Of a stretch of 46,885 bases of DNA, positions 1 to 46,885 are shown in pieces. A program made the position numbers and the translations under genes. The notes below the pieces were generated by a model. It saw only the letters and a list, made by a program, of their open reading frames with translations, had not been told where the DNA came from and did no database searches. Location: positions 1 through 46,885 of IMG/VR virus record IMGVR_UViG_3300028920_000011, one strand, 5' to 3'. Origin of the DNA: a virus. How positions within the stretch are numbered: the stretch's first letter is position 1; each line of letters starts with the position of its first letter.

Positions 1-479
1 CCGCCGATGTCGGCGGGATTGACACGCGCGCCGTCGATTGTAGCCCAGCACAGCGTCGTTCCCCCGAGGTATGCCCCCCTGAGGTCTGCCACCGTGAGGT
101 TTGCCCCCGTGAGGTATGCCCCCGCGAGGTATGCCCCCCTAAGGTCTGCCCGCCCGAGGTTTGCCTGCGTGAGGTTTGCCCCCGCGAGGTTTGCCTGCGT
201 GAGGTTTGCCTGCGCGAGGTATGCCCCCGCGAGGTTTTCCCCCGCGAGGTCTGCCCCCTCGAGGTCTGCCCCCCCGAGGTTTGCCTGCGTGAGGTTTGCC
301 CCCGCGAGGTTTGCCCCCGCGAGGTTTGCCCGCCCGAGGTATGCCCCCGCGAGGTTTGCCCCCGCGAGGTTTGCCCGCCAGAGGTTTGCTTTGTGTGCCT
401 CGACGAACGCCACAAACGATTCAGCTTCGCCTTGGTGTAACGTGTTGCCGTCGCGGTCTAAAATCGTGTGAGTGCCCAT
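1..479 (-). CDS. Pentapeptide-repeat protein, copy A. This is the 5' part: the ORF runs off the window start and resumes at 46693..46885 if the contig is circular.
   Basis: ATG at 479-477 is preceded by an AAGGGAG RBS. Minus-strand translation is [38 protein letters not shown]..., followed by A(N/D)LxG pentapeptides. Joining through the 63-bp terminal overlap gives an in-frame 609-nt ORF (202 aa). Confidence 0.8.
   Translation of the reverse strand, partial: MGTHTILDRDGNTLHQGEAESFVAFVEAHKANLWRANLAGANLAGAYLGRANLAGANLAGANLTQANLGGADLEGADLAGENLAGAYLAQANLTQANLAGANLTQANLGRADLRGAYLAGAYLTGANLTVADLRGAYLGGTTLCWATIDGARVNPADIG
66..395. repeat. Tandem array of 22 x 15-nt units (plus-strand consensus gaggtttgcccccgc). 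These are the coding repeats of copy A.
   Basis: gaggt recurs every 15 nt from 66 to 395. The array has no stop codon in several frames on both strands, which explains the stacked ORFs in the track. Confidence 0.95.
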
Positions 480-515
480 TGCCGATCTCCCTTATCTCCG
501 GTATTAGTCAACCGT
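397..515. repeat. Dispersed direct repeat: N-terminal coding module plus leader of copy A, equal to 44448..44566 (copy D).
   Basis: Base-by-base comparison shows one mismatch (423 vs 44474) over 119 nt. The repeat covers the first ~27 codons, the RBS, the leader, and the stop codon of the upstream gene. Confidence 0.9.
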
Positions 516-923
516 CTCCCGCCGGCGCTGCTCGTCACGCCAACCCTCCTCGGTCAACGCACACAGGATATACCCTGGCCCGCCGATGTCGGCGGGATTG
601 ACACGCGCGCCGTCGATTGTAGCCCAGCACAGCGTCGTTCCCCCGAGGTATGCCCCCCTGAGGTCTGCCACCGTGAGGTTTGCCCCCGTGAGGTATGCCC
701 CCGTGAGGTCTGCCCCCGCGAGGTTTGCCCCCTCAAGGTCTGCCCCCTCGAGGTCTGCCCCCGCGAGGTTTGCCCCCTCAAGGTCTGCCCCCGCGAGGTT
801 TGCCCCCTCAAGGTTTGCCCGCCTGAGGTTTGCTTTGTGTGCCTCGACGAACGCCATAAACGATTCTGCGTCCCCTTGGTGTAGCGTGTTGCCTTCCCGA
901 TCAATAATCGTATAGGTCGCCAT
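504..923 (-). CDS. Pentapeptide-repeat protein, copy B.
   Basis: Track ORF 504..1001 is trimmed to ATG 923-921 ([33 protein letters not shown]...). That ATG overlaps the TGA of the upstream gene (ATGA). The body is ANLxGADLxG repeats. Confidence 0.85.
516..703. repeat. 188-nt direct repeat: C-terminal module of copy B, identical to 46759..46885 plus 64..124 (copy A).
   Basis: Position x in copy A equals x+579 in copy B. Identity holds from 516/46759 to 703/124, then breaks (c vs t). Confidence 0.9.
645..839. repeat. Tandem array of 13 x 15-nt units (coding repeats of copy B).
   Basis: gaggt/aaggt recurs with 15-nt periodicity from 645 to 839. Confidence 0.95.
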
Positions 924-1159
924 CACTCTGCCCTCCAGGCTTCCGCCAACAGTTTGTCCACTTCCAAGACAGCGGCTGTTACCGGGTCGAGGTTCTGCCA
1001 CTGTTGCAAGATGTCCAGCGCCGCGTCGCGTTGTTTGCGGGCAGCATCACGTTCTCTTAGGTACTGGTCAGCCAGATCGCCCATGGCGTCCAACGGGTCG
1101 CTGCACGATGGCACTATCCCCGCAAACCCAGTTCCGTCCTCTACTTCTTTATTGCACAT
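923..1159 (-). CDS. Hypothetical protein (78 aa).
   Basis: Track ORF. Its stop overlaps the start of copy B, and its start overlaps the end of the upstream gene. It lies in the leftward operon. Confidence 0.6.
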   Translation of the reverse strand: MCNKEVEDGTGFAGIVPSCSDPLDAMGDLADQYLRERDAARKQRDAALDILQQWQNLDPVTAAVLEVDKLLAEAWRAE

Positions 1160-1733
1160 CGCTCCGCCCTCCCGTCTTCAGCCGCTCAACCTCGGCGCGC
1201 GCCTCGTCTAGCTGTCGTACCAACGGATGGTCTTCCCATACCGCCGTTGGATCATCCGCAATGCTCGCTATCGAATTCGCGTGTTTCTTGCAGGAAGTTG
1301 CCCCGCACCCGTTACATTGATCTTCGGTTTCACATATGCAGAGGATGCACCCGCACGGCTGTATTCTCTTTAGGTGTGGCTCACGCCACTCCTTCAGCCG
1401 CTCGACCTCTTCGCGAAGGGCGTCGCGTTCGTCCTCCAATTCTCGAAACAGCTTGCGTTGTAACGCAAGCGCCTGCCTAGCGCTGTGGGCTCCAAGGATC
1501 TCTTCCCACCACGGCTTGTCACCTGGTGCGGCGTCTTGTTCCGCCTTCAGCCGCTCAACCTTGGCGCGGAGGGCGTCGTTGTCCGCCACCAGCGCGTCGA
1601 GCACGGCGGGGAGCGTGGCTACATGCGGGTGTAACTCCTTGCCGGTGGGGCGCTGGCTTTCAATAACACCCCATACTGTCGGCCACGTGTCCCGCACCCA
1701 CTCAAGCGCCTGCTCACCGGTCATCTCGCCCAT
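1149..1733 (-). CDS. Hypothetical coiled-coil protein with a central Cys cluster.
   Basis: Track ORF. It has three (K/E)VERLK heptad-like segments and CGCILCICETEDQCNGCGATSCKKH. It is tightly packed after the resolvase gene. Confidence 0.65.
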   Translation of the reverse strand: MGEMTGEQALEWVRDTWPTVWGVIESQRPTGKELHPHVATLPAVLDALVADNDALRAKVERLKAEQDAAPGDKPWWEEILGAHSARQALALQRKLFRELEDERDALREEVERLKEWREPHLKRIQPCGCILCICETEDQCNGCGATSCKKHANSIASIADDPTAVWEDHPLVRQLDEARAEVERLKTGGRSDVQ

Positions 1734-1734
1734 G

Positions 1735-2241
1735 TCACTGTCCTCCGTAGCGCCGTTTGCAGTAGGTCAGTATCGCCACCGCGTCGGCGTTGTTTAGCGT
1801 CAGTTTCAAATCTGGATACAGGTCCTGCATCTTGTCGCGTATCGCGTGTTTGCGCGACTTGATGCTAGCCGACGATTGTCCTCTTGGTAGTTTGCCGCAT
1901 ACCGATTTCTGCCACACGCGCGGCATTACCTCGTCGATTGCGACTCCCAACGACACGAGGAAACCAATCAGTTCGCCCTTGTGCTGGCGCAGTTTCAGTA
2001 GCGCGCCCACACGCTTAAGGTCCATCGCTGGATTTTGCGACGGGAAGAAGTTCCCAACCTTCTCGATGCAACACACCCAATGCAGCCCGGGGTATTCCCC
2101 GCGGATACTGTCTAGCAACTCGTATTGCTCGCGTTTGGTTGGCGGCATACTGAATACCGATGTGTCGTGTTCGCACGTGGCGCACGCAATCGCGCCCTGT
2201 TTGCCGGGGTCAATGCCTATCCACGCCCAATCCGCTACCAT
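1735..2241 (-). CDS. RuvC-like Holliday junction resolvase.
   Basis: N-terminal WIGIDPGKQGA (RuvC catalytic Asp motif), an internal CCIEKV acidic residue, and C-terminal NNADAVAI. Size is 168 aa. Confidence 0.7.
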   Translation of the reverse strand: MVADWAWIGIDPGKQGAIACATCEHDTSVFSMPPTKREQYELLDSIRGEYPGLHWVCCIEKVGNFFPSQNPAMDLKRVGALLKLRQHKGELIGFLVSLGVAIDEVMPRVWQKSVCGKLPRGQSSASIKSRKHAIRDKMQDLYPDLKLTLNNADAVAILTYCKRRYGGQ

Positions 2242-2546
2242 CGTTCTGTCCCGTCGTCATCCCAGCCCGTGGGCGCGCAGTAATCCAGTTTGTCGCTGAA
2301 CGTGTTTATCTTGCGCGCATGGTTGCGCCCATCATGGAGGCCAAGTTCATAGGCGCGTTGCCGAGTGGCCAGGACTTCTTGCGAAATGGATTGTTTTAGC
2401 TGATTGGCGACAACTCTTGCGACATCCCCGCCAAATGAATCAGAGAACAGCGTTACCCGGGCCATGCCGTCCATTGTCCTGCAAAGAATCTCCACACAGA
2501 AACGTCTTTTGTCTTCAGACACGCCAACCTTTACAATTGCGCTCAT
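2235..2546 (-). CDS. Hypothetical protein (103 aa).
   Basis: Track ORF on the same strand, with a 7-nt overlap onto the resolvase gene. Confidence 0.55.
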   Translation of the reverse strand: MSAIVKVGVSEDKRRFCVEILCRTMDGMARVTLFSDSFGGDVARVVANQLKQSISQEVLATRQRAYELGLHDGRNHARKINTFSDKLDYCAPTGWDDDGTERW

Positions 2547-2740
2547 CGTTCACCTCTTCGCCCATTGCACGATCGTCATGGTGCGCCACCTATGGTTGAC
2601 ATACACCCGCACGTATCGGGCTTTCTGTTTCACCGTAGTTGTTCTCAGCATCGCTCATCCCTCCATTCCGCGCGGCCCCACCCTGCTCCTTACCCGCGCA
2701 TGCCTCGGAGAACGCTCGCTGTGGGCGAGCAAAAATTACT

Positions 2741-2884
2741 TGGCGGCGGCGGGAATCGAACCCGCGTCAGTCCCCTTGGGGGACTCCAGCCCATGGCGCC
2801 AGCGAGATCACTGCTGACACACAAAGAGGGCCTACACGACTACGTGCGCATCGTGAGAGCGTGAACCAACCACGCCGCGCCGCC
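2741..2884 (-). ncRNA. tRNA-like RNA: acceptor stem, D-arm and T-arm, with a 72-nt insertion between the D-arm and an anticodon-like hairpin.
   Basis: Minus-strand reading, 5' part: GGCGGCG-CG-GCGT-GGTTGGTTC-ACGC. 3' part: AGTCC-CCCAAGG-GGACT-GAC-GCGGG-TTCGATT-CCCGC-CGCCGCC-A. There are seven Watson-Crick acceptor pairs, a canonical TTCGATT T-loop and a GG-containing D-loop. CCA is not encoded, and loop position 33 is C rather than U. Confidence 0.5.
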
Positions 2885-3038
2885 CAAAACACGTGCCCCG
2901 TGGCCGGGTTGGTTACCGGCAACCCATTTTCTCTGCCAGTCACTCATACCATGCGCGCTGGTGGCCGGGCGGGCTGATGGCGGCGCGAAGCCCGCGTGTT
3001 CGTCCACGCTGCACGGGGCACAAAACCTGATTCAACTG

Positions 3039-3362
3039 TTACTTCAGGTGCGCGCAACGCCTCGCCACGCGCACCCACTTCAGGCCGTCCCCGAAGTGCG
3101 CTACGTCGCTGTACACGTCTGCGTCCGGGTTGTTGCATTCATCAATCCGATCAAACAGGTGGCCTTTGATGTGCATGACGATTCCCCACACGCCCATACC
3201 TCCCTTGCCGTATTTGACGGTAAGCACCGTGCCATCGCTACATGCGACGAGTAGGCCCTCGGTTACGTGTTCGTCGTCGGTGCCGTAGCACCCGTACTCT
3301 TCTCCCACGTCGCCTTCAATCTCCAGCAGATCGTCGGACGCTCCATAGATCTTCGTCGCCAT
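3039..3362 (-). CDS. Hypothetical protein (107 aa).
   Basis: Track ORF with an AAGAGGAAA RBS upstream of ATG 3362. Confidence 0.6.
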   Translation of the reverse strand: MATKIYGASDDLLEIEGDVGEEYGCYGTDDEHVTEGLLVACSDGTVLTVKYGKGGMGVWGIVMHIKGHLFDRIDECNNPDADVYSDVAHFGDGLKWVRVARRCAHLK

Positions 3363-3430
3363 GATGTATTTCCTCTTTTCTTCTGCATCCTTGGTTTGTA
3401 TCGGGCGGAAATGGGCCGCGCGACCTCTTT

Positions 3431-4336
3431 TTACGTTTTTTCGAGCACCTCCGCTAGTTTTCGTAAATCATCAACACTCCATTGGTCAATGGTGCCTTCA
3501 CAAATCTTGCCGGCGATACCGTCGAACGTGTCGCCATCGATGCCCAGCTCCATCACCAGTTTGGTGATTTGCCGATTCAACTCCTTCACGTCCTCGGCTC
3601 TTTCGGGTGGCGCATCATCGCGCGGCGCCGGCGGTTCGTCTGCCGTCACGTCGTCCACGGTGGGCGGATGGAATTCCGCCGGGTCAATGTCGGCAATCGT
3701 GCGGGCGCTACGGAACGTCTCGTCAATCGATGTGCGGCCGTCCTTGATGGACTGCACGATGCCCACCAGGTGTTCGACGTGTTGTGGCGTGATGTCCTCA
3801 ATCGTGGCAATGCGCAGATAGCGGAACACCTCGTTATTGCTCACGCCGTGCTGTTCCCAATAGCCAAGACACTTTATGGCCCGCTCGCTGTCTTCTGGTG
3901 GCGATTGCCGTGTCAGGTGTGGTGCATCGAAGTCCTCTATGTCCTCACCGGTCGGCAGGCAAAACATTTTGAGCAACGCCATCTTGGTTGCGTAGCTCAT
4001 CGCCTTGCCAGGGCCCTTGTCCTGGCTGTCTACACCAAACCCAAGAGTATACACCGCCGCGGAATCCTCTGGACATTGCGCGTTAACCACCCGCACTTCC
4101 ACCAGCATCCACGTCCGGTTTCCGTCCTGCCCGTGTTCGTGGATGCTGGGCACAATGACTAGTCCATTCTCGACGATGGCGGCGCGGAGTGCGCCAACCA
4201 CCGCATCGTGTGACGCAAACCGATAACCCCCAATGGCCTGCGGCGCGGCCTTGTCTTTCAGCACGCCGGTCACGCTCGCCATAACAGCCAGCATTCGCTC
4301 GTACACATTGGGGTGTGTTACTGTTGTGTTATCCAT
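3431..4336 (-). CDS. erf: ERF-family single-strand annealing protein.
   Basis: IGGYRFASHDAVVGALRAAIVENGL and GPGKAMSYATKMALLKMFCLPTGEDIEDFD match ERF hallmark segments. The acidic C-terminal tail and the adjacent exonuclease partner also fit. Confidence 0.75.
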   Translation of the reverse strand: MDNTTVTHPNVYERMLAVMASVTGVLKDKAAPQAIGGYRFASHDAVVGALRAAIVENGLVIVPSIHEHGQDGNRTWMLVEVRVVNAQCPEDSAAVYTLGFGVDSQDKGPGKAMSYATKMALLKMFCLPTGEDIEDFDAPHLTRQSPPEDSERAIKCLGYWEQHGVSNNEVFRYLRIATIEDITPQHVEHLVGIVQSIKDGRTSIDETFRSARTIADIDPAEFHPPTVDDVTADEPPAPRDDAPPERAEDVKELNRQITKLVMELGIDGDTFDGIAGKICEGTIDQWSVDDLRKLAEVLEKT

Positions 4337-5204
4337 CTTCGCCTCCCTTCCGCGTTCTCACTCGTCGCCCGTACGGACAGAACGGCGCCGCGCTGCAATA
4401 CCGCAGGCACCGCGTGCACTCGCCAGGCCGTTCCTCGATGTCGCAAGGAAAGCCCTTGAGTGATGCGACGGCCTCAGCGGCGTCCCGCGAGCCACACAAG
4501 CCACCCGGCAAGGCCCGCTTGTTGCCTCGCTTCTTCACGGCCCAGACGGTGGGTTTCTCCCACCGTTCCGCGGGCGTGCACACTGGGATTCCGTCGACGG
4601 GCACGTTGTCAGCGGCCTGGTGTAGATGCACCCGCTCGCGGATGAAGTCACCAATCCGCTCCAATGTCCAGACCTCGACAGGCACGACGTGTACCTGGCA
4701 GTCCGGATAGCTCCGGTCCGTTTCCGCCTTGCGCATGATCCAGTCACGCAGGATAGCGACGATCTGCAGTGCTTTCGGCGTGAAGCCGTGCTGCATGTAG
4801 AGCCAGCGGTACATGTTGAGTTGCGCCGCCCACTCAGGCTTGACGCCGGACAGGAACGCCCACACCGACGTGACCTTGTAATCCGTGAGGGTGTCGTCGG
4901 GCTCGAGCAGGTCGGGCTTGCCACTGATCGTCCAGCCGAACACCTCGGCAACAAGCCGCTCCTCGGAGAGCCGGTCGGTGTGGTCTTGCCGCTCGATGAT
5001 GGCGTGCACACTCTGGCCGAGCAGCGACCACACGCGGTCGCTCGCGTCCTCGACGATGTCACCAGCGTGGCGCTTCTCGATCTGCACCATGAGCGGCGGC
5101 TTGATGAGTTGCGTCACGCTGATATCCCCCACGCGGCGGTAGGGGTCCCTGGTGAGAGCCTCATAGATGGGCTGGGGCAGTCCGTGTTTGTTGGTGTACG
5201 TCAT
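4329..5204 (-). CDS. PD-(D/E)XK (Cas4/RecB-like) recombination exonuclease.
   Basis: GKPDLL...TLTDYKVTS (D...D-x-K nuclease core) and a C-terminal Cys cluster [14 protein letters not shown]. There is an 8-nt overlap with erf. Confidence 0.7.
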
Positions 5205-5740
5205 TCCTTCCGCTCCGCGCGTTCGCGCAGCACGTCGGGCGCGCCGTCGCCGTCCTTCACAAACTTCGCCAACTCGTCGAGGATCTCCTCACGGATGGAG
5301 CTGAACGGCTCAGGTAACTCGCACGTCACGAAATTGAGGGCCTGCGAGTCGCCCCAACACCCGTCACGGCGTAGAAGAATCCAGCCGAGCGCCATTTCGC
5401 GCAACGTGTTACCGCGCGCCCAGTCGCGCAGCTTGGCAACGATCAGGTCGTGGGAGGTCCAGGACATGGTTATGCCGTACAGGTTCGCGCAGAACAGGTC
5501 CGCCCCGAACAGGTTCGCCCTGGACAGGTTCGCGCAGAACAGGTACGCCACGGACAGGTTCGCCCTGGACAGGTCCGCCCCGAACAGGTTCGCCCCGGAC
5601 AGGTTCGCCCCGGACAGGTTCGCCCCGGACAGGTCCGCATTGGACAGTCTCGCCTTTTCCATCTCCACTGCTTTCGCGAGCGATTCCGCCTCACGTCGAG
5701 CTATCACGTCGCCGCTTCGATTCCGTATCGTGTACAGCAT
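5201..5740 (-). CDS. Pentapeptide-repeat protein, copy C (divergent, with a distinct C-terminal domain).
   Basis: The track ORF begins [32 protein letters not shown], followed by [28 protein letters not shown]... A non-repeat C-terminal region of about 85 aa follows. Confidence 0.85.
5480..5659. repeat. Tandem array of about 12 x 15-nt units (consensus caggttcgccccgga).
   Basis: caggt recurs every 15 nt. The array is stop-free in several frames. Confidence 0.9.
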
Positions 5741-5751
5741 CGCGCTTCTCC

Positions 5752-5940
5752 CTACATTGTGCCAATGAACGCATCGGCAATCTCGTCATGGTGCGCGATG
5801 CGCCAATCCGTCAGCACGTCAATGATTAGCTGCGTCTTGGATACGCCCCTCGTCTTCGCCAGCACCGTCAAAATGCCCGATAGGTCGCTAGGCATTTGCA
5901 CTACCACCATCACGTGGCCGTCAATCTTTTTTCTTGGCAC
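5752..5940 (-). CDS. Small putative ribbon-helix-helix DNA-binding protein.
   Basis: 62 aa. A basic N-terminus (MPRKK) is followed by a beta-strand-like [11 protein letters not shown] and then helical segments. This assignment rests only on the pattern. Confidence 0.4.
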
Positions 5941-5964
5941 GTCGAAACTCCTTGTAGTCGTTCA

Positions 5965-6258
5965 TTACCCGACCTTTTCCTTGGGTTTGGTAATCGCCAT
6001 CATGCGACGGATCTTTTCGGGCGAGAACAAGTCCTCGGGGAATGCTGGCAATGCTACCGGCTCCCTTTGCGTCGAGCACTGGGGACAATAGTGGCTTTCA
6101 CTATACCAGTGCCCGTCCGTGGTCCAGCCCGCCGCTATCGCTTTGTCCCATGCCCGGAGATTTGCCCCCTCTTGGTCTGCTGGCATATGTGCGCACTCAA
6201 ACACTTCGTGGCAACCAGGGCCCTCGCACACAAAGCCCGTCTTATAATACGTGGTCAT
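5965..6258 (-). CDS. Hypothetical Cys/His-rich protein (97 aa).
   Basis: Track ORF with CEGPGCHEVFEC...CPQC, a putative Zn-binding pattern. Confidence 0.55.
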   Translation of the reverse strand: MTTYYKTGFVCEGPGCHEVFECAHMPADQEGANLRAWDKAIAAGWTTDGHWYSESHYCPQCSTQREPVALPAFPEDLFSPEKIRRMMAITKPKEKVG

Positions 6259-6427
6259 GTTTAGGGCCCTTCTCCTTGTCTTGCGGCCTCACGGCATTGT
6301 CCTTGCAAACTAAATTGCTGATGGCGCGATCAATGGCCTTTGCGCAATGGCTACACCAATGCACGCGCATTATGCCTGCCTCATACCACGGTCGGCATTT
6401 GCAAAATTCGCATGTAGTGATAATCAT
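6242..6427 (-). CDS. Small Zn-finger-like protein (61 aa).
   Basis: CEFCKC...CSHC pairs. An AGGGAG RBS precedes the ATG at 6427. Confidence 0.55.
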   Translation of the reverse strand: MIITTCEFCKCRPWYEAGIMRVHWCSHCAKAIDRAISNLVCKDNAVRPQDKEKGPKHDHVL

Positions 6428-6484
6428 TGTCCAATCTCCCTGTGTTGGCCTTTCGGCCTCCAGTGTCCCTTCAACTCTATACAG

Positions 6485-6513
6485 AGTGTAACACGTCCTA
6501 CCCCAAAAGTCAA
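6485..6513 (-). promoter_or_regulatory. Sigma70-like promoter TTGACT-17-TACACT (minus strand).
   Basis: Reverse complement of agtcaa (6508..6513) and agtgta (6485..6490) with a 17-nt spacer. It lies in a 131-nt gap upstream of the 6427 gene. The leader contains a GGCC-gaaa-GGCC hairpin. Confidence 0.55.
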
Positions 6514-6558
6514 GCGAAAAAGCAAACTATTTTACCTGAAATTTCGTGCAGGTGTCTG

Positions 6559-7356
6559 CTACTTGCGTTTCCTGCCGGTATAGCGCCGTTCGGCAGATGC
6601 TGCGTGTGCCGCAAACACAAGTGGGATTTTTGCCTTTGGACTCTTTCGGTAGTTGTAGATTGTCTCGATAAGCCCCAGGTATTCGTCAACGTTTCGTTGC
6701 GGTTCCAATAGTTGCGGATAACGTTTGACTTTGTTGCGAAACACTTCTTGGTCAAACCCGGGGGTTTTCAGCATCATCGAAATGGCCCTGATAAAATAGC
6801 TGTTTGTTGAGAACGTCGCCCCGTAGTCTCGGCAGAATGCGGTGAGTTCGGCGACCGCGTTTGCGTGACGCATATTGCCCACGCGTAGCGTGCCGTCTTT
6901 CAGTTTTTTGAGCGTCTTCCCGCTGTTGGTGATGTCGCCCGAGACCAGCGCTACCGCGCACCCCATTGGCATGCCTGTTTTTTGCCTGAACTCCAGCACG
7001 GCTTCTGCCGTTTCCTCGCCTGCGCGGGCTCGCGCCACAGTGTAGTCTGTCGTACCCCACGAATGGGCCGAAGCCTCACTCTGGAAAAGCGGGATATCTT
7101 GGGGCGCCTCAATAAACCAAACGCCAAGCCCCAGTCTCTCCGCCACATCGAACCGATGATGCCCGTGCGTGATTCGGAGTTTACCGCTACCGTTGCGCAC
7201 ACACCTAATAGGGAACCCCGGATCGTAGCCGAATTCTTTCATCGATTGTTCTAGTAGCTTTGTCCTGGTGACATCGCGGTTGTGCGGATGCAGTTCGAAC
7301 ATGTCGTAGTCTTTCGTGCATCGCAATGTTGGTTTGGTGCGTTTTGTCTTATTCAT
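6559..7356 (-). CDS. ParB/sulfiredoxin-like nuclease-domain protein.
   Basis: GKLRITHGHHRFDVAERLGL is a ParB N-terminal domain GxxR/HHR-type motif. Size is 265 aa. Confidence 0.65.
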   Translation of the reverse strand: MNKTKRTKPTLRCTKDYDMFELHPHNRDVTRTKLLEQSMKEFGYDPGFPIRCVRNGSGKLRITHGHHRFDVAERLGLGVWFIEAPQDIPLFQSEASAHSWGTTDYTVARARAGEETAEAVLEFRQKTGMPMGCAVALVSGDITNSGKTLKKLKDGTLRVGNMRHANAVAELTAFCRDYGATFSTNSYFIRAISMMLKTPGFDQEVFRNKVKRYPQLLEPQRNVDEYLGLIETIYNYRKSPKAKIPLVFAAHAASAERRYTGRKRK

Positions 7357-7946
7357 AGTCTTGAAATCCTTTCGTTGATCCAGTCAATCACCCTGTTTAA
7401 TTGCTCCAATGCGCAAGGGTCATCGTCTTGTATGCGCTCCAATTGACGGATGGCCATGCTGGCAAACTGTTTTGCGTGGGACACGGGATACGTTTCCGTG
7501 TGTACCACCCGCGGACGAGACTCGCCTGCCTCATCTGGCATCACCTCAACCACCGCCTCCTCGACATCACGCGCCGTCACCCGCCGGCCCTCGCCCTCCG
7601 CCCTGCCCGTCGCCGCTTGCCATGCCTCCGGCTGCTTGTCTGCGGGCAGCTTGGACAAGGGACGGGCTTGGGATTCTGTAGCGGGAAGCGGATCAATTGA
7701 TCCACTTTGCACGTTGGCCACCACCTCGCTGGCCGACATCAACAGCCGCGCCCGCCTGTCAGTAAACCCCCACCGCTGCTTGCAATACTCACGAAACGTG
7801 CCGTACTCCGCGCGGTACAGCCGGCCATCGCGTATCGCCACCAACGCGTTGCCAACATCCACGAACGTCTTGACGCCGCGCTCGATGGTAGCCTCCAGTG
7901 ATGCAAGCTGTTGGGTCTCGGGTACCGTCAGTGCCTTACTTTCCAT
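7353..7946 (-). CDS. Putative DNA-binding protein; first gene of the leftward early operon.
   Basis: The track ORF is trimmed to ATG 7946, which is preceded by AAGGAGGG. RLYRAEYGTFREYCKQRWGFTDRRARLLMSASEV resembles HTH segments of plasmid and phage partition or replication-associated proteins. Confidence 0.5.
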   Translation of the reverse strand: MESKALTVPETQQLASLEATIERGVKTFVDVGNALVAIRDGRLYRAEYGTFREYCKQRWGFTDRRARLLMSASEVVANVQSGSIDPLPATESQARPLSKLPADKQPEAWQAATGRAEGEGRRVTARDVEEAVVEVMPDEAGESRPRVVHTETYPVSHAKQFASMAIRQLERIQDDDPCALEQLNRVIDWINERISRL

Positions 7947-7970
7947 TTTGGGGCCCTCCTTTTCCTGCGT

Positions 7971-7999
7971 AGTGTAGCACGTGCTAATCCGTTTGTCAA
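7971..7999 (-). promoter_or_regulatory. Sigma70-like promoter TTGACA-17-TACACT (minus strand) for the early leftward operon.
   Basis: tgtcaa at 7994..7999 and agtgta at 7971..7976, with a 17-nt spacer. It sits back-to-back with the plus-strand promoter. Confidence 0.55.
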
Positions 8000-8010
8000 G
8001 CACAACCTTC

Positions 8011-8039
8011 TTGACACGCCATGCGCAATCTGATATACT
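8011..8039 (+). promoter_or_regulatory. Sigma70-like promoter TTGACA-17-TATACT.
   Basis: TTGACA at 8011..8016, a 17-nt spacer, and TATACT at 8034..8039. The two divergent -35 boxes form the inverted repeat TGTCAAG(7994..8000)/CTTGACA(8010..8016). Confidence 0.65.
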
Positions 8040-8061
8040 AGTGCCATACAGGAGACTAGAC

Positions 8062-8247
8062 ATGTACCGGGTTTACGTGTGGGCATACATTACCGGCTCC
8101 ATGGCGTTTGCAAATGCAAGACAACAAATGACTTGCGCAAAACCTACTCGCACGTGCAGGCAAAACACGGCACAATACCTAGCACTTCTATGTATATTAA
8201 CATGCTGCAAAACAACCACTTACAACAACGGCACATTTTGTGCTTGA
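8062..8247 (+). CDS. Candidate small ORF (61 aa, Cys-rich). Alternatively a non-coding leader or sRNA.
   Basis: AGGAG lies about 6 nt upstream of ATG 8062 and directly downstream of the 8011 promoter. The stretch is visibly AT-richer and no similarity was recognised. Confidence 0.25.
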   Translation: MYRVYVWAYITGSMAFANARQQMTCAKPTRTCRQNTAQYLALLCILTCCKTTTYNNGTFCA

Positions 8248-8272
8248 CAAACCTCAAAATCGGTGGTACAGT
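8244..8272 (+). promoter_or_regulatory. Sigma70-like promoter TTGACA-17-TACAGT.
   Basis: TTGACA at 8244..8249 and TACAGT at 8267..8272. The 13-bp palindrome GCACA-TTT-TGTGC (8231..8243) abuts the -35 box. Confidence 0.6.
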
Positions 8273-8342
8273 CAGCCCTAGAGGGCGCGCCAGAGGCTTT
8301 CTATTCGGAGCCAGACTGGAACCCTTACCAAAGACATAGACA

Positions 8343-8362
8343 CCTTTCTCCTCAGAGAAAGG
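8343..8362 (+). promoter_or_regulatory. Perfect 8-bp hairpin in the long 5' leader of the pseudopilin gene.
   Basis: CCTTTCTC-ctca-GAGAAAGG. No U-run follows it. Confidence 0.4.
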
Positions 8363-8443
8363 AAGATTTAAGATCCGGAGAATACAGAGAAGACCCAATG
8401 CACTTGGATTGAGAGGAACAACTCAGAAGTGGAGGGAGGTAAA

Positions 8444-9196
8444 ATGAAGGGTCGAGGATTCTCGCTTATAGAACTCCTTGTGGTTTTGGCCATTGTGGTC
8501 GTTTTGGCCGGCATTGCCACGCCAATCGTATCGGGATGTATTTCTAGGGCCAAGGCCGGTAGGGCACAGTCCGACATTGCGGCTATAAGCCTAGCATGTC
8601 AGCAGATGCTGCGCGATACCGATGCGTCGAGTTTCCGCAAGGTGTTGGCGCTGGACGAGGACGTTACGGACATCGAGGCCGGCATCGAGGCGTATACCGC
8701 TGCGTTCTATTGCCTATTGCAACACGGCAGGGACGCGGAGTACTCAACAGAATGGCCGGCACGTGTTACCCTATCGCCTGTTGCGCGGGAGCGGCTCGGC
8801 ACATCCTATGTTCCCAATGCCTCCACCGACCCGTGGGGCAACCTGTACCAATTCCACATTGGGTTATGGCGCACACGCGCCTACGGTATTGTCACCACGT
8901 CCAAGGACGACTACCGCAACAATATGCCTTTCAGGATCTACTGGCTAGACGACAGCATCCCGGCTATGCCATCGCCGGCGGATGGTTATCTGGACGCAGA
9001 CGGCAACGCATACAACTACCCGGCGCCGGTGAGCAAAGATATCTATGTATGGTCACTCGGTGCCGATGGTATCAGTGGGCAGAAGACAGCCAATAACGGC
9101 GAGTGCTACAACGGGCAGCTAGGCGCGTACATGGACGGCGGCGGCGATGATATCAACAACTGGGACGCGGGAGGGAGTTGGAATGAGCACTATTGA
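8444..9196 (+). CDS. Type II secretion GspG-like pseudopilin (prepilin-type N-terminal methylation domain).
   Basis: A GGAGGGAGG RBS precedes ATG 8444. The N-terminus is MKGRGFSLIELLVVLAIVVVLAGIA. GspG hallmarks follow: DPWGNLYQF, VWSLGADG and DDINNW. Confidence 0.8.
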   Translation: MKGRGFSLIELLVVLAIVVVLAGIATPIVSGCISRAKAGRAQSDIAAISLACQQMLRDTDASSFRKVLALDEDVTDIEAGIEAYTAAFYCLLQHGRDAEYSTEWPARVTLSPVARERLGTSYVPNASTDPWGNLYQFHIGLWRTRAYGIVTTSKDDYRNNMPFRIYWLDDSIPAMPSPADGYLDADGNAYNYPAPVSKDIYVWSLGADGISGQKTANNGECYNGQLGAYMDGGGDDINNWDAGGSWNEHY

Positions 9197-9413
9197 TAGG
9201 CGTGCATTTATCGGGCGCACTGTGGCCGCCGTGGCGGGAGGTTCGGCGTGTGCGGCGGGTGACGAGAATGGCGACGACGAATCCGGGCCCGACGCCCATC
9301 GGAGTGGTGACGCACCTGGCAGGGTCGAGTTCCGGCCACTGAGCATAACCGCGAACATACAGCTATCGCCAGGAACACGGCTTCTGATTAGAGAGCTGGG
9401 GCTGGGATTGTGA
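9183..9413 (+). CDS. Small exported protein with a twin-arginine (Tat) type signal.
   Basis: A GGGAGGGAG RBS precedes the start. MSTIDRRAFIGRTVAAVAGGSACAAG has an RRxF motif and a hydrophobic core. The gene overlaps both neighbours. Confidence 0.5.
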   Translation: MSTIDRRAFIGRTVAAVAGGSACAAGDENGDDESGPDAHRSGDAPGRVEFRPLSITANIQLSPGTRLLIRELGLGL

Positions 9414-10156
9414 GACACGCAGCATCGTTCTCTGGTGGTAAGGACAGCACGGCCATGGTCTTGCGCCTTATCGAGGAGGGCCGACCACTCGACGAAATCA
9501 TATGGTTCGACACGGGCTGGGAATTCCCCGAGAATTATCAGCACATCGACCTGGTAGAATCACGCATTGGGATTCCAATAACACGGCTGCATCCTGATGA
9601 GCCGTTTGAGTATATGATGTTGCACAAGCCAGTCACGAAACGCAGTGGAGAAAACAAGGGTCAAACACACAAGCGAGGATATGGATGGCCGTCTTGGCAT
9701 TGGCGGTGGTGCACAGCCCACAAGCGCGCGGTAATCAGGCGCCACATACGCGAGACAACCAAGCCCGGGGAATTGTGTGGGCAATACATCGGGTTCGCGC
9801 TAGACGAGCGCAAGCGGGCGGAGACCAAGGCGTTCAGTAAACCCGAGTATGTGTTCCCGCTTATTGAATGGGGCATGACCGAGGCGGACTGCCTAGAGTA
9901 TTGCCGTGCGCGTGGGTATACGTTCGGCGGTATATATGAGCACTTTTCCAGGCTGTCGTGTTGGTGTTGCCCAATAGCTAGCCTCGACTACCACCGCACG
10001 CTGCGCAGAGAGTTCCCGCACATATGGGCACGCATGATTGAGTGGGATGCCGCTATGTCGTGCGATGATAACAGGACGTTCTCCAAACACGAATCACTCG
10101 AAGCCCTCGATGCAAGGTTTGCCAGGGAGGATGATAGGTGGAAAATATGGGGGTGA
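9410..10156 (+). CDS. PAPS-reductase/ATP-pyrophosphatase family protein.
   Basis: GTG start. SFSGGKDSTAM PP-loop at the N-terminus. C-terminal RLSCWCCP Cys cluster. Confidence 0.8.
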   Translation: MRHAASFSGGKDSTAMVLRLIEEGRPLDEIIWFDTGWEFPENYQHIDLVESRIGIPITRLHPDEPFEYMMLHKPVTKRSGENKGQTHKRGYGWPSWHWRWCTAHKRAVIRRHIRETTKPGELCGQYIGFALDERKRAETKAFSKPEYVFPLIEWGMTEADCLEYCRARGYTFGGIYEHFSRLSCWCCPIASLDYHRTLRREFPHIWARMIEWDAAMSCDDNRTFSKHESLEALDARFAREDDRWKIWG

Positions 10157-10347
10157 CCTGCCATTATACTGGTGTAGGTGTATGGGTCCTACAGTACACC
10201 CCGGCAGGGAGGGAAGTTCAGGGGTTTTGCCGAATTCGCGCATTTGTCCACTTTTTGCGCGGTCTTGTCAGGTCGCAAACCCCGCAAACCTCGAAAAACG
10301 TGACTCCAGAAAGTCTATAAAACTGTGAATTGTGATGGTGTTTGACT

Positions 10348-10845
10348 ATGAATCTCGACCACCTAACCCCCGACCGTCGCAACGCCAACAAGGGCACAGA
10401 GCGCGGCCTGGGCATGCTTGAGCAGTCACTGCGTCATTGTGGCGCGGGCCGGTCGATACTGGTTGACCGCAACGGCCAAGTGATAGCGGGCAATAAAACA
10501 CTGGAACGCGCGCAGGAATTGGGGCTCGGGCTAGTGATTGTAGACAGCGACGGCACCAGCGTCGTGGCCGTGCGCCGAACAGACCTCGACCTGGAACACG
10601 ACGCGCGCGCCCGCGAGTTGGCGATTGCCGACAACCGCGTGGCGCAGGTTGATCTGGAATGGGACCTGGCGGAATTGGCGGCGGAACGTGACGATGGCGG
10701 CATTCTGGATGATTATTGGTTTGACGCGGAGTTGGATTTGTTGTTGGCGGCGGAGGGCCGGCACAGCGCATCGCCGCCCGTTGAGTCGGAACGCACTGTA
10801 GAATGTCCGCAGTGTGGTTTTAGTATACCATTGGGAGGTATGTAG
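10348..10845 (+). CDS. ParB N-terminal-domain-like protein with a C-terminal CxxC.
   Basis: MNLDHLTPDRRNANKG...SILVDRNGQVIAGNKTLERAQELGL is a ParB/Srx-type segment. CPQCGF lies at the C-terminus. The gene sits immediately upstream of the packaging genes. Confidence 0.6.
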   Translation: MNLDHLTPDRRNANKGTERGLGMLEQSLRHCGAGRSILVDRNGQVIAGNKTLERAQELGLGLVIVDSDGTSVVAVRRTDLDLEHDARARELAIADNRVAQVDLEWDLAELAAERDDGGILDDYWFDAELDLLLAAEGRHSASPPVESERTVECPQCGFSIPLGGM

Positions 10846-10847
10846 GC

Positions 10848-11060
10848 ATGGTCTTGACACAAGACGAACGGGTAGACTGGCAGAGCGCCGTCACGACGTG
10901 GAAGGCGTTGGCATTCGGCATGGAGCACTTCTGCTTCGACGGCACAGACGCCGAGGTTAGGCGGCGGTTGGAACGGTTGCGCGAATCAATAGTACAGGCG
11001 TCTCAGTTGGACGGTGCGATGATATGCGAATTGTTGGGCAGGTTGCCGGCGATAAACTGA
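10848..11060 (+). CDS. Hypothetical protein (70 aa).
   Basis: Track ORF with a GGAGGTA RBS upstream. Confidence 0.55.
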   Translation: MVLTQDERVDWQSAVTTWKALAFGMEHFCFDGTDAEVRRRLERLRESIVQASQLDGAMICELLGRLPAIN

Positions 11061-11061
11061 C

Positions 11062-11709
11062 ATGCCGTCCTCGAAAGACAAGCCCGACAAACCGCAGAGC
11101 GCGGCAGATGCCATTGAGAAAGAAACCATCGCCGAGTTGATAGCGAAGCATAGGGCCGGCAAGAAGCTGGGCCGTGGTGACGTTGCGCGGATTCGGCAGT
11201 ATGAACGCGAACGGCGCGAGGAACAACTCGACGCGCATTTGATGGCCCTACCGCGTGTGACGCTGGCGCGGTTGTTGGACACCAACGAGCGGATGATAAA
11301 CAAGTGGCTCGATGTGGGGATGCCGCGCAACACCGACAAGGGCCGGACATACAACTGGTTCAACGTGTTGCCGTGGATCAAGGCGCGGTGGTTGGGCAAG
11401 AACATTGACGAGGATGGGCCACCGCAAACCAAGAAGGGCGCCGACGCTGACGAGCGCTATCGGTTGGCGAAAGCAAAACTAGCAGAACACCAGCTAGCGG
11501 AGAAGGAGGGGCAGATAGTACAGGTCGAATTACTTAGGCGGCAATGGGAAAGCGGGATTGATGTTGTCAGGCGCGCCGGCGAGAACCTTGGGCGGCGGTT
11601 CGGGCCCGAGGCGCAGGACATGTTCAACGAGGCACTTGAAGAGGGCGCGCGTGTTGCGCAGGAGGCTATTGGCACAGATGACGATGATGGCGGAACCGAT
11701 AGCGCATAA
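11062..11709 (+). CDS. terS: Terminase small subunit (Nu1-like HTH).
   Basis: VTLARLLDTNERMINKWLDVGMPR is an HTH pattern followed by a basic coiled coil. The gene is directly upstream of, and overlaps, the large terminase. Confidence 0.55.
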   Translation: MPSSKDKPDKPQSAADAIEKETIAELIAKHRAGKKLGRGDVARIRQYERERREEQLDAHLMALPRVTLARLLDTNERMINKWLDVGMPRNTDKGRTYNWFNVLPWIKARWLGKNIDEDGPPQTKKGADADERYRLAKAKLAEHQLAEKEGQIVQVELLRRQWESGIDVVRRAGENLGRRFGPEAQDMFNEALEEGARVAQEAIGTDDDDGGTDSA

Positions 11710-13678
11710 TGCGGATATAGCGCCCGAGTGGTTTCTGCGTGCTATGTCTACCCGCGTGCGCACCATGCGGGAGTTTGCCGAGCAGGAAATCATCCTGCCC
11801 AATGGCGAATACGAGGGGTTGCGGTTTCGGTGTGACAGGCAACCCTACTCGGGTCTGTTCTTCGATGCGCACGACAGCGGCAACTGGACGCGGTTTGTGG
11901 TGACAGGCCCGACACAGAGCGGCAAGACATTGTGCGCGTTTGTTATTCCTATACTGTATTACCTGTTCGAGATGCGCGAGACGGTGGTGTGTGGGTTGCC
12001 TAACGAGGATATCCGAAACGACAAATGGGAATTAGACCTGTTACCCGTTATCGAACGGACACAATACCGTAAGTTGCTGCCCGTTGAGGGCAGCGGGTCT
12101 AGGCGCGGTCGTGTTGGTGCGTCCATTCGTTTTAGGAACGGCGCCACACTGCGATTTATGACGGCAGGTGGCGGCGACAAACAGCGGGCCAGTTTTACAA
12201 CCCGTATTGTGGTGATTACCGAAACAGACGGATTCGACGCGCCAGGCGCAACGTCGAGGGAGGCCGATAAGGTCACGCAGATCATCAACCGCACGGGCGC
12301 GTTTGACCGTAGCGAGCGGGCGCGCATCTTCCTGGAGTGTACCGTAACGGTCGAAGAGGGCCGCACATGGCAGGAATACAACGCCGGCACGGCGAGCCGG
12401 ATAGCATGCCCGTGTCCTGCATGTGGCGATTATGTGACGCCCGGCAGGGAACACCTGCATGGATGGCAGGATGCCGCGTCGGAAGAGGCCGCGCGCCGAG
12501 AATCCTACTGGGTGTGCCCGTCGTGTGGCGTGGTGTTGAGCGAAGACGAACGGACCGAGATGTGTGCGGCTAGCGCACTGGCACACAAAGGCCAGGAGAT
12601 AGACAGCAATGGCGTCTTGCATGGCGACAATCCGGATACTACTGCGCTGGGCTTCCGATGGTCCGCGTTCGACAACCAGTTTGCCAGTGCCCGGTCTATC
12701 GGTGCCCGCGAATGGCGGGCTGCGCGGGCGATTCAGGAGGAAAATGCAGAGAAAGAAATGCGTCAGTTTGTATGGGCATTGCCGTACGAACCGCCACGCG
12801 ACGATCTCAGCGGAGTCACCATCGAAGCCATTCTGAGCCGTACGGTGGACATCCCGCGCGGTCATATCCCGAAAGACACGGAATACATTACCATGGGGTG
12901 CGATATAGGCAAGCGGCTATTACACTGGGTTGTGTTGGCTTGGCGACATGACGCCAGTCCGCACACGGTCGAATATGCTGTGCAGGATGTTGCCGTGGTG
13001 TCGCTGGGCGAGGAGCGCGGGCTATTGGCTGCATTGCAACAGATTGCCGACATGGCCGCAGAGGGCTGGCCCATCCACAACACCGAAATAGACGACCACG
13101 CCATGGTAGACTCCATATGGGTTGATGCGCGGTACCAGACAGATACCATATGCCAGTTTGTGCGCGAGACGGGCCCCCCGTGGCATCCCGTACGGGGCTG
13201 GGGCGAAAGCCAGGACATGGCCGGCGCATATCGACCGCCCGGCGCGACGAACAAAAGGGTAGTGCGTGTAGGGCAGGGGTATCATTGGACACGAGACCGT
13301 GCGCGCGGCGTGCGGTTTGCCGACGTGAACGCCGACCAGTGGAAGACGTTCCTGCATGCGCGACTCACTACCCCGCCCAACCATCCGGGCGCCATGACGT
13401 TGTACCATGTGGGCCACGTGAACGAGCACATGACGCTAGCAAAACACTGGACATCTGAGCGGCAGATTGAGGAATTCAGGGCAGGCAAAGGCAACGTAAC
13501 ACTATGGGAACGTGTACACAGGCGCAACCACTACTTTGATGCGGCCTATATGGCGTGCGCGGCGGCCCACAGCCTCGGCGTGCGGCTGATAGGCGACAAG
13601 CCCAAGAAGGTTGTGGTGCCAGAAACCGAAGCCAAGAAGCCCGACAAATCGGGCGGCTGGACAATCGGGAGGGGTTAG
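11678..13678 (+). CDS. terL: Terminase large subunit, GpA (lambda-like) family.
   Basis: Walker A VVTGPTQSGKT and Zn ribbon CPCPACG...CPSCG, with GpA-like overall length. The start is set at ATG 11678, downstream of GGAGG. The track ORF starts at 11558, inside terS. Confidence 0.9.
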   Translation: MTMMAEPIAHNADIAPEWFLRAMSTRVRTMREFAEQEIILPNGEYEGLRFRCDRQPYSGLFFDAHDSGNWTRFVVTGPTQSGKTLCAFVIPILYYLFEMRETVVCGLPNEDIRNDKWELDLLPVIERTQYRKLLPVEGSGSRRGRVGASIRFRNGATLRFMTAGGGDKQRASFTTRIVVITETDGFDAPGATSREADKVTQIINRTGAFDRSERARIFLECTVTVEEGRTWQEYNAGTASRIACPCPACGDYVTPGREHLHGWQDAASEEAARRESYWVCPSCGVVLSEDERTEMCAASALAHKGQEIDSNGVLHGDNPDTTALGFRWSAFDNQFASARSIGAREWRAARAIQEENAEKEMRQFVWALPYEPPRDDLSGVTIEAILSRTVDIPRGHIPKDTEYITMGCDIGKRLLHWVVLAWRHDASPHTVEYAVQDVAVVSLGEERGLLAALQQIADMAAEGWPIHNTEIDDHAMVDSIWVDARYQTDTICQFVRETGPPWHPVRGWGESQDMAGAYRPPGATNKRVVRVGQGYHWTRDRARGVRFADVNADQWKTFLHARLTTPPNHPGAMTLYHVGHVNEHMTLAKHWTSERQIEEFRAGKGNVTLWERVHRRNHYFDAAYMACAAAHSLGVRLIGDKPKKVVVPETEAKKPDKSGGWTIGRG

Positions 13679-13681
13679 GCG

Positions 13682-13927
13682 ATGGCCCGAGCGCTGAAAA
13701 CAGACGATATCTATGCGGCGCTGTATGATATGCAGAACATGCGCAGCAACGACAACACAATGACACTTGCATCCCTGACGGTGATGCTTGCGTGTTCACT
13801 GCTTGACAATTATACCGAGGCCATGCTTGCCCATGACCTGGCAGAAGCGACAACAATGGATGCCATCCGCATGATGCGCGAAATATTGAGGGCGGCCCGA
13901 GTGGATTTCGCAGAAAAGGAGTTGTGA
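13682..13927 (+). CDS. Hypothetical protein (81 aa).
   Basis: Track ORF with a GGGAGGGG RBS. Confidence 0.6.
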   Translation: MARALKTDDIYAALYDMQNMRSNDNTMTLASLTVMLACSLLDNYTEAMLAHDLAEATTMDAIRMMREILRAARVDFAEKEL

Positions 13928-13928
13928 T

Positions 13929-14144
13929 ATGTTGACATTGCTGGTGTTTGTTTATGGTTCTGGCGTGATAGGTACAGCAGTCATTGTCTATTCAATGGTA
14001 TCTCAGAATCACGACAATGCTGTGGCTGCCATGGTGTTGGGGGTATTATGGCCAATTTCAGTGCCTGGTTTGTTTATTGTTTGGTTGTTTTTCTTTTTGA
14101 CTGGTATCGACCTACCCGTAAACAAGGATGATTCGCATGCCTAA
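13929..14144 (+). CDS. Small membrane protein (2 predicted TM segments).
   Basis: Two hydrophobic stretches: LLVFVYGSGVIGTAVIVYSMV and LGVLWPISVPGLFIVWLFFFL. AAAAGGAG RBS. Confidence 0.6.
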   Translation: MLTLLVFVYGSGVIGTAVIVYSMVSQNHDNAVAAMVLGVLWPISVPGLFIVWLFFFLTGIDLPVNKDDSHA

Positions 14145-14496
14145 ACGCAAAACCAAACCCAAGGAGCGAAAACCCGATATCTTCGGACTGTCTGTTCAGG
14201 AACCGCCCATCGAGGTGCAGGAACTGGACGTGCAGGAACGCAGCCGGTTCTGGCCCGATTCAAAGCCCATCCCTGAGACGTTTCGGCGTGGTAGTGGTGT
14301 GGCGTACCCGTGCATGAATCCCGAGCCGGGATATTGTGGCGACAAACCACACCGCGTATGGCTCGACAATGGAGGTCGCGCCGTGGAGGTGGTGGTTACG
14401 GGCCATGCGCACGATATTGACGCGGACTGCGCGGTGCTGCGGTGCAAATCATGCGGGTACCGGTGGCAGTTACCGCTGGAGGTTGCAGACCAATGA
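14137..14496 (+). CDS. Hypothetical protein with a C-terminal CxxC...C pattern.
   Basis: The track ORF is trimmed to ATG 14137 (AAGGA lies 8 nt upstream). An alternative start is at 14128. Confidence 0.5.
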   Translation: MPKRKTKPKERKPDIFGLSVQEPPIEVQELDVQERSRFWPDSKPIPETFRRGSGVAYPCMNPEPGYCGDKPHRVWLDNGGRAVEVVVTGHAHDIDADCAVLRCKSCGYRWQLPLEVADQ

Positions 14497-14723
14497 GATG
14501 CCCATCGTGCCTACATTCTAAAAGTGACGTGACGGATTCTAGGCCACGGGAGGCGCACGGCGACGAAATCACATGGCGCAGACGCAAATGCCGGCGTTGT
14601 CGCTTCGAGTGGTCAACATTTGAGGATTATGAGCTAGCAGACCCAGAGGCCGCGTTTGTCCTGGCCGATATCGCCCGCCTGATAGACTCCCACCGAGCCA
14701 ATACCCCACCAGATACCCAATAG
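14493..14723 (+). CDS. NrdR-like zinc-ribbon protein lacking an ATP-cone.
   Basis: MRCPSCLHSKSDVTDSRPRE...RRRKCRRCRFEWSTFE mirrors the NrdR N-terminal ribbon (MxCPxC...V.DSR...RRR.C..C..RF.T.E). ATGA coupling links it to the upstream gene. Confidence 0.5.
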   Translation: MRCPSCLHSKSDVTDSRPREAHGDEITWRRRKCRRCRFEWSTFEDYELADPEAAFVLADIARLIDSHRANTPPDTQ

Positions 14724-14774
14724 CTACACATCTATATATTGGGGAACCTAGCCCCGTCATGGTAAAATGCGCCA

Positions 14775-14987
14775 ATGGGGCAAAAAGCCATGATGGACGA
14801 CTACGGGATATGTGATTCTGAAGCCGCTGAGGAGCGGTATCACATTCTACATCCTTCCGAATGGCCACACTCTTGTCTACCAGACGGCGAGATAGATGTA
14901 GGTAACTTCGTTTCTCTGGCCGATAGATTTCTAGAGTCGCCCTGCGAATGGTCGAGAGAAGAATACCCAGAGGAATGTGCCGTCTAG
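14775..14987 (+). CDS. Hypothetical acidic protein (70 aa).
   Basis: Track ORF. An alternative start is at 14790. Confidence 0.45.
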   Translation: MGQKAMMDDYGICDSEAAEERYHILHPSEWPHSCLPDGEIDVGNFVSLADRFLESPCEWSREEYPEECAV

Positions 14988-14990
14988 CCT

Positions 14991-15272
14991 ATGGCAACGA
15001 CTGAAATCACACTGACAGCGTTCCAGACAGCGTGCGCAGAGTGCGCAGATGCAATATCCAGTGGCGATTATGCTACCGCCTACGGCAAATATGCCAAGGC
15101 GGCGGCTATTCTGGCGGGGTTCCCGCAAGAGATGGACGGCGGACAAAGCCGTTTGACCCATCGCCAAAACCTTGACCTGCTCAAGAGCGCCTTGGAAGCG
15201 GCACAGGCAGCTGCTACACGCGGCGGCGATAAAAACCGCCTGATAACTGTTGGCCTAAAACACGGGGGATAG
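14991..15272 (+). CDS. Hypothetical protein (93 aa, helical).
   Basis: Track ORF directly upstream of the prohead protease. Confidence 0.5.
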   Translation: MATTEITLTAFQTACAECADAISSGDYATAYGKYAKAAAILAGFPQEMDGGQSRLTHRQNLDLLKSALEAAQAAATRGGDKNRLITVGLKHGG

Positions 15273-15275
15273 TAC

Positions 15276-16226
15276 ATGTCTGATAAGCCCAAATCCCAAA
15301 ATAAGGCCGACGATATCGTGGTGCGCGGTCTGTCTACTGTGGTCGAGGTGCGGTCTATTGACGAGGACACCCGCACAGCGGAGTTTGTGGCGGCCACAGA
15401 GAATGGCGTTGACACGTGGCAGGGCCGCGAGTTTCTGCGCATGTCGGGCGCCAACCTCAAACGGTTCAGGAAAAACCCCGTTGTGCTCGACGCGCACGAC
15501 CGATGGAGCACGCGGGCGGTTATCGGTGACGCCAAGCTGACATTGGCGGGCCGTGAATTGTTGGCATCCGTTCGTTTCGCGACGACGGCGCATGCAGACG
15601 AAATCTGGCAACTTGTGCGTGATGGTTTTGTGAGGGCGGTATCTGTTGGATTTATCCCAGACGCCAAGCAGACGGTCAGGCTCAAGGACGGCGAAAGCGA
15701 TGGCGAAGGTGAGGCGCGGATACAGGGACCCGCCACGGTGATCAAATCGTGGGAGTTGCTGGAAATATCCGTCGTGCCCGTACCGGCCGACGCGGACGCC
15801 ATACGCCGGATGTACTGTGGCCCGGAAGGCGACGAAGCGAAAGAGTATCACATCGAAGACGACGAAAGGGACAACGACATGGCAGAGAACGAACAGAAGG
15901 GCGAAGAGCCCGCCGCCGATGTCAAGGAAGAGAAGCGGGAACAACCCGTCGCCAAAACGTTGACGCCGGGCGAGATTGCCGCGCGCGACGAATTGGCCAG
16001 GGCCGCTACTATCCGCGAATTGGCCGGCGATGCCCTGCGCGATGTTGCCGAGGAATGCGTGCTGGGGCGCATGTCTATTGAGGACGCCTGCCAGCGGTTG
16101 CTCGAAGAGCACACGAAACGCGCCGCGGCGGTTGGCACCCCCGAACCAGAGCCCGTTCCGGGCGAGGCGGACGACAAACCCGAAATGACCGACGAGAAGG
16201 TCGAACGCGCCATTAGGTTGGCCTAA
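15276..16226 (+). CDS. HK97-family (S78) prohead protease with an acidic scaffold-like C-terminal extension.
   Basis: VLDAHD...AVIG...VRAVSVGF...WELLEISVVPVPADADA matches the S78 pattern. The C-terminal ~120 aa are E/K/A-rich. Confidence 0.8.
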   Translation: MSDKPKSQNKADDIVVRGLSTVVEVRSIDEDTRTAEFVAATENGVDTWQGREFLRMSGANLKRFRKNPVVLDAHDRWSTRAVIGDAKLTLAGRELLASVRFATTAHADEIWQLVRDGFVRAVSVGFIPDAKQTVRLKDGESDGEGEARIQGPATVIKSWELLEISVVPVPADADAIRRMYCGPEGDEAKEYHIEDDERDNDMAENEQKGEEPAADVKEEKREQPVAKTLTPGEIAARDELARAATIRELAGDALRDVAEECVLGRMSIEDACQRLLEEHTKRAAAVGTPEPEPVPGEADDKPEMTDEKVERAIRLA

Positions 16227-16246
16227 CCCACAGGAGACAGAATACC

Positions 16247-16906
16247 ATGGCGACTAATCACGTGCGATGGGTTGGCAACATTAACGGTGCCACTGAGCCC
16301 ATGACGTATAAGGGTCTGTTTCAGGCCGGTAGTACGGCCGCAGTCAAGCGAGGGGAACTCCTGGAATTCACCGGTGACAGCAATACCGCGTGGGTTCCTA
16401 TGGACTCCGACTTCGAGATGGACGGCAACGTGGCCGTTGCGGCCGAGGAAATCAAGGCGGGCGACCGGGCCGGGTACTATAACGTGTATATCCCGCGACC
16501 GGGCGACCTTTGGGAATACCCGCTTGCGTCGGCGGCGGCCACCGAATACGGCTCCGCGCTGTACTATTCGTCCTCAGAGGCCGTTACCACGTCGGGCACG
16601 TATGTGCTCGGGTATGCGGTTGGCCAGGAACACTATCCGGACCATCAAGGTCATCTTGCCGATGATGCCGGCGGCGATGCGGGTTCGACGGTGCGCAGCA
16701 CGTCTTATATTCGCATGACCATCAGACCCGAGGCGTCGTTGTACAGCAAGCTGGTAGGCAAAGCCAACCAGGTCAACGTTGGGGATAGTGGCGGATTCAG
16801 CGGGATGAAGTTTGGCGCGTCCGGCACGACCCTCGACTTTTACATTGACGGCACGAAGGTGGCGCATCTGGCCACTGACGGCTCGATGAATGACGATGTA
16901 ACCTAA
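16247..16906 (+). CDS. Putative head decoration or accessory capsid protein.
   Basis: The call rests on position between protease and capsid (as for lambda gpD) and an AGGAG RBS. No motif was recognised. Confidence 0.35.
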   Translation: MATNHVRWVGNINGATEPMTYKGLFQAGSTAAVKRGELLEFTGDSNTAWVPMDSDFEMDGNVAVAAEEIKAGDRAGYYNVYIPRPGDLWEYPLASAAATEYGSALYYSSSEAVTTSGTYVLGYAVGQEHYPDHQGHLADDAGGDAGSTVRSTSYIRMTIRPEASLYSKLVGKANQVNVGDSGGFSGMKFGASGTTLDFYIDGTKVAHLATDGSMNDDVT

Positions 16907-16946
16907 TCGGCAGTAAGCTAGCCTAGCATAACAGGAGACAAAGACG

Positions 16947-18167
16947 ATGCAAGAGCAGATGACAAAGAAGCGTCGCGGCGGGCTTGCTACCGGCCTGGAA
17001 ATTGGCCGGAACGATACTGCTGACGACCTCAAGAATTTGGCGGCCAGCGACCCCGAGGGATTCGCGCGCAAGACGACCGACTTGATTGAGCGCGGTGAAT
17101 TGACGTGGTCGGATATCCATAGCCTGCCCCGCCTGTTCGACCAGTTGGTCGATGTGAAGGTGCCGGTGCGCATGGAAGTGGCGGGCCATCAGCGGGCGCT
17201 TGAGTCCAGCGCGTTCCCGCTGATTTGCGGCGGGTTGACGATTGCGGGATTCATTTCCGCATACGATGCTGTGCCGACCATTGGCGAGCAGTTGGTGACG
17301 GAGACCCAGGACAACAAGAAGGTTTCCACGTATGCCGCCGCGTTGAGCGAAGACACGAACGTCGACCGGGTCGAGGAGGGGAAGGATTTTCCTGAAGTCG
17401 GTGCCGGCGAAGAGAAGGTTGAGATTCGGCACAAGCGGAACGGTCGGCGCATCAGCATCACGGGCGAGACGTTGGAAGAGAACGACGTGGCCGGGTTCGC
17501 TATGAAGGTCAACCAGTTGGGCGAGATTGCGGCCGAGTACGTCGAGGAACAGACGTTGAGCCGCGTGTGCGATGTGAGCGGTTCTGGCAGCTCGCCCGCC
17601 GAACCGTACGTGTACCGCCCTGCTGGTTCCGGTACGCAGTTGTATAACGCAACCGGCGATTATCCCGGAACGCGCGCGCCATCGGGTACGCGCCTCAATA
17701 CGAACACGCTCGTGGACGAGACGGACCTTGACAACGCCCGCGCGGTGTTGGCCGCGATGGAGAATTCGCGCGGCAAACGCATCAACATACCGATGAGCCA
17801 GTGCATTCTGCTGGTGCCCGACGCACTGGTGGGCACGGCGCTCAAGATTCGCAACAGCGAGTTGACGCCGGGCGTCATCAACGAATACAACGCATGGGGC
17901 CCGCGTGGCCCGTGGCAGCCGCAGGTTGTGAGCTCGCCCAAGCTGGACGACTTCTCTACCACGGCATGGTATTTGGGCGACTTCAAGCGGCAGTTTATCC
18001 GCAAATGGAAGCTGCGCATGGAGTACGTGACGTTGGGCATGGACACGGAAACGTTCCTCAAGAGCCGCGTAGCGTTCCAGGCGCGTATTGCTTGGGATAT
18101 GGAAGTCGGCGCGCTGGACTATGTGTATGTGGTTCAGTCCCTCGACTCCTCCACGGAGCCCTCGTAG
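16947..18167 (+). CDS. Major capsid protein (probably HK97 fold).
   Basis: 406 aa, AGGAG RBS, positioned after the protease and decoration genes, and followed by a strong stem-loop. The call is made from context. Confidence 0.65.
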   Translation: MQEQMTKKRRGGLATGLEIGRNDTADDLKNLAASDPEGFARKTTDLIERGELTWSDIHSLPRLFDQLVDVKVPVRMEVAGHQRALESSAFPLICGGLTIAGFISAYDAVPTIGEQLVTETQDNKKVSTYAAALSEDTNVDRVEEGKDFPEVGAGEEKVEIRHKRNGRRISITGETLEENDVAGFAMKVNQLGEIAAEYVEEQTLSRVCDVSGSGSSPAEPYVYRPAGSGTQLYNATGDYPGTRAPSGTRLNTNTLVDETDLDNARAVLAAMENSRGKRINIPMSQCILLVPDALVGTALKIRNSELTPGVINEYNAWGPRGPWQPQVVSSPKLDDFSTTAWYLGDFKRQFIRKWKLRMEYVTLGMDTETFLKSRVAFQARIAWDMEVGALDYVYVVQSLDSSTEPS

Positions 18168-18179
18168 GCCAAGACCATA

Positions 18180-18205
18180 GGGCGGGGGTGACGATGCCCC
18201 CGCCC
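18180..18205 (+). terminator. GC-rich stem-loop after the capsid gene (possible terminator or attenuator).
   Basis: GGGCGGGGG-tgacgatg-CCCCCGCCC, a 9-bp perfect stem. No U-tract follows. Confidence 0.4.
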
Positions 18206-18240
18206 GCCTCCCAACAATTGAAACAAGGAGTTGGAATAAG

Positions 18241-18975
18241 ATGAAAAAGCTAGTTGCATTGATTGCGCTGGCGTTGCTGTTTGCTCCCGTTGCTCTTGGG
18301 CAGGCGCGTGTTCCCGTGGCCGACGAGACGAGGAATCGCCTGACCAACCAGGTAATCGGAAACAAGGAGGACACGGCGGCAACGGCTGCGGCTAATACCG
18401 GCACACTGGTGGCATATGCTAAGGGAGCATTGTCACTTGCTGGCACAACTACCGATACTACCACAGATAGTGTCCACGGCAAAATCGGAACAGACACAGA
18501 AATGGCCGACAATAGCCTATGGGACATCCTTGTCCCGGCCGAATCTACCGGCATCACGGACGTGGATATCTCAGCGTTCGACTACCCAAACGACTATGTG
18601 GCCATCCTGACTATCACGCCCGCGGCGGGCCAGTGTTTGCTTGATGTGGCCATAGACCTAGACTGGAACAAAACCACCACGGGTTGGGACACCATCGCCA
18701 CGGCTGGCGATACGTTGGACGTGTGCGTCACGGGCAAAATCGATGGTACCAACCAACGCGGGCTGCTAAACGGGACACAGGTCACCGCAAACGGCAACGG
18801 CACGCTGGAGAACAACGAAGACGGCGAGCGGCTGGCTATTGGTATGGTTGGCGTAAACGAAACGGTAGTGGTGCGCGTCAAAATCGACAACGAGCGCGAC
18901 GACTGCGAGATTCCGTATCGCGTGACGTATCGAGGCGCAACGCCTACCATCACGCCGGTAGAGGCGGGCGCATAG
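18241..18975 (+). CDS. Protein with a Sec-type signal peptide, inside the head module.
   Basis: MKKLVALIALALLFAPVALGQA has a cleavable-signal pattern, followed by a Thr/Asp-rich region. AAGGAG RBS. Confidence 0.6.
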   Translation: MKKLVALIALALLFAPVALGQARVPVADETRNRLTNQVIGNKEDTAATAAANTGTLVAYAKGALSLAGTTTDTTTDSVHGKIGTDTEMADNSLWDILVPAESTGITDVDISAFDYPNDYVAILTITPAAGQCLLDVAIDLDWNKTTTGWDTIATAGDTLDVCVTGKIDGTNQRGLLNGTQVTANGNGTLENNEDGERLAIGMVGVNETVVVRVKIDNERDDCEIPYRVTYRGATPTITPVEAGA

Positions 18976-18978
18976 CAC

Positions 18979-19512
18979 GTGCATAAAGTAGCGATAGTGG
19001 GGCGGGGGTTGTCAACGCGCGACGATGCGCCGTTTGACGACCCCGCCTTTACTATTTGGGGCGTGACGGATATCGGGCGCGACATGATAGGCCGCAGGTT
19101 CGATGCGTTCTTCGAGTTGCACGACGAATCAGAAATTACTGAGGCGTCCATGCAATGGTATGCGCGCCAGACGAAACCCATCTACATGCAGGCGTACCGG
19201 AGCGATATCCAGGCCAGCATCACGTTCCCGTTGCCGTGTGTTGTCAAGATGTTTGGGCGGTATTTTACCAGTACGGTCGCCTACATGATAGCGATGGCAA
19301 TGTTACACGGGTGCGAAGACCTGCACCTATACGGCGTTGACATGGGGCGAGTCGGCAAGCGGCTAGCAACCCCCGACCCGTATGGGTATCAGCGGTCGTG
19401 CTGCGAATACCTGCTAGGATTCGCGCGCGGCCGTGGCGTTAACGTGTATGTCCCCGAAAAAAGCGCCCTGTTGAAAGCGCCGGCGCTATACGGCTACGAG
19501 GAGAAAGGATAG
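18979..19512 (+). CDS. Hypothetical protein with weak DUF115/GT42-like (sialyltransferase-type) pattern.
   Basis: GTG start. VAIVGRGLS sits near the N-terminus, and FTSTVAYMIAMAMLHGCEDLHLYGVDM resembles the Cst-II segment ITSGVYMCAVAIALGYKEIYLSGIDF. The comparison is from memory only. Confidence 0.3.
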   Translation: MHKVAIVGRGLSTRDDAPFDDPAFTIWGVTDIGRDMIGRRFDAFFELHDESEITEASMQWYARQTKPIYMQAYRSDIQASITFPLPCVVKMFGRYFTSTVAYMIAMAMLHGCEDLHLYGVDMGRVGKRLATPDPYGYQRSCCEYLLGFARGRGVNVYVPEKSALLKAPALYGYEEKG

Positions 19513-19518
19513 TCTACT

Positions 19519-19821
19519 ATGGCCGCACAGTATTATGACCCAACAGAAACCACCGCGCCGGTTGCAAACACCACGGCGGGGCTGTATACGTTTACGCCGC
19601 CATGCAGCCACGTGATTATCCGCAACCACAGCGGCGAGACCATCAACGTTGTGTTAAACACCACCACGGCGGCCAGTACGAGCGCATACGATTTTGCCAT
19701 CGCGAACAACGGACAGGTGACCGTGAACCCTGGTGATTATGGGATTGGCCCCATTAAATACGTGGGCGTATGGTTTCCGTCGGGTGCTACAGTAGGCAAT
19801 TTCAACATTCGGGGCATCTAG
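19519..19821 (+). CDS. Hypothetical protein (100 aa).
   Basis: Track ORF with an AAAGGA RBS. Confidence 0.6.
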   Translation: MAAQYYDPTETTAPVANTTAGLYTFTPPCSHVIIRNHSGETINVVLNTTTAASTSAYDFAIANNGQVTVNPGDYGIGPIKYVGVWFPSGATVGNFNIRGI

Positions 19822-19827
19822 TACACC

Positions 19828-20235
19828 ATGTCTGTGCAGACCCTAGCCGACCAGATGCATGGCGGCGCCGACCAGGACCCGTGGGCGCAGATTGGCGAGA
19901 CCATGGGACAGGCGATGACGTATACGCCCGAGTCGGGTGACCCGTCTACCGTGACGGGCACATTCACCGAAGACATGGACCTTACAGAAGAAACCAATGA
20001 TGGATGGGTGCGTGTTCGGCGCGGCACGGCGTTGGTTGCGGTAGACGATATTGCTAGTGTCGGTTCTGAGGGCGACCAGATGACGATTGGCGGCGCAACA
20101 TGGGACGTGGTGGGGCTTGGTATGGGCGGTAGTTATGCCGCAAATGGTATCGGCGGTCTGATGGCCATCAACGTGATACGCCGGACGTTCAACCGGAAGT
20201 CTGGCGCGCCGCGTATCCGCAGGAGTGGAGCATAG
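19828..20235 (+). CDS. Putative head-tail connector or head-closure protein.
   Basis: The call rests on size and position after the capsid module only. Confidence 0.3.
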   Translation: MSVQTLADQMHGGADQDPWAQIGETMGQAMTYTPESGDPSTVTGTFTEDMDLTEETNDGWVRVRRGTALVAVDDIASVGSEGDQMTIGGATWDVVGLGMGGSYAANGIGGLMAINVIRRTFNRKSGAPRIRRSGA

Positions 20236-20744
20236 TGGCAACGGTAACGGCTACAGGTCCCATCGGCAAACGGTGCCAAATGTTGGAGACGATGATAGCC
20301 GCATCGACCACATTTCAGTCATGGGTGGGCGTGAGCGGCGACGATGTGCCGGCCACGTCGGCATTGGCGCACATCCACATGCCGTGGTCAACGGCGACAA
20401 CTGCGCATGCTGTAATCACCCCCATTAGTGGGCACGGGCTGGTCAACGTTGGACGCGGTACCGCATGCACGGTTGCGCAGATGGCCGGGCCGGTGGTGGT
20501 TTTGTTTTGGGCGCCCATTGCAACCGCCTACGCATCAAGCGATGAGGACGGGTTACTCGATTTCTTGAATAAAGCCGAGGGTACCATGAAGGAGGCGGCC
20601 GCGTACAGCGGGAAAGACGGGTACGCCACCATTAGCTACATGGACCAGTATCTGCAAACCTATGCCGATGACGACGAGGCGGGAATAGGCAAGAGTTTCG
20701 AGATAGCGTATGCGGTTGACCTGGGCGAAATACGGACATTGTAG
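20235..20744 (+). CDS. Hypothetical virion-module protein (169 aa).
   Basis: The GTG start overlaps the upstream stop by 1 nt. Confidence 0.5.
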   Translation: MATVTATGPIGKRCQMLETMIAASTTFQSWVGVSGDDVPATSALAHIHMPWSTATTAHAVITPISGHGLVNVGRGTACTVAQMAGPVVVLFWAPIATAYASSDEDGLLDFLNKAEGTMKEAAAYSGKDGYATISYMDQYLQTYADDDEAGIGKSFEIAYAVDLGEIRTL

Positions 20745-20746
20745 GT

Positions 20747-21307
20747 ATGGCGCTTTTTACGGTACAGGTTGAGATTTCCAACGGCTTCACGGTGTGGCGC
20801 CGGTTCTGGAACCGTGGCCGCAAACGATGCCTAAAGGCCATTGGAGACTGGTGGGTATGGGAGTGTCTACCTAAACACTTCACCATGGCGGGCGCACAAG
20901 AATACAAATATGCCCCGCGTACCCCCGAGTATTGGGGCCGGTCGTTGCGCAACCGCAAGAAATGCGTCGATGCGAACCTTCCACTAGTGTACACCGGGAC
21001 AACCCGCCGGATGGTACGCGAGACCGCCAAGCCCAAGGTCTATGGCAGCGGCGTTACTATCAACATGCAGGTGCCGGGGTATATCAAGGCATCGGGCTAC
21101 AAAACCGGCCACGCGTACGAGACCACATCGTGGGGCAGTAAAGAGGCCGTCTCCGCGGCCAGCACGGGCGGCATACAACCAGACCTAGAGGCGGAACTGA
21201 CCGCCGTGTCAAAAAAAGAGCTTGAGCACATGGGCGAGATTTTCGCCGAAGAGTTGGCGCGCACATTCAAGCATATCGGGAAAGCCACAAAAAGGACGGT
21301 GCAATAA
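20747..21307 (+). CDS. Putative neck or tail-completion protein (HK97 gp10-like pattern).
   Basis: The LPKHF...YKYAPRT...PLVYTGTTRRM pattern and position support the call. Support is weak. Confidence 0.3.
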   Translation: MALFTVQVEISNGFTVWRRFWNRGRKRCLKAIGDWWVWECLPKHFTMAGAQEYKYAPRTPEYWGRSLRNRKKCVDANLPLVYTGTTRRMVRETAKPKVYGSGVTINMQVPGYIKASGYKTGHAYETTSWGSKEAVSAASTGGIQPDLEAELTAVSKKELEHMGEIFAEELARTFKHIGKATKRTVQ

Positions 21308-21522
21308 TGAGCGGCACAACGAACGGCAATGGTGCGCAGCGGATTGTATGGGTTGTTTTAGGCGCGTTCGTCGTGGCGGTGTTTTCGATGCACGTATTCT
21401 GGGCACGCAACGTAGGCAGTACGCAACGCGATTACGGTGAACGTATCCGAGCCAATGAGTGTCGCTACGAGGCGATTCAGGAATCACTCGTAGAAATCAA
21501 GCGGATGCTGCGCGAGAAATAA
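21307..21522 (+). CDS. Small single-pass membrane protein.
   Basis: TAATG coupling. TM segment IVWVVLGAFVVAVFSMHVFW. Confidence 0.55.
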   Translation: MSGTTNGNGAQRIVWVVLGAFVVAVFSMHVFWARNVGSTQRDYGERIRANECRYEAIQESLVEIKRMLREK

Positions 21523-21535
21523 CGGGAGCAGGAAC

Positions 21536-22453
21536 ATGGCAGACCTACACACACTGGCCGGGTTCAAAACCAACACCACCTACATTCACGGGTTACAGAG
21601 CCTGACCGCCTCCTATGGCACGAGGGAGGTGACGGCGGGCGGGGACGGCACGGTATACCCGACGTTTGCGGCCATTATGAGCCAGTCTCCGCGTTTGACG
21701 TGGAGTACGGTAGCCGTCAAGACGGCGCTGGATGCGATTGGGGTGACGGGCACGGCCATCACGAGTTCCGCAACGGGCGTGTTCTATTTCCGCAAAATTG
21801 ACGGGGATACGGGGTTGCCCGCCACGGGTAGCGTACATCGCACCGCAACGCTCAACATGGGCATGATTGTGCCAAGCCGCCTAACCATGTCACAGGGGTC
21901 TGTCGCAACCATCTCCTATGATGTGTATGTTGCCTACGACGGCAGCCATAATCCAATCATCCACGGCACGAGCGCAGCCCTGGAAACGGATGTCAACCTG
22001 AGTGCGGCGTTTACGCAGGGCACATTCGATTTGAACGGTAGCATCCTGGACGGCGTGCAATCCGTGACCATCGATTTCGGAATCAACGTGCAGCAGTTGT
22101 CTAGTGACGGCGATGTGTGGCCCACTAAACTACACGTCGCGTCTATTGCGCCCAACGTTCGCGTACAACTGACAGATAGCACGGCGAACATAGCAACATT
22201 GAGTGCGCTGGGTACCGGGTCGGCAAGCACAGATAGTGTTGCGTACTTGCAAAAACTCGACGATAACGGCAATCGCGTGGCCGCTGCCACGGAAGAGCAC
22301 ATCTCGTTCACGTTCGAGGACTGGTTAGCGGTTGCTGATACCGACGCGGCCAGCACGGGCGGCATCTATACCAGTTCTTTCCGGCTGATACCGGCCAAGG
22401 CGACCAACGCGATTATTGTCATTGACACCACGGCAGCCATGGCGACATCATAA
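21536..22453 (+). CDS. Putative major tail or tube protein.
   Basis: 305 aa, Thr/Ser/Ala-rich and beta-type in composition, with a GGGAG RBS. The call is made from context only. Confidence 0.3.
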   Translation: MADLHTLAGFKTNTTYIHGLQSLTASYGTREVTAGGDGTVYPTFAAIMSQSPRLTWSTVAVKTALDAIGVTGTAITSSATGVFYFRKIDGDTGLPATGSVHRTATLNMGMIVPSRLTMSQGSVATISYDVYVAYDGSHNPIIHGTSAALETDVNLSAAFTQGTFDLNGSILDGVQSVTIDFGINVQQLSSDGDVWPTKLHVASIAPNVRVQLTDSTANIATLSALGTGSASTDSVAYLQKLDDNGNRVAAATEEHISFTFEDWLAVADTDAASTGGIYTSSFRLIPAKATNAIIVIDTTAAMATS

Positions 22454-22474
22454 CACAGTAGGAGCGCCACAACA

Positions 22475-24055
22475 ATGGAACACGAGGGCGCACTAACCCG
22501 CATCACCGACGCCATGGTGCGTCTATTCAGTCCGCGCGCACAGGCGCGCCGGATGCATTTCCGGCGCATGGAATCCAGCGAAGAATACCGCAATGGTGTT
22601 TTTGCGCTCATGGGCGCCCGTGGTTATCGCGCCGCCGCAGACGGCAAAACCAAGACGACGTGGTTGGGTGGCGACGGCAGCGCCGACGCCGAAATCCTTG
22701 GCAACCTGCCCGCGTTACGCGCCAAATCCCGCGAGTTGAACCGGGACGATTCGGTTGGCAGCGGCATCACGGAAACGTTCGTCAACAACGTCGTAGGCAC
22801 GGGTCTGCGTCCGCAGGCGCGCACGGGCGATATGGACAAGGACCAGCGTATCGAATCTGTCTGGACTGAGCGTGCCGCGTCCCTGTCTCTGAGCGATGGC
22901 CTGACGTATCCCGAGACGCAGCGGATGGTGTTCCGTAAATGGTTCGAGGACGGCGACGCGATACGGAAAAACGTCAAGCGCCGACCTATGGACCCGATAT
23001 GGTTCGAGACCATCGAGGCAGAACGGTTGGCAACGCCCACCAAACGCAGTATGCCGCTTGTCAAGGCCGGCGAGAACGAAATCCGTGACGGCGTGGAGCG
23101 CGACGCGGCTGGTGTGCCGGTTGCCTACTGGATTATGAAACACCATCCGGGCGAGATATTCACGCCCGACAACCTGGAACGCGAGAAGTTTGTCCGCGTG
23201 CTGGCATCCGAGGTGCGTCACCTCAAGACTACAGAACGACCAGGCCAGACGCGCGGCGTGCCGGCGTTCCATGCCATTCTACAGGATGTGCGTGACCTTG
23301 ATTTGCTTCTGTTGGCGTCGTTGAAGCGGGTACAGATTGCTGCATGTTTGGCCGTCATCCTGGAAAGCCCCGAGGACACCCAAGACGTTTTCGACGTGAC
23401 GGCGCAAAAGTATGGGTTGCAACTCGACCAGAAACTAGAGCCGGGGATGATGTTCAAAACATACCCCGGCGAGCAAGCCAAGACGCTCATCCCCAACTTC
23501 CCCACGCCGGAGCTAGCCCCGTTTATCATTGTGTTAGCTAGGCGCATCGGAGCGGCACTTGGTGTGTGTTGGCAGATGGTACTGAAAGATTTCAGCGATT
23601 CGACGTATTCCAGCGCACGCACCGACCTACTAGAATCTCGCATCACGTTCCTGGTGCGCCGGTCGGTGCTGGTTGAGAAGATCCTGACGCCTGAATGGGT
23701 GGCCGTGATGCAGGATGCTAGGCTGCGCGGTGATACGCGGTTGCGTGGCGTCACGGACGACGATATTAGAAAGGTCCAATGGATAGCGCCAGGATGGAAA
23801 TGGGTTGACCCGCAGAAAGAGGCGTTGGCGACTAAAGTCAGTCTACAGTTGGGCATCACGACGCAACGGGACGTTTGCGCGGCCAACGGCGAGGACTGGG
23901 AAGAGGTGATGCGCCAGCGGTTGGTCGAGGAAAAGCGCGAAGACGAAATCCGCCAAGAGTTGGGCTTGCGCCCGCGCGTACAGCCGCAGCCGGTCAAGGA
24001 CAAGGACCTGATTGAACCCGACGACCCGAAACCGCAAAAGGTAGCGAAAAAATGA
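22475..24055 (+). CDS. Portal protein, lambda (gpB) family.
   Basis: YRAAADGKTKTTWLGGDGSADAEILGNLPALRAKSRELNRDDSVGSGITETFVNNVVGTGLRPQA matches the conserved N-terminal signature of lambda-type portals. Size is 526 aa. Confidence 0.8.
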   Translation: MEHEGALTRITDAMVRLFSPRAQARRMHFRRMESSEEYRNGVFALMGARGYRAAADGKTKTTWLGGDGSADAEILGNLPALRAKSRELNRDDSVGSGITETFVNNVVGTGLRPQARTGDMDKDQRIESVWTERAASLSLSDGLTYPETQRMVFRKWFEDGDAIRKNVKRRPMDPIWFETIEAERLATPTKRSMPLVKAGENEIRDGVERDAAGVPVAYWIMKHHPGEIFTPDNLEREKFVRVLASEVRHLKTTERPGQTRGVPAFHAILQDVRDLDLLLLASLKRVQIAACLAVILESPEDTQDVFDVTAQKYGLQLDQKLEPGMMFKTYPGEQAKTLIPNFPTPELAPFIIVLARRIGAALGVCWQMVLKDFSDSTYSSARTDLLESRITFLVRRSVLVEKILTPEWVAVMQDARLRGDTRLRGVTDDDIRKVQWIAPGWKWVDPQKEALATKVSLQLGITTQRDVCAANGEDWEEVMRQRLVEEKREDEIRQELGLRPRVQPQPVKDKDLIEPDDPKPQKVAKK

Positions 24056-24783
24056 GCGGATTCCTGTATTTCGTGCCCGGCAAAACCGCCGGCGGGCAGG
24101 TAGACCTCGCCGAGCTGGGGCTCGACGGCGTATTCCCTCCCGGCAAGGCGCCCGCGGGTGCGTGCATGGAAGGGCCCGGCGGCGACCGTGGTTGGCTGAT
24201 GGCGATTGCCCCAAAACAATTTGAGGACTTTCGCTACTCGCCAAACGCCCAGGAGTGGCATCGTGCTATGGGCGGCGCCTTTTGGGTCGGTTGGGATAAG
24301 CAGGACAAACCCAAACCGGCTAATTTGCAGCGTGAGCGGTTACTGGACGGGCACCCCATCATCCTCGCCGACGGAAACTCGTGGCAAATCCCCGTTGCGA
24401 GGCTGGCGGGCATGACGACGGGGTATGTGTTGCCTAAAGTCATGGGCCTGGACGAGGACGGCAACCCGGCAGAAACCGTCGAATCCCGATACCAGATGCT
24501 TGCCGAGGCGGCGGATATCGTCTATTCCGCCCAGCATGGCGACGGCGGTACGGTCCTGCCCTACGAGGAGGTCGAGCGCATTGCGGTGGGGGCCCTATCG
24601 GCCAACTATCGCATAGGACGATGGGGTATCCGCGCCCTCGGCATCCTGACCACGGAGAATATGAAGGATATTTTGCTGTGGTTGATAGACTGGCCGACGT
24701 TGAAACGGTTTCAGGCCGAGCTGGCTGCGCAGGCAGCGCAAAAAAAAAATGATGCCACGGAACCCGAGACGGCTACGGTATGA
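24052..24783 (+). CDS. Hypothetical protein (243 aa) with an A10 tract near its 3' end.
   Basis: ATGA coupling to the portal gene. A10 lies at 24740..24749. The +1 frame stays open to 24865. Confidence 0.6.
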   Translation: MSGFLYFVPGKTAGGQVDLAELGLDGVFPPGKAPAGACMEGPGGDRGWLMAIAPKQFEDFRYSPNAQEWHRAMGGAFWVGWDKQDKPKPANLQRERLLDGHPIILADGNSWQIPVARLAGMTTGYVLPKVMGLDEDGNPAETVESRYQMLAEAADIVYSAQHGDGGTVLPYEEVERIAVGALSANYRIGRWGIRALGILTTENMKDILLWLIDWPTLKRFQAELAAQAAQKKNDATEPETATV

Positions 24784-24864
24784 GTTGTGGGCCATGGGCA
24801 GACTACCACAACACACGCCCACCTATGCCGACCTGGAATGGTTCCGCACGGACATGAATAGATA

Positions 24865-26298
24865 ATGGCAAAATCAGACGCACAGACCACTATTAGCCTC
24901 AACATCAAATCCGAGGATGCCGAGGCGTTGCAGGCGTTGACCAAATTGGCGGCAGCGCAAGAGAAGATTGAGAAAAACGCCAAACAGATAAACGAGGCGC
25001 AGCGGCAACAGAAACAGGAAGTAGAACAGGGCAGTTCTGCGTGGGATAGAATAACTGCGGCGGCGTCTGGCGCCATCGCCGGGATGATGTCTATCCAGAA
25101 GGTGACGCAACTCCTGGGCGATTACCTGGACTATTTAGATCGCATTGGCGACAAACAGGAAGACCTAGCAAAGTCCGCAGTCGAGTTGACACTATTAAAT
25201 CCCGGCCGGGAACAGGAGGCACTTTTTGCGGCGGCGCGACTGGGCCAGGAATATGGGATAGGGCCAGCCGAGTCGTGGGGGATTGTGCAGCCAATACAGT
25301 CCAATATTGGCGACCTCGACAAATCATTAGAAGCCAGCAGAACGGCCATGGCCATGGTTGGGCTCGGTACGGAACCCGAGATAGCGCGACGGCTTATAGC
25401 CTATGGCCAGCAGTTTGGGTACACGCCAGGCCAATCAACATCGCTTGTGTATGCCGCTGCACAACATTCGCAGTTCGGCCCAGGCGCCATGGCCGAGACG
25501 GTGCCGGGCTGGATGATGTGGGACGACCCAACCCTTGCCGCGGCGGCGGCATCGGTTGTTTCTGGCGCTGAGCAGGAACCTCGTCGGCTGCGGACTCTTT
25601 TAGAGGCGGCAAGTAGAAGTCTCACAAAAACAGAGAACCGCGCATATAAAGAACTGGGCTTTGCCGGTATACCGACATTTGGTGGTCGATTGGAGCGGCT
25701 GCGTTCTGCCCTGGGCGACGATATTAGCAAAGAGGGGCTGTCACGACTCGGTATCACCGAGACAGAAGAGCAGCGCAGCCTGTTTTTAATGTTAAGCAAC
25801 TGGGACAGAATCAAGCAAGAACAGGCGTTTATAGCGGGTCGAGACCCTGGCGTTGCCCAGAAGATGTTCGACTACGAATATAGCGCGAATCCACAAATGC
25901 GCCTGGCGCTCAAGGCACAGCGAGCACAGGCCATGGAGGACATACGCGATTTTTGGGCAAACGCCGAATACAGAAATCAGCAGATTGAAATGGCATCGGA
26001 ATTGGGTTTCGGCTGGGGAACAGAAGGCGGGAAAGTGACGCGCATTGGCATGCCGGCCGCCTTCCAACAGCGCTATGCCCCCCCGTTCGCTCGGGGTGCC
26101 CTTGGAACAACAATGCCCGAATCGGGGGGCGTTGCACTTGGCGCCGCCTTCGCCGACGCGATAATGAAGCTATTGGGACGAGCACCACAGGATAATGGCC
26201 GATTCAACCAAAATGTCGAGCGATATCTTGATCGAATCGAACAGAATACGCGCCAGGCTCCATCAGTCCCGGTAGACACAAACGCGAATGTTGAGTAG
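24865..26298 (+). CDS. Tape-measure-like or internal virion protein.
   Basis: An N-terminal coiled coil is followed by segments such as AMAMVGLGTEPEIARRLIAYGQQFGYTPGQS, which are reminiscent of TMP core repeats. At 477 aa it is short for a tape-measure protein. Confidence 0.35.
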   Translation: MAKSDAQTTISLNIKSEDAEALQALTKLAAAQEKIEKNAKQINEAQRQQKQEVEQGSSAWDRITAAASGAIAGMMSIQKVTQLLGDYLDYLDRIGDKQEDLAKSAVELTLLNPGREQEALFAAARLGQEYGIGPAESWGIVQPIQSNIGDLDKSLEASRTAMAMVGLGTEPEIARRLIAYGQQFGYTPGQSTSLVYAAAQHSQFGPGAMAETVPGWMMWDDPTLAAAAASVVSGAEQEPRRLRTLLEAASRSLTKTENRAYKELGFAGIPTFGGRLERLRSALGDDISKEGLSRLGITETEEQRSLFLMLSNWDRIKQEQAFIAGRDPGVAQKMFDYEYSANPQMRLALKAQRAQAMEDIRDFWANAEYRNQQIEMASELGFGWGTEGGKVTRIGMPAAFQQRYAPPFARGALGTTMPESGGVALGAAFADAIMKLLGRAPQDNGRFNQNVERYLDRIEQNTRQAPSVPVDTNANVE

Positions 26299-26304
26299 TT
26301 AGCT

Positions 26305-26685
26305 ATGGCATCGACATTAGGCAGTGAATCATTCTTCCATATTGGTCCTGTGCCGCACATGCCGGGGTATGTCGATTCGGAGATTACCAGGCCCGGTGTG
26401 GCCGGTATTGCGTTCCAGGAGGTGGGATTCCGCGCGCAACCCACCGCCGTGCAGACCGTCACGCTATGCGCCAACGCCGCCGCCGTGGGCACCAACCTAA
26501 CCAACTACAGCGCCATGCAGGGCAGCCTGTATACGTTTGTCAACGACCTTGGACTTACGTGGTACAACATCAAGGTGGTTGACGTGTCAATGGTGCACGT
26601 CTATCCAGTAGTTTCCAGCGTCCCTAGTGGCACTGCCTATGTGCTGATATGCCGATGGACGTTGCTCAACACGAATGCGTCGTAA
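26305..26685 (+). CDS. Hypothetical virion protein (126 aa).
   Basis: Track ORF, tightly packed in the tail module. Confidence 0.5.
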   Translation: MASTLGSESFFHIGPVPHMPGYVDSEITRPGVAGIAFQEVGFRAQPTAVQTVTLCANAAAVGTNLTNYSAMQGSLYTFVNDLGLTWYNIKVVDVSMVHVYPVVSSVPSGTAYVLICRWTLLNTNAS

Positions 26686-26697
26686 AGGTGGTGTGTA

Positions 26698-26958
26698 ATG
26701 GCAAACCGCAGAAGGCTCGCCCTGGTCGAGGTGACATGGCGGGACATTGTCAGCGATTCGAGCTGGACGCCCGATGACGAGGTAGACAAACAGCATCCTG
26801 CCGATTGCCGTAGCGTCGGATATCTCAGGCGATGGGACGACGACAACCTTCTCCTCTCCCACACTGTCAATGGCGATGGTAGCGACTATACCACTATCCC
26901 ATCGGGCGCAGTGTCGGGTGTGCGCAATCTAAGACGTGCCGGAGCGCGTACTCGATGA
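26698..26958 (+). CDS. Hypothetical protein (86 aa).
   Basis: Track ORF with an AAAGGTGG RBS. Confidence 0.5.
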   Translation: MANRRRLALVEVTWRDIVSDSSWTPDDEVDKQHPADCRSVGYLRRWDDDNLLLSHTVNGDGSDYTTIPSGAVSGVRNLRRAGARTR

Positions 26959-27491
26959 GCGTCACCTTTGACATACAGGAACAGCGCGGCCCCACCACAT
27001 GGTATTTCGCGTGGTCGTCTACAGAAGACGAGCCGTCCTACCGGGTCTATATCGACGGCGAATTGATTGACACCACGCCGCGTGCATGGAGGCAAGTCGA
27101 GGTTGAGGCCGGCGAGCAAATACAAATCGAGGTGCGTGACGATGCGACAGCGCCGCAGTCAGCATATCCGGGCCGTGTCTATTTGTCCTGGATTGCCGCC
27201 GAAGAAGACGACGGTACAGCCGCCGACAAATACCAAGTGGACGAGTATGTTGATTCGGAGTGGACCACGCGCGACACCATAGAATCACACGGGGAGTCAT
27301 GGTTCCAATGGCGCAGCCGGTATCTGGAGGACTGTACCACGCATCTGTTCCGCGTTATCCCCGTTATGACCAGCGGAAACGAAGGCACCACGCTCAATTT
27401 TAGTGTGTTAATGGTGCGCAGACCAGACCGGCCAACGGCGACATACTCCTATAGCAGCGACACAACGAAAGTAACCATCACGGTATCATAG
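26955..27491 (+). CDS. Hypothetical protein, possibly FN3/Ig-like.
   Basis: ATGA coupling. The beta-rich pattern WYFAWSSTEDEPSYRVYIDGELI is present. Confidence 0.45.
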   Translation: MSVTFDIQEQRGPTTWYFAWSSTEDEPSYRVYIDGELIDTTPRAWRQVEVEAGEQIQIEVRDDATAPQSAYPGRVYLSWIAAEEDDGTAADKYQVDEYVDSEWTTRDTIESHGESWFQWRSRYLEDCTTHLFRVIPVMTSGNEGTTLNFSVLMVRRPDRPTATYSYSSDTTKVTITVS

Positions 27492-27494
27492 CAT

Positions 27495-29516
27495 ATGGGT
27501 TCGGCTAATAGCGGAGTGGACGCAGTGGGCGTCTATTTGACAGGCGCAAGCGCGACGGGCGTAGCGCAACGAGACCATAGCGCGTCGCTAGGGCTGTACC
27601 GCGCGAACACCCGCGTGCAAGGACTGAGTATTCGCCGGTTCAACGCCCTGTCAAACGTAACGGTTGATTTCGTATCCGACAACAACGGGGCGGGCAACGG
27701 GTCGCTGGTTGCCACGTCGGCAGATACGCTGCGCTGGACTGCGCCCGATAGCACGACGCGCGGCGCGGTCGTCACCATCGCGAATGGCGAGACGAAGGCG
27801 TTGTATGATGGCGATGACACGGATAAGTTTATCCTTGTGACGCGTACCAGCGCCACCGATATGGCGGGCGCGGAAACCGTGCAGTTGATGGAGACGGTCA
27901 ACAACGTCATAGGCGGCACGAATTTCACGGGCGCGGAATCTACCGCCGGCGAGGAAAAGTATCGCGCGGTAATGTTCTACAACCAGTCCTCTGCATCGGC
28001 TACCGGCGTCAAGGTGTGGGTAGACGGAGACGAGGACCAGAACGTTCGTATAGCAAAAGAGGCGCCGGTATCGGGGGCGTTGACAGACGAAACGAGCAAC
28101 GGGGAAGAGACGCAACCCGGCGGGCTGTCTTGGAGCACGCCCACCTCCGAGGGTACCGCATTAGACCTTGGGACGTTGGCGACCAGCGCAGAATATGGGC
28201 TGTGGATAGAGCGCAGCGTTGACCCAGGCGCAACCGCGGAGGCGGAAGTCCAGACCGTCCTACACTATACGTTCACCTCGGGCGGCACACAATACTATGG
28301 CGAGTTGCGCGGCGTATCTCGCGTTGCCGAGGAGGGGTTGAGCGACTATCTGCTATATATAGGTGACGGCGCGTTACCCGATTTGTCGGGCGCGGCAGAT
28401 GAGGAATTCGATAGCGGCGATTCGCCCTACACCACTATCACGACATTCAGCGCAGACAAGACGTATTACCTGATACTAGCAGCACAGAACGAGTATGGGC
28501 TCAAGACGCTGGTTGAGAAGCCCGAAATGCTCTACATCGACGATGGTGGCGACGAAATGTACGCGCCACCGCATGCGCCCGAAACTGATAGCATTAACAT
28601 CCGCGCGGACGAAGACGGTACGCTGTATGTACAGGCGGCTTACTTTCCGGGTCGGGAGTCTACCACAAACACCACCGCAGAGACCCTGCGCGCTACCTCG
28701 TGGGTTCTCTACATCACCTCGGACGGCACCAACCCCGACCCGGATAATGATACCCCCGAGACCGAAGACATGTCTGCATCAACCCGGCTGGCCGGCGAGG
28801 TGCTGTCATGGACCTCCGAAGACGCATACTTAGAGGACACGCCATTAAAGGTTATCCCGCGCACCAGGCGCAACGACGGAACGGATGAGGTTCCGGTGTG
28901 GACAGAGAGCACCAATACCACCGTATACACCACCTACGCAGAATGGTGGGGCGCTAGGCGGCCTGCCGGGCTGGCTAGTCTTGGGGAATCTTATGGAAGC
29001 CCCGAAGTGGCATGGACGGCGCCATCGGACGATGTGACGTATATCGACGAGGGCAACAACATCTACTGGCAGATGAACGACGGCAAGACGCAACTATGGG
29101 CTGATACTACGCTCATTTGGACGATATACTATGACTCGGCAAACGAATCGAAGAGCGGGCTGTATACTACGTTCACATTTGATAGAGACGATATCTCTGG
29201 CACGGGCACAGACGATGCGGTCGAGGTAGACACGTGGAACGGTAGCAAAATCCTATATGTGTGCGTGAATGGCGAGCGGGTCATGAAGATAGACGTTGCT
29301 AACACGACTATCTATGCGGCGCGCATGTCGCATACCACGGACATCACCGGCACGGCGTCCGACTCGCCGGCATGGCGCAAGTACGCACACACCTGCTTCC
29401 AGGTGTGGGATCATCACACAGGCGAGTACAAGACGCCCGTTGAGGTGACGGATTCGGGGGTGTTGGTAATGGATGTTCCTTGGAGGCATAGGGACACGCA
29501 AGGAGAATGTGAATAA
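27495..29516 (+). CDS. Large virion structural protein (tail, baseplate or fibre).
   Basis: 673 aa, Thr/Gly/Asp-rich, in the tail module. Its stop overlaps the next start. Confidence 0.5.
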   Translation: MGSANSGVDAVGVYLTGASATGVAQRDHSASLGLYRANTRVQGLSIRRFNALSNVTVDFVSDNNGAGNGSLVATSADTLRWTAPDSTTRGAVVTIANGETKALYDGDDTDKFILVTRTSATDMAGAETVQLMETVNNVIGGTNFTGAESTAGEEKYRAVMFYNQSSASATGVKVWVDGDEDQNVRIAKEAPVSGALTDETSNGEETQPGGLSWSTPTSEGTALDLGTLATSAEYGLWIERSVDPGATAEAEVQTVLHYTFTSGGTQYYGELRGVSRVAEEGLSDYLLYIGDGALPDLSGAADEEFDSGDSPYTTITTFSADKTYYLILAAQNEYGLKTLVEKPEMLYIDDGGDEMYAPPHAPETDSINIRADEDGTLYVQAAYFPGRESTTNTTAETLRATSWVLYITSDGTNPDPDNDTPETEDMSASTRLAGEVLSWTSEDAYLEDTPLKVIPRTRRNDGTDEVPVWTESTNTTVYTTYAEWWGARRPAGLASLGESYGSPEVAWTAPSDDVTYIDEGNNIYWQMNDGKTQLWADTTLIWTIYYDSANESKSGLYTTFTFDRDDISGTGTDDAVEVDTWNGSKILYVCVNGERVMKIDVANTTIYAARMSHTTDITGTASDSPAWRKYAHTCFQVWDHHTGEYKTPVEVTDSGVLVMDVPWRHRDTQGECE

Positions 29517-31546
29517 TGTTTGAGAAGGTTTGGATTGCAATTATCGCGGGCATTGTGCTGGCCTGCTTGTGCATGGCGGCTCGGGGCGATACGGTAGCGA
29601 TAGACCTGGATGACGACGACAGCATCACGCTTGGCGCCGACACGGACGGCACGCTGATATACGATTCGGGAGACGACCGTGTAGAGTTGCGTGGGTCAAA
29701 AGACTTCTGGGTTCAAGATGACCTGGTTGTTGGCGGCGCGTTCACCTTGGTATCGACATTTAGCATGGCCGATGACCAGGCGTTGATATTCGGTGACGAT
29801 AGTGATATCCAGGTATTGTATGACGAGACGGCAGACAACCGGCTAGAATTCAGTGACGGCACCAACCTGCTTGCGTGGTTGACCGATGCTGGTACAACGG
29901 GAACATTTGGCGTTACAGAAGATATAAATATTTTAGACGACAAGGCGCTGGTGGTTGGTACTAATAGCGACATACAATACGGTTATGACGAGACGGGAGA
30001 CGACCGGGCGGAGTGGACAGACGGCACCAACCTGCTAGCATACCTTACCGATTCGGGCACTACGGGCGACTTCGGTATTACGGGCAATCTGGACATCGAC
30101 GGGACAACCAATTTAGACGACGACGTTACGCTATCCGACCAGAACGCGGACGGCGCGGCGTATGTCAAAATCACCAACACGAACGGCGGCACCAATGCGC
30201 GGTCGCAAATCTGGATGTATAACGACGGCAGCACGGGGCAAGCTACGTTCGGCCTTGCCGGTACGGGCTACACGACCGTAGCGGCGCTGCAAGACCGTCA
30301 GTATATGTATGCAGATACCGGAACAAGCGGCCAGGTGTTCTACTGCGCCGCCAACGCCGCCACGACCTTTTACAACAACTCGGCGCTAGGCATGACGCTG
30401 GAAGCGGACCACGATTTAATCTGCGAAGCAGACATCCAGGCGAAAGGCAATGATATCCGAGACCAGGGGGGCACGTGGATATCGTCGGATGGGTCGCAGA
30501 ACGGCACCGTTCACGGCACATGGACCGTCAATGACGGAACATCCTACGTGTACATCGGGCAGAACGACACCAATGCTGGCCAGTTCTATTGCTACGGTGC
30601 TGGAACCGGCGTGACTACGGGCGGGTCCTGCAAGATGTTTCCAGCTGCCGACCACGATTCACTCGTTGACTACTATGGCATGAGCGTGACTGGGGCCATT
30701 TGGTATATAGGGCCAAACGATGATTACGACTCAATTTACTACAACCCCACCACTGACATTTGGTATTTCTCTGGTGCCGCCGGGGTGTCCATTGCGGGGC
30801 CGCTAGACCAGAACGAGGACGTGGATATAGATTTCAACGCGAACGATGAGGAATTCAACCTGACGACATCGGCCACGGGTGCGAGCGGTTATGCCGCCGA
30901 CTCGGCGGTGGGGACGGTTTATGGCAGTGGCGCCGGGCAGAACAACAACACGTATTTGTGGCGGCTGCGCTGGGCCGCAAACGGTGACGCCCAAGAACAT
31001 TTTCTGGTGTGTGAGGACAACGACGGTACAGACCGCTTCAGTGTCAATGCTGGTGGTGTAGTTGCGGCGGCCGGGTCGATTTCTACGACGGCCGGCGCCA
31101 CCACCGCAGCCCTGGCGTTCGGAATGGGCGACACCGCCACCGAAGGCAGCCAGTTGATGGTCATCGACGAGACGGTTGACCTCACGGCGGCAGGCGCGAA
31201 GTTCGTCGCGCTGACCAACACCATCCCGGCGGGCTCGGTCATCGTCTCCGTGCAGGGCAACATCGAATCGGCCATCACGGCGGGCGGCACGAGCGTGACG
31301 GTGAGCTTGGGCCTAAACGCGACCGACCCGGACAAGTACGGGACGGTTAACGCTGGTGACTCGCTGTCGAAGAACGCCAAGCTAGACAAGATGGTGGCGT
31401 GGTCAGTGCTGGGCGCGGCAGAACAGATTGACGTGTGCGCGTGCGTGACGGGTGGCGCCGCGCTCGGCGATACGAATTTCAGCGCGGGCAGCGTGCGGGT
31501 GCGCGTTGTATACTGGCAATGCAATAGCCTGGATGATGCAGCGTAA
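29516..31546 (+). CDS. Fibre-like structural protein with an N-terminal hydrophobic segment and internal tandem duplication.
   Basis: MFEKVWIAIIAGIVLACLCMAARG at the N-terminus. Two units of about 59 aa are present: DDQALIFGDDSDIQVLYDETADNRLEFSDGTNLLAWLTDAGTTGTFGVT and DDKALVVGTNSDIQYGYDETGDDRAEWTDGTNLLAYLTDSGTTGDFGIT. Confidence 0.5.
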   Translation: MFEKVWIAIIAGIVLACLCMAARGDTVAIDLDDDDSITLGADTDGTLIYDSGDDRVELRGSKDFWVQDDLVVGGAFTLVSTFSMADDQALIFGDDSDIQVLYDETADNRLEFSDGTNLLAWLTDAGTTGTFGVTEDINILDDKALVVGTNSDIQYGYDETGDDRAEWTDGTNLLAYLTDSGTTGDFGITGNLDIDGTTNLDDDVTLSDQNADGAAYVKITNTNGGTNARSQIWMYNDGSTGQATFGLAGTGYTTVAALQDRQYMYADTGTSGQVFYCAANAATTFYNNSALGMTLEADHDLICEADIQAKGNDIRDQGGTWISSDGSQNGTVHGTWTVNDGTSYVYIGQNDTNAGQFYCYGAGTGVTTGGSCKMFPAADHDSLVDYYGMSVTGAIWYIGPNDDYDSIYYNPTTDIWYFSGAAGVSIAGPLDQNEDVDIDFNANDEEFNLTTSATGASGYAADSAVGTVYGSGAGQNNNTYLWRLRWAANGDAQEHFLVCEDNDGTDRFSVNAGGVVAAAGSISTTAGATTAALAFGMGDTATEGSQLMVIDETVDLTAAGAKFVALTNTIPAGSVIVSVQGNIESAITAGGTSVTVSLGLNATDPDKYGTVNAGDSLSKNAKLDKMVAWSVLGAAEQIDVCACVTGGAALGDTNFSAGSVRVRVVYWQCNSLDDAA

Positions 31547-31561
31547 AGGAGCGATTGGATA

Positions 31562-31702
31562 ATGAGACATATACATGTAATCATCTGTGTTATGGCGGCA
31601 TCATTGGTGCCGGCGGGTGTGGTGTTCGGCGACGGTTATCGCAAGAAGACATGGACAACCTGCGCGCATTGGGGTATTTGTGAGGAGGACTATCATGGGT
31701 AA
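31562..31702 (+). CDS. Small protein with an N-terminal hydrophobic or signal-like segment (46 aa).
   Basis: My own translation is MRHIHVIICVMAASLVPAGVVFGDGYRKKTWTTCAHWGICEEDYHG. AAAGGAG RBS. It falls below the track cutoff. Confidence 0.4.
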   Translation: MRHIHVIICVMAASLVPAGVVFGDGYRKKTWTTCAHWGICEEDYHG

Positions 31703-31835
31703 TAAGTGGAAACAGTGGCGAGCAATGACGCGAAAAGAACGGCTGGCGCGACTAAACGAGATTGGGTTTTGGGTCTTTTTGTACTTGATTGGTGTGGCGC
31801 TTGCGCTACGGTGGGTGTCGTGTCGTGTCGTATAA
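31695..31835 (+). CDS. Small membrane protein (46 aa).
   Basis: A GAGGAGG RBS precedes the start. Translation is MGNKWKQWRAMTRKERLARLNEIGFWVFLYLIGVALALRWVSCRVV. Confidence 0.5.
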   Translation: MGNKWKQWRAMTRKERLARLNEIGFWVFLYLIGVALALRWVSCRVV

Positions 31836-31916
31836 TGCCATAAAAGAAGAGGTTGTTGCGGCGATTCGTGTGCTGGTTGCGATAGGTATCGGATTCGCCT
31901 ACTTCTATGCGTTCCT

Positions 31917-32399
31917 ATGTTTTATCCGTTGGCGTTGGACGTTCCCGTGGTAGCATTGGCTTGGTGCGTTTTGCTTGAGGCGAGTCTCGGGCTGGCGCTG
32001 ATGATTTTGGTCATCGGTTTGGCCGCAAGCCTGGCTGGGCGAAAGGAGGTTGATATGCGTTATGCGTTAGGTGGTATTATAATCGTCGTGGCGTTGATGT
32101 CGTTTTTTGCGTATAGTGACGGCATTTGGACCGACGCGGCGAGCATGGGCCGCGCCATTGACGATTGTCCGCGCGACGTGTTGGCGGCACTAGAGGCGGC
32201 GGTCAAGATCTACGATGCATACAACCTAGCCGCGTACGTGGAGCGAGCCAGTATGCCGCACGCCTATGGCCTAGAATCCAACGCCTGGCGGGCCGAGAAA
32301 CAGTGGCGCGACTACGTGGCAACCGAAGGCGAAGACAGTATGCAGGTGATGCTGCTGGAACAGGGTATCCGGGCCATGATTGCCGCACAGGAGGAATGA
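31917..32399 (+). CDS. Membrane protein. An alternative 114-aa form starts at 32055.
   Basis: The track ORF has 2-3 hydrophobic segments. An AAAGGAGG RBS lies before ATG 32055 (MRYALGGIIIVVALMSFFAY...). Confidence 0.5.
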   Translation: MFYPLALDVPVVALAWCVLLEASLGLALMILVIGLAASLAGRKEVDMRYALGGIIIVVALMSFFAYSDGIWTDAASMGRAIDDCPRDVLAALEAAVKIYDAYNLAAYVERASMPHAYGLESNAWRAEKQWRDYVATEGEDSMQVMLLEQGIRAMIAAQEE

Positions 32400-32500
32400 T
32401 GCCTTGGCGACCGCTGAAAAGATGGGAGTGGTTTGTCGTCGGCGTGCTATGCGCCTATTTCGCGGCATTTGTGTTTGCAACTCTACTCAAGGGATGTTAG
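32396..32500 (+). CDS. Tiny membrane protein (34 aa).
   Basis: CAGGAGGA RBS. Translation is MMPWRPLKRWEWFVVGVLCAYFAAFVFATLLKGC. The start overlaps the upstream stop. Confidence 0.4.
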   Translation: MMPWRPLKRWEWFVVGVLCAYFAAFVFATLLKGC

Positions 32501-32506
32501 TGTAAT

Positions 32507-34792
32507 ATGGCCGTTACGCAAGCATGGGGCGAGTCGTGGGCGCCCGCATTGTACCCGGCGCCCCAGTTTGCCGTTTTTGTCAAACCGACGTGGGCCAGTA
32601 GTTGGGAATGGGTACCCTACCTCTATCCCGTCTCGGCACATGAGCGCACATCCCCATCTATCGGCTGGGCGGAGTTTCGGTATGAGTTTGGGAACATCAA
32701 ACGCGAGGACGCAACTACCTATGCCGTGTACTCGCCCAATATGCTGGATGGCTATTTTATCGCTATCCATGCGTTTGACGGATGGGGCGAGAAGAGGTTG
32801 TGGATAGGGGTTGTCCAGGAGGAGGTTGCGGAGCTATACGGCACTAGCACCTACCCGTCTGGCATCCAGCAGTTTCGGGCTGTTGGGCTGGAATACATAT
32901 TAGACCGATTCACCATTACGGGCAGTTGGACGGATGATGGACTAATTGACCGGCCCTTAATCTTCAACAGCCGCAAATCGCGCGGCCACCGCAAGACAGG
33001 GAACAGGTCGTCAAGCGTAGATGGCACCTACGGTGTCTACACGTTCTCGACCGATAACGAGGAATGGACCAACCGCGATATTGTGCGGCATATCCTGGGC
33101 GTACACGCAAACGCCGTCAGCGACCTGACGTTTACCACCTCGGGCTTGACGGGCGCCATCAACGACATCGTTGAAATACAATCGTTGCACGGCATGACAG
33201 TCAAGCGGGCGTTGGACAAACTGATAGACCGGCACCGCGGGCTTGGGTGGCGCATCCTCACCACGGGCAGCGGCAATTTGCATGTAGACATTTTCTCGAC
33301 ACTATCCGACCCGATTAGCGTGGGCGATTATGTCATCCCCGCAAATCAGGATCAATACATAATCAACCTGGAAGGCGTCATAGACGCGCATGGCATATTT
33401 CATTTCAGCGACCTGGCCGCATATGACACCATACTTGTACAGGGCGGGCCAATCTATGCGTGTGCCTCGTTCTCAATCGCCGACGGCACACTAGAGGAGG
33501 GATGGACCAGCACCGAGGAGGACGAATACCGCGAATGTACCGAGAGCAGCGGAAGCGATGCCCAGGACTATGACCGCTACCGCAACGCGGACGAATTCGC
33601 CCGCGTGTTCCGTTATCTCAGGGTGCCGCCCACCTGGGGATTCACGGCCAACAACGGGCAGGATAGCGGCACCGACACAATAGTATGCCCCATTCTGCTG
33701 GATGATGGCACGTTTGACTATACTACTAGCGCGTCAACCTATTATCCCGGCCTCGTATTCGAGCGAGAACTGCCGTTTGCCGAGACCGTGAACGTCGAGA
33801 ACGGCGAGTCGGAATACCGCAAAGCCCTATGGGTCGTGAAAGACCAGGACGGCACCCATTGGCAGTTTGCGGAGCGGTACACGTTCCAGGAGACCATGTA
33901 TCCAGTTGGGATAACCGTCTCAGATAGCGAGCTGGGTGTGCGGCTGCACATACCACACGGCCATCTCGTCGCGTTGAACCACTGGGATTCGCCCGCCGAT
34001 TCCGAGGTTGACCCTGTGATGGACTATGAGCAGGGAATCCTAACAGCCATGTTTGCCACCGACCAGCGCCTATTCGTTCGCACGAGCCTCGGGTATCCGC
34101 TTGTGGCCGATGCGCCGCGCGAAAAGGTTATCCACGTGCCGGATGCCGTGGCATGGTATGTGCTGCCAGGCACAGTTATTGATATAGACGACGGTGCGCT
34201 GAGTCGATACGACGGGGCTGGCGAAGACGACAACTGGGAACGCGACGATAGCGACCGGCTCAGAAGCATTGCGGCATTTGCGGCGGCATGGTATGGGCAG
34301 TCTAAGGCCACCGCCTCCCTACAGATTAGGCAAATAACGCTGATGCATCCAGCCGGCTCGATGATACGCGGGGCCTATGGTTCCTGGCATTCTATTGAGG
34401 TTAACACGACCGTCACGGCCCGCGACTGGGATTTCGTCAACATGACGACCAACATACAAACAGGGTTCGACGAGCTGCGCGTTGACAGGAGCGCACAGAC
34501 GTTTCTCCCGACGGTTGCCACGTCCTCGGCATATAGCGGGCAGGACATTGGGAGTATCCCGGCGGCGACCGGCCGGCCCATTACACAGGGGACTATAGAC
34601 TGGCTTGAGCAGAACAACATGCCACTGCTAGCTTCGGCAGCCCGCAGGGCCGGCACAGGGCGCCACAAGGCGTCCTGGCAAGACGATGTTGAGGGCAACG
34701 CCGCGCTATACGAGGCGCAAGAGGCCGCGCAAGAGGCCATCAAGAATATGCCGCCGTTTATGGTTCCGTGGTTTGGCGGGGGGGTATTGTAG
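32507..34792 (+). CDS. Large tail or host-specificity-type structural protein (761 aa).
   Basis: The call rests on size and position upstream of the fibre genes. No motif was recognised. Confidence 0.45.
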   Translation: MAVTQAWGESWAPALYPAPQFAVFVKPTWASSWEWVPYLYPVSAHERTSPSIGWAEFRYEFGNIKREDATTYAVYSPNMLDGYFIAIHAFDGWGEKRLWIGVVQEEVAELYGTSTYPSGIQQFRAVGLEYILDRFTITGSWTDDGLIDRPLIFNSRKSRGHRKTGNRSSSVDGTYGVYTFSTDNEEWTNRDIVRHILGVHANAVSDLTFTTSGLTGAINDIVEIQSLHGMTVKRALDKLIDRHRGLGWRILTTGSGNLHVDIFSTLSDPISVGDYVIPANQDQYIINLEGVIDAHGIFHFSDLAAYDTILVQGGPIYACASFSIADGTLEEGWTSTEEDEYRECTESSGSDAQDYDRYRNADEFARVFRYLRVPPTWGFTANNGQDSGTDTIVCPILLDDGTFDYTTSASTYYPGLVFERELPFAETVNVENGESEYRKALWVVKDQDGTHWQFAERYTFQETMYPVGITVSDSELGVRLHIPHGHLVALNHWDSPADSEVDPVMDYEQGILTAMFATDQRLFVRTSLGYPLVADAPREKVIHVPDAVAWYVLPGTVIDIDDGALSRYDGAGEDDNWERDDSDRLRSIAAFAAAWYGQSKATASLQIRQITLMHPAGSMIRGAYGSWHSIEVNTTVTARDWDFVNMTTNIQTGFDELRVDRSAQTFLPTVATSSAYSGQDIGSIPAATGRPITQGTIDWLEQNNMPLLASAARRAGTGRHKASWQDDVEGNAALYEAQEAAQEAIKNMPPFMVPWFGGGVL

Positions 34793-35244
34793 TGTCTGAG
34801 TTGCACCGAGTTATAGGCGCGATGCAAGAGCGCATCGATTGGCTGGAGCAACAAATCTCGCGCATCGTGGTTAGGTCGTCAACGTGTGGCGGGCCCGGCG
34901 CAACCCGCTTCTTTATCGTTGACACGGAATCTGATTTGTCCAGCCTATCAGCCAACGAGGGGTATACCGCATTCGTCAAGGACACGGACAAATACTACTA
35001 CTACGACGGCGATAGCTGGGAGGAGGACGTTAGTAGACTTACCCCGTCATCTATCCAGTTGACTAACGAGGCTGGAACGTCGGCACGCAAAGCACCCATC
35101 GACCACAAGCACGGCATGGAAGACCGGTTCTCCGATGACAATCCAGAGAACACCGGCACGACCGCATCGCCTGGCACGGGCGAGGAATGGTCCCGCGATG
35201 ACCATGTGCATGTGGCATGCTACGGTAACTATTCTGGCAGCTAG
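34792..35244 (+). CDS. Tail-fibre-associated protein.
   Basis: GTG at 34792 overlaps the upstream TAG by 1 nt (the track start at 34768 is in the same frame). Two copies of a G-T-S/G...DH-x-H pattern are present (NEAGTSARKAPIDHKHG and SPGTGEEWSRDDHVH). This pattern is common in phage fibre proteins. Confidence 0.45.
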   Translation: MSELHRVIGAMQERIDWLEQQISRIVVRSSTCGGPGATRFFIVDTESDLSSLSANEGYTAFVKDTDKYYYYDGDSWEEDVSRLTPSSIQLTNEAGTSARKAPIDHKHGMEDRFSDDNPENTGTTASPGTGEEWSRDDHVHVACYGNYSGS

Positions 35245-35247
35245 ACT

Positions 35248-36702
35248 ATGGCAAACCCGAACGATTGGGCGGAACAGCGTATTAGCGGCGGCGATTATAC
35301 CGACCTGATGCGCCGCATCAACGCCCTGGAAGACGACTGGGCAGGCGTTGTCGAGGACACGTCTATCCGAGAGCAATACGACTATTTTGCAGGCAGCACT
35401 GGTGGTGCTATGCGATTCCTGTATGATGGTGGTAGTTATGGTTATTTTGTCACAATATGGGATGACAACACGAATGGATATTGTAGTTGTTGGGACAAGT
35501 CCGATGGTTCCGAGTCATGGAAATACACACTAGGAACGGTTGCCAATGGGTTTGAGCCGCGCTCCCTGTGCGTTGACGATTCGGACAACATTTATATATA
35601 CGTCAACGGCCCCATCGCCGGCAGCGACGACCGGCTGATAGTGCTCGATGAGGACGGGAACAAGTTGCGTGATTTCGGCGCGCCACCAACGCCAGACCCG
35701 GATGATGTTGGTATCTACTCTATCCCCTGCATGGCGTGGAATCCAAACGACGGCTATCTATACCTATATCGGTATGCCGCAGTGGGCGGAAGCGATATCC
35801 TCGTATACTCAACGACTGGCACGTACATTAGACAGCATAATTCTGTGCAGCCATCCGGGTTCAATGCGGGCGGCATGGCATGCGATTCGGCTGGGCGCAT
35901 TTGGTATCACGGCGGCGGGAGATATCTGTATGGGTACAATACGTCGCCATCCTTTAGCTATATCGGTTCCAGCAATTTCCAGCGTGAAGGCATTATGGCG
36001 CAGGTATACGGTTGCGAGAACGACGCGGCAACGCTTAGCATGCATTATGACCGCGCCAACGGGATGATGTGTGTTGCCGCCGAATACGCGTTCAGCGAGG
36101 CGGAAACCGGATATGGTCTTTTCGAGATCTTCCCGGCGACCGGCAAGGTGCGTTGGTTTGCGTTGTTCCCCGACACCAGTTATGCCGCCGTGACCGGTAT
36201 GGATGTTGACCCATCGGGCGACGACCCAGTTTGGTATTGCGTAACGCCGGCATGGGACGGCGAGGCCGTCGGCGACCCCGATTACTGGATACGCGCCCTG
36301 ACGCGGGATTCGCAAACAGAGTCCCGCTACTATGATGGCGCCACCACGCATTCTTTTGGCACGCCAGACGGAGGGGTTAGTATCCCAGCGCTGGACGGTA
36401 TTGACGGCGAACCGATTGTCCCATATGCGTTGATACAAATCCGAGACGCCATCGAGGAATTGAGCAACCACGTGGGCGACCCGTCCGAGGATGATGTCCT
36501 CAGCATGCAACAAACATCCGCGGGATATGCCAATCTGCTAGAGCTAGCTGTACCAGACAGGTCTGTCTACGGGGCCACCGGTTCAGCCACTCGTCGCAGC
36601 TGGACTGTTTCCAGCGGCAACCTGCCGGGCAACCCAATCTATGACATTGACATCGGCGAAGTAGCCGATTGCGTCGATTACATTGAGGATGCGACAGCAT
36701 GA
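35248..36702 (+). CDS. Putative receptor-binding or tail-spike protein (beta-propeller-like repeats).
   Basis: 484 aa with recurring aromatic beta motifs (IYIYVNG, YLYLYRY, WYHGGGRYLYGY). It is the last gene of the tail module. Confidence 0.4.
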   Translation: MANPNDWAEQRISGGDYTDLMRRINALEDDWAGVVEDTSIREQYDYFAGSTGGAMRFLYDGGSYGYFVTIWDDNTNGYCSCWDKSDGSESWKYTLGTVANGFEPRSLCVDDSDNIYIYVNGPIAGSDDRLIVLDEDGNKLRDFGAPPTPDPDDVGIYSIPCMAWNPNDGYLYLYRYAAVGGSDILVYSTTGTYIRQHNSVQPSGFNAGGMACDSAGRIWYHGGGRYLYGYNTSPSFSYIGSSNFQREGIMAQVYGCENDAATLSMHYDRANGMMCVAAEYAFSEAETGYGLFEIFPATGKVRWFALFPDTSYAAVTGMDVDPSGDDPVWYCVTPAWDGEAVGDPDYWIRALTRDSQTESRYYDGATTHSFGTPDGGVSIPALDGIDGEPIVPYALIQIRDAIEELSNHVGDPSEDDVLSMQQTSAGYANLLELAVPDRSVYGATGSATRRSWTVSSGNLPGNPIYDIDIGEVADCVDYIEDATA

Positions 36703-36711
36703 GGAAGCCCA

Positions 36712-36740
36712 TTGACAATTTGCGCCGGTTGTGATATTAT
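36712..36740 (+). promoter_or_regulatory. Near-consensus promoter TTGACA-17-(TGa)TATTAT heading the lysis module.
   Basis: TTGACA at 36712..36717, a 17-nt spacer ending in TGa (extended -10), and TATTAT at 36735..36740. Confidence 0.65.
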
Positions 36741-36764
36741 GCAATTGGATTGGAGATTTACACA

Positions 36765-37121
36765 ATGCCCAATCTTGGCGAGACAGCACAGGAAGCCGCA
36801 GACATCTTGACGGGGCAACGACTTACAGAGTACGGCGACCCGATAGACAACGCCACGCACGCCGCCAAGGTATTCAACGCCATCACGGGCAAGTGTTTGC
36901 AGCCCGAGGACATGGTGCTGGCCATGATGGCGTGGAAGTTTGCCAGAGAGATGAACGGCACCAAGGCAGACAACATCGTGGACCTGTGCGGGTATGCAGA
37001 CATCTGGGCGTACATGCGCAACGGCGACAACGAGGTGCCGCATTTTGATGTGCCTATCCGAGTGCCTGTTAATCCTGTTGACGACCGCGAGTTGTGCGGC
37101 TCGTGTAAAGGGGACGATTGA
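36765..37121 (+). CDS. Hypothetical protein (pattern recalls phage DUF6378-type proteins).
   Basis: GGAG lies 9 nt upstream of ATG 36765. The segment QRLTEYGDP...MVLAMMAWKFAREMNGTKADNIVDLCGYA is present. Confidence 0.4.
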   Translation: MPNLGETAQEAADILTGQRLTEYGDPIDNATHAAKVFNAITGKCLQPEDMVLAMMAWKFAREMNGTKADNIVDLCGYADIWAYMRNGDNEVPHFDVPIRVPVNPVDDRELCGSCKGDD

Positions 37122-37122
37122 T

Positions 37123-37506
37123 ATGGGCGACCTAACCAAGGATTTCTCTCGCTGGGAGTTGCAATGCCGGTGCGGTTGCGGCCTGTTCGTTGAGTCCGAC
37201 GAATTCCTGGAACTCCTCCAGGGGTTGCGCGACTACATGGGTGTGCCGATATTCCCGACCTGTGGGACCCGGTGTGCGAAACACAATGGCGAGTTGCCCG
37301 GCGCAAGCCCAAACTCGTTGCACCTTGAAGGCCGCGCCGCTGACATTTTTGCCGATGGGATTTCGGGGTGCGACCTATATGGGCATGCCGATGAATTTCT
37401 TGTAGCCCATTTCAACGACCGGGGCGGACTGGCATACTACCCGCACCGGGGCCACGTCCACATCGACAGCAGACATACGCGGTGGCGCGACCCCAATCGC
37501 GGTTGA
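37123..37506 (+). CDS. Peptidase M15 (zinc D-Ala-D-Ala carboxypeptidase-like) endolysin.
   Basis: TCGTRCAKHNGELPGASPNSLHLEGRAADIF and GHVHID are M15A-type His/Asp metal ligands. Confidence 0.8.
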   Translation: MGDLTKDFSRWELQCRCGCGLFVESDEFLELLQGLRDYMGVPIFPTCGTRCAKHNGELPGASPNSLHLEGRAADIFADGISGCDLYGHADEFLVAHFNDRGGLAYYPHRGHVHIDSRHTRWRDPNRG

Positions 37507-37640
37507 CAGGAGGTAATATGCGATGACATGGGGCACTGTTTGCAAGTGGAGCGCACGGGTTGTTGTGCCGTTTGTGTGGGGGCGCGTCAAGAAACGCGTG
37601 CGTGCGTACATTGAGAGAAAGAAGGCGGAGACTAGCGACA

Positions 37641-38285
37641 ATGCATCGTGACTACCCGCGCATCGATTACGACCTGTGCCGGTTGCGCATGCAACCCGGT
37701 GACGTGGTGGCGTTTGACGCGCCAGGTTTCGTTTCTACACTTATTCGTTGGGGTACCTGGTCACACGTGTCGCATGTCGGGCTAATCACGCATGCCGAGC
37801 CGGCAGACGATGACCCGCATTTTCACCGCGTGATGGTGACAGATAGCACGCAGATTGGTGACCGCAATGGCGTGCAGACAAACCCCTTCGGTGATGTGTT
37901 GGACCTGTACGCGAAACGCGGCGGGCGCGTGTGGTGGTTACCGTTGGCGAAGGATGTGCGAGCGCGGCTCAACGAGGATGCGCTCGGCGCCTACCTGGCA
38001 GAGGTGGACGGCGCGAAGTATGACTTATGGCAGTGCATCAAGGCCGGCGTCTATACCCTGTTTGGGCGCAACCTGACACCCACCGCCGAAGGGAGCAAGC
38101 GGGTGTTTTGCAGCGAGTTTGCCGCTCGCGCACTGGAACGTGCGGGCGCGTATGATTGGCAACAGAACACTAGCCTAATCACGCCGGCCGCGATGGTGCG
38201 CACGCCCGGTCTGTACGGTCCTGAGTACGCGCAACTGATGGGCAGCCCGATGGAGTTGCCGGGGTTTCGTGGCTGCGAATCGTAA
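37641..38285 (+). CDS. Permuted papain-fold (YiiX/NlpC-P60-like) amidase.
   Basis: WSHVSHVGLI (His region) lies upstream of VFCSEFAARALERAG (Cys region), giving the permuted order typical of the C92/YiiX family. The start is trimmed to ATG 37641. Confidence 0.5.
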   Translation: MHRDYPRIDYDLCRLRMQPGDVVAFDAPGFVSTLIRWGTWSHVSHVGLITHAEPADDDPHFHRVMVTDSTQIGDRNGVQTNPFGDVLDLYAKRGGRVWWLPLAKDVRARLNEDALGAYLAEVDGAKYDLWQCIKAGVYTLFGRNLTPTAEGSKRVFCSEFAARALERAGAYDWQQNTSLITPAAMVRTPGLYGPEYAQLMGSPMELPGFRGCES

Positions 38286-38297
38286 AGGGGTTACGCA

Positions 38298-38675
38298 ATG
38301 AGCATTTTGAGCAGGTGGTTCGGCAAGCGCAAGGACGACGCGGTGGCCGTCGGCAAAACCTATGATGTGGTACGCACAAACGTCGGGGGCGAGTCGGACG
38401 CACTGCGCATCACGAGGAAGTTTTCCCCGCAGGTAGGCAGGTCGAAAGCCACCAAGGCGGGCGGCGCGGTGGCGGGCGCTGGCTTTGTTGTGTTACTGCC
38501 CAAGATTGTTAGGGCGTTCAATGCAGACCTGTTACCATGGGGCGAGTCGCAGGACACCGAGGCGGGCGGCATCATCGTCGCGTTCTGGGCATTGGTGGTT
38601 AGCATCTGGCGATACCACCGAAACAAACGCAAGGTTGAGCAGTCCGAAGAATACATCATGCTGCCGGAGGATTGA
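38298..38675 (+). CDS. Membrane protein, holin candidate.
   Basis: Two hydrophobic segments (GGAVAGAGFVVLLPKIV and GGIIVAFWALVVSIW) and a charged C-terminus. It lies adjacent to the hydrolases. Confidence 0.4.
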   Translation: MSILSRWFGKRKDDAVAVGKTYDVVRTNVGGESDALRITRKFSPQVGRSKATKAGGAVAGAGFVVLLPKIVRAFNADLLPWGESQDTEAGGIIVAFWALVVSIWRYHRNKRKVEQSEEYIMLPED

Positions 38676-38677
38676 GG

Positions 38678-38977
38678 ATGCCCAAGCATTTCGACCTGCC
38701 CGAGTACATCCTCGAAGAGTTGGTGCCCGAGGACGCCGTCAACCTGCGCAAAATCATTAGGCGTGCACACGAGTTGATGCCCGGCGCGGCGATTGTGCTT
38801 GACGTTGCGGGCCGTCCTGGCGAGGGGCATTACGTGCGCATCCTAATGTGCATGCCCGACTGGGACAATGCGACCGAAGACGAGCAGGGCGACTGGCAGG
38901 ACGTTGTTGAGTGGTGGTACAACGCGCCCTATGACCATCGGTTGTTTTCCGTCGAAGCGAGGCACCTTGTGCTATGA
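38678..38977 (+). CDS. Hypothetical protein (99 aa).
   Basis: GGAGG lies 7 nt upstream of ATG 38678. The track start at 38672 is a TTG. Confidence 0.5.
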   Translation: MPKHFDLPEYILEELVPEDAVNLRKIIRRAHELMPGAAIVLDVAGRPGEGHYVRILMCMPDWDNATEDEQGDWQDVVEWWYNAPYDHRLFSVEARHLVL

Positions 38978-39426
38978 TGGGGAGACGGCCAGGCGAGAGC
39001 GTAAGACCCGCGGTGTTTCGCGCCATCTTGGTGGCTAGCGCCTGCCTGTTTCTTGTAGCGTGCCAAACCCCACACGCATCATACTACCGCGCCGACCGCG
39101 ACCCCGAGACGGGGCAGATGGTAATCACGACCTGTGAGCACATCGAGACGGCGGGCAAGGTGCAGGCGACATTCGCAAGTGGCGCATCGTGCGAACCGAT
39201 GGGGAATGGCATCAAGGACTTGGCGGCCAGAATCTGGAACGGGATCAAGGGCGGCGCGGAAGCGTACCGCAACGTGCAGGAGGGTCAGTTCTGGGGCGAA
39301 GCCGATGCGGGGGACCTCGCTGACCAAACCTACATCACCATCACGCAGGAGCCGGAAGCCCAACGGGCCGAAGCAGAAGCACAAGAGAAACTCCGTAAGC
39401 ACATGGAAAAAATGCTTGGTTTATAA
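38974..39426 (+). CDS. Lipoprotein, spanin candidate.
   Basis: ATGA coupling. The signal has a lipobox, LFLVAC. The C-terminal half is helical and charged. Confidence 0.5.
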   Translation: MMGRRPGESVRPAVFRAILVASACLFLVACQTPHASYYRADRDPETGQMVITTCEHIETAGKVQATFASGASCEPMGNGIKDLAARIWNGIKGGAEAYRNVQEGQFWGEADAGDLADQTYITITQEPEAQRAEAEAQEKLRKHMEKMLGL

Positions 39427-39438
39427 GGAGGCATCATC

Positions 39439-40557
39439 GTGCCGTTGCCCATCCCGCCCGAAGTTCTGATAGAACGCATCCAAATCCAGGCCGCCGAGCA
39501 GGACGGCAAACCCCCGACATGCAAGGCGTTCAGAACGCGTTGGCACAGCATGCCGTGCGCTACCGTCAAAAGGCTGGGCGGATGGACGGCGCTGGTTGAG
39601 CGAGCCCTGTCGTCTGAGCCGGTCGCAAATGGCGACCACCCGCACGAGGGTACACCCAATTGGCGCGAATGGGCCAACGCAGCCGAGCAGATGCAGTCAT
39701 TACAGGACCGCGCATTCAACACACCACAATACCGCGAGTTGGGCAACAGGGACCTGGACGCGCCGCAAGTGGTGATGTTCACGTCGTGCTGGCATCTTGG
39801 CGCCAAGGAATGTAGATACGATTGGTTCCGCCAAACGCATGACTACCTGTGCGCACTGCCCAAGGACCGCGTCAAGGAAATCGTGCTGGGTGATTACATC
39901 GAGAACACGTGGTGCTCATTCCGGTCTGCCCGCGCAGTGTTCGACCAGACCATCCCGCCGCAGTTTCAGCGTGACATGTTGCGCAGCATTCTTGAGGAGC
40001 GGAAAGACTACATTGCCGCGGCAACATGGGGCAACCATTGCGTCATACGCGACGAGGCGCAGCGCGGATGGTCGGATGTGGCCGTGATGTTGAATAACCA
40101 CGTGCCGTATTTCGACGGCAAAGGCTGGCTGGACTGGTGGGTGGGCGGACAGAAATACAGGATGTATTTGACCCACATCGGGAAAGGCGGAAGCATTTAT
40201 CACCCGTTCCAGGACCTGTTACGCGCCGTTCGTGAGGAGACCCATTTCGACATTGGCGCAAGCGGCCACGTCCACAACCCTGGCGCAATGTGGTTTGTGC
40301 CGGCAACAGAACCGGACGGCCGCCCGGTCGATACGGTGCTAATCAAGGCGGGCGCATTCAAACCAAACGACATCTACAGCACCAGGCATTTCAAGCCGGG
40401 CGTGCTAATGCTTCCCTCGGTGGTGTTGATGCCCGATAGGCATGAAGTGGTTGGGCCGTTCCAGTGGCTGCACCAGGCGCTGGAATACGCCGGAATCAAG
40501 GCGCCAAAACCCAAACCCAAAATCTATGACCTCAGCAAGGATGCTGGGCTAGACTAG
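39439..40557 (+). CDS. Calcineurin-like metallophosphoesterase-domain protein with an extra N-terminal domain.
   Basis: GTG start after AAGGAGG. Ordered motifs are LGDYIEN (GD), WGNHC (GNH) and ASGHVHNPG (GHxH). The first DxH motif is degenerate (SCWHLG). Confidence 0.5.
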   Translation: MPLPIPPEVLIERIQIQAAEQDGKPPTCKAFRTRWHSMPCATVKRLGGWTALVERALSSEPVANGDHPHEGTPNWREWANAAEQMQSLQDRAFNTPQYRELGNRDLDAPQVVMFTSCWHLGAKECRYDWFRQTHDYLCALPKDRVKEIVLGDYIENTWCSFRSARAVFDQTIPPQFQRDMLRSILEERKDYIAAATWGNHCVIRDEAQRGWSDVAVMLNNHVPYFDGKGWLDWWVGGQKYRMYLTHIGKGGSIYHPFQDLLRAVREETHFDIGASGHVHNPGAMWFVPATEPDGRPVDTVLIKAGAFKPNDIYSTRHFKPGVLMLPSVVLMPDRHEVVGPFQWLHQALEYAGIKAPKPKPKIYDLSKDAGLD

Positions 40558-40673
40558 GCGCCCCGTTCCCAGTCAATGACCGATTTCTCTGGGCTTTCTT
40601 GTCCACCCCCGTCTACTCTCCCTATGTATAGGTATTGCCCGCATGCCGTTTGGTCCGGAATCAATTGTCTGTG

Positions 40674-40994
40674 TTATTGATTCGTGCTAGATTTCGATTT
40701 CCTGCCTGCCTGCATCGCGGCAATGTGCTCGGGCGACAGCGTTTTGCTGCGTGAGCCGACCTTCTGGCCAAGTCGCCGGCGGGCATCTTTCGACGCATCG
40801 GTGGTGCGCCATGGCCATAGCGGACAATCCGTGATGTTGCACTCCTTCACCTTGGACTGCAACCCGCAGCAACATTCCATGCATTTGTATTTGATTGCCC
40901 GCGTTTTGTCCAGGGGTTTGTCCTCGGCGAAATCAAACCCCGTCAACGTGTTGTGCATCTTGCCGGCCTTTTTGAGTTTCGGCATGTCACCCAA
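40674..40994 (-). CDS. Small Cys-rich (Zn-ribbon-like) basic protein.
   Basis: KYKCMECCCGLQSKVKECNITDCPLWPWR, with a basic tail. It is the last gene of the leftward block. Confidence 0.55.
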   Translation of the reverse strand: MGDMPKLKKAGKMHNTLTGFDFAEDKPLDKTRAIKYKCMECCCGLQSKVKECNITDCPLWPWRTTDASKDARRRLGQKVGSRSKTLSPEHIAAMQAGRKSKSSTNQ

Positions 40995-41088
40995 CCCTCC
41001 TAATCATCGCCACATACACGACCGCCGCGACAAACACGATGCCAATCGGCAGACGGAACGGTTCTAGCCACCACGGCCAACTAGTCAT
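40987..41088 (-). CDS. Tiny membrane protein (33 aa).
   Basis: Translation is MTSWPWWLEPFRLPIGIVFVAAVVYVAMIRRVG. It overlaps both neighbours by 8 nt. Confidence 0.4.
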   Translation of the reverse strand: MTSWPWWLEPFRLPIGIVFVAAVVYVAMIRRVG

Positions 41089-41833
41089 TATTTGCCATCC
41101 TTTCGCGTGCGGCAAAGTACTCGCGCAGACAGTTGCCGCAATATCGGCATGCCGTTGACCCGCGCTCGCCTTCGATGTGCCCACACGAGTAGACGAGTAC
41201 ATTGTGACGATAGTGCCACATAATATCATGGAACGCACCTGTCGAGATGGCCCAGTAGTCGTTTGACGTGCGTTTGCGGTGCAGATATCTGCACCGATGC
41301 GTCGGCGGTATCGACCCGCGCGAATGGTACGCCATGAACGTCAAGACAACGGGCACGCCGCGGCTAGTGTAATAATCAATAGCCGGATCGACTACCCCGT
41401 CGATGTTCCATGTATTTGTCCTGACCCGCACAAACATCAATTGCGGCGGTGCCGATTCGAGCAATCCCAGGCTGTACCATGCACGATCTGTCATGTCGCC
41501 TGGATTGACCGTCCACACTACTGGCGCGGGCAGGCCGGGAAACAACTCTGGTGCGTTAGCGCACGTGTTGTAGAACCTGAGAGGATACTGTTTAGTGGCA
41601 GACAACACCGTCTCGGCGTCCAGTAGACTGTCGTTGCCGTCGTTTACACGCACCACGCGATGGCCCACCTGCTCCAATGTCGGCATATTGGGCGTGTTTT
41701 CGCCCAGCGGTTCCAGGTACGACCGGCCAGACTGAAAAAAACAGTCCGCGCACGCATGGGCGCACCTGCCGTGTTGCGGGATACAACATAAAATACCGCT
41801 TCCTTTTGTTTTGGGATTCTCGATGTAACCCAT
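41081..41833 (-). CDS. Cys-rich putative Fe-S (radical-SAM-like CX3CX2C) enzyme.
   Basis: GAAGGAGG RBS. GRCAHACADCFF (C-x3-C-x2-C) lies near the N-terminus and a CRYCGNC cluster lies near the C-terminus. No clear GGE SAM motif was seen. Confidence 0.4.
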   Translation of the reverse strand: MGYIENPKTKGSGILCCIPQHGRCAHACADCFFQSGRSYLEPLGENTPNMPTLEQVGHRVVRVNDGNDSLLDAETVLSATKQYPLRFYNTCANAPELFPGLPAPVVWTVNPGDMTDRAWYSLGLLESAPPQLMFVRVRTNTWNIDGVVDPAIDYYTSRGVPVVLTFMAYHSRGSIPPTHRCRYLHRKRTSNDYWAISTGAFHDIMWHYRHNVLVYSCGHIEGERGSTACRYCGNCLREYFAARERMANND

Positions 41834-42783
41834 CACGTCACCTCCTTCACTGCGTCAAGTTCTTGCTGGCCGTAGTTGTCGCGCTCGCGTACCGCGCGCC
41901 GCAGGTTCTTGACCGCCACGCGGAAGTAGGATTCCTTCAGTTCGATGCCGGTGAATTTGCGCCCGCGTTTCAACGCGCCATACCCTTCGCTGCCGATGCC
42001 CATGAACGGAGATAACACCCTGTCGCCGGGTGCGCTCCACAGTTGCACGCACCGGTCTATCACATCCAGTTGCAACGGGCACACGTGTTTCTCGTCCTCG
42101 TCCTCGCGCGCGTCGCGATAGTTGTCCAACACGTTCGTCTCGCGGATGCCGTTGGGGTATTTGTCCGATTGCCGGTGCCACACGGGCGACGCCCACTCGA
42201 TCCAATCCTCGGCGGTTATCCACCCATCGAGATTGTCATACCGCTCGCTCACGCCGGCCTTGATCGGGATTGGGTTGTCGCCGGGCTTACGGAACTGCAC
42301 CACGTAGTCGGCGAGCGCCATGTGCATGTTGGCGCTATCTTTTGCCAGCGTCTTGAATAGAAGCCCTTGGTCTTTCGTGCGAATCGCCTTAACCTGCGGG
42401 TCTTTCTCGATGCACACCTCGCCGTAATAGACAAATCCTGCATCCTCCATGGCGGCAATTATCGCGCCCCGAAAGTCCTTGACGCCAATGTAGCCGTCAA
42501 GGTATTGGAACGCGACGCCCTGGCATAGGTGCACACAACACGACCGTCCCGGCATCAACGCGCGCAGCAACGACGGGATCAAGAACCGATAGTGCTCTAT
42601 CATCTCGTCTTGGCTCTTGACGTTGCCCATGTCTTCTGCCATGTCGGTGTACGCGTACATGCCGGGAAACGGCGGGGAGAACAGTTCCAGTCCGATAGAC
42701 TCATCGGGCACGCGGTCCATCAAGACAACGCTGTCTCCGCAGTACGCCGTGAAATCGCCGGTGATTACTTCGGTATCGTTCAT
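41833..42783 (-). CDS. Beta-class DNA methyltransferase (N4-cytosine or N6-adenine).
   Basis: Motif IV FSPPFPGMY precedes motif I LSPFMGIGSEG. The start at 42783 is ATGA-coupled to the helicase gene and follows GGAGGAGG. Confidence 0.85.
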   Translation of the reverse strand: MNDTEVITGDFTAYCGDSVVLMDRVPDESIGLELFSPPFPGMYAYTDMAEDMGNVKSQDEMIEHYRFLIPSLLRALMPGRSCCVHLCQGVAFQYLDGYIGVKDFRGAIIAAMEDAGFVYYGEVCIEKDPQVKAIRTKDQGLLFKTLAKDSANMHMALADYVVQFRKPGDNPIPIKAGVSERYDNLDGWITAEDWIEWASPVWHRQSDKYPNGIRETNVLDNYRDAREDEDEKHVCPLQLDVIDRCVQLWSAPGDRVLSPFMGIGSEGYGALKRGRKFTGIELKESYFRVAVKNLRRAVRERDNYGQQELDAVKEVT

Positions 42784-44072
42784 GTGACTTGCCTCCTCCA
42801 TTCGATGATGTTAGCCATCATGCGTGCCGCCTCGTTCTCTTTCCGTTGCACGTTCGCAAGCACCGCGCCCTCGGTATCTGCGATAATGAGATGCCTGTGT
42901 ACGTCCTTGGTTTGCCCAAAGCGCCAACACCGGCGCGTGGCCTGGTAGTACTCCTCGAATGAATCGCCCAACCCCACAAATGCCATGTTAGGGCAATGCT
43001 GCCAATTCATCCCGAATCCGGCTATGCGCGGCTTGGTCACGAGCACGCGGTATTTGCCGTCGGCGAATCCTAGCATGCGTTCCGATTTTTGTTGATTGGT
43101 ATCGCTGCCCTTCACTTCTATGGCGTCCGGTATGGCCTTCGTCAACGCGGCACTCTCGGCATTCAGCTTGCACCAACACAGCCACGGCTCCGTGCTGGCG
43201 TTAACCATCGCCGCGGCCATGTCTGCACGTTCTTCAACGCTTTCCCGACGTGCTTCGAGTCGCTCTTGCATCGTGTTCGCGACCACGGGGAAAAGATAGT
43301 CCTGGCGCAGATGACCATCGACGGTGTGCTCGTACGTGTGCAGGTCCGGCAGCACAAACCTGCCATCGTCATACCCCATGTCGGACGGTTTGCGCACGGC
43401 CCATGCCCACGAGCACATCCAGCACCAGAAATCTCGCTGTCCGTGATGTTTGAGACGCGTTTGCCCTCCAGCCTTGCAGTCTTGTACAAAAAATCTCCCG
43501 AGGATCTCTTGTGCTGTTAATGTGCCCAAAAATTCCGCGTGGTTGATAATTTCTATCAGGTCGTTTGGCGCCGGCGTCGCCGTGCACGCCAGCCGAAAAT
43601 GCAGTTTAGACGCGAAGTCCGTGACGTACTTGCGAAACTTCCCGCTGTAACTCTTGAGGATACTGGACTCGTCCAACACCAGCCCGCCGAGGTTGTCGGG
43701 CTCGAAGTGCTGGAGCATCTCATAGTTGGTGATATGCACACCGTTATCGCGCATGTCGGTGTGGTCGCGACACACGTGCACGGGCACGTCAAACTTCTCG
43801 CCCTCGCGCTGCGTCTGCGTACTCACGGCCAACGGCGCAACAACCAACACGGGCTTGTGTGTGTGCTCACACACCTCACGCGCCCACAGAAGTTGCATCG
43901 GCGTTTTGCCAAGCCCACAATCTGCGAACACCGCCGCACGCCCCTTACGCAATGCCCATTCAGTGATGTCGGCCTGAAAATCGTACAGGGCCGACCCGCG
44001 CAACGTGGCCGTCACTCCATCATCCGGCACGACCATCTTCTTGGACGCGAGGAACCGCCCATACGCGCCCAT
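42780..44072 (-). CDS. SNF2-family helicase/ATPase.
   Basis: ADCGLGKT (motif I), LVLDESSILK (motif II) and QATRRCWRFGQ (motif VI). The start at 44072 is ATGA-coupled to pentapeptide copy D. Confidence 0.85.
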   Translation of the reverse strand: MGAYGRFLASKKMVVPDDGVTATLRGSALYDFQADITEWALRKGRAAVFADCGLGKTPMQLLWAREVCEHTHKPVLVVAPLAVSTQTQREGEKFDVPVHVCRDHTDMRDNGVHITNYEMLQHFEPDNLGGLVLDESSILKSYSGKFRKYVTDFASKLHFRLACTATPAPNDLIEIINHAEFLGTLTAQEILGRFFVQDCKAGGQTRLKHHGQRDFWCWMCSWAWAVRKPSDMGYDDGRFVLPDLHTYEHTVDGHLRQDYLFPVVANTMQERLEARRESVEERADMAAAMVNASTEPWLCWCKLNAESAALTKAIPDAIEVKGSDTNQQKSERMLGFADGKYRVLVTKPRIAGFGMNWQHCPNMAFVGLGDSFEEYYQATRRCWRFGQTKDVHRHLIIADTEGAVLANVQRKENEAARMMANIIEWRRQVT

Positions 44073-44530
44073 CACACCGCCCTTCCCTGGCGGATTACGT
44101 CCCACTCGTCATTGGTCAACGCACACAGGATATGACCCGGCCCGCCGATGTCGGATGGATTGACACGCGCGCCGTCGATTGTAGCCCGGCACAGCGTGGT
44201 GCTAATGAGGTTTGCCCCCCCGAGGTATGCCCCTGCGAGGTTTGCCCCCTCAAGGTATGCTCCCACGAGGTATGCCCCCGTGAGGTTTGCCCCCGCGAGG
44301 TTTGCCCCCGTGAGCTTTGCCCCCCCGAGGTCTGCCCCCGTGAGGTTTGCCCCCGTGGGGTTTGCCCCCGTGGGGTCTGCCCCCGTGAGGTCTGCCCCCA
44401 CGAGGTCTGCCCCCACGAGGTATGCCCGCCCGAGGTTTGCTTTTCTTGCCTCGACGAACGCCACAAACGATTCGGCTTCGCCTTGGTGTAACGTGTTGCC
44501 GTCGCGGTCTAAAATCGTGTGAGTGCCCAT
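44072..44530 (-). CDS. Pentapeptide-repeat protein, copy D.
   Basis: The track ORF begins MGTHTILDRDGNTLHQGEAESFVAFVEARKANL, followed by ADLxGA repeats. The C-terminal [29 protein letters not shown] is related to copies A and B. Confidence 0.85.
   Translation of the reverse strand: MGTHTILDRDGNTLHQGEAESFVAFVEARKANLGRAYLVGADLVGADLTGADPTGANPTGANLTGADLGGAKLTGANLAGANLTGAYLVGAYLEGANLAGAYLGGANLISTTLCRATIDGARVNPSDIGGPGHILCALTNDEWDVIRQGRAV
44207..44446. repeat. Tandem array of 16 x 15-nt units (coding repeats of copy D).
   Basis: gaggt/ggggt recurs every 15 nt from 44207 to 44446. Confidence 0.9.
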
Positions 44531-44558
44531 TGCCGATCTCCCTTATCTCCGGTATTAG

Positions 44559-44912
44559 TCAACCGTTGAACGCATCCACCACAATAGCTATTGCACGTTC
44601 AAGCCCATCGATGATGCCATCACGGTTGTTTATCTGGCGCGCCTGTTGGTTTACTTGGCGCCCCTCGGAATCGAGTTGACGGCGCAAATCGGCCACCGTT
44701 GCGCGCAGTTTCTCTGCGCTTTCGCTGTCCCGTTCCGCCGTCTCAAGTCGGGTCGCCTGCTCGTCGTTGACCCGCCTGAGATATGCCGTCTGACTTGCCA
44801 GTGGCAACACGTACCCCAGCAATTGGTCTAGCTCGTCGGCGTTTAGCCGCGCGCCCTGTTCGCGTTCGTTGGCTGTACACAGCCGTTTCATTAGCCCATT
44901 ATCGATATCCAT
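44559..44912 (-). CDS. Hypothetical coiled-coil protein.
   Basis: The track ORF is trimmed to ATG 44912 (MDIDNGLMKRL...), which follows AAAGGACAGG. The longer form would start at 45029. Confidence 0.5.
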   Translation of the reverse strand: MDIDNGLMKRLCTANEREQGARLNADELDQLLGYVLPLASQTAYLRRVNDEQATRLETAERDSESAEKLRATVADLRRQLDSEGRQVNQQARQINNRDGIIDGLERAIAIVVDAFNG

Positions 44913-44937
44913 TGTCCTGTCCTTTCGTGTTGTTGGT

Positions 44938-44972
44938 GCCCTGCCCGCCGGGGAGAAAACGACGGGCAGGGC
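44938..44972. promoter_or_regulatory. 10-bp perfect stem-loop between dnaB and the next gene.
   Basis: GCCCTGCCCG-(15 nt)-CGGGCAGGGC. There is no flanking U/T tract on either strand. Confidence 0.35.
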
Positions 44973-45029
44973 TGCCGACCATTCGTGAGGAGGGTAGAGT
45001 TGAAGGATGGCCGGCGAAACTCGTGTCAA

Positions 45030-46412
45030 TCAAAACGGTACTCCCTCGTCTGCGTTACCATTATCGTCAAACAGTTCTTCAGATTCAAATCCGTCCTTCC
45101 GTGGGTGTTGGATGCTGGTAATCACATATGATGGTTTGTACCAGCGCAACGTTACGCTCCGTGTGGGCCCGTCGCGTTGTTTGGCGATGTGGCAACGCAC
45201 CTCGATGTCTGTCTCGTTCTCCTGCGCAGTGTTCCAAAGCATCAGGATTATGTCCGCGTCGTTCTCGATGCGCGACGTTTCGCGTAGATGCCAGAGTTGC
45301 GGGCCGTCGTTGCCAAAATCCGCCTTGACAAACTGGGACAGTAGCACAATGGGGCGTGCTATCCTGTCGCGCAACGCGCCTATCTCACTGATGATGTGGT
45401 CATACCGCTCCTTGCCAGAGTAAAACCGCTTGGTAGTCTGCACGGCCTGGAAATAATCGAACGCAACAAAGCTCGTCTCGGGGTGTCGTTGCACGTGGGC
45501 CTGTACGCTGAATTTGAGCTCTTCGATGGTGCGGTAGCCGTCCTGGATGAAAATCGGCACGTCACGAAGGCGGGGCAACGCACGCTGCAATAGCGTGGTT
45601 CGCCTACCCCAGTCGGCATGCGCGTCAACAAACTCATCCAGCGGGCACACAATACGATGTAGGCGCCGCATGATGCGCGCGCGCTTTTCTTCCAAGCTAC
45701 ACAGCAACGGCGGGCCGTATGCCATGCCGATGTTGTGTGCCATGTTGAGTAGGAACGTGCTTTTGCCATGCGATGATTTCGCGGCCACCACCATGAGCAT
45801 GTCGTTTTCCAGCCCGTTCGGTATCCACCGGTCCAAGTCCCAAATGCCCAGCCGGTACCCTTGCACGCGGTCGAGCGCCGTCTTTTCAAGGTACCGCTCG
45901 AACGCCTCCGTGTGCTCGCCTACTAGCTCGGGCACATACGCCGCCTCTCTGCCCTGCTGGATGCCAACGCCCTCAACCTCACGTATTAGGTTCAACGCGA
46001 TATCGTCGGCCTTGGATTGCCACACCATGGCCGTCTGTTTGCTCAGTATCGTGAGCAATTTACGGCGGTGCGCCCGGTCCAACACGGTCGCCGCGTACCG
46101 TTCGACATGGTGCGACGTCATCGTGGCGCCGGTCAATTGCGCAAGGTACGATGCGCCGCCAGCACGTTCCAACGTGCCGGCCTGTTGCATGTGCGACATC
46201 AGGATGGTGGCATCCACCGCGTTGTCTTGCTCAGCAATTTCGCACATGGCGCGGTAGATGTCGCGGTGCGCCTCCGAGTAGAAATCTTCGGCGGTTAGGT
46301 CGGACGCCACGACGGCCAACGCCTGCGGGTTGAGCAGAATACTACCTAGCACGGCGCGTTCCGCGTCAACGTCCTGCGGCGGTTCGCGGTTAAGCACCGT
46401 CGTGGTCCTCAC
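45030..46412 (-). CDS. dnaB: Replicative DNA helicase DnaB.
   Basis: DAERAVLGSILLNPQAL...EDFYSEAHRDIYRAM (DnaB N-domain), Walker A AAKSSHGKSTFLLN, and the later ILLSQ and RDG segments. Confidence 0.9.
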   Translation of the reverse strand: MRTTTVLNREPPQDVDAERAVLGSILLNPQALAVVASDLTAEDFYSEAHRDIYRAMCEIAEQDNAVDATILMSHMQQAGTLERAGGASYLAQLTGATMTSHHVERYAATVLDRAHRRKLLTILSKQTAMVWQSKADDIALNLIREVEGVGIQQGREAAYVPELVGEHTEAFERYLEKTALDRVQGYRLGIWDLDRWIPNGLENDMLMVVAAKSSHGKSTFLLNMAHNIGMAYGPPLLCSLEEKRARIMRRLHRIVCPLDEFVDAHADWGRRTTLLQRALPRLRDVPIFIQDGYRTIEELKFSVQAHVQRHPETSFVAFDYFQAVQTTKRFYSGKERYDHIISEIGALRDRIARPIVLLSQFVKADFGNDGPQLWHLRETSRIENDADIILMLWNTAQENETDIEVRCHIAKQRDGPTRSVTLRWYKPSYVITSIQHPRKDGFESEELFDDNGNADEGVPF

Positions 46413-46527
46413 CGCAAATCACGATGATGCCATACCATACCAGCACGACATACATTGTAACCATCCCTAGCACAATCGTGCCGCTCACACCAATTGCCAC
46501 GCCAAGCCAGAAGTCAATCGTTGGCAT
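46390..46527 (-). CDS. Small membrane protein (45 aa).
   Basis: The track ORF is trimmed to MPTIDFWLGVAIGVSGTIVLGMVTMYVVLVWYGIIVICG..., which follows GGGAGAAC. Confidence 0.45.
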   Translation of the reverse strand: MPTIDFWLGVAIGVSGTIVLGMVTMYVVLVWYGIIVICGEDHDGA

Positions 46528-46696
46528 TTGTCTGTTCTCCCTTCTCGGCCAGCAGCGCCGACACGCACTCATGCAGTTGCCAGACTGCGTCGGCTACGGT
46601 TTCGTATCCGAAATTTTCTGCGTCGTTGTCCAGCCAATCGGCAACCACCTTTTGCGCAGTTCGGATGCGCGTCATGTCTTTTGTGGATAGATTCAT
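46514..46696 (-). CDS. Hypothetical protein (60 aa).
   Basis: The track ORF has ATGA coupling to the end of pentapeptide copy A. Confidence 0.5.
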   Translation of the reverse strand: MNLSTKDMTRIRTAQKVVADWLDNDAENFGYETVADAVWQLHECVSALLAEKGEQTNAND

Positions 46697-46885
46697 TCTT
46701 TGTCCCCTTCCGCCCGCGCGGTTGCGGCGTCGATCTTGTCTGCCAGCGACCCGCCTTCCTCCCGCCGGCGCTGCTCGTCACGCCAACCCTCCTCGGTCAA
46801 CGCACACAGGATATACCCTGGCCCGCCGATGTCGGCGGGATTGACACGCGCGCCGTCGATTGTAGCCCAGCACAGCGTCGTTCCC
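46693..46885 (-). CDS. Pentapeptide-repeat protein copy A, 3' (C-terminal) part.
   Basis: The minus frame reads ...[35 protein letters not shown] with its stop at 46693..46695. The ORF enters the window from beyond 46885 and continues from 1..479 through the terminal overlap. Confidence 0.75.
   Translation of the reverse strand, partial: GTTLCWATIDGARVNPADIGGPGYILCALTEEGWRDEQRRREEGGSLADKIDAATARAEGDKE
46823..46885. repeat. Terminal overlap: identical to 1..63 (and to 580..642).
   Basis: Direct comparison of the window ends shows 63/63 identity. Confidence 0.95.

Follow-up and report, generated by a model that had tools for sequence, protein, structure and literature searches.

Pentapeptide-repeat genes in an early phage operon form a family that recombines between paralogs and within repeat arrays

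Two adjacent genes at the start of the window, which is the whole 46,885-nt stretch of viral DNA analyzed here, consist largely of 15-nt units, and they raise the question of whether they are a genuine tandem pair, how such genes change, and what their products might do. The original prediction had read them as recently recombined, length-variable genes whose products could be DNA mimics. Our analysis confirmed this observation in part and lent partial support to the interpretation.

Results

Four pentapeptide-repeat genes lie in one early operon

The window closes to a circle of 46822 nt through an exact 63-nt terminal overlap (1..63 repeats 46823..46885 as assembly overlap), and both of its ends fall inside a 188-nt repeat, R1. 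The two genes in question, A and B, were found next to each other as predicted, with pentapeptide-repeat products of 202 aa (46693..46885 joined to 64..479) and 139 aa, and lie on the minus strand. Together with two paralogs, C and D, they have the following features:

504..923, minus strand: gene B, 139 aa (open reading frame and PF00805 match), with a 30-aa N-terminal cap, 13 units, and a C-terminal module, ending ETVD before the stop codon
64..479, minus strand: 5' part of gene A, starting with an ATG at 479 and running through the N-terminal cap and the 22-unit array into the C-terminal module
46693..46885, minus strand: 3' part of gene A, with the remainder of the C-terminal module and a unique 22-aa tail, EEGGSLADKIDAATARAEGDKE
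60..389, minus strand: array of A, 22 in-frame 15-nt units with the template GCA-NAC-CTC-NNG-NGG (TRF and unit listing)
639..833, minus strand: array of B, 13 units with a 45-nt higher-order period (TRF periods 15 and 45)
44072..44530, minus strand: gene D, 152 aa, 16 units (array 44201..44440), a third close paralog
5201..5740, minus strand: gene C, 179 aa, 11 units (array 5474..5638), a distant fourth paralog
5594..5623, minus strand: adjacent identical unit pair in C, GCGAACCTGTCCGGG, encoding ANLSG

D has the same head as A and a C-terminal module of the same type. Its neighbors are, to one side, the genes for DnaB and a 117-aa protein and, to the other, those for an SNF2-like protein and a DNA methyltransferase; D is two genes upstream of the methyltransferase gene, with the SNF2-like gene in between. 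On contig L001 the called 117-aa gene runs to 2341 and D begins at 2370. C uses other codons (GCG/CTG), has another C-terminal domain, and lies upstream of the exonuclease and Erf genes. Both C and D had been missed in the first reading.

The pentapeptide genes sit in an operon with genes for an exonuclease, Erf, a RuvC-like Holliday-junction resolvase, DnaB, an SNF2-like protein, and an N6/N4 methyltransferase. Genes here overlap at their start and stop codons, as where the stop codon of A (46693..46695) meets the start of the next gene (ATGA), and in the minus-strand sequence between one gene and the next no promoter-like or terminator-like site was found. Separate ribosome-binding sites precede A and B, and their heads differ. 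Neither Rfam nor a tRNA scan matched anything in the window, PADLOC gave no match, and an exact look-up of B matched no record. The exonuclease, Erf, resolvase, and DnaB neighbors bear out the predicted setting among early replication and recombination genes, and this one operon encodes the whole four-member family of pentapeptide-repeat proteins, which are small and cytoplasmic.

The arrays are regular but their units are imperfect

TRF placed array A at 61..389 (21.9 copies of 15 nt, 83% matches, 0% indels) and array B at 640..833 (12.9 copies of 15 nt, 84% matches). The predicted counts of 22 units in A (66..395) and 13 in B (645..839) held, but the phase assigned to them was shifted by 6 nt relative to the codon register. 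Calling the units near-perfect was an overstatement, as the periodicity alone is perfect: the mean pairwise unit identity is 0.82, 16 of the 22 A units are distinct, and the longest exact repeat within any array is 43 nt. A block-duplication test gave P ~0.002-0.01 for array B and was significant for B only. A had also been described as exactly B plus 9 units plus an 18-aa tail; the arithmetic is right (63 = 45 + 18 aa) but the sequence is not, since 15 of 90 nt are mismatched between the two heads and the arrays also diverge beyond the shared block.

The first-position Ala codon was GCA in all 47 non-redundant units of A, B, and D (51/51 if the shared block contributes its four units twice, once for A and once for B), and in the same arrays Leu was CTC in 44 of 49 codons and Gly was GGG in 44 of 47. 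The genome-wide usage of these codons is 20% (GCA), 14% (CTC), and 20% (GGG), so that the regularity of the arrays exceeds chance. Units vary at positions 4, 10, 11, and 13, with G/A, G/C, and four-base mixes, and third codon positions are nearly invariant.

The proteins are predicted beta-helices that score below the Qnr and MfpA family cut-offs

As anticipated in the original prediction for A and B, all four proteins matched PF00805 above its gathering threshold of 20.2 bits (A, 120.6 bits, E-value 1.7e-35; B, 87.6 bits, 3.6e-25; D, 143.9 bits, 8.6e-43; C, 71.8 bits, 3.1e-20), and structure prediction returned a beta-helix. AlphaFold2 models comprise a hairpin-plus-helix cap and a regular beta-helix with a short strand every 5 residues; the model of A has an overall pLDDT of 79.7, with 88-96 over residues 1-100. 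Foldseek matched Np275/276 designs (3.5e-9) and also HetL, QnrB1, and MfpA, with a probability of 1.00, as well as many phage "pentapeptide repeat" models, and its global TM-scores against solved pentapeptide helices were low (0.2-0.4). Each protein is thus modeled as a cap followed by a helix made of the 15-nt units, predicted to be right-handed and four-sided with four units per coil, and A, B, and D carry a conserved C-terminal module in addition.

The best local structural match, at 0.6 A rmsd over 93 columns, was to Np275/Np276 of Nostoc punctiforme (PDB 2j8i, 2j8k), which likewise consist of highly regular A(D/N)LxG units and were solved as a fusion of two pentapeptide-repeat proteins. 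Np275 and Np276 are encoded by neighboring genes. They differ from the window proteins in being cyanobacterial cellular proteins without phage context and in having another cap and tail.

Could these proteins be Qnr/MfpA-type DNA mimics of graded lengths that bind host gyrase or restriction and defense nucleases, as had been proposed? They would share the fold class with QnrB1, MfpA, and AlbG, and all four are acidic (pI 4.4-5.4), with a net charge of -6 over the 65 aa of the B array. The early-operon position, with D near a DNA methyltransferase gene, and diversifying surface residues that would fit an arms race point the same way. However, the Qnr model NF033086 scored only 38.8 (A), 23.9 (B), 21.4 (D), and 23.5 bits (C) against a cut-off of 240 bits, and the MfpA model NF000349 only 60.4, 36.2, 30.0, and 20.3 bits against 360 bits. 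The A array is nearly neutral (net -1 over 110 aa; D, -3; C, -1), and 13-22 units make ~3-6 coils, whereas MfpA and Qnr have ~8-9 coils per monomer. Compared with Qnr, MfpA, AlbG, and McbG, which act on topoisomerases and share the PF00805 repeats, the four-sided right-handed beta-helix, and the acidity, the window proteins lack the Qnr loops, are much shorter, and carry another C-terminal module where those proteins have the dimerization helix. Other pentapeptide helices, such as those of HetL, PipB2, and NleL, act simply as scaffolds to which proteins bind. Phages do encode small gyrase inhibitors (PMC10886550), but in the one published test that we found, McbG and QnrB failed to block BREX, and pentapeptide proteins did not substitute for Ocr (PMC7261183). 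Ocr and ArdA, the functional analogy of the first reading, are likewise early-expressed acidic proteins of mobile elements, but they have unrelated folds and their mimicry was shown experimentally. On balance, DNA mimicry at gyrase, restriction, or defense enzymes seems unlikely here, one possibility and not the default reading.

A conserved C-terminal module defines a tail subfamily

In A, B, and D the array is followed directly by the motif TLCxATIDGAxVxPxDIGGPGxILCALTxxxW, which C lacks. Searching with whole B was swamped by generic repeat matches, and a word-index search with the tail only gave 2 proteins; an exhaustive search of 1.84 billion proteins found the tail module in 51 representative proteins (E <=1e-3). 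Their consensus is TLCxATIDGAxVxPxDIGGPGHILCALTxxEW, with nearly invariant C, I, D, G, A, G, G, P, G, I, L, A, L, T, E, and R columns, and the subfamily is unnamed and without a Pfam model. The module also occurs at ten IMG/VR phage loci. Arrays in tail-bearing proteins range from 2 to >20 units and their heads vary. Since relatives keep the tail with as few as 2 units, which also argues against DNA mimicry, the conserved part is the tail and not a helix of DNA-like length. A conserved tail would carry a common function, for example the pairing of two copies or docking on a partner; because the module is modeled at low confidence (pLDDT 50-67, low even with a 35-sequence alignment), this role is a guess.

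The tandem pair is real

Two exact repeats connect the paralogs:

516..703: R1, copy in B, a 188-nt exact repeat comprising the last 4.3 units and the C-terminal module up to RRRE
46759..46885 plus 64..124: R1, copy in A, 188 nt exact
424..515: R2, copy at A, 92 nt exact, made up of 56 nt from the start of the coding sequence and the 36 nt preceding it, which contain the ribosome-binding site
44475..44566: R2, copy at D (R2b), which takes in the end of the upstream 117-aa gene (its final 8 nt, AAC GGT TGA)

R2 abuts R1 directly between 515 and 516 and provides the final codons and the stop codon of B.

The original prediction had itself raised an assembly artefact of a single gene. In that case strain variants or repeat confusion would have produced a false tandem pair with false unit counts. 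Both window ends lie in R1 and the "circular junction" is a 63-nt overlap within this repeat; the 188-nt and 92-nt exact repeats are longer than common k-mer sizes; and the MEGAHIT contig ERZ27252253:k141_2532397 (46322 nt, the circle minus 78..562 minus 15 nt) lacks 78..562 and would circularize by a 94-nt overlap into a single chimeric gene. The positions of the contig breaks nevertheless contradict an artefact. The MEGAHIT contig (k=141) begins and ends exactly 141 nt inside R1, and the Logan contig L087 (k=31) reaches 30 nt into each of two repeats, past the 3' border of R1 at its start and past the 5' border of R2b at its end, in assemblies whose independence may be incomplete as the window possibly stems from the same sample. 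Breaks k or k-1 bases inside repeat borders in two other assemblies of the same phage indicate a true two-context repeat and hence a real tandem pair. There is also no homology across the junction of R1 and R2 (GGCGGGAG next to ACGGTTGA), which is therefore not something that an assembler can invent, and the head of A, the A array, and the junction close into a loop for which R1, junction, A, R1 is the only possible order. Exact repeats within arrays do not exceed 43 nt, so that unit counts are determinate at k >43, and the B array has the same 13 units in the window and the MEGAHIT contig. The separate ribosome-binding sites and different heads of A and B, and the occurrence of the same architecture in an unrelated phage contig (L099), also speak for two genes. 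We consider an artefact highly improbable and the tandem pair real, although some genomes in the population may lack the A loop. An alternative graph path, with a B-type gene alone at this position and a tandem A-D pair at 44 kb, was excluded by the contiguity of D, R2, and D's upstream sequence at k=141. As a practical matter, short-read assemblies fragment precisely at these repeats, and when a contig is taken to be "circular" because its ends join within the 188-nt repeat, an entire gene can be lost or gained unnoticed.

The family recombines between paralogs and within arrays

The identical 188-nt C-terminal module that had been predicted corresponds to R1, and the sharp edges of the exact 188-nt and 92-nt tracts support the proposal that recent recombination shaped the pair; by contrast, silent sites have diverged between the A and B heads (pS 0.44). 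Because the R2 copy at D holds 8 nt of the upstream 117-aa gene, the head of A was copied from a D-type locus. Judged by these tracts, A is a mosaic, with its head and ribosome-binding site derived from the D locus and its tail common to B, which conversion-like tracts between paralogs have brought together. The 92-nt identity between A and D had gone unnoticed in the first reading.

The family thus evolves through homologous recombination at two scales, between paralogs and within arrays. In the arrays, unequal exchange or slippage adds and removes single units and multi-unit blocks, and we observed variants of this kind. The MEGAHIT assembly has one copy of the unit pair 5594..5623 in C, the only difference in 23,985 compared bases, although this one-unit change could be an assembler error and not a polymorphism. 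Among contigs of unrelated phages, L012 and L033 are separated by 3 mismatches and a single 15-nt indel across 2.5 kb, and L038 and L075 by a 135-nt gap. Among published phages, L and ST64T are >99.9% identical and a one-unit (15-bp) indel in the pentapeptide gene is one of only two sites of difference (PMC8022706), and the Caulobacter phage GB2A has a 375-bp (25-unit) deletion in this type of gene compared with RW (PMC11053796). Like the genes studied here, the P22-like orf232 (ST64T, L) and orf19 (ST104) are early-left-operon genes of 15-nt pentapeptide units, with a DNA-level match to the array of C; they differ in being single per genome, as far as the paper reports, and in having another head and tail, and a mosaic paralog set is not described. 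RW and GB2A belong to the Riverwalk cluster; along with JessA, RapA, and BL94 they have annotated pentapeptide-repeat proteins with DNA-level array matches, but these are different phage types and no common head or tail was shown. Arrays are, then, prone to unit-sized indels. The Logan contig L083 breaks off at window position 5580, and the polymorphic tandem in C lies 4 nt farther on.

The original prediction went further and suggested variation in the manner of a contingency locus. In a true contingency locus, unit number would change at high frequency inside each phage population as a form of bet-hedging. The 15-nt steps in C, in L012/L033, and in the published pairs agree with length variation by recombination or slippage, as do the multi-unit block duplications in B, and the phage has its own Erf and exonuclease recombination system. 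However, all units are 15 nt (5 codons) and all observed variants (15, 135, or 375 nt) are in frame, so that unit changes cannot act as an on/off switch of expression. Classic contingency loci, whose unit number also shifts through slippage or unequal recombination, have perfect 1-8 nt repeats that switch a reading frame or promoter; the repeats here are 15 nt long, only ~82% identical, with exact repeats of 43 nt at most, and always in frame. Six sets of contigs that come from different samples and match exactly or almost exactly in their flanks also have identical arrays (L049/52/54, L060/61, L065/67, L045/48, L056/57, and L066/70), and the 13 units of B did not differ between the two assemblies. 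The comparison of unit counts among related phages was limited to other phage pairs, some of which vary, and to many invariant contigs, as no close relatives were found in INPHARED (array matches only), IMG/VR (DnaB 40% identical), or JGI metagenome contigs (40%); distant relatives (DnaB ~40% identical) had no pentapeptide gene near DnaB. Length variation in unit-sized steps is hence upheld for such arrays, and a true contingency locus is improbable.

Silent sites are homogenized while exposed residues vary

Among the units of each array, pN/pS was 5.3 (A), 1.5 (B), 2.1 (D), and 3.5 (C), values that compare non-independent paralogous units and do not amount to a formal selection test; between the heads of A and B it was ~0.2. 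The same pattern was seen in 91 other phage arrays, with a median pS of 0.073 and a median pN of 0.214. Silent sites of the units are homogenized and exposed residues vary. The exchange or slippage of units keeps silent sites uniform while outward-facing residues differ between units.

The codon structure of this variation bears on a role of the repeats as DNA, such as origin iterons or protein-binding arrays by the replication genes with incidental reading frames: the direct repeats do adjoin DnaB and recombination genes, but the long reading frames are intact, in pentapeptide register and with strong Pfam scores, variation falls on first and second positions of surface codons with the third fixed, which rules out origin iterons, the four separate arrays are GC-rich (~65-68%) without an AT-rich flank, and such repeats are always coding in hundreds of phages, so that we give this idea next to no credence. 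A diversity-generating retroelement was also rejected, as the repeat pairs R1 and R2 are exact and without adenine-specific variants and the variation between units includes G/A, G/C, and four-base mixes; no reverse transcriptase was found by Pfam among the genes called over ~24 kb of the 46822-nt circle.

Overall, we think it probable that these genes belong to a phage pentapeptide-repeat family with a real tandem pair, two scales of homologous recombination, and putative early-expressed binding proteins, of which A, B, and D share a conserved tail. Such proteins would bind host or phage proteins, and the length and surface of the helix would determine the target. The family is an ordinary class of gene, annotated in many phages, with notable recombination dynamics, and this genome is a compact case, with four paralogs in one early operon, clear conversion tracts, and unit-sized indels between otherwise identical assemblies. 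In the literature that we searched, no experiment gave a function to any phage pentapeptide-repeat protein. If the uniform silent sites and variable exposed residues across ~90 other phage arrays reflect selection, the proteins would be good candidates for host-takeover or counter-defense factors. A broader and distinctly speculative proposal, to which we attach a small chance, is that phage pentapeptide genes are a widespread, fast-evolving binder system in which recombination resets length and shuffles heads and tails, selection diversifies exposed residues, a small set of helices of different size and charge in each phage neutralizes host DNA-handling or defense proteins, and, in the tail subfamily, the invariant GGPGHILCALT motif provides the common means of docking or pairing; this would make them a counter-defense analogue of repeat-based variable binders. 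Tandem sets of paralogs with common heads or tails are present in other phage contigs as well, namely L016 and L031 (5 genes each), L012/L033/L043, L095, and L099.

Four pentapeptide-repeat genes in one early operon

The first 63 nt of the window recur exactly at its end, giving a circle of 46822 nt for the assembled molecule. Its minus strand carries the adjacent genes A and B. Two further pentapeptide-repeat genes of this genome, C and D, were overlooked in the original prediction.

Pentapeptide-repeat genes, arrays and long exact repeats
Gene B: ATG at 923, stop at 504, minus strand, 139 aa
Gene A: ATG at 479 to window 64, then 46885 to the stop at 46693, minus strand, 202 aa
Gene D: 44072..44530, 152 aa, 16 units, close paralog
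Gene C: 5201..5740, 179 aa, 11 units, distant paralog
15-nt array of A: 61..389, 21.9 copies, 83% matches, no indels (Tandem Repeats Finder)
15-nt array of B: 640..833, 12.9 copies, 84% matches (Tandem Repeats Finder)
R1: 516..703 = 46759..46885 plus 64..124, 188-nt exact repeat, tail block common to A and B
R2: 424..515 = 44475..44566, 92-nt exact repeat, A and D

Genes A-D all belong to a single early operon of co-directional genes, which runs C, exonuclease, Erf, small genes, RuvC-like resolvase, a 194-aa gene, a 78-aa gene, B, A, two small genes, DnaB, a 117-aa gene, D, SNF2-like gene and N6/N4 methyltransferase. The stop of the 78-aa gene overlaps the start of B. The B stop codon and the ATG of A are 24 nt apart, A is served by a ribosome-binding site of its own, and the A stop overlaps the start of the next gene (ATGA).

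The repeat observation that led to this analysis was essentially right, well beyond chance: the predicted 22 units in A and 13 in B were recovered in codon register, with the consensus A-(N/D/Y)-L-x-G, both proteins match PF00805 (A, 1.7e-35; B, 3.6e-25), and the 188-nt identity of R1 is exact. The units are not near-perfect as had been described, with a mean pairwise identity of just 0.82 and 16 distinct units among the 22 of A.

The A/B tandem pair in three assemblies

Both window ends fall within R1, so the question of an assembly artefact needed care. The phage is also present in two other public assemblies. Over the compared portions of 12814 and 11171 nt, the ENA contig ERZ27252253:k141_2532397 (MEGAHIT, 46322 nt) matches the window at 100% identity, save one 15-nt gap. 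It starts exactly 141 nt into R1 from A's unique-tail side and ends exactly 141 nt into R1 from the B-array side, and its size is that of the circle less 15 nt and the segment 78..562. Breaks k bases into the repeat on both sides are those of a k=141 graph in which a 188-nt repeat has two contexts per side. A Logan contig (k=31, run SRR8554435) spans from a point 30 nt within R1 (3' border) to a point 30 nt within the D copy of R2 (5' border), matching the branch points predicted for the tandem pair.

No homology spans the R1|R2 junction, which must therefore exist in the reads, and a loop of junction, A head, A array and R1 is possible only between two R1 copies. The contiguity of D, R2 and the D upstream region at k=141 rules out a graph path in which the pair would sit at D. 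As the longest exact within-array repeat is 43 nt, unit counts are determinate at any k > 43. We are confident that the tandem pair is real; the three assemblies may share a sample, and a sub-population may lack the A loop. The circle-closing overlap (1..63, 46823..46885) lies entirely within R1, and the MEGAHIT contig would close via a 94-nt overlap, dropping gene A altogether. Terminal-repeat circularity calls are unsafe at this locus.

Gene A as a mosaic of its paralogs

An exact-repeat search found R1 and R2 as the only long exact repeats on the circle. R2 takes in 36 nt upstream of the A and D start codons and the 56 coding nt that follow, and at the A locus it immediately adjoins R1 of B (515|516), where it encodes the last four codons and stop of B (ETVD*). 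The D-locus counterpart of this sequence is the end of the 117-aa gene (AAC GGT TGA) and the D ribosome-binding site. The misplaced fragment of the 117-aa gene gives the direction of copying and shows that the A head was derived from a D-type locus. Gene A is thus a mosaic, combining a D-type head and a B-type tail with an array of its own. It is not B plus nine units, as originally proposed: the heads differ at 15/90 nt and the arrays differ wherever they lie outside the shared block. The sharp edges of the R1 and R2 tracts, set against a silent-site divergence of 0.44 between the A and B heads, point to recent conversion-like events and not to one recent whole-gene duplication, which bears out and refines the suggested recent recombination.

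Unit indels and array turnover

The sole 15-nt gap between window and MEGAHIT contig is located in C, which has two identical adjacent units in the window (GCGAACCTGTCCGGG, 5594..5623) and one in the MEGAHIT assembly, giving products of 179 and 174 aa, respectively. Two pairs of IMG/VR phage contigs, retrieved by querying with B, also show indels. L012 and L033 are separated by three mismatches and a single 15-nt array indel across 2.5 kb, and between L038 and L075 there is a 135-nt gap. Two papers mention array indels in passing: phages L and ST64T are >99.9% identical with two differing sites, one being a 15-bp deletion of one pentapeptide in the early-left gene orf232 (PMC8022706), and the pentapeptide gene of Caulobacter phage GB2A has a 375-bp deletion compared with that of RW (PMC11053796). 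However, six sets of near-identical contigs originating in different samples show no array differences, and the B array is unchanged between the window and MEGAHIT assemblies. The arrays are therefore indel hot spots on an evolutionary scale and are not demonstrably hypervariable; a contingency locus is not supported.

Multi-unit block duplication was significant in B (P ~0.002-0.01) and marginal in A and C. The exonuclease and Erf annealing protein encoded in the same operon could catalyse array exchanges. A further Logan contig, L083 (SRR8554435, k=31), starts at window 5580, 4 nt short of the variable C tandem; no exact window repeat of at least 30 nt explaining this break was found, and it may reflect read-level heterogeneity.

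Silent-site uniformity and surface variation

Units of A, B and D follow the template GCA-NAC-CTC-NNG-NGG, with near-invariant third codon positions and variable positions 4, 10, 11 and 13. The fixed codons are minority codons in the genome (GCA 20%, CTC 14%, GGG 20%) and C uses GCG and CTG instead, so that neither protein constraint nor codon bias accounts for the uniformity. The pN/pS among units is 5.3 in A, 1.5 in B, 2.1 in D and 3.5 in C, with 2.2-8.5 when the three outward-facing codons are taken alone, compared with ~0.2 for the A vs B heads. In 91 arrays of other phage contigs the median pS is 0.073 and the median pN 0.214, with a ratio >1 in 70%. Because units of one array are non-independent, these ratios describe a pattern and are not a formal test; the pattern fits concerted unit evolution with diversification of exposed residues.

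A tail-module subfamily in other phages

Genes A, B and D share a C-terminal module, TLCxATIDGAxVxPxDIGGPGxILCALTxxxW, for which Pfam has no model. The family has 51 representatives among 1.84 billion proteins, with strongly conserved tails, variable heads and arrays of 2 to >20 units; the module occurs on ten IMG/VR phage contigs. In one such contig, L099, a pair of neighbouring genes have near-identical tails (71 nt exact) and differing extreme C-termini, which is the arrangement seen in A and B. In other phages, pentapeptide genes with common heads or tails form tandem sets of as many as five (L016, L031 and L012/L033/L043), and L043 looks like a recombinant between the two genes present in L012 and L033.

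Adjacent pentapeptide gene runs in IMG/VR contigs
L016: 1..2073
L031: 7929..10498
L043: 7744..8396

Within these runs, from unrelated phages, genes have a common head and differing unit counts.

Predicted structure and possible function

AlphaFold2 predicts an N-terminal beta-hairpin and helix followed by a regular strand per five residues (pLDDT 88-96 at residues 1-100 of A; low confidence at the C-terminus). Foldseek matched pentapeptide helices of solved structure, namely Np275/276 designs (E 3.5e-9), Np275 (0.6 A rmsd over 93 columns), HetL, Rfr, QnrB1, MfpA and AlbG, with low global TM-scores; many viral "pentapeptide repeat" models also matched. In D, the inward-facing central Leu is replaced by Pro in two consecutive units (ADPTG, ANPTG; CTC to CCC) at residues 51-60 (44351..44380), where model confidence drops to pLDDT 60; this block may be a helix kink or a decaying stretch.

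The pentapeptide-repeat gene class is already known and common in phages, and our literature search found no paper assigning a function to a phage member. We propose that A-D are early-expressed binding scaffolds, with partners set by helix length and surface and the conserved tail providing a common pairing or docking function. The originally suggested DNA mimicry against gyrase or defence nucleases seems improbable. All four proteins are acidic (pI 4.4-5.4) and the B array has a net charge of -6, but the A array is almost neutral, and the short helices and two-unit family members weaken the idea further. All four proteins score far below the curated Qnr and MfpA thresholds, and PADLOC gave no match. 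In the single relevant test that our search turned up (PMC7261183), neither McbG nor QnrB could stand in for Ocr against BREX. The recombination dynamics, the silent-site/surface pattern and the unnamed tail-module subfamily merit follow-up.

Other features of the genome

2547..3038: largest gene-free gap of the early operon (~490 nt), between 103-aa and 107-aa genes
46412..46696, minus strand: two very small genes (60 aa and 45 aa) between A and DnaB
41833..44105, minus strand: SNF2-related helicase-like gene (430 aa) and N6/N4 DNA methyltransferase gene (316 aa), directly downstream of D
~11558..13678, plus strand: large terminase, lambda GpA type (PF05876 and PF20454 on the matching MEGAHIT gene)

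Scans of the gap detected neither a tRNA nor an Rfam family, and its inverted repeats (2864..2914) are weak. Neither small gene has a Pfam match; the second has a hydrophobic reading and may span the membrane. Self-methylation by the methyltransferase would be a conventional anti-restriction device. Given the lambda GpA-type terminase, the virion DNA is probably linear with cohesive ends, the circle being the assembly form.

What the first reader, a model, noticed from the sequence alone, without database searches (positions are those of the whole stretch)
2741..2884. 144-nt tRNA-like RNA: perfect acceptor, D-arm and T-arm separated by a 72-nt insertion
The element is read on the minus strand and lies in a gap of about 490 nt (2547..3038) in an otherwise tightly packed operon.

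**tRNA-like parts**
- **5' part (27 nt):** GGCGGCG CG GCGT-GGTTGGTTC-ACGC T. It looks like positions 1-26 of a tRNA.
- **3' part (45 nt):** AGTCC-CCCAAGG-GGACT GAC GCGGG-TTCGATT-CCCGC CGCCGCC A. It looks like an anticodon arm (CAA), a T-arm, the acceptor 3' strand and a discriminator.
- **Acceptor stem:** the two acceptor strands pair with 7 of 7 Watson-Crick pairs.

**Ways it departs from a normal tRNA**
- **Insertion:** 72 nt lie between the D-arm and the anticodon-like hairpin. The insertion contains its own CACGA...TCGTG hairpin.
- **Loop and variable region:** loop position 33 is C rather than U, and the variable region is only 3 nt.
- **Neighbouring structure:** the flanking untranslated region carries further long-range complementarity (GTGCCCCGTG at 2893 and CACGGGGCAC at 3011).

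**Candidate identities**
- an intron- or insertion-containing tRNA
- a Y-RNA/YrlA-type tRNA mimic
- a tRNA-like decoy for host tRNA-targeting enzymes
Basis: partly seen in the sequence, partly recalled or inferred. Interest (0 to 1): 0.6.

Follow-up and report, generated by a model that had tools for sequence, protein, structure and literature searches.

The report
Phage tRNA-shaped RNA without anticodon
An uncultured marine-sediment phage carries a 144-base gene for an RNA that keeps the two ends, the D arm and the T arm of a tRNA but has three extra hairpins where the codon-reading arm should be. An unrelated phage carries a second copy that preserves the same fold, so it is a real RNA of unknown function and not a broken tRNA.

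Summary
On the minus strand, 2884..2741 holds a 7/7 Watson-Crick acceptor stem, a D arm, a canonical T arm (UUCGAUU) and discriminator A, with about 90 nt of hairpins in between.

It lies in a 492-nt gene-free gap of the leftward early operon of a complete 46.9-kb phage genome. ARAGORN and Rfam's curated thresholds call nothing.

One homologue was found: a 141-nt element on a 4.5-kb viral contig (L243:955-1095), scoring 51.6 bits with a model built from the window copy alone.
- The two fold independently into the same six-way junction.
- 18 base pairs differ on both sides, spread over five helices.
- The D loop, the GAC linker and the T arm are identical.

This argues against chance, a decaying pseudogene and an attP scar. 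The genome also has no integrase, and no host tRNA shares the 3' 45 nt.

It is not a decoding tRNA, because no hairpin has a canonical anticodon loop. It is not a tmRNA: C3-G70 replaces G3.U70 and there is no tag frame. It is not a YrlA RNA.

The closest known RNAs are phage T5 RNA1 and T4 rnaC, tRNA-like stable RNAs of unknown function. Earlier reports of this scan describe similar oversized tRNA-shaped phage RNAs, but not this family.

Function is inferred only. The most likely role is a tRNA mimic, cut out by host tRNA-processing enzymes, that engages a host tRNA-binding factor.

The parts
2741..2884 (-). Whole 144-nt tRNA-shaped RNA gene. RNA nucleotide n corresponds to window coordinate 2885 - n.
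   Evidence: Sequence. The minimum-free-energy fold equals the centroid, -74.8 kcal/mol, z = -3.5. The homologue L243:955-1095 scores 51.6 bits.
2878..2884 (-). Acceptor stem, 5' strand: GGCGGCG (nt 1-7).
   Evidence: It pairs 7/7 Watson-Crick with 2742-2748. Five of the seven pairs differ on both sides in the L243 copy.
2859..2875 (-). D arm: GCGU-GGUUGGUUC-ACGC (nt 10-26). It can be extended to 7 bp with a UUGGU loop.
   Evidence: The loop is identical in L243. Two stem pairs differ on both sides.
2832..2857 (-). Hairpin A (nt 28-53): a bulged stem capped by a GCAC tetraloop. It follows the D arm directly, in the position of an anticodon arm.
   Evidence: Fold. L243 has the same kind of hairpin with a GAAC tetraloop. 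Six pairs differ on both sides.
2789..2831 (-). Hairpin B (nt 54-96): a long irregular hairpin with a UGAU loop.
   Evidence: z = -2.7 when folded alone. L243 has a long hairpin at the same place, but its details differ.
2769..2785 (-). Hairpin C (nt 100-116): AGUCC-CCCAAGG-GGACU, or 7 bp with a CAA triloop.
   Evidence: z = -2.4. In L243 the stem covaries (three pairs differ on both sides) and the loop again holds CAA, as UUCAAUG.
2766..2768 (-). GAC linker before the T arm.
   Evidence: Identical in both copies.
2749..2765 (-). T arm: GCGGG-UUCGAUU-CCCGC.
   Evidence: Identical in L243.
2741..2748 (-). Acceptor stem 3' strand CGCCGCC plus discriminator A. No CCA is encoded.
2893..3020 (-). 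Upstream structure closed by the 10-bp stem GUGCCCCGUG/CACGGGGCAC. It ends 8 nt before the RNA's 5' end and is followed by GUGUUUUG. Its role is uncertain.
   Evidence: The stem is present, but z = -0.93.
2714..2730 (-). Small hairpin GCUCGC-CCACA-GCGAGC, 10 nt after the RNA's 3' end and preceded by AAUUUUU. It is not a consensus terminator.

Best explanation
2884..2741 (minus strand) is a gene for a non-decoding, tRNA-shaped RNA. It belongs to a small family, so far two members, carried in the early operons of otherwise unrelated phages.

Shown:
- The RNA folds into a six-way junction: acceptor stem, D arm, hairpins A, B and C, and T arm.
- The tRNA 'top half' is intact. This means the acceptor/T-arm minihelix and the elbow nucleotides G18, G19, U54-U55-C56 and A58.
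- The helices are maintained by compensatory changes between the two copies.

Inferred:
- It is transcribed as part of the leftward early transcript, because no promoter of its own was found.
- Host RNase P cuts it out at its 5' end, and host 3'-processing enzymes (RNase Z or exonucleases) trim after the discriminator.
- The host CCA-adding enzyme adds CCA.
- The RNA accumulates as a stable small RNA, as T5 RNA1 and T4 rnaC do.
- Lacking an anticodon loop, it cannot read codons.
- Its most likely role is a tRNA mimic that occupies a host factor recognising the acceptor/T-arm/elbow part of tRNA. Candidates are a tRNA-targeting defence nuclease, an aminoacyl-tRNA synthetase, EF-Tu or SmpB.
- As a by-product, its excision splits the early mRNA and leaves the upstream message ending in a stable stem.

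The target and the benefit to the phage are not known.
For: Structure and significance:
- The fold has z = -3.5.
- The composite tRNA signature occurs in 4 of 300 shuffles.
- Hairpins B and C are individually stable.

Homologue:
- L243:955-1095 scores 51.6 bits, E about 2e-8, with a model built from the window sequence alone.
- The independent minimum-free-energy folds of the two RNAs give the same six-way junction.
- On their alignment, 93.5% of cells pair and 18 pairs differ on both sides: acceptor 5, D arm 2, hairpin A 6, hairpin B 2, hairpin C 3.
- Controls with the 3' partner slid by 1-3 columns give 1-4 such pairs.
- Overall sequence identity is only 55%, and the flanks are unrelated.

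Pattern of change:
- Every departure from tRNA consensus lies at an unpaired position: C8, G14, C21, C33 and the 3-nt variable region.
- None of the 21 tRNA-type base pairs is broken.
- Random decay would not give this pattern.

Not coding:
- No ORF overlapping the gap matches Pfam or PHROGs.

Context:
- Both copies lie in early operons beside recombination genes. The window has Erf and an exonuclease. L243 has an exonuclease and a Sak4-like protein.
- Both have U-rich 5' leaders and 3' trailers.
- In L243 a second oversized tRNA-like RNA follows after 10 nt, the spacing of genes in a tRNA cluster.

Precedent:
- T5 RNA1 is 144 nt and is annotated 'tRNA-like stable RNA with unknown functions'. 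T4 rnaC is 139 nt. Both have the same general build.
Against: - Only two members are known, and there is no expression data. No listed sequencing run holding the stretch is on record as RNA.
- The homologue was fished with a pattern that fixed the D loop and T loop. Those identical stretches are therefore not independent evidence. The covarying stems are independent.
- The alignment used for the pair counts was fitted to the model's structure, which favours that structure.
- Processing by RNase P, 3' trimming and CCA addition are inferred from tRNA likeness, not shown.
- The mimic role has no direct support. No partner gene is shared by the two loci.
- The acceptor identity differs between the copies: C3-G70 in the window, G3.U70 in L243. 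If the RNA is charged, the two are not charged alike.
Confidence: 0.55

Rival explanations
1. It is a miniature relative of tmRNA that keeps only the tRNA-like domain. It would bind SmpB and interfere with, or substitute for, the host's ribosome rescue.
For: - Rfam's tmRNA model is the only family that aligns both ends (23.2 bits).
- The 29 nt from GAC through the T arm and the acceptor 3' strand to the discriminator A equal the Cystobacter and Thermoleophilia tmRNA ends, apart from position 70.
- The 21-mer GACGCGGGTTCGATTCCCGCC is found in viral contigs mostly in tmRNAs and ssrA fragments.
- The L243 copy carries G3.U70 plus A73, the alanine identity that tmRNA uses.
- Phage RNAs that look like tmRNA cut down to its tRNA-like part exist: L036, L202, L210 and L222.
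Against: - The window copy has C3-G70, so AlaRS should not charge it.
- The score is below Rfam's gathering score, and Rfam reported nothing for the L243 copy at E <= 1.
- Both copies have a true D stem, which the mini-tmRNAs lack.
- Both lack the long-range P2 helix that the mini-tmRNAs have.
- The two copies share no reading frame or stop (read).
- The phage encodes no SmpB.
Confidence: 0.12
2. Its main role is in cis. The tRNA-like fold would be a processing signal ('punctuation') that makes RNase P and 3'-processing enzymes cut the early polycistronic mRNA. This would set the stability of the upstream and downstream messages, and the excised RNA itself would have no function.
For: - It lies inside an operon, with no promoter or consensus terminator of its own.
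- After 5' cleavage, the upstream message would end in a 10-bp-closed structure followed by GUGUUUUG.
- In most phages that share the upstream 107-aa gene, the next gene follows at once. The gap with the RNA is therefore an addition to the operon.
Against: - A processing signal needs only an acceptor/T-arm minihelix. That does not explain the conserved D arm, three conserved extra hairpins and the CAA loop.
- In L243 the RNA lies with a second tRNA-like RNA, after a promoter-like site that I read from the sequence and before a terminator-like hairpin. That looks like an RNA gene cluster.
Confidence: 0.12
3. It is a working decoding tRNA. Either it reads UUG (Leu) through the CAA loop of hairpin C while keeping the insertion, or an intron is removed to give a tRNA of 72-95 nt.
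For: - CAA sits at the centre of the hairpin C loop in both copies.
- A73 fits bacterial leucine identity (own knowledge).
- UUG makes up 24% of leucine codons in 19 phage genes.
- ARAGORN's intron mode returns a 95-nt tRNA.
- One relative of the upstream gene has an ordinary tRNA-Gln at the same spot (L015).
Against: - Neither loop is canonical. The window has C33. L243 has U37. Both can close to 3-5-nt loops.
- A scan of the insert finds no 5-bp stem with a 7-nt loop that has both U33 and R37.
- The variable region is 3 nt, and U8, A14 and A21 are all replaced.
- The insert matches no intron family in Rfam.
- The ARAGORN solution needs a C.A mismatch and an intron between stem and loop.
- The L243 copy would be charged with alanine through G3.U70, which does not fit a leucine anticodon.
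Confidence: 0.06
4. It has no function. It would be a tRNA gene recently broken by an insertion, or a recombination scar such as an attP-type copy of a host tRNA or tmRNA end.
For: - The last 25 nt match ten bacterial loci exactly. They look like att-type remnants of the tmRNA 3' end, mostly in Myxococcota.
- No close relative of this phage is available to show conservation within the lineage.
Against: - A second copy in an unrelated phage keeps every helix through compensatory changes.
- Both halves of the tRNA frame are present.
- The genome has no tyrosine or serine recombinase.
- None of the ten bacterial loci shares the 20 nt upstream of the T arm.
- All stems are intact, although several consensus loop positions have changed.
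Confidence: 0.07

Closest known systems
Bacteriophage T5 RNA1 (AY543070.1, 30501-30644; annotated 'tRNA-like stable RNA with unknown functions')
   Same: - It is also annotated at 144 nt.
- It has an acceptor stem, a D arm and a canonical T arm.
- The anticodon arm is replaced by a long hairpin, and a further hairpin lies just before the T arm.
- It is phage-encoded and its function is unknown.
   Different: - There is no detectable sequence relation. Model R1 gave no hit on the T5 locus at E <= 1.
- T5 RNA1 has two hairpins between the D and T arms; this RNA has three.
- T5 RNA1 has a leucine-type D arm.
- T5 RNA1 lies inside a large tRNA gene cluster. This phage has no tRNA gene at all.
Bacteriophage T4 species 1 RNA (rnaC; NC_000866.4, 70908-71046)
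   Same: It is a 139-nt stable phage RNA with a canonical T arm and a terminal stem. Long hairpins take the place of the other arms, and its function is unknown.
   Different: - It has no D arm.
- Its architecture differs.
- It lies at the end of the T4 tRNA cluster.
- No sequence relation was seen.
tmRNA (SsrA, Rfam RF00023) and phage RNAs that look like tmRNA cut down to its tRNA-like part
   Same: - The 5' and 3' ends form the acceptor stem, and the T arm is on the 3' side.
- The GAC and T-arm sequence are the same.
- An insert takes the place of the anticodon arm.
- The L243 copy has G3.U70 and A73.
   Different: - The window copy has C3-G70.
- It has a true D stem.
- It has no P2 helix, no pseudoknots and no conserved tag frame.
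- It scores 23.2 bits against a gathering score of 47.
YrlA / bacterial Y RNA (Rfam RF02553)
   Same: It is a non-decoding RNA of about 100-150 nt with a tRNA-like module. Such RNAs are sometimes phage-borne: a YrlA-like hit was seen in L004.
   Different: - In YrlA the RNA ends form the Ro-binding stem and the acceptor-like stem is closed by a loop (own knowledge). Here the ends form the acceptor stem.
- There is no Rfam hit at E <= 10.
- There is no Ro/TROVE gene.

Membership tests
tRNA (Rfam RF00005 / ARAGORN) | 7-bp acceptor stem, 5-bp T stem with a T-loop of the UUCRANY type, and a D arm with G18 G19 | tested here: met
   Read from the sequence. Also present in the fold.
tRNA (Rfam RF00005 / ARAGORN) | Anticodon arm: 5-bp stem and 7-nt loop with U33 and a purine at 37, following the D arm after one nucleotide | tested here: not met
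   No such hairpin exists in nt 20-125. Hairpin C has C33 and lies 72 nt after the D arm.
tRNA (Rfam RF00005 / ARAGORN) | Detected by standard tools at curated thresholds | tested here: not met
   ARAGORN finds 0 genes. Rfam at gathering thresholds gives 0 hits.
tmRNA (RF00023) | G3.U70 pair with A73 (alanine identity) | tested here: not met
   The window copy has C3-G70. The L243 copy does have G3.U70.
tmRNA (RF00023) | Resume codon, tag reading frame and stop | tested here: not met
   ARAGORN -m finds none, and its relaxed mode gives only a spurious permuted call. The two copies share no frame (read).
tmRNA (RF00023) | Long-range helix P2 joining the tRNA-like domain to the rest; score at or above Rfam's gathering score | tested here: not met
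   The segments next to the D and T arms form local hairpins. The score is 23.2 bits against 47.
YrlA / Y RNA (RF02553) | Match to the covariance model; RNA ends form the Ro-binding stem; rsr (Ro, TROVE domain) gene nearby | tested here: not met
   No hit at E <= 10. The ends form the acceptor stem. PF05731 was not found in the genome.
tRNA with a group I intron | Group I intron core (about 200 nt or more, own knowledge) inserted in the anticodon loop | tested here: not met
   The insert is 72 nt (up to 92 nt, depending on the reading). It lies outside any anticodon loop and matches no Rfam intron family at E <= 10.
attP / tRNA-end integration scar | 3' part identical to a host tRNA or tmRNA gene, with an integrase in the element | tested here: not met
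   Only the last 25 nt match, and they match isolated fragments. No PF00589 or PF00239 gene was found. The 5' half of the frame is present.
Phage oversized tRNA-like stable RNAs (T5 RNA1, T4 rnaC) | Phage-encoded, about 120-145 nt, tRNA acceptor and T arm kept, anticodon arm replaced by other structure | tested here: met
Phage oversized tRNA-like stable RNAs (T5 RNA1, T4 rnaC) | Accumulates as a stable processed RNA in infected cells | not testable with these tools
   No listed run holding the stretch is on record as RNA.
Phage oversized tRNA-like stable RNAs (T5 RNA1, T4 rnaC) | Sequence homology to T5 RNA1 | tested here: not met
   R1 gave no hit on L234 at E <= 1.

The most novel reading that the evidence does not exclude
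The two RNAs would define a new class of mobile, six-way-junction tRNA mimic that moves between unrelated phages' early operons.

Its conserved parts are the elbow, the GAC-plus-T-arm module identical to tmRNA, and a CAA loop that can pair with the UUG(G) of its own D loop. Together they would form a switch, or a docking surface, for a specific host factor. That factor could be a tRNA-directed defence nuclease or SmpB.

The acceptor identity would be tuned per host: alanine-type in one copy and switched off in the other.
Probability: 0.15. Interest if true: 0.75.

Novelty: new variant of a known kind. Interest (0 to 1): 0.5.

Why it matters
Phage-encoded tRNA-shaped RNAs that cannot decode appear as stable RNAs in the T4 and T5 genome records, where their function is annotated as unknown or not given.

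This element adds a family with a different build, a six-way junction with three extra hairpins. It is found outside tRNA clusters, in the early operons of two unrelated uncultured phages, and one of those phages has no tRNA genes at all.

That points to a role separate from supplementing the tRNA supply. The family is a compact test case, about 140 nt with two natural variants that differ in the alanine identity pair. It could be used to ask what host factor such mimics engage.

If the target is a tRNA-directed defence enzyme or the ribosome-rescue system, these RNAs would be an RNA-based counter-defence. If it is only a processing signal, the finding is of annotation value only.

Tried and rejected
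Searches for relatives of the phage or the element:
- DNA searches of the phage and plasmid collections found no relative of the region. With the 144 nt alone, only T-arm-sized matches to ordinary tRNAs such as tRNA-Gly appeared.
- An exact 28-mer search in viral contigs gave 0 hits.
- Erf, RusA-like and DnaB proteins found no close relative in viral contigs. The best was 40% identity for DnaB, without the RNA.
- Eighty loci hold a homologue of the upstream 107-aa gene. None has this RNA. Most have no gap after the gene, and L015 has tRNA-Gln there.
- Whole records of ten of these phages were searched with model R2. The only hit was a 97-nt aberrant tRNA.
- The metagenome pattern (same acceptor and T arm) gave one chance hit, L231.
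- GACGCGGGTTCGATTCCCGCC in viral contigs returned tmRNAs, ssrA fragments and mini-tmRNAs, none a homologue.
- CTGAC plus the T arm returned ordinary tRNAs.

Host:
- The large terminase was not found in 401 Myxococcota genomes.
- The D-loop/T-loop pattern in the same genomes gave one unrelated oversized tRNA.
- The host remains unknown.

Other tests:
- Antisense role: no complementarity to the surrounding transcript beyond what shuffled sequences give, in either phage.
- The insert is not repeated elsewhere in the genome.
- Sequencing runs: no RNA holder is listed. The second marine-sediment run holds only short low-depth pieces of a relative, and none covers the element.
- Literature searches found nothing on this family or on the function of T5 RNA1 or T4 rnaC.

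Full report
**Where the window comes from**

The window is a complete viral record of 46,885 bp with direct terminal repeats. GC content is 57.9% and the terminal repeat is 63 bp. It was assembled from a marine sediment metagenome.

The leftward block, 8063 down to 1 on the minus strand, holds early genes:
- a ParB-like protein
- pentapeptide-repeat proteins
- an exonuclease (4329-5204)
- an Erf-type annealing protein (3431-4336)
- a conserved 107-aa protein (3039-3362, phrog_10666)
- a 103-aa ORF (2235-2546)
- a RusA-like resolvase (1735-2241)

The 492 nt between 3038 and 2547 hold no ORF with a Pfam or PHROG match on either strand.

**The observation**

- acceptor strands GGCGGCG and CGCCGCC, pairing 7/7 Watson-Crick
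- D arm GCGU-GGUUGGUUC-ACGC
- T arm GCGGG-UUCGAUU-CCCGC
- discriminator A, with no encoded CCA
- hairpin AGUCC-CCCAAGG-GGACU, 3 nt before the T arm
- 72 nt between the D arm and that hairpin

The 144-nt RNA folds into one dominant structure. Minimum-free-energy fold and centroid are the same, at -74.8 kcal/mol, with z = -3.5. It forms a six-way junction:
- acceptor stem
- D arm, which can extend to 7 bp with a UUGGU loop
- hairpin A, bulged, with a GCAC tetraloop
- hairpin B, long
- hairpin C
- T arm

Hairpins B and C are each more stable than shuffled sequence (z = -2.7 and -2.4).

A permissive version of the tRNA signature appears in 4 of 300 dinucleotide shuffles of the window.

Standard detection fails. 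ARAGORN finds nothing, and no Rfam family reaches its gathering score. In a sensitive scan of 2500-3100, the only family that aligns both ends is tmRNA. It scores 23.2 bits against a gathering score of 47, with E = 1.8e-7, and it skips 108 nt where the model has 326.

**The search for relatives**

The phage is isolated:
- There are no DNA matches in the phage or plasmid collections.
- Erf and the RusA-like protein have no close relatives in viral contigs, and the best DnaB match is 40% identical.

The upstream 107-aa protein is widespread, at about 60% identity. Eighty viral loci that encode it do not carry the RNA. In most of them the next gene follows directly, so the gap with the RNA is an addition in this phage. 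One of them (L015) has an ordinary tRNA-Gln at the same spot.

Patterns that fixed the acceptor or the T arm returned only three kinds of hit:
- tmRNAs
- ssrA-type att fragments
- ordinary tRNAs

It returned L243:955-1095, a 141-nt element on a 4.5-kb viral contig.

**The homologue**

A covariance model built from the window sequence alone scores L243:955-1095 at 51.6 bits, E about 2e-8. Everything else in about 1.5 Mb of fetched loci scores below 29 bits.

Folded on its own, the L243 RNA gives the same six-way junction, element for element (z = -3.0).

On the alignment of the two:
- 93.5% of cells pair.
- 18 pairs differ on both sides: acceptor 5 of 7, D stem 2, hairpin A 6, hairpin B 2, hairpin C 3.
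- Controls with the 3' partners slid by 1-3 columns give 1-4 such pairs.

Identical in both copies:
- the D loop
- the GAC linker
- the whole T arm
- the discriminator A
- C8
- a GNAC tetraloop on hairpin A
- CAA at the centre of the hairpin C loop

Overall identity is 55%, and the flanks share nothing.

Two caveats apply. The D loop and T loop were fixed by the search pattern, so their identity is not independent evidence. The alignment was also fitted to the model's structure. The compensatory changes in the acceptor, the D stem and hairpins A and C, and the agreement of the two independent folds, are not affected by the first caveat.

**What this excludes**

Chance and a decaying pseudogene do not fit helices kept by compensatory change. 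They also do not fit the pattern within the window copy. There, five consensus tRNA positions in unpaired regions have changed (C8, G14, C21, C33 and a 3-nt variable region), yet none of the 21 tRNA-type pairs is broken.

An attP scar is excluded on four grounds:
- The genome has no tyrosine or serine recombinase.
- Both halves of the tRNA frame are present.
- The exact 25-nt matches in representative bacterial genomes are isolated T-arm/acceptor fragments whose upstream sequence is unrelated.

A decoding tRNA is unlikely:
- The insert holds no 5-bp stem with a 7-nt loop that has both U33 and a purine at 37.
- Hairpin C has C33 in the window and U37 in L243, and in both it can close to a 3-5-nt loop.
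- The insert matches no intron family.
- ARAGORN's intron mode yields only a forced tRNA-Ala(GGC), with a C.A mismatch and an intron between stem and loop.
- UUG makes up 24% of leucine codons, so a CAA anticodon would not be useless. That is not evidence that it is used.

tmRNA membership fails:
- The window copy has C3-G70 in place of G3.U70.
- It has a true D stem.
- It lacks the P2 helix. The four phage mini-tmRNA-like RNAs met on the way (L036, L202, L210, L222) all have G3.U70, and a P2-type helix is clear in two of them, L202 and L210.
- The copies share no tag frame, and the phage has no SmpB gene.

The L243 copy does carry G3.U70 and A73, and the GAC-plus-T-arm sequence is the common tmRNA one. 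Descent from, or mimicry of, the tmRNA tRNA-like domain therefore stays open as a minority view.

YrlA is excluded by the model search, by topology and by the absence of a Ro gene.

An antisense role like that of the RNase P-processed immunity RNAs of P1 and P4 (own knowledge) finds no support. Complementarity to the surrounding transcripts does not exceed that of shuffled sequences.

**Context of the two copies**

Both lie in early operons beside recombination genes, but those genes are not homologous.

In L243 the order is:
- an HTH regulator
- a promoter-like site, which I read from the sequence
- the RNA
- 10 nt later, a second oversized tRNA-like RNA (135 nt, leucine-type D arm, Rfam tRNA 37 bits with a 79-nt insert)
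- a hairpin followed by six U
- a CsrA-like gene
- an exonuclease
- a Sak4-like protein

The window has no CsrA gene, and its 103-aa neighbour is unrelated to the L243 CsrA-like protein.

Both RNAs have U-rich leaders and trailers, as tRNA genes in clusters often do. No promoter-like or terminator-like site of its own was found on the minus strand in the window. The RNA is therefore probably cut out of the operon transcript.

**Most likely mechanism**

Shown: a conserved fold that keeps the tRNA top half and replaces the decoding arm.

Inferred: excision by RNase P and 3'-processing enzymes, CCA addition by the host enzyme (none is encoded), accumulation as a stable RNA, and action as a mimic that engages a factor recognising the acceptor/T-arm/elbow.

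The difference at pair 3-70 suggests that charging with a particular amino acid is not the conserved feature.

One detail may be worth testing. The CCAA/UCAA of the hairpin C loop is complementary to the UUGG of the RNA's own D loop. That loop normally docks on the T loop. This is my reading of the sequences, not a computed result.

**Comparison with known RNAs**

The nearest known objects are T5 RNA1 and T4 rnaC. T5 RNA1 is 144 nt and is annotated 'tRNA-like stable RNA with unknown functions'. T4 rnaC is covered.

They share size, the acceptor and T arm, and replacement of the anticodon arm. They differ from this RNA in four ways:
- sequence
- number of extra hairpins
- location: T5 RNA1 and T4 rnaC lie in tRNA clusters
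- tRNA content of the phage: this one has no tRNA genes

Earlier reports of this scan describe several other families of oversized tRNA-shaped phage RNAs. None matched this sequence.

I therefore class the element as a new variant of a known, still unexplained kind.

**Limits**
- Only two members are known.
- There is no expression evidence.
- The host is unknown. A Myxococcota host, suggested by the 25-nt matches, found no support.

Noticed in passing
L092-L111 (Archangium G003, Cystobacter G002, Corallococcus G001 genomes): - Myxobacterial genomes carry many scattered copies of the tmRNA 3' end (T arm plus acceptor, GGGTTCGATTCCCGCCGCC[T/G]CC). There are 20 in one Archangium genome and 7 in Cystobacter fuscus.
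- Only one of the 20 loci fetched lies in a tmRNA gene that ARAGORN calls (L104, Cystobacter).
- Several sit right after a protein gene and before a terminator.
- Some form same-strand pairs 15-50 kb apart.
- Some share a module of about 70 nt upstream.
- They look like att sites of many integrated elements, but they are spread over the whole chromosome.
   Followed up: partly
L243:1106-1240 and 1335-1703: A second oversized tRNA-like RNA follows the homologue after 10 nt. It is 135 nt, has the leucine-type D arm GUGGCGGAACUGGUAGACGC, and scores 37 bits on Rfam tRNA with a 79-nt insert. After it come a hairpin with six U and a phage CsrA-like regulator gene.
   Followed up: partly
L036/L037:1050-1155; L202:581-674; L210:1727-1848; L222 (minus strand; 4039-4178 counted on the reverse complement): These are phage RNAs of 94-140 nt with G3.U70 and a tmRNA-type 5' end and T arm, but far shorter than the full-size tmRNAs of about 320-420 nt seen. 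L202 and L210 also show a P2-type closing helix. L036 lies flush behind a tRNA-Pro and scores 38 bits on Rfam tmRNA.
   Followed up: partly
L004:4538-4667: A YrlA-like match (43.6 bits, below the gathering score of 69) lies directly before a tRNA-Tyr, on a 297-kb viral contig.
   Followed up: no
L244:143-273 (minus strand; Myxococcota genome G101): A 131-nt tRNA-shaped element has the same GGUUGGUUC D loop and a canonical-looking CAU anticodon arm. It carries an insert of about 55 nt between the anticodon arm and the T arm.
   Followed up: partly
L245:1501-1597: A 97-nt aberrant 'tRNA-Arg(ccg)' has the same GAC plus T arm and a GC-only acceptor. It lies in the phage of L003, which shares the 107-aa gene with the window.
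   Followed up: partly
window 2587-2655 (minus strand): A 22-codon ORF (MSDAENNYGETESPIRAGVCQP) preceded by GGAGGG lies in the gap downstream of the RNA. It may be a small gene (read).
   Followed up: no
window 1500-4500: A second marine-sediment run, from another study, holds short low-depth contigs that are 95-99% identical to parts of this region. A close relative of the phage therefore exists elsewhere, but none of its pieces covers the RNA.
   Followed up: partly
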